Positions 1-20,000 of a DNA stretch of 20,000 nucleotides are shown here, piece after piece. The notes under the pieces are model-generated. The model saw only the letters and a list, made by a program, of their open reading frames with translations, did not search any database and had not been told where the DNA came from. How positions within the stretch are numbered: the stretch's first letter is position 1; each line of letters starts with the position of its first letter. The DNA comes from Neophaeotheca triangularis (taxonomy: Eukaryota). The translations under genes were made by a program, and so were the position numbers. The DNA lies in the NCBI GenBank assembly GCA_054600435.1, contig BAAIJX010000021.1, positions 365,124-385,123 of the forward strand. The letters run 5' to 3'.

Positions 1-247
1 AGCTGCGCAAAAGAGGCCCGCTCCATTAGCGAGACCTCGCACGTAGTAGTGAATTGCACGCTGCCATTTCCGCTGAAACCTCGCTTCAAAACGCTCGTGC
101 TGACGCACAGTATGCTCCCATCTTTGCCGCTCCATAACGCCCATCCTTGTAAACAACCTGCTCCCCCTCTTCGCTAAAACGCTCACAGCAACGCCGTGAC
201 CCATCCCGAATAGACTGTATTCCCCATCTCGAGCCTGCTCCTCTCCC

Positions 248-1894
248 TCAGCTCTCAGAGCTTTCGCCGTTAGCAAGATCGTCATCAATTGGAAAACCAA
301 ACATATCATACTCGGGGTATTCATCTAACTCCGAGTCGTAGGAATCCTCATCACTCTCGCCAAACTCATTACTGAAACCATCCTCGTCAAGGCCATCCAT
401 CCCATCTTCCAAACCGGACAAACCGGAGTCATCGCCATCGAGCTCTCTCAGCATAACAGGGTCGACGACTCGCTCGCCCAAATCTTTGAGCCATTCTTTC
501 GCAGACGTGTGGGTTTCGGAGGCTTTGAACTTGCTCGTGCGGATGGAGAGTTGGGTGATGTCTTCGATGTTTTCGCGGGCGGAAGCTTTGAAGTATACGG
601 GGTCGCAATCGAGACGCTCGGTCGGCTCCTCTTCTCCTATGAAGCCTATCATGATGGACTGGAGTGGGGCGTTGTCGGGCAAAGTGACTGCGAAGGTTGG
701 GAGTAAGGACGCCCAGAGCGAGGATGTGTCGTGCGGTTGCGGGCTGTAGTTGCGCAAGAGGGTGAGCTTCCAGAGGGAGAGAGCCTTCAGCTTGGGGCCG
801 AATTTGACAAGCAGATCGAGCAGAGTCGGCATAACCACTTGAGCCATGCCAATCTCCAAGGTGGCCAAGTTGGACAGAGGGGGTGGGTGTAGAAGACGAT
901 CGGTTCGGTTCTTGGAGACGCTCTTCTTGCCAAGCCAGTGAAGCACCGGGTTGCAGAAGAATTGAACTTGGACAAAGTTGATGCGAAGTGTCTCTAAGTT
1001 CGAAGTTTGATGAAGCAATTGCTTGAGCGGTGCATCTATGGGGTCACTCTCGCTGCTAGGAAGGTGAGGAGCTCCATGCCCAGTGTCCATTATCAACCCC
1101 AATGTGAGCATCAGAGTCTTCAGACCGGATATTACCGGCTTGACAATTTCCGCCATGAAACCGCTTTGTAGGACCTCAAGCGATTCCGGAATAAGGTGGC
1201 AGTTTCGCAAGAAGACTTCGATATTGTCCAGTCGCACGTTAGCCTTGCCAAGAGCGAACATGATCAGGGGTAAGGCGGTTGACGGTGGTAGCCTGTTATA
1301 GGATAGGACTCTAGTGTCGATGTCATTTTGTTGAGCTTGCTGTTGTGGCGTTGGCGATGATTGCCGGGGAGACGAGAGCGTCGGGTATATCGACGTCCAA
1401 CCATAGCTCTTCCACAAAGCCGTCTCGCCGTCACGGAATCGGCCTCGAGCGTTGTAGTCTCGCAGACCTATGGTGCGGAGGTTTGGGAGGTTCGAGAAGG
1501 CTTCGACGAGCATATCGCTGGCACGACCCGAGTCGATCAACGCTTGCGAATACATTCTGCGGACTACAGTATTCGTATCGTTGATATCGAGATGGACTGC
1601 AGCATTGTTGAATTTCTCAAGGCTGATGATGACTTCAGAGAGTCTTTTCGACAAGACGGCGTGCTTCGAGATGTCGACGAGCGCTTGAAGCGATACTTCT
1701 TCGATTGCGAACTGGCGTTTAGTGAAAAACTCCCGCGCAAATGAGTCGAAGACTGCCTTTTCAATCGTTTGGCAGGTGAGTCGGAAGCATCCAAGTCTTG
1801 CGGTGGACAAATGGCTCGCCACACTGACCAGTAGCTCAGGGGGGAGTTCCAGGATTTTGGCGACGGGCGCCTCGGCGGCGGTCGTTGGTGCCAT
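248..1894 (-). CDS. F-box domain-containing protein (548 aa, single exon, acidic C-terminal tail)
   Basis: Long uninterrupted ORF; first ATG at 1894 (the ORF track extends to a GTG at 1981). N-terminal ILELPPELLVSVASHLSTARLGCFRLTCQTI matches the F-box consensus (L..LP.E.L..I...L....L..LRL.C). LRR-like segments follow (LPNLRTIGL, LETLRINF, LKALSLWKL), then a D/E-rich tail. Confidence 0.8.
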   Translation of the reverse strand: MAPTTAAEAPVAKILELPPELLVSVASHLSTARLGCFRLTCQTIEKAVFDSFAREFFTKRQFAIEEVSLQALVDISKHAVLSKRLSEVIISLEKFNNAAVHLDINDTNTVVRRMYSQALIDSGRASDMLVEAFSNLPNLRTIGLRDYNARGRFRDGETALWKSYGWTSIYPTLSSPRQSSPTPQQQAQQNDIDTRVLSYNRLPPSTALPLIMFALGKANVRLDNIEVFLRNCHLIPESLEVLQSGFMAEIVKPVISGLKTLMLTLGLIMDTGHGAPHLPSSESDPIDAPLKQLLHQTSNLETLRINFVQVQFFCNPVLHWLGKKSVSKNRTDRLLHPPPLSNLATLEIGMAQVVMPTLLDLLVKFGPKLKALSLWKLTLLRNYSPQPHDTSSLWASLLPTFAVTLPDNAPLQSIMIGFIGEEEPTERLDCDPVYFKASARENIEDITQLSIRTSKFKASETHTSAKEWLKDLGERVVDPVMLRELDGDDSGLSGLEDGMDGLDEDGFSNEFGESDEDSYDSELDEYPEYDMFGFPIDDDLANGESSES

Positions 1895-2020
1895 GCTGGC
1901 TGAGAATGTGTAGATTATGCGAGATACTGTTTTGTGGTCAGTTCTGGAGGAAGCGAAGAAGTAAACGAGTATGTACCTCACACTTATGTACGCTAGTGAA
2001 GGTTAAGGTCTTCAGCTTTG

Positions 2021-2263
2021 CGCGATCGGTTTGACTCTGAAGCCTCGTCCAGTGAAGGCTGTTTAGGAGATTTGCACTCAGAGTATGACGCGCAGGCGGA
2101 TTGAAGACGTCGCGCCGCGATGCGCGAAGGTGAAGTGAAGGAGAAGGAGAAGGAGAGGGTACTTGTTGCAGAGGTCAAGTCAAGATATCTACAGCCTTTA
2201 CATGAGATGTCTGCACGTGCCCCGGCGCACTAGCGCGTATTGCTGCCTAGGCAGCCAGCCAAT
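2021..2263. promoter_or_regulatory. Divergent F-box/PARP promoter with a cluster of CGCG (MCB/SCB-like) cores and a CCAAT box
   Basis: CGCG at 2021, 2089, 2111, 2116, 2123 and 2234; GCCAATCAG with CCAAT at 2259-2263; lies between the head-to-head ATGs at 1894 and 2451. Confidence 0.4.
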
Positions 2264-2450
2264 CAGAAGCAGCCGTTGGTGGGGCTTGGTGCCTGCGAGT
2301 GCCTGCTCTTTTAAGTGCACTGGGTTGGTCTCAGGTAGGTACTGTATTAAGTATCAAGGCGGGTACTAACCGACTTCACCCTTCCTTCAATACATACTGT
2401 GCCCATTCGACTTCGACTACACGCTTCGCAAGACAGCCAAGAGACGCACA

Positions 2451-4404
2451 ATGGCCGAATACTCCAAGTTGAAGGTGGCTGATTTGAAACAGCTTCTCGT
2501 CAAGCGTGGTGTTGAGGCCGACGGGACGAGAAAGCAGCAAATGATCGATGCCCTGATCTCTGATGACAACGATGCTGGTATCGACACCAATGCAGATGCG
2601 CAAGACAGCAACAGCGGTAGACCCGGAAAGAAGAGAGCTGCTTCTTCTGCCTTTGACATCCCCGACTCCAAGCAACCCAAACTCGAAAGCAACAGCGTAG
2701 CCCAGTACGTCAACTCTTCGGCCCGTGTCCCGGTCGACGAGAATTGCCATCTCGGCGGGTACCAAGTCTACATTGACCCGTCGAACATAGTGTGGGACGC
2801 GGCACTCAATCAGACCAACGCATCCAACAACAACAACAAGTTCTACCGCATCCAAGTCCTGCACAAAGGCAACGACTTTCGGACCTGGACTCGCTGGGGC
2901 AGGGTTGCTGAGAATGGCCAATCGGCCACTCTGGGCAACGGCAAGCTTGACGATGCATTGAAGAACTTTGAAGACAAGTTCAAGTCCAAGACCGGCCTCA
3001 AATGGGCTGACAGGGGATCGGATCCAAAGTCAGGGAAGTACGTGTTCGTGGAGAAGAATTGTGAGTGAAGTCTTCCAGCCTACCTGACCCAACTGTAGGC
3101 TGATTCTCACATAAAAGATGACGATGACGATGACGAGCCTCAAGCAACTGCCGGCGCTGGTGCCCGTCCCGGATGGAAGGCTCCAAAATGCAGTCTGGAA
3201 CCAGAGGTCAAGAGCCTGATGGAACTCATTTTCAACCAAAAGTACTTCGCTGCGGCCATGGTCGACCTCAACTACGACGCAGCCAAGCTGCCACTAGGAA
3301 AACTCAGCAAAGCCACCATCACCCGGGGCTTCCAAGCTTTGAAAGATCTTTCTGCCATTCTTGACGACCCTTCCCTCGTAGCCACCAGTTACGGCATGCC
3401 GGTTGGCGACGCTATCGAGGACCTGTCAAACTTGTACTACTCGCTCATACCCCACGCGTTCGGGCGCAACCGACCTCCGGTCATCCAGTATTCCGAGCAG
3501 CTCAAGGGCGAGGTGGATCTGCTGGAGAGCCTGAGCGATCTCAAAGCCGCAGACGACATCATCAAAGCCGACAAAGGCGACGTCGAAGAGGTCCATCCAC
3601 TGGACCACCGCTTCAAAGGTTTGGGCATGCGTGAGATGACGCCAGTCTCCCCGCTCAGCGACGAGTTCTCCGAGCTCAGCAATTACCTCACGAAGACTTG
3701 CGGCTCGACCCATAGCGTCAACTACCAAGTGCAGGACATCTTCCGTATCGAGCGGGAGGGTGAGGTCGATCGCTTCCAGAAGAGTGGGTTCGCTGAGATC
3801 AAGAGCGACAGGCGTCTGTTGTGGCACGGTTCTCGAGCAACCAATTACGGTGGTATACTTGGACAGGGGCTTCGCATCGCTCCACCTGAGGCTCCCGTGT
3901 CTGGCTACATGTTTGGCAAGGTAAGCAATGGCCCACGTAGCGGCTGCTTCTTTGATGCTAACAGACCCGCAGGGCATCTACCTCGCTGATATGAGCTCCA
4001 AGAGTGCCAACTACTGCTGCTCCTACGCCTCGGGCGGCACAGCACTGCTTCTCCTTTGCGAAGCTGAGCTCGGCGCGCCAATGCAGCAGCTGTTGCACGC
4101 AGACCCGGGCGCAGGCGAGGAAGCCAAGAAGAAGGGCTTGTACTCAACTTGGGGACAAGGTGAGGTCGGGCCACAGGGTTGGAAGGACGCAGGCGCGGTT
4201 CATCCGTCATTGGCGGGTGTGCAGATGGTAAACTCCTTCGCTACCTTTACACTCGTTTTGATCAATGCTAAACTTCCCTTACAGCCAGACACGACCAAGC
4301 CACCCTGCGACACGGAGGTAGATGCGTATCTCCAGTACAATGAGTACATCTGCTACGACGTCGCTCAGGTTCGCCTTCGCTACCTGCTGCGTGTGAAGAT
4401 GTGA
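2451..4404 (+). CDS. PARP: Poly(ADP-ribose) polymerase (SAP + WGR + PARP regulatory + catalytic domains), about 595 aa, 4 exons
   Basis: Exons 2451-3060, 3118-3920, 3973-4227, 4285-4404 (introns GTGAGT..AAG, GTAAGC..CAG, GTAAAC..CAG) join in frame. WGR domain: NNNKFYRIQVL...TWTRWGRV. Regulatory domain: LPLGKLSK, YYSLIPHAFGR. Catalytic motifs: RLLWHGSR, GYMFGK|GIYLADMSSKSANY, LQYNEYICYDVAQVRLRYL, giving an intact H-Y-E triad. Confidence 0.96.
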
Positions 4405-4808
4405 GCGGGCGTCAAGTCAATGGGGTAGATGTTTGCGTTGCTTGACGGCCACCCGGGAGACATCTGGACTGCGATTCGAAACCGAGTGGCGCATCGGACG
4501 ATTGTGAATCGCTGGATGCGACGGTTGAGAGGTGCCATGAGGCTCCATTAGCGCGAGGTCTTAGCCTGCAATGAGATAGCTGTATGCAAAGACCTGAACC
4601 CTTTTCAGAATGCAGGTGGAGGGTGATAGTAAGGATGGATCATCGTCTGCAAGACGTAAGGTAACGTACAACAAAACAAGTTTACCACGAAATCGATAAG
4701 TATCCGCCTTGGCACGGCAGGGCATCCATTAGGTTGGTCGTAGCTTCACTCGATGGCGTGGCGCGGGATTCGATCAACTTGGCAGTCGGGAGCGCCTGGG
4801 GCTGCCCC

Positions 4809-4871
4809 AATAATAATAATGTCGGGTGCCAAAACCAAATGCTTTACGACGTCAATAATGATAATAATAAT
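4809..4871. repeat. Two short (AAT)n microsatellite tracts
   Basis: aataataataat at about 4809-4820 and aataatgataataataat at about 4854-4871, in otherwise GC-balanced intergenic DNA. Confidence 0.6.
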
Positions 4872-4996
4872 ACTAGTTAGTACGATCAAAGTCGCTGCTA
4901 ACGTCAAATGTACTTTAGTGGCGCCGACTTTAACCTTCCGACTACTGCCTCCTACCTTTCTTCTTCACTTCTTCACTTCTAAACCTCCTTCCCGGC

Positions 4997-6502
4997 ATGA
5001 TTAGGCTACCGCCTGTACTTCGACCTCGATGGACGATTAGATACCTACTTTGCTCGGCTTTGGCACTGTACTTTGCCTACTGCACCCTGTTCGGAATGCG
5101 CTACTTCAGCAGCGACTTGCCACCTTACACTGGCGAATACGATGTCGGTGTTGTCGATATCGAAGCTCCCTGCGAGCCAAGGCAGATCGGCAAAGGCGTC
5201 TTGAAGGAATCGGGAGAGCCAGCCCTACAGCTTGAGACTGTCCTCTTTTCGCTGTATTATCCTTCGGTTGAAGGAGCTCGGTCGGACCAGGCACACCACA
5301 CGTGGATCCCGAAACCCGTCGGCTTGCATGGAGAAGGGTACGCCAGGTTCATTCACGCAAACAACTGGTTCACCAATAGCGTCTTTACTTTCGGACTGTG
5401 GGCTTTGGCGGGTGGCAATGCCATCCCGGCCAAAGTCGATGTTCCTATACACGGCACCGCAAGGCCTTCTCATGAATCTCGTGGCCTAGCAGAGCAGCCT
5501 GATGACGATTATGGCCTGCCCGCGTTTCCCGTCATCGTCTTCTCACATGGCATGGCTTCTAGCAGAACCAGCTACACACAGTGGTGCGGCGAGCTTGCGT
5601 CTCGTGGATTTGTCGTAGCTGCAATTGAGCACAGAGACGGGAGTGGACCGGGCTCAATCATGATGAAATCGGACGGTACCGTCAAGAACATATACCACGT
5701 GAGCCCAGACGATGTGGATCCTGCGCCAGAGGTGTCGGCCTTCAAGCAGATGCAGCTCGACATGCGTCAGGCCGAGGTTGAAGAGACGGTGCGAGTCTTG
5801 CGATCTATCAATGCAGGAGACGGTGCGGCGATCTTTGAGTCGAGCCCTCGCAAGGAGGGCCGGGATCTACAGGACTGGACGAATCGCCTTAATATGGATC
5901 ACGTTGTGGTTGCCGGCCACTCTTACGGCGCGACATTGGCGCTGCAGGCCTTGAAGGGCTCACCATCAGACGAGCGTCCCTTTAAAGGCGGGATCATTCT
6001 CGACCCAGGAAAGCAATCCGGCCCACTGAACCACGACATCGACGTGCCAGTGGCTATAGTGCACTCAGAGTCTTGGTCCAGCAAACACTCCATCTTCCAA
6101 GGCCGCGCGCACTTCGAGGTGGTCAAGGAGCTCACAGAAGGTGTTCTAGAACGCGTCAAGTACGCATGGTTCGTGACCTCGAAAGGCACCTCGCATCCTT
6201 CGGTCACCGACGCACCTCTGATTGAGCCATTCCTACTATCATGGACGACTGGAGCCTCGATCGACGTCAAAGACGGGATCTCGCAGTACGTCAAGATCGC
6301 GCAAGAGTTCATGCAGTACCTGGACGACGGACACAGAAGAGGCATCTTGGCCGAGGAGGTCACGCATCCGGAGTACAATAAGCAGGAGAGGGAGGACGTG
6401 CCCAAGTCAATCTCCAAGTTCTGGCAGATTCACGTTGCGCCTACTACATTTTGCCCTTACCCGGGACTGTGTGGGGTGGAGAAGGAAGAGGACAAGAAAT
6501 GA
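4997..6502 (+). CDS. Platelet-activating factor acetylhydrolase (PAF-AH/Lp-PLA2) family lipase, 501 aa, N-terminal membrane anchor
   Basis: Single ORF with LPPYTGEYDVG, LYYP, FPVIVFSHGMASSRTSYTQWCGELASRGFVVAAIEHRDGS, nucleophile elbow GHSYG, catalytic Asp in IILDP and His in TSHPSVTD. Hydrophobic stretch YLLCSALALYFAYCTLFG near the N-terminus. Confidence 0.9.
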   Translation: MIRLPPVLRPRWTIRYLLCSALALYFAYCTLFGMRYFSSDLPPYTGEYDVGVVDIEAPCEPRQIGKGVLKESGEPALQLETVLFSLYYPSVEGARSDQAHHTWIPKPVGLHGEGYARFIHANNWFTNSVFTFGLWALAGGNAIPAKVDVPIHGTARPSHESRGLAEQPDDDYGLPAFPVIVFSHGMASSRTSYTQWCGELASRGFVVAAIEHRDGSGPGSIMMKSDGTVKNIYHVSPDDVDPAPEVSAFKQMQLDMRQAEVEETVRVLRSINAGDGAAIFESSPRKEGRDLQDWTNRLNMDHVVVAGHSYGATLALQALKGSPSDERPFKGGIILDPGKQSGPLNHDIDVPVAIVHSESWSSKHSIFQGRAHFEVVKELTEGVLERVKYAWFVTSKGTSHPSVTDAPLIEPFLLSWTTGASIDVKDGISQYVKIAQEFMQYLDDGHRRGILAEEVTHPEYNKQEREDVPKSISKFWQIHVAPTTFCPYPGLCGVEKEEDKK

Positions 6503-7321
6503 AGCTGAGATTGCGTGGCTTAGACACGCTGTTTGGTCATAACGATACATCACGACGGAGCTACGATGCAGACAGGCCAATTCTTCAGAAAGCCAGTATA
6601 CTGTACGTAGTCCTCAATACGGGCCAGAGCCAGCTCCTTCGGTGACCCCGTGCAGGGGGGCATCAAAGCTGAACTCGACAGGCCATATACCCAGAGCTTG
6701 GCGCAACCCATCCAAAGCGCTTACGGTTCTAGGTCGAAGAGATTCCGTATGAAGAACTTCACGAACATAGATACTACGCTGTACAAACGAACGGCTGTAC
6801 TCGAATTCCAAGAAGCCACTTCATTTCAGGAAGACTCGCTGCTTAATCCGAACCCTCTCATCGAACAACCTAATGCACAGTTTTTTGCATTACTCCTGTG
6901 TGCGACCGCACTCTTACATTACTGTAGGCACTTGAAAGAGCTGTACTTGAGAAGAGAGAATGGCTCACTCAGCACTACCAAGCTTACGAATTCACCGGAA
7001 TCCTGCACCGGGGCAGACCAGCTATCGAGGGTGTAAGGTTAGTTTGCGGGGGACTAAAAGCTGGTGGCCTTATGTATCTCCTATACAGAACTAGCTGCAG
7101 CTTTCACAAAACCAAGGCGGACTTAAGCAGTGGGGTTGAAGCCGGGGGCCTGAAGTGATCGGTAATCTACGCTTGGGCTTACCACGTGAATAGCCACCAT
7201 ACCGTTATGAAAAGTATGACCTCTCCCATCCACCCACCCCAGTCCTCACTCCGGGACTTCAACAGCATACAAGTGCTTCAGCAACGTCTTGAATTCGTAG
7301 AAAAAGGCAACACTCAATAAA

Positions 7322-8497
7322 ATGACGGGCAACGACGCTTCCTTGCCCGGGCGTCTGGGAGATCCCAGCATGAGCCCAGCAACAGACCCTCGCGCAAACC
7401 CCAAGTGGGTCGCGGCCCTTGCTCCCTACGGATTGGATGAACTCGCACCAACATCCAAGCAAGTCCCCGACGTCGGCGCGGCGTTCGAGATGAGTGCTCT
7501 GTCCGAAGTCCTCGCCGTACAAAACGCCGCTTTCGGGGGCTTGTACGAAAGCCTGCCGAACGACCTCCCCGACGAAGACGACGAGCCCGAAATCAGCCGG
7601 GAAGAAATCAAAATCCCCGGCGTCGACGGCAACGAAATCATCCTGCACGTCTTCAGGCCCAAAGCGGCATCCGGGCCTCTGCCTTGCGTGCTCTACATCC
7701 ACGGAGGCGGTAACCTTTCCCCCCCCCCGCCATCGCACTCAACCATCCAACCAGACTAACACCAAAACCCCCCAGGCATGACCCTCCTCGACACAACCAA
7801 CAAAGTCCACATGCGCTGGACCAAAAACTTCGCCGCGGCGGGCCTAATCGGCATCGCCGTCGATTTCCGCAACGCCTGGACACCGCACGGCTACAACCAC
7901 TACCCCCACGGCCTCAACGACTGCTGCACCGCGGTGCGGCACCTGCACGCCCACGCCCGAGACCTCGGCATCAGCAAAATCGTCATCCAAGGCGAAAGCG
8001 GCGGCGCGAACCTCTCGCTAGCCACGGCGCTCAAGGCCAGGCGCGAAAACTGGAGCTCCCACATCGCCGGCGTCTACGCGAGCGTGCCCTTCATCAGCGG
8101 CGGCTACAACGTCTGGGACGCCGGGCGCAAACGCGCCGAATTGCCTAGCCTGCTCGAGAATGACGGCTACGTGCTGAATGTGCGGAACATGGCCGCGTGC
8201 GTGGAGGCGTACACGCCGCGGAGGGAGGAGCGGGAGGATGCGCTGGCGTGGCCGTATTTTGCGACTTTGGAGGATTTGAAGGGTCTGCCGCCCCATGTCG
8301 TTGCTGTGGATGAGTTGGATCCTTTAAGGGATGAGGGCGTCGCTTATTATCGGAAACTTGTCGCTGCTGGGGTGGAGGCTACCGGGCAGGTGAACTTGGG
8401 CGTTCCGCATGGTTCGAGTTTGATTTTTCGCAAAGCTATGCCTGAAGTGCATTTGAAGGCTGTTAGGGAGATTGTGGCGTTTGCGAAGAGTCTTTGA
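7322..8497 (+). CDS. HSL-family (alpha/beta hydrolase fold-3) esterase, brefeldin A esterase-like, 369 aa, 2 exons
   Basis: Exons 7322-7709 and 7776-8497. Intron 7710-7775 (GTAACC...ACTAAC...CAG); splicing restores the oxyanion motif HGGGM. Catalytic GESGG, ELDPLRDEG and VPHG motifs present. Confidence 0.93.
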
Positions 8498-8778
8498 GCG
8501 GTAGATTGTGTAGTCTTATTTCCGTCTCGGGTTTTTGCCGTCTTGATTGAGTTGTTTCATTGCGATCAGTTTCTGGCCTCGTTTCGAACGATCGCGGCTG
8601 TATTCATCTCTTCTCTTAATCCTCTTAGCTCGGAGGCATGAGCGACTTGTCACCACTTCCCGGCTGATAGAAACACAAAGGCGAATGCCCATAAATCGTC
8701 ACATGTGCATTAAAAAGGGGTATATAAACAGCGCTCGCTAACCGATCAAATCATCTCGTAAACATCAAAACAGTCACA

Positions 8779-10647
8779 TCAAACGTAATGCGCCTTGTTC
8801 GCGCTCCCCTCGCTCTGCTGCACCTCGACGCTGTTCTTCTCGACAGTCTCGTCAAATACATCGACAGTAGTCTTATGAAACTTTCTAGCGCTGATCTTGC
8901 GCTCGAAGAGAACATCGAGCTCGGCGAAAGTGCGGCCTTTGGGCTCCGGGATGCGGAAATAGCAGTAGATGAGACAGCAAAAGGCTAGACCTGCCCAGAA
9001 GAAACCGGCGCTGGAAGGTGTAAGTTTCTCGTTCTTTTCATGATGGGGACGATAAGAGATGGTTGGACTTACAAGTTACCCCAGTTCCATGCAGTTGGGT
9101 TGAGCATGTAGGGAGTGACGACAGCAGTGATGATACCGACAACGTTGTAAAGGTTGCGGCCCAGGACGACAGTCTTGACTTGGAGCCGTCTCGACGACAT
9201 CTCGGCGACGAGCGAGTAAGCGACAGTACCGACAGTGAGTTGGTAGACCAGGGCCCAGCCAATCATCATGCTGCCGGTAGCGAGAGCCGATTCTGTACGC
9301 TCGCTCTCCGGTGTAAGACCAAGGAAGCCCATGACGAAGAGCATGACGCAGAGACCAGCAAGACCGTACATGTAAAGTGTTCGGCGGCCGATACCGAAGC
9401 TCATTAGTGCCCAAGCTCCGAGCACACCGACCATATTGATCGAGTATTGGCCTAATGCAAAGTCGTAAGAGGTTTCGGTCGGTAGGCCAGCCTGTTGAAG
9501 GAAATACGTGCTGTAGTTGGAGAAACTGTTGCCGGAAAGATTCTGAATCGCCCACACCATGCACACAATTTCCGTCCTTCTCCGGTCTGTACCCTTGAAG
9601 CAGTCCAGGTACGAGGAGCCAGAGGTGATCTTCTCCTCGAGCTGGGTAGTGTGTTGCATCATAGAAATGGTCTCATCGGCGTTAAAGTTGGTGTCTCGGT
9701 TGAGACTGGTTAGTCGGAGGAGTGACTTCTTTGCCTGCTCGACCTTGCGCTTGCGGATGAGCCACCAAGGCGACTCGGGTGCGAGATAGATTCCAATGAT
9801 GAGCGGTACTGGCCACATCCATTGCAGGGCGAAGGGGATTCTGTAGGCCCACTCGCTTGTTCCTCGAGGCAACATGGCTCGGATGACCCCAATACCAATT
9901 AATTGACCCATTCCCCAGCAAGCATTGATATATGTCGTCAGGTAACCACGGAGTGCGACGGGGCAGACCTCGGAGGCATAGCTGATTGTCAAGGTTTGGA
10001 AGATACCCCATGGAATGCCAGCTATGATTTCGGCGACGAGAAGTTGCTCTACAGTTTCTGCGGTGAAAAAGACGGCGGTGATGGCGATGATTAATGTCAA
10101 GCTGACCATGAGAACGTTGCGATATCCGAACTTCTCAGAAGCCCAACCGTTGATGAAGAGACCGATTATTTCACCGACTGAATGGAAGTGTCAATAGAGA
10201 CTCCTGACCCTGTGGTCTTGTGAAATTGTCGACTTACCCATGACACCGTTGCTGAGCCCAGCTTGCCATGCTGCAGTAAGCTCGTATGGATTCTCAGGAT
10301 CGCCTGTGGGTTCACCAAACTGCCGTTGGAAGGCTGGGAAGCCATAGAAGCTGCGCCGAATATCAGTATGATGCGTCAGCCTGCTGAAGAGGAGCTTCCA
10401 CATACTTGTTGAGCAACGAAACATCGTAACCCTCCATGATAATACAGGTGCTGATCAGGAACGACCACCCGACCGCCTTTGGGTAGAGCTTGATACCCTG
10501 CAGCAAGGTCATATTCTGCTCTTTCTCGGTTGCAGCTCGTGCGTTTGCGACCAGTTGCCTATTGATCTCCGCTTCGCTCAACTTGTCGACATCGGGAAGG
10601 GTTACGGGGTCCGAAGAGGTACCCGCTTGTGGCTTTTCGTCGGCCAT
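8779..10647 (-). CDS. MFS sugar porter, maltose/general alpha-glucoside:H+ symporter (Mal31/Agt1/MalP-like), 563 aa, 4 exons
   Basis: Exons 10647-10406, 10350-10238, 10177-9073, 9010-8779, with GTATGT/GTAAGT/GTAAGT donors and CAG acceptors, all in frame. Family motifs: EQNMTLLQGIKLYPKAVGWS, IMEGYD, YASEVCPVALRGYLTTY, APESPWWL, SYLDCFKGTDRRRTEI, MLNPTAWNWG, PEPKGRTFAELDVLF. Start context GCCACCATGG. Confidence 0.95.
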
Positions 10648-10787
10648 GGTGGCGAGAGGAGTGCGATGGCTTTCAGCGTAGTGAATGGAGAAAACCGATG
10701 TGGGTTGTCGGCTTGAAGTGATGAAAGGTGGATGCAGGTGGGGAGGAAAGAAATGTTGAAGAGAAGCGAGCGCAGTCCTTACCTACC

Positions 10788-10793
10788 TATATA
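10788..10793 (-). promoter_or_regulatory. Candidate TATA box of the maltose permease gene
   Basis: TATATA about 140 bp upstream of the ATG, followed on the minus strand by a CT-rich tract typical of fungal core promoters. Confidence 0.4.
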
Positions 10794-11810
10794 CCACAGT
10801 GGGCATTCGTCGGTGGACACTAGGATCAACTTCACGGAAGCGGGTCGAGAAGCACCGGAGCATCAGGAGGCCTTGGAAGTCTTGGTAGAGCAGTCGCCGA
10901 CCACATCTGGACTACAGCATTGGCGTGGTGAGTAGCAAGGTAAGCTCGACAACAACAAGACATTGTTAAATGGATCAAGCTCCGAGGGGTTTGGTACTTG
11001 AGGAGTAAGACAAGAAGGAGGGAGGAGGTAGGGACCTCAGTAGGTGCGGAGAAACGTAGTCCCCCATGTACCCACTTCTGGCGTGCTTGGCGTCGCAAAC
11101 CACGCTACGGCGCTGTCCCTCGGAAAAACGATATTGCGAGCTTACCCATCATCCCGAATGGAAGGTAAGGTGGCAAGGTGGGTTGGAACATTGACATGGC
11201 ATTAATAAGATTGCTCACTCGCGATTCTTCAAGAGGCTCACCTTCATGGCAGTGCATTTCGTCGAATGTCTGTTGGGGCTACTCATGACCACCTACCCAA
11301 GTGCCTGGTCAGTAGTACGACCCCGGCCCAGCGGGTTCCCCACGATTATCCCCATACCTTGACATCTGCCTTCCGAGCGTGCATCCCAATCTAGCCTTGT
11401 CCGGTCACCAGTCCCGGTAGAAGAGTCACTTCGGCGTTCGATGAACTTGGCGTTTGCAAGCAAAGGCAAGTGAACCTCGCCGAGACTAACCGCAGCGACA
11501 TGTATTTGGCAAGGCGTCGCGATCGGCAAATGCTCATGAGGGAAGGACGGTTGTCAAAGATTGAACTGCGGCTATGGGAACTTTAGATCGAGAGGCTTTA
11601 AGGTTGTGCTTCGTGAGGCATAGTATGCGCGGAGAGAACCCCGTCCAAGTATGTATTCGTGGCGTTGATATCGCGGGGAAAGGTAGGTGACCTTTGGCAG
11701 TAACCGCAGTGGTCTCCAGCGCCCAAGCCTGCCCCCTCGTCGGCCGTCCGTCACTAACTACCACAGCACTCGGGGAGTCACTTTAGAGTAGCCTAACTTC
11801 AGGCGCCAAG

Positions 11811-12380
11811 TCACAAAACAAAAGCCCTCCTATTCATAGCCACGACGCGCTCGCTTTCATCCCTCACATCACTAAACCCCAACTCCCTCTCATAAAAAGC
11901 CTTACCGACTTTGGGATCCGTCATCAGAACAGCCCGCCGAAGCGCAGGCATCTCGTTGATGACCTCGTTGCAGCACCCTACCAACCAGCGTCCGAGCCCT
12001 TCCTTGCGATGCTCACGGAGAACGTACACATCCGTCAAATACGTCGTGGTCACGTAGTCTGTGACGAAGCGCGCGAGACCGATCTGTTGAAGTTGTTCTT
12101 GAGGTTGGCCTTCGATGGCCGTTTCGGGAGTTGTGGGTTGGGGAACTTCAGCTTCTGGAGGCACGCCTGGTATGATTTTGTACAACCCTAGAGTTTGCGA
12201 CTGCGATAGCATAAGTTCGAGGTGGTCGTGGTCGAGCGACTTGGCCCAGTACATGTCTTTGCTGCCAAAGGCCGTGTTGATGAAGTCGAGATCGAGAAGG
12301 TCACGGGCGGTCGATATCATGACGTCGCCTTGTTTGGTCTCTTTTCTCCAGTTTCGGGCTTGGGTCTGAGTCGGTGCCAT
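11811..12380 (-). CDS. GNAT family N-acetyltransferase, 189 aa
   Basis: Probable start MAPTQ at 12380 (the ORF track extends to 12554 through CT-rich promoter-like sequence). Motifs ISTARDLLDLDFI, YWA, QIGLARFVTDYVTTTYLTDVYVLREHRKEGLGRWL (acetyl-CoA binding motif A) and FYERELGF. Confidence 0.9.
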   Translation of the reverse strand: MAPTQTQARNWRKETKQGDVMISTARDLLDLDFINTAFGSKDMYWAKSLDHDHLELMLSQSQTLGLYKIIPGVPPEAEVPQPTTPETAIEGQPQEQLQQIGLARFVTDYVTTTYLTDVYVLREHRKEGLGRWLVGCCNEVINEMPALRRAVLMTDPKVGKAFYERELGFSDVRDESERVVAMNRRAFVL

Positions 12381-12489
12381 TGTTTGAAGCGGGTTACTTG
12401 AGAATAAAATCGTGGGGAATGAAGACCAACCGGCAAAGGAAAGAAGTCTAGAAGGAAAGAAGAGGCTATACTTGTATGCAATGCCATCG

Positions 12490-12521
12490 CTTGAGTCACT
12501 AAGTATTCGGAGTGACTCAAG
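12490..12521. promoter_or_regulatory. Perfect 11-bp inverted repeat containing two Gcn4/CpcA (AP-1-type) sites
   Basis: CTTGAGTCACT-(10 nt)-AGTGACTCAAG. TGAGTCA at 12492-12498 and TGACTCA at 12513-12519, 110-140 bp upstream of the GNAT ATG. Confidence 0.65.
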
Positions 12522-12767
12522 GGCGTAAAGTAACTCGTCACCATCAAGACACATCTACATTACCAACTACCGCGCCTTTCAGGTAAAGTCTTCCAGTCTA
12601 TCGCAGTGACAGGCCCCAATGCAAGATTGCAAAACACCAATTGAAAGCCCAACAAGCCGATCAATTCAGACAACCCTTACACTCGAGCCATCCCCCTCTC
12701 ACCACCGAACACCTCATTAATATCGTCCACGCATACACCACCTCGTAACAAGGAAAAACAGTCAATC

Positions 12768-13180
12768 TCACATAACGCAACACTTCCCCGACCCCACCCT
12801 TCCCTTCCTCAACCCTCCCTTCCCAGGCCCAGCCGGCTCAACCTGCGTCCTAAACATAGCCCTCCCATACTCATTCAAGTTGGCCAAACAAACATTCTCC
12901 GCCGCCGTTCCACCATGTCCCATGACAGTACCCGCGCACTCCGTGGGAGGCATGAAGTACTCGCGCTGTCGAGACAGTTAGCTTGCCGCCTGCCCTTTAC
13001 CTGTATCGGTGGAAGGCCTACGATTAGTGGCGCGATGCCCGCGGCGCAGGCGGAGGAGCCCACGTCTGTGCAGGGGTTGAGGCAGTCTTGGAGAGTGGCT
13101 GTGTGGACGGGGGTGTTGTCGAAATGGCGTTTGGGGGGCTTAGGGGGGGTTGCACAGGAGACTTTGATTTTTTGGCACAT
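12768..13180 (-). CDS. Putative small Cys-rich protein with C-terminal CaaX motif (about 104-125 aa, 2 exons)
   Basis: ATG at 13180 in context CCAAAATG. Branch GCTAAC plus acceptor CAG ending at 12966; in-frame donors at 13063, 13021 or 13000. Exon 2 (12965-12768) ends LRKGRVGSGKCCVM*. Sense strand is C-rich at the 5' end and G-rich at the 3' end, as in neighbouring genes. Confidence 0.55.
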
Positions 13181-13743
13181 TTTGGCTGCGTAGGAGATGG
13201 CGGGTGGTATGTAAGTAGCTTGACTTGACTGAGAGGTAGCTCTTGAAAGATGTGAGTAGGGTCGTGCAGAGATGTGGGTGAGGTGCAGGAGAGGAAGAAC
13301 GAAGGGACCGCAGGTTTACAAGATGCTTTGTCGGATGAACATTGACGAGCGAGATCCAGTGCCACGCTCGTTAGGCCTCGTAACGTCGTCGACGATTAAT
13401 GCTGTAGCAATCATTTCTTCGCAACTCGCTGTGTCTGACTGGCCAAAACATTACTCCGTTTATTCACCGGCTGGTACATCTCGTGCCATTTAAATGCCAT
13501 CACTGAAACACACTTCAAGCTGACCTACACTTTCCCATTTGAGACGTTGAGACTGATGGTTTTTTTTTTGCCTCAAGGTATGCCCTCAGACTTGGATTTT
13601 CTTACTTATACGAAGCATGTAGCCGAGTCTTTGTAGCATCGCCTTCTCAACCCATCACTTCTTTTCGCCGTAGACAGCTCGCGTGCTGGCGTAGCTGCTT
13701 TGACTTGATCGTTGATCGTGATCTACCGCTCAGTCTCCGCTTC

Positions 13744-14370
13744 CTAGGACGGAGGAGCAGCACCACCACGGCCACGGCCGAAGCCACCACGGAACTCAGG
13801 CTTGAAGTCGCCACCGGCACCGCCCTCCTTCTGTTGAGCGTCACCCATGTCACGACGGCGGTAGCCACCCTCGCGGTCACCACGGTCGCCGCGTGGGCCA
13901 CCACGGCCACGGGGACGGTCACCCTCACCACCCAGCATGCCGCGCGGGGGAGCGTGCGAACGCTGCTGCTTGACGTGCGTCTGGGGGACAATCTCGGCGG
14001 GAAGGTGGAGCCATTCGCGGAGGTAGTCGAGACCCTCGGGGGTCAGGGTGTAGTAGTACCATTGCCAGGAGAACTGAGTCTTGAGGTAGCCGCGCGAGGT
14101 GAGGGACTGGGCAGCCTTGATGACCTGGTGGGATGTGTTAGCTGGGTGAAATCTTTCCCTAGCATTGAGAGCGGCGGAAATCGTACGTAGAGGTTCTTGG
14201 TGTCGATCTCGCCGTGCTTGGGCTGGTTGAAGTCCTTCTTCGCGACCATGACACCCTCACGGAAGAGGTACTCATGGATCTTCTTGCGGTCGGCCTTGGG
14301 GATCAACCTGGGAATTTGTTAGCCGCTAGATTCTTTTGCGAGTGAAATTTCGGTATTCCCAAGCGTACAT
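13744..14370 (-). CDS. RPS10: 40S ribosomal protein S10 (eS10), 167 aa, 3 coding exons
   Basis: Coding exons 14370-14369 (AT), 14307-14187, 14124-13744; introns GTACGC..GCTAAC..CAG and GTACGA..GCTAAC..CAG. Product [28 protein letters not shown]...[53 protein letters not shown] followed by an RGG-rich tail. Confidence 0.98.
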
Positions 14371-14723
14371 TTTGGCGGTATTGATCGGGTTGTCGAAGGT
14401 GAGGTTGTCGGGCTTGTCGTTTGTGAAGTTCGCATCTCGTCAATTTCCAGGTGAGTGCGCTCGTGAAAGCCTAGCGCGCGGGTGCATCCGCGTCGGGGCT
14501 CTTGGGGCTCAGAACGCCGACCGACTCTTGGCGCTGTCCTCAAGCCATCGCATCCATGGACCATACGCCCCCACGTGCAGCTCGCTCAACTCTCCTTCTT
14601 CACTCTACCACTTCATACACTTCAAAGACAACCAAAACCACAATACCAAGACAAATTACTGTCTCACAATCGCTGCTATATCGCACGCCCCACTTAAACA
14701 ATACGCTCGCTGGACCCAGCAAG

Positions 14724-15674
14724 ATGGCTACCGCGACGGCTCAAATGCCCATCATGGCACCCTTCCCACAGCCGACCAACGCGCAACAAGCAACACCCAC
14801 GATTACAGTCCTCGTCACCACCTTCACGGGCCTCGGACTACCACGAACACTCTCGTTGCCAACAAACCCCAACACTTCAGTCAGCGACTTGACAACCACC
14901 ATCCTCAACCGCCTTCCGCACATCGACCGTCGCCTAATCATCACCACGAACAACAACAAGCAACTCCTGCAGACAAGCGATAAACCCATTTCCACCCTCC
15001 TCCAAGATGAACAAACGACGCTTCTCCCGCTCAGACTTTCAGCCCGTCTCTGTGGTGGCAAGGGAGGTTTCGGCTCACAATTGCGCGCGGCAGGTGGTCG
15101 TATGAGCAGCAAGAAGAACCGCGATCGGAATGCCGGCAATCCCAACGGCTCGAACCGGAATTTGGATGGAAGGCGTCTAAGGACTGTGGACGAGGCGAAA
15201 AGGTTGGCGGATTATCTGGCTACGAAGCCAGAGATGGAGAAGAGGGAGAGAGACGAGAAGCGCAAGCGGTGGGAAGCTGTTGTCGAGGCTGCTGAGAGGA
15301 AGGAGGAGGAGGTGCGGAGTGGACGAGCGGGTAATGGTGGTGGGAGGCTCGATGCGCAGTATGTTGAGGGGAAGGAGGAGGCGGAGAGGATCACAAGGGA
15401 GGCTGTTATCAGGGCTATGAAGGAGGGCAATGTGGAGAGTGCGAGGACCGGGAGTGAGTCGAGTGAGGATAGGAAGGGAAGCGAGGAAGACGGGGCGGGC
15501 TCGAGTCAGGGATCTACTGATAGCCCAGAGCCAGACGCTCATGAGGGACCGTCGTTCTTCGGCTGGGATGATGATGAATTGTCAGAAGACGAGGGAGACG
15601 ATGTGGCAGCCGAGCCTGTGACGCCTGGCGATCATGGGGCAGCAGTGTCTGGCAAGGGCAAAGGGAAGGCATGA
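14724..15674 (+). CDS. SDE2: Sde2 ubiquitin-fold-activated splicing/silencing factor, about 316 aa
   Basis: N-terminal ubiquitin-like region ending in RLCGG|KGGFGSQLRAAGGRM (GGKGG processing site), then RNLDGRRLRTVDEAKRLADY and a coiled/acidic C-terminus. Start could be 14724 or one of the next two Met codons. Confidence 0.93.
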   Translation: MATATAQMPIMAPFPQPTNAQQATPTITVLVTTFTGLGLPRTLSLPTNPNTSVSDLTTTILNRLPHIDRRLIITTNNNKQLLQTSDKPISTLLQDEQTTLLPLRLSARLCGGKGGFGSQLRAAGGRMSSKKNRDRNAGNPNGSNRNLDGRRLRTVDEAKRLADYLATKPEMEKRERDEKRKRWEAVVEAAERKEEEVRSGRAGNGGGRLDAQYVEGKEEAERITREAVIRAMKEGNVESARTGSESSEDRKGSEEDGAGSSQGSTDSPEPDAHEGPSFFGWDDDELSEDEGDDVAAEPVTPGDHGAAVSGKGKGKA

Positions 15675-15794
15675 AGTACGAAGGTATATGATGACATTTT
15701 GGGTAGCGAGGCGTAAAGGAGTTCATCACGAGATATGTACAAGGTACCTGGCACACGGTCTTGCCACCATCCAAGTTTTCTTCCATTGTCGACC

Positions 15795-17381
15795 TCATCT
15801 GCTTCTCTCGGCCCTCAGCTTGTCGTATCTCAGCACCGCGCCCATCAATACCTGCGCGCCGTTGGCACAGTCTTCCGGCTTCGAATACTCGGCAGGATGG
15901 TGAGAGACCCCGTCCTTGCTGGGAATGAAAACCATGCTAGTCGGTACACGCTTACTAGTGTAAACAGAATCATGCCCAGCACCAGAAGTAATATGCTTCC
16001 CCCAGGTCCCTATGTTCCCACTCTCGTCGACCTTGTCTGCACTCTCGAACAAAGCATTACCGGCATCCGTCACGCATTGTATGCAGTCTTTGTGGAAAGG
16101 GTTGGCGGGAGAGATGGAGTCAGTGCGCCAGCTAACCGTACACTGGAGGTCACTGGGGTGAGTGCCATCGCTCAGACCGTCGACGTTCTCACCCTGGGCT
16201 ATCTCGGCAAAAGCCCGCTTGCAAGCTTCCTCGACTTCTTCGACCGTCTTGTCTTCGGGGGCGCGGATGTCGAGGCTAAAGTCTACTGTCCCCGGCACGG
16301 TGTTGGTGCTTCCCGGTTTCAGCGTCAGGATACCAGTGGAAGCCAACGCCCCTCTCCCCGCCTTGACCGCCGCGCGATGGGAGTAGAGGATCATCTTCGA
16401 CGCCGCCAGGAGAGCGTCGGCTCTGTATTGAAACCCGGTGGTACCGGTGTGGCAATCCCTGCCTCGGACGGAAACCGTGAACCAGCGATAGGCCTGCACA
16501 CCACGAACGACACCAACTTGACGTTTCTCACTCTCCAGGATCTTACCCTGCTCAATATGCAATTCAAAGTGAGCAGCCATTGGCACGGCTTCATGGCTGG
16601 CCTGTACATTACCCAGATAGCCAATGCGCTCGAGCTCGGACTTCATCGTTGCAGTATCGCCTGCTGGGATGACTGAGCGGAGGTTGTGCGCTTTCTCGAG
16701 CGGTATGTCACCCGACCAGACGCCGGAGGAGACCATAGAGATGGGGAATCGAGCGCCTTCTTCGTTGGTCCAGTTGACTACGCCGACCGGGTAGGTTGTT
16801 TCGACCCAGTTATCGTTGAGCGTTCTCAGCATCTCCACTGCTGCTGTGACGCCCAAGATGCCGTCGTAACGGCCTCCGGTTGGTTGAGTATCGAGGTGAG
16901 AGCCGGCATAAGTTGGTGGTGCGTCGTTGTTGAGGCCGGGCCGGACGGCGTATTGGTTGCCCATGTTATCCGTAGTGATCTTACAGCCCAGAGACTTGCA
17001 CGTTTCTGCAAACCAGTCACGAGCTTGCTTGTCGGTGTCGCTGAGCGATAGGCGCGACATGCCTGTTTCTGTTGGATGGCTGGTGTCATATTAGCTGCGT
17101 TATCGATGGAGTTGCTAGCGATTGCTTTGAGAAACGTACTCTCCCCAACGCTCGCCTTTGCCCCATTCGCATGTATCATGGATATCCTTCATCAATCTGT
17201 CTTGCTTGACCTTTATGCTTGCTATGTCGCGCTCATTCATCTCTGCCACGGAAATGGCTACCCTGCTCGACGATGTGAACGAGCGTTGCCATGATCGTTG
17301 CAACTGCGACAAAGAAGGCGCATTCGGCAATGGCAGGCTTTTAGGAGTTTTGCCAGCTCGACACAAGGTTGGTAAGAACAT
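15795..17381 (-). CDS. PYD3: Beta-alanine synthase / N-carbamoyl-L-amino acid amidohydrolase (peptidase M20 family), about 508 aa, 2 exons
   Basis: Exons 17381-17140 and 17079-15795. Intron 17139-17080 (GTACGT...GCTAAT...CAG) gives RWGDHPTETGMSRLSL. Metal-binding motifs GSHLDTQPTGGRYDGILG, NEEGARF, HFELHIEQG, HTGTT, SGAGHDS and GVSHHPAEYS. Resembles Lachancea kluyveri Pyd3 as I recall it. Confidence 0.9.
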
Positions 17382-18316
17382 TTTGGGGATTCGCAATTCT
17401 TCAGACAGCAAAGCAGCATTCATAGTATCGGCAATGAACCACGCGGTGAACCTGGGAAGCTCTGTATGGCCCCACCTTTCTGCTCCGCATTTGGAAGGTG
17501 GTGAAGACCTCGGGGGTATCTTCTCATGCACTGCACGCCCTACACGTTCTTTGCCATCCGGACGTTCAATTTGACAACCCCTGAACCTCGCTTTGGCTAC
17601 TGATGAGAGGTGTTGCAATGCCTGCAGACGCGAGACGATACTGAACATCTTTTGATTCGAACCTCTTCTTCAGCAAATGGCAAGTACCATCCTCTCTTTG
17701 TTCTACTAGAGGCTACTCTGCCCGTGCTTTCAGCAGTGGTTTGAAGAATGTCTCCTCTGCAAGACTCTCGCCATGCCCGGAAGTGCAAACTCTGCTTGCA
17801 ATCGCAACGGTTCTCTAGGAGTCATGCAATAAGTTTCACAGCGCGACTCACCACCAAATTGGGCTTGCTGGATGCTCTCAACTACTGCAGGTACCACGCG
17901 CCACGTCAGAGTTGCACGCCGTAAGCAACCATGGAAGCATTCTGCATTTAATCAAGGGACTATTACTAGGAGCATTATGATGACTTGTCGAGTATCGCCT
18001 TTGTGAGAGACTATTCCACTAGGACAATCATGAGCAAACGGCGAACTTCCTGGATGCTCAGGAATGCGCTTGAAGAGCTCACAAACAGCATACCGACAAC
18101 AGCTCCCACGTGAAAGTAACGGGATCCACTGGGGAGCATACTGCGGGGCTACAGGTAGGTGTCATGTGGCGGCATGCAGGACAATCTCAAGGACTCTGAT
18201 ATGAGCCTTTCGAAGCACGCTTTCGAGCGACTGGACCAACCTCAAGCCACAACGGAGGGCTAGAATTGTAGACAAATAACACGAAGAGTCTTGTATTCTC
18301 GAGCATCAACTCCACC

Positions 18317-18724
18317 ATGGCCTCCTCAGCAACCTCCTCAACAGCCATCAACTCCCCGCAACCAGCAGCCTCTCAAGACGAAACTCACGCTCAGGCCCGC
18401 GCAGCCGTCCTCGCCTCCCTCCATTCAGCAGGCTCAAATTACGACTCGCAACTCCAACGCCGGGCGGCGGACTTGCAAGCCAACTCGGCCGCCATTGCGA
18501 AGCAAGAAGCTGAGGTGATGAAGAATGCCAAAACGTTGTCAAAGGAGAGCGCCAAGTGGGAGAAGGAGACAGGCAAGGCGACGGAGGGTCTGAAAGAAAT
18601 CGGCGATGTGCAGAATTGGGCTGAGCTGATGGAGAGGGACATGTTGGTTTTGGAGGAGACTATGAGGATGGTGGAGGGTGGGGAGAGGGAGGAGAGTGAA
18701 AGTTGGGGGAGTTTGTGGAGATGA
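18317..18724 (+). CDS. BLOC1S1: BLOC-1/BORC complex subunit 1 (BLOS1/GCN5L1 family), 135 aa
   Basis: Coiled-coil protein with the family signature LKEIGDVQNWAELMERDMLVLEET; strong start context CCACCATGG. Confidence 0.88.
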   Translation: MASSATSSTAINSPQPAASQDETHAQARAAVLASLHSAGSNYDSQLQRRAADLQANSAAIAKQEAEVMKNAKTLSKESAKWEKETGKATEGLKEIGDVQNWAELMERDMLVLEETMRMVEGGEREESESWGSLWR

Positions 18725-19139
18725 AGGAATGCCAGTTTGAGTTATAGGTGGTTTTAGAAAGCGCATGCTGGGCCGGGAAGTTTATTCGCGCAACGTCTGC
18801 CTCTCATTATGGCGACAAATCAAGTGCGCCGACGTCGTAGAATAGATACGATGCTGGAATGCCAAGACTCGGTCCGAGACGACACCACCTCGTTTTGCTC
18901 GTCGTCTACAGGAGAACCTACTGTTCAACTCCCCACAACAGCAGTATTCGCCAAGTGGTAGAAATATTGGGAAACAAAGGTCCGTAGACCCTCCATAAAT
19001 ACATTAGTAAGTCAGGTTCCCCTCAGTGGGTACCAACATCGACAGCTCCAGAGAAGTAGAGCTCTGTATCACCATATCCCTCTGCAATTGATCTCAACCC
19101 CTCACACATCTCCCTCCTTCCCCTTTCCCCAAGTCCAAC

Positions 19140-19700
19140 ATGCCAGGCCGGCTGCAAGACAAAATCGCCCTCATCACCGGCTCGTCCGGCGGTCTCGGTC
19201 GCAGCATAGCCCTAGCCTACGCCTCAGAAGGCGCCCAACTCTGCCTCGCCGACCTATACCCAGCCCCACGAAAACCACAAAACGAGGAAACAGGCAAAGC
19301 CCCCGACCACCACACACGCCTAACCTCACAAGAAAGCACCGTCGACGAAGTCGCCCGCCTCCACCCAGCCGCAAACCCGCACTTTGTCTGCTGCGACGTC
19401 ACATCCGCCGAGTCCGTCGAGGCAGCGGTGCGAGAATGCGTAGAGGTGTTTGGGAGGTTGGATGTGTTGGTTAACAATGCGGGCATTAGTGTTGAGAGTA
19501 CTTTTGAAACGCCGAGGGCTTTGCATGAGCTGGAGGAGGCGGACTGGGAGCGCACGATGGCTATTAATGCCAAGGGTGTGTTTTTGGGGTGTAAGTATGG
19601 GCTGAGGCAGATGTTGGAGCAGGAGCTTAGGGAGGGCCAGAGGGATCGTGGGTGGGTAATCAATACTTCCAGTGTTCAGGGGTTGGTAGCCTACAATAAT
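19140..19700 (+). CDS. Classical short-chain dehydrogenase/reductase, first exon only (3' part not in window)
   Basis: RLQDKIALITGSSGGLGRSIA (TGxxxGxG), CDVT, FGRLDVLVNNAG, INAKGVFLGCK and VINTSSVQG; GTAGGT donor at 19701. The catalytic YxxxK exon is not found before the poly-G run. Confidence 0.88.
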
Positions 19701-19863
19701 GTAGGTTCTGCTTTTCTTTGGGTTGAGACATTGGCTTTGTTTTCATTCCTTTGCATTGTTTCTTGACTCGAATGGTCTGTCGATTATGAGTAGGAATGGG
19801 CTGGATGAGTGGACAGCGAACGGGGGCGACAACAGCTCAGGTGTTCCTGGCACTCGACATAAG

Positions 19864-20000
<137 letters not shown>

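Follow-up and report, generated by a model that had tools for sequence, protein, structure and literature searches.

Est25, a metagenomic bacterial esterase, is selective for ketoprofen ester. The family to which it belongs, i.e., that of the hormone-sensitive lipases (HSL), or bacterial lipolytic family IV, is defined by HGGG, GxSxG and DPxxD motifs together with a His (definitions as given in PMC4916508). This source gives Bacillus subtilis as the origin of brefeldin A esterase (BFAE; PDB 1JKM) and describes the cap domain of Est25 (PDB 4J7A) as horseshoe-shaped. The window analyzed here, i.e., the whole 20,000-nt stretch of Neophaeotheca triangularis DNA under study, contains a gene for a protein related to these enzymes (Table 1). 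It is probably a functional spliced gene of this black yeast (Dothideomycetes, Neophaeothecales), coding for an intracellular carboxylesterase of the BFAE subfamily with an actinobacterial-related origin.

The translated spliced coding sequence (1110 nt, 369 amino acids) is letter-for-letter equal to MBLNU230_g2933t1, a hypothetical protein of N. triangularis. Since removal of the stretch between the two exons restores the reading frame and yields exactly this annotated protein, it is accepted as an intron, and since the unspliced frame runs into a stop, formation of the full protein needs splicing. The intron has GTAACC as donor and CAG as acceptor, and interrupts the final glycine of the H127-G-G-G130 motif. 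Exon 1 codes for the N-terminal cap region plus those strands that run up to this oxyanion motif, and exon 2 for the α/β-hydrolase core with GESGG, ELDPLRDEG and His341; the columns of HGGG, GESGG, Asp311 and His341 are invariant across 16 aligned fungal and bacterial sequences. A hydrophobic signal-like stretch was not found when the N-terminus of the protein sequence was read. The locus is a real, intron-containing fungal gene encoding a predicted serine esterase; the earlier note, made from the DNA letters alone, had described a spliced 369-residue esterase with an intact triad and a single intron inside HGGG, and this description is borne out by the sequence and by the identity with the annotated protein.

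Table 1 Features of the esterase gene (positions counted from the first letter of the window)
Feature	Positions	Strand	Description
Start codon ATG	7322-7324		Earliest ATG downstream of an in-frame stop (sequence reading)
Exon 1	7322..7709	+	388 nt; Met1 to base 1 of the Gly130 codon (sequence reading)
His127	7700-7702		In HGGG
Intron, spliceosomal	7710..7775	+	66 nt; phase 1; within the Gly130 codon (sequence reading)
Branch site	7754-7760		GACTAAC; fungal-type
Stop on unspliced read-through	7757-7759		
Exon 2	7776..8497	+	722 nt including TGA; final 2 bases of the Gly130 codon to Leu369
Ser204	7997-7999		Nucleophile, in GESGG
Asp311	8318-8320		In ELDPLRDEG
His341	8408-8410		In PHG

The whole protein matches the Pfam model Abhydrolase_3 (PF07859) with 123.4 bits and exon 2 alone with 111.3 bits (cut-off 25 in both cases). 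All hallmarks of family IV are present, i.e., HGGG (H127-G130), GxSxG as G202-E-S204-G-G, D311 in ELDPLRD, and H341, and the predicted protein thereby belongs to the HSL family/bacterial lipolytic family IV. The five listed NCBIfam HSL models (LipP1, GESAG_HSLs, GTSAG_HSLs, chloramphenicol hydrolase and acetyl esterase) all remained below their cut-offs, the top-scoring one being LipP1 (125.9 bits, cut-off 350), and the protein atlas offered generic Abhydrolase_3 clusters only, from bacteria and Ascomycota. The AlphaFold2 model (pLDDT 92.9, pTM 0.93) has a predicted α/β-hydrolase fold with a helical cap; its comparison with the PDB by Foldseek yielded at least 500 matches at E ≤ 0.001, and the top listed ones are HSL-family esterases.

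BFAE is the top match among solved structures (374.5 bits, E 5.3e-111), with query residues 9-367 aligned to residues 4-355 of the 361-residue chain. Exon 1 alone matches residues 4-118 of 1JKM (E 2e-23) and exon 2 alone scores 267.5 bits (E 8.7e-79), while superposition of the model on 1JKM gave TM scores of 0.93/0.95, an rmsd of 1.5 Å and 49 % identity over 360 columns. With the whole protein as query, BFAE, 6Z68 (310.5 bits) and 4J7A (304.1 bits) stand apart from the next group (at most 181.7 bits); the similarity to BFAE is full-length, includes the N-terminal region of about 120 residues and lies above that to other family IV enzymes. Within the family, the predicted protein is placed in the subfamily of BFAE, Est25 and the metagenomic esterase 6Z68/6Z69. 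It had been claimed from the DNA letters that the protein tracks BFAE beyond generic HSL motifs. This holds, as the N-terminal cap region aligns and exon 2 scores only 71 bits against heroin esterase and 57-59 bits against the HSL esterases of Rhizomucor miehei, far below its score with BFAE also in the proposed check against ordinary fungal HSL esterases; all nine stretches named as shared are present in the alignment to 1JKM. The predicted protein is no ordinary fungal HSL esterase.

The range of this esterase in fungi was drawn from three lists of the best 120 matches and 20 cluster look-ups. Among the best 120 rows of the fungal-profile search, 34 of the 35 organism-named rows are fungal (33 Dothideomycetidae, as judged by genus, and one Chaetothyriales), and no other fungal class occurs among the organism-named rows of that list. 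The remaining row, labelled Quercus suber, nests among fungi and is the sole non-fungal eukaryote named in the match lists. Many Dothideomycetidae carry the gene, with several paralogues per genome. Further fungal lineages are Periconia, Coniosporium, Cladophialophora, Escovopsis and a second Pseudocercospora type, and the groups outside the Dothideomycetidae clade (Pleosporales, Chaetothyriales, Coniosporium and Hypocreales) are placed elsewhere in the trees. The fungal range is wider than one clade; the fungi named among the matches listed all belong to the Pezizomycotina (Dothideomycetes, one Chaetothyriales, one Hypocreales) and represent at least three classes. Of ten truncated gene calls of about 239 amino acids, starting at the Met after HGGG, seven have a fungal row as nearest neighbour and three a bacterial one. 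Considered as a mark of a shared intron, such short calls are therefore not specific and carry little weight.

In bacteria, relatives are present in at least 482 species genomes (of 553 pattern candidates) and in at least six phyla (Actinomycetota, Chloroflexota, Pseudomonadota, Myxococcota, Acidobacteriota and Binatota); the loci were retrieved from genome contigs with an alignment as query, a single-protein query having retrieved none. Occurrence in Actinomycetota is rare and patchy, with 4 of 301 evenly sampled genomes positive at E ≤ 1e-70, the centre genome counted. Fungal and actinobacterial sequences share 50-57 % identity, and the bacterial protein nearest to the window protein is about 55 % identical. 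Metagenome loci gave an unbroken tblastn match in 77 of 80 cases; two of the others bear an intron, encode Cladosporium-like proteins and have this intron 5 nt from the site in the window gene, and one shows an unexplained frame change. A Pfam scan of 114 flanking ORFs at 37 bacterial loci, leaving out those 34 of the 148 ORFs that overlap the esterase gene, did not find a conserved partner. TetR-type regulators adjoin the gene in five loci (L001, L002, L056, L005 and L032). Genes for SDR, enoyl-CoA hydratase and SMP-30/gluconolactonase-like proteins each lie near a few bacterial loci.

In the proposed catalytic cycle, the usual one for this fold, Ser204 of GESGG, with His341 and Asp311 as activating residues, would attack the carbonyl of the ester, the oxyanion would be stabilised by the backbone amides of HGGG, and the N-terminal helical cap would shape the substrate pocket. 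Rather than a triacylglycerol, the substrate is expected to be a small or medium-sized ester or lactone derived from xenobiotics or secondary metabolites. Brefeldin A is produced by several ascomycetes, among them some Dothideomycetes. In line with the earlier note, one may ask for a dedicated macrolactone hydrolase which opens fungal polyketide lactones such as brefeldin A and guards against toxins of competitors or of the fungus itself. The catalytic machinery is intact, and the several paralogues kept across Dothideomycetidae suggest a selected function, but at 49 % identity substrate specificity is unpredictable. BFAE is the sole subfamily member with a named natural-product substrate as well as the top solved match, whereas the other solved members (Est25, 6Z68/6Z69) were deposited simply as metagenomic esterases. 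Moreover, BFAE scores 434.9 and 433.8 bits with actinobacterial members, to which it is thus closer than to the window protein (374.5 bits); likeness to BFAE therefore reflects membership in the subfamily and no special link to brefeldin A. Neither the window, which as noted earlier is free of polyketide or other biosynthetic genes or clusters, nor the ORFs flanking the bacterial loci, which include no conserved lactone-pathway neighbour, speak for this function. The name "Brefeldin A esterase" of two fungal relatives in public databases appears to result from automatic name transfer, a supporting assay not having been found, and searches of the freely accessible literature found no characterised fungal member, no enzymatic evidence for any fungal member (brefeldin A hydrolysis included) and no report of the gene transfer discussed below. 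A dedicated role in macrolactone opening is therefore regarded as unlikely.

In the main tree (IQ-TREE, 74 rows, LG+C20 PMSF), the window protein is found within a single clade of 21 Dothideomycetidae rows (support 100/99), which in turn lies inside a 49-row clade (100/99) together with 22 labelled bacteria, mostly soil Actinomycetota. Outside of the latter branch Acidimicrobiia, Pseudomonadota, Myxococcota and the distant representatives, which are long-branched and unlabelled and served for rooting. A similar picture emerged from FastTree analyses of 193 and 148 rows and from a quick IQ-TREE analysis of 85 rows (support values 100 and 95, both starred); in both FastTree trees the fungal clade is the sister of the actinobacterial clade and not nested within it. 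Two Acidimicrobiales MAGs branch next to the fungal clade as its closest bacterial sister, with weak support (86/89).

These trees are best read as reflecting a bacterial origin and a later gain of the intron. An alternative without any transfer would be an ancient gene of eukaryotes or fungi that was passed on vertically and lost in most lineages, the closeness to Actinomycetota then being due to slow evolution or mis-rooting. Outgroups on long branches and the presence of fungal members in three or more Pezizomycotina classes would fit such a history, and the full-mixture AU test, in which all 47 bacterial rows of the 85-row set were kept together, did not reject bacterial monophyly (delta lnL 49.95, p = 0.102). 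Rejection was obtained with the PMSF AU test, in which uniting the 37 labelled bacteria against 25 fungal rows and five distant representatives cost 108.0 lnL (p-AU 2e-7); this test may be anti-conservative, since its site profiles were fitted on the guide tree. Vertical descent is also at odds with the identity level between fungal and actinobacterial proteins, with the well-supported joint clade of both, outside of which other bacterial phyla branch, and with match lists naming no non-fungal eukaryote except for the oak-labelled protein. Furthermore, the fungi formed one group in 0 of 200 bootstrap trees, and forcing together the 24 rows then labelled fungal gave a p-AU of 0.041, a marginal and post hoc value, as this grouping was picked after the tree and left out one fungal row. 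On balance, purely vertical inheritance is unlikely.

A transfer in the reverse direction, from fungi to soil Actinomycetota, or repeated exchange both ways would agree with the sister position of the two clades in the FastTree analyses and with the patchy occurrence of the gene in Actinomycetota. However, all labelled deeper branches beyond the fungal-plus-actinobacterial clade are bacterial, the subfamily spans many bacterial phyla, and the environmental loci are nearly all unbroken, the two with an intron being Cladosporium-like; such a history is thus considered very improbable.

The gene sits on a 385-kb contig and is flanked on both sides by eukaryotic genes, the neighbours (PARP, PAF-AH-like hydrolase, MFS sugar transporter, SDE2 and GCN5L1) being housekeeping genes. 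It resides in the eukaryotic genome and does not stem from contamination, because it carries a spliceosomal intron and has eukaryotic neighbours on either side. Its GC3 of 0.749 is the highest of the nine coding stretches in the window (others 0.57-0.65) and is shifted in the same direction as that of bacterial relatives (0.72-0.98), which is weak evidence for bacterial origin. The somewhat elevated GC3 might point to contamination by a bacterial contig or to an acquisition made very recently by this strain only. This reading is rejected because of the intron and of the genes on both sides, and is likewise disfavoured by the distance to the nearest bacterial protein, by an exon-2-length gene call in another assembly (72 % identical, starting at the same Met) and by the position of the protein among dozens of fungal proteins in one clade.

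For the favoured bacterium-to-fungus transfer, direction and age are inferred: the gene most likely came long ago from soil bacteria. The donor would have been a bacterium related to soil Actinomycetota, and the recipient a fungus ancestral to Neophaeothecales, Mycosphaerellales and Cladosporiales, all orders of the Dothideomycetidae; after its entry, the gene would have gained the intron at the HGGG site and then have been duplicated into several paralogues. The transfer from bacteria to fungi with intron gain that the earlier note had proposed is hence favoured by the trees, but it would be old and common to many Dothideomycetidae, and of the results that bear on the phylogenetic check suggested there, the branch supports favour nesting and the PMSF test rejects bacterial monophyly, which the full-mixture test does not.

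The locus would offer a clear example of an enzyme of bacterial type that settled in fungi, gained an intron afterwards and was later duplicated, and it marks out a fungal esterase clade which is apparently uncharacterised so far. The esterase family, the transfer of metabolic enzymes from bacteria to fungi and the two fungal "Brefeldin A esterase" labels were already known, and the surprise for specialists is modest because of this familiarity. If macrolactones were opened, the enzyme would bear on the tolerance of rock-, salt- and leaf-dwelling fungi towards antifungal metabolites and on biocatalyst use. One may speculate, with little confidence, that BFAE-type esterases passed at least twice from soil Actinomycetota into fungi (Dothideomycetes with the black yeasts, Chaetothyriales, Pleosporales and Hypocreales), which keep them in multiple copies as openers of lactones or esters to disarm polyketide macrolactones of fungal or bacterial rivals, brefeldin-like ones included; the family would then represent a shared inter-kingdom tool of chemical defence and not a housekeeping esterase.

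Compared with known systems, RmEstA and RmEstB of R. miehei (4WY5 and 4WY8) share the Abhydrolase_3 fold, the catalytic triad and HGGG with the window protein, but differ in their low identity (22-25 %) and in the low exon 2 scores given above. Est22 (5HC0) and EH3 (6SXP) are alike in fold and motifs (176-182 bits, 32-36 % identity), but belong to another family IV subfamily; Est22 aligns only from residue 100 on, and EH3 from residue 17 with a weakly matching cap region (E 0.0067 with exon 1 alone). Est25 (4J7A; mutants 5IQ0, 5IQ2 and 5IQ3) and 6Z68/6Z69 match over the full length (300-310 bits, TM 0.90-0.92, 43-45 % identity), but are bacterial enzymes of metagenomic origin whose deposits call them general esterases. 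BFAE is bacterial, lacks the intron, differs in half of its residues and is the only one of these enzymes for which activity with brefeldin A is named, yet it agrees with the window protein in the HGGG, GESGG and DPLRDEG motifs, in the positions of Ser, Asp and His, and in the N-terminal cap region.

The 369-residue esterase encoded at 7322-8497 scores 123.4 bits with Pfam Abhydrolase_3 (cut-off 25) and passes none of the NCBIfam models. Its top match among all solved structures is the bacterial brefeldin A esterase (BFAE, PDB 1JKM; E 5.3e-111, 374.5 bits, query 9-367 on chain residues 4-355 of 361), followed by 6Z68/6Z69 (310.5 bits) and Est25 (4J7A) with its mutants (about 300-304 bits), with far lower scores for EH3 and Est22 (about 176-182 bits). 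Exon 1 contains no Pfam domain, yet its match to the 1JKM N-terminal cap reaches E 2e-23. An AlphaFold2 model (42 homologues; pLDDT 92.9, pTM 0.93) superimposes on 1JKM with TM 0.93/0.95, an rmsd of 1.5 A and 49% identity, whereas the Rhizomucor miehei enzymes, characterised HSL esterases from a fungus, share only 22-25% identity with the window esterase in the structure comparison. Based on these scores and their drop, the cap match, the model fit and the low identity to the Rhizomucor enzymes, the protein is, as judged from sequence and predicted structure, a member of the BFAE-like subfamily (1JKM, Est25, 6Z68/6Z69 and relatives) of family IV/HSL esterases and not an ordinary fungal HSL esterase. 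The likeness to BFAE past generic HSL motifs, claimed in the earlier note, indeed extends from end to end, and all shared motifs listed there are present in the query-1JKM alignment. Since no signal-like hydrophobic stretch was read at the N-terminus of the translation, we take the esterase to be intracellular.

Joining both exons by their coordinates yields a 1110-nt coding sequence, the product of which is 100% identical to an annotated protein located on a contig of 385 kb (P0003, 'hypothetical protein MBLNU230_g2933t1 [Neophaeotheca triangularis]'). The phase-1 intron lies within the codon of Gly130, the final residue of the HGGG oxyanion motif, and the unspliced reading frame hits a stop at 7757-7759. 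GESGG (Ser204), ELDPLRDEG (Asp311) and His341 are intact, and the columns of these catalytic residues do not vary among 16 aligned homologues from fungi and bacteria. The predicted spliced esterase with its triad and single HGGG intron was thereby confirmed.

Features of the esterase gene and its surroundings
Feature	Position	Strand	Remarks
F-box-like ORF	window		weak match, under Pfam cut-off
SAP-WGR-PARP gene	2370-3989	+	two adjoining open frames with SAP, WGR, PARP regulatory and PARP catalytic domains
PAF-acetylhydrolase-like hydrolase	4934-6502	+	522-codon open frame; PAF-acetylhydrolase isoform II domain, 133 bits
Esterase exon 1	7322-7709	+	ATG at 7322; 129 residues plus one base; read from window
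Esterase intron	7710-7775	+	66 nt; GTAACC donor, GACTAAC branch site 7754-7760, CAG acceptor; read from window
Esterase exon 2	7776-8497	+	two bases plus 239 residues, TGA at end; read from window
MFS sugar transporter	9069-10190	minus
GNAT, SDE2, M20 peptidase, GCN5L1, short-chain dehydrogenase			further window genes

The surrounding DNA is ordinary fungal chromosome. The two PARP frames presumably represent one poly(ADP-ribose) polymerase gene with an intron near 3068-3099, and the PAF-acetylhydrolase-like frame 0.8 kb upstream of the esterase encodes a second, unrelated alpha/beta hydrolase. As already stated from the sequence alone and borne out by domain content, the 20,000 nt hold neither a polyketide synthase gene nor any other biosynthetic gene. 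GC content ranges from 0.50 to 0.61 across the window without a GC island; GC3 is highest in the esterase (0.749 vs 0.57-0.65; nine coding stretches of the window), which hints weakly at its origin.

Of 3001 candidates from a word-indexed search with exon 2, 1641 proteins matched at E<=1e-10. The best 120 matches comprise 15 fungal-named proteins, all from Dothideomycetes (56-63% identity; own protein 100%), seven actinobacterial-named ones (54-59%), one labelled Quercus suber and 97 without organism name. With a profile of the fungal clade, 35 of the best 120 rows are organism-named, i.e., 34 fungi and the oak-labelled protein. We take 33 of these fungi to be Mycosphaerellales, Cladosporiales or Neophaeothecales, as checked for Neophaeotheca, Acrodontium and Cryoendolithus only; the remaining one is Cladophialophora bantiana (Chaetothyriales). 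The oak-labelled protein (P0007, 'carboxylesterase nlhh [Quercus suber]') branches within the Dothideomycete clade, close to Meristemomyces and Zymoseptoria, and is probably fungal DNA within the cork-oak protein set. Look-up of 20 cluster representatives added Escovopsis weberi (Hypocreales, 44% identity to the query), a divergent Pseudocercospora fuligena protein and Teratosphaeria nubilosa.

When used as query, the Cladophialophora protein (P0341) matches Coniosporium apollinis proteins (P0342/P0343) at 80% identity. Next come unnamed proteins at 60-79%, of which those at about 60% sit among bacterial rows in a 193-row FastTree; a Periconia macrospinosa protein named 'Brefeldin A esterase' matches at 56%. 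Cladophialophora bantiana belongs to the Eurotiomycetes and Coniosporium apollinis to the Dothideomycetes, and their next organism-named relatives are bacterial (about 53-57%). The closeness across classes suggests fungus-to-fungus transfer or two uptakes from near-alike donors.

The BFAE-like subfamily is sporadic in bacteria, rare even in Actinomycetota, and behaves as an accessory gene there too. At least 482 of 553 candidate stretches of a species-genome collection encode a relative, the best 80 loci spanning Actinomycetota, Chloroflexota (best locus 55% identity), Pseudomonadota, Myxococcota, Acidobacteriota and Binatota. An E<=1e-70 match was found in 4 of 301 evenly drawn genomes of Actinomycetota, the phylum of Geodermatophilus telluris, itself counted. 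The BFAE-like gene of a Ktedonobacteraceae MAG (L001:293-5064) has another Abhydrolase_3 esterase, a TetR regulator and a serine resolvase as neighbours, a setting that may be mobile or accessory; a TetR neighbour also occurs at loci L002 and L056. The 646-aa protein P0123 has an N-terminal Abhydrolase_1 domain fused to a BFAE-like part sharing 70% identity with the protein of L006, a locus from a MAG labelled Pseudomonadota.

The 193-row FastTree (every listed hit and bacterial locus >=320 aa, plus six distant representatives) unites all named fungal rows in one clade (support 97), sister to a 104-row actinobacterial clade (98; joint support 100), with Acidimicrobiia, Pseudomonadota and Myxococcota clades outside this pair. 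A quick IQ-TREE of 85 picked rows (33 fungal-labelled, 46 of the 80 bacterial loci, one Streptomyces protein, 5 outgroups) contains a 32-row clade (99) of 31 Dothideomycetidae and the oak-labelled protein within a 58-row clade with 25 bacteria (100), Cladophialophora being placed away from the other fungal rows. In a careful IQ-TREE (74 rows, LG+C20 approximated by PMSF; ultrafast bootstrap/SH-aLRT), 21 Dothideomycetidae rows form one clade (100/99), the sister of which is two Acidimicrobiales MAG proteins with a support of just 86/89. Therein, the other 20 rows have the Neophaeotheca protein as their sister (94/95), in keeping with vertical descent, given that Neophaeothecales is an order of its own. 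Periconia, Cladophialophora and Coniosporium constitute a second fungal clade (100/98); both, along with 22 labelled bacteria, lie inside a 49-row clade (100/99), and none of the 200 bootstrap trees shows the fungi as monophyletic. In a 148-row FastTree with all full-length representatives, a 65-row clade (95) holds these fungi together with a third group, Escovopsis plus the divergent Pseudocercospora protein. In the main fungal clade, Zasmidium, Cercospora, Septoria, Fulvia, Cladosporium and Meristemomyces each possess 2-3 copies spread over sub-clades; therefore, the duplications would have come after acquisition.

Forcing the 47 bacterial rows in the 85-row set into one group cost 49.95 lnL under the full mixture and was not rejected (p-AU 0.102). 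Uniting the 24 rows of the 74-row tree then labelled fungal, a grouping picked post hoc, cost 29.0 lnL with a marginal p-AU of 0.041; protein P0160, counted as 'other' therein, was later identified as fungal by cluster look-up. The better-posed test, keeping 37 labelled bacteria apart from 25 fungal rows and five distant representatives and leaving other unlabelled rows free, cost 108.0 lnL (p-AU 2e-7) under PMSF, the guide-tree profiles of which may favour the free tree. Thus, nesting of the fungal proteins within bacteria appears well supported by branch supports and the approximate test, and is not settled by the strictest one.

The tblastn match is single and unbroken in 77 of 80 metagenome loci. 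In two (L119, L132) it is split at residues 131/134, where the DNA (L119:1840-1990, L132:1840-1975) reads HGGGM|GTGAGT...AG|V, i.e., a phase-0 intron past the Met codon following HGGG and 5 nt downstream of the window's intron (7700-7780 compared). Since both are closest to a Cladosporium paralogue (64-65% identity), at least two fungal sub-clades have introns at or beside the HGGG site. The offset may reflect sliding of a single old intron or two independent gains. In the third locus (L094:228-1306), the reading frame shifts at query residues 85-90, where an intron would not fit; either a frameshift or a sequencing error of the metagenome contig accounts for it. Gene calls of about 239 aa starting at the post-HGGG Met are an unreliable intron sign: of 10 such calls examined, 7 have a fungal row as their closest relative, but 3 a bacterial one. 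From the trees, bacterial origin followed by intron gain is the best-supported history. The transfer into fungi proposed in the earlier note is thus the likeliest reading, with the amendment that it would be an old event common to the Dothideomycetidae, with separate fungal groups elsewhere.

The family IV catalytic apparatus is intact and the predicted model has the BFAE-like fold; the window protein is predicted to be an active serine esterase, in which Ser204 would attack the ester, His341 and Asp311 would relay the proton and the HGGG amides would hold the oxyanion. Neither bacterial gene neighbourhoods (no consistent hint) nor the window (no pathway clue) point to a substrate, and no described fungal member was found in the searched literature on brefeldin A esterase and relatives. 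Among the papers listed for brefeldin A esterase and in excerpts of PMC4916508 and PMC8664445, BFAE appears solely as structural reference or CAZy CE10 label. Hydrolysis of brefeldin A or other macrolactones may be hypothesized from the name of one relative with 49% identity; the suggested detoxification role is unsupported. The name 'Brefeldin A esterase' is already borne by two fungal homologues in public databases, and BFAE is the sole subfamily member with a named natural-product substrate. Since a Streptomyces (434.9 bits) and a Pseudonocardia homologue (433.8 bits) outscore the window esterase against 1JKM, BFAE groups with the actinobacterial members and has no special tie to the Neophaeotheca enzyme.
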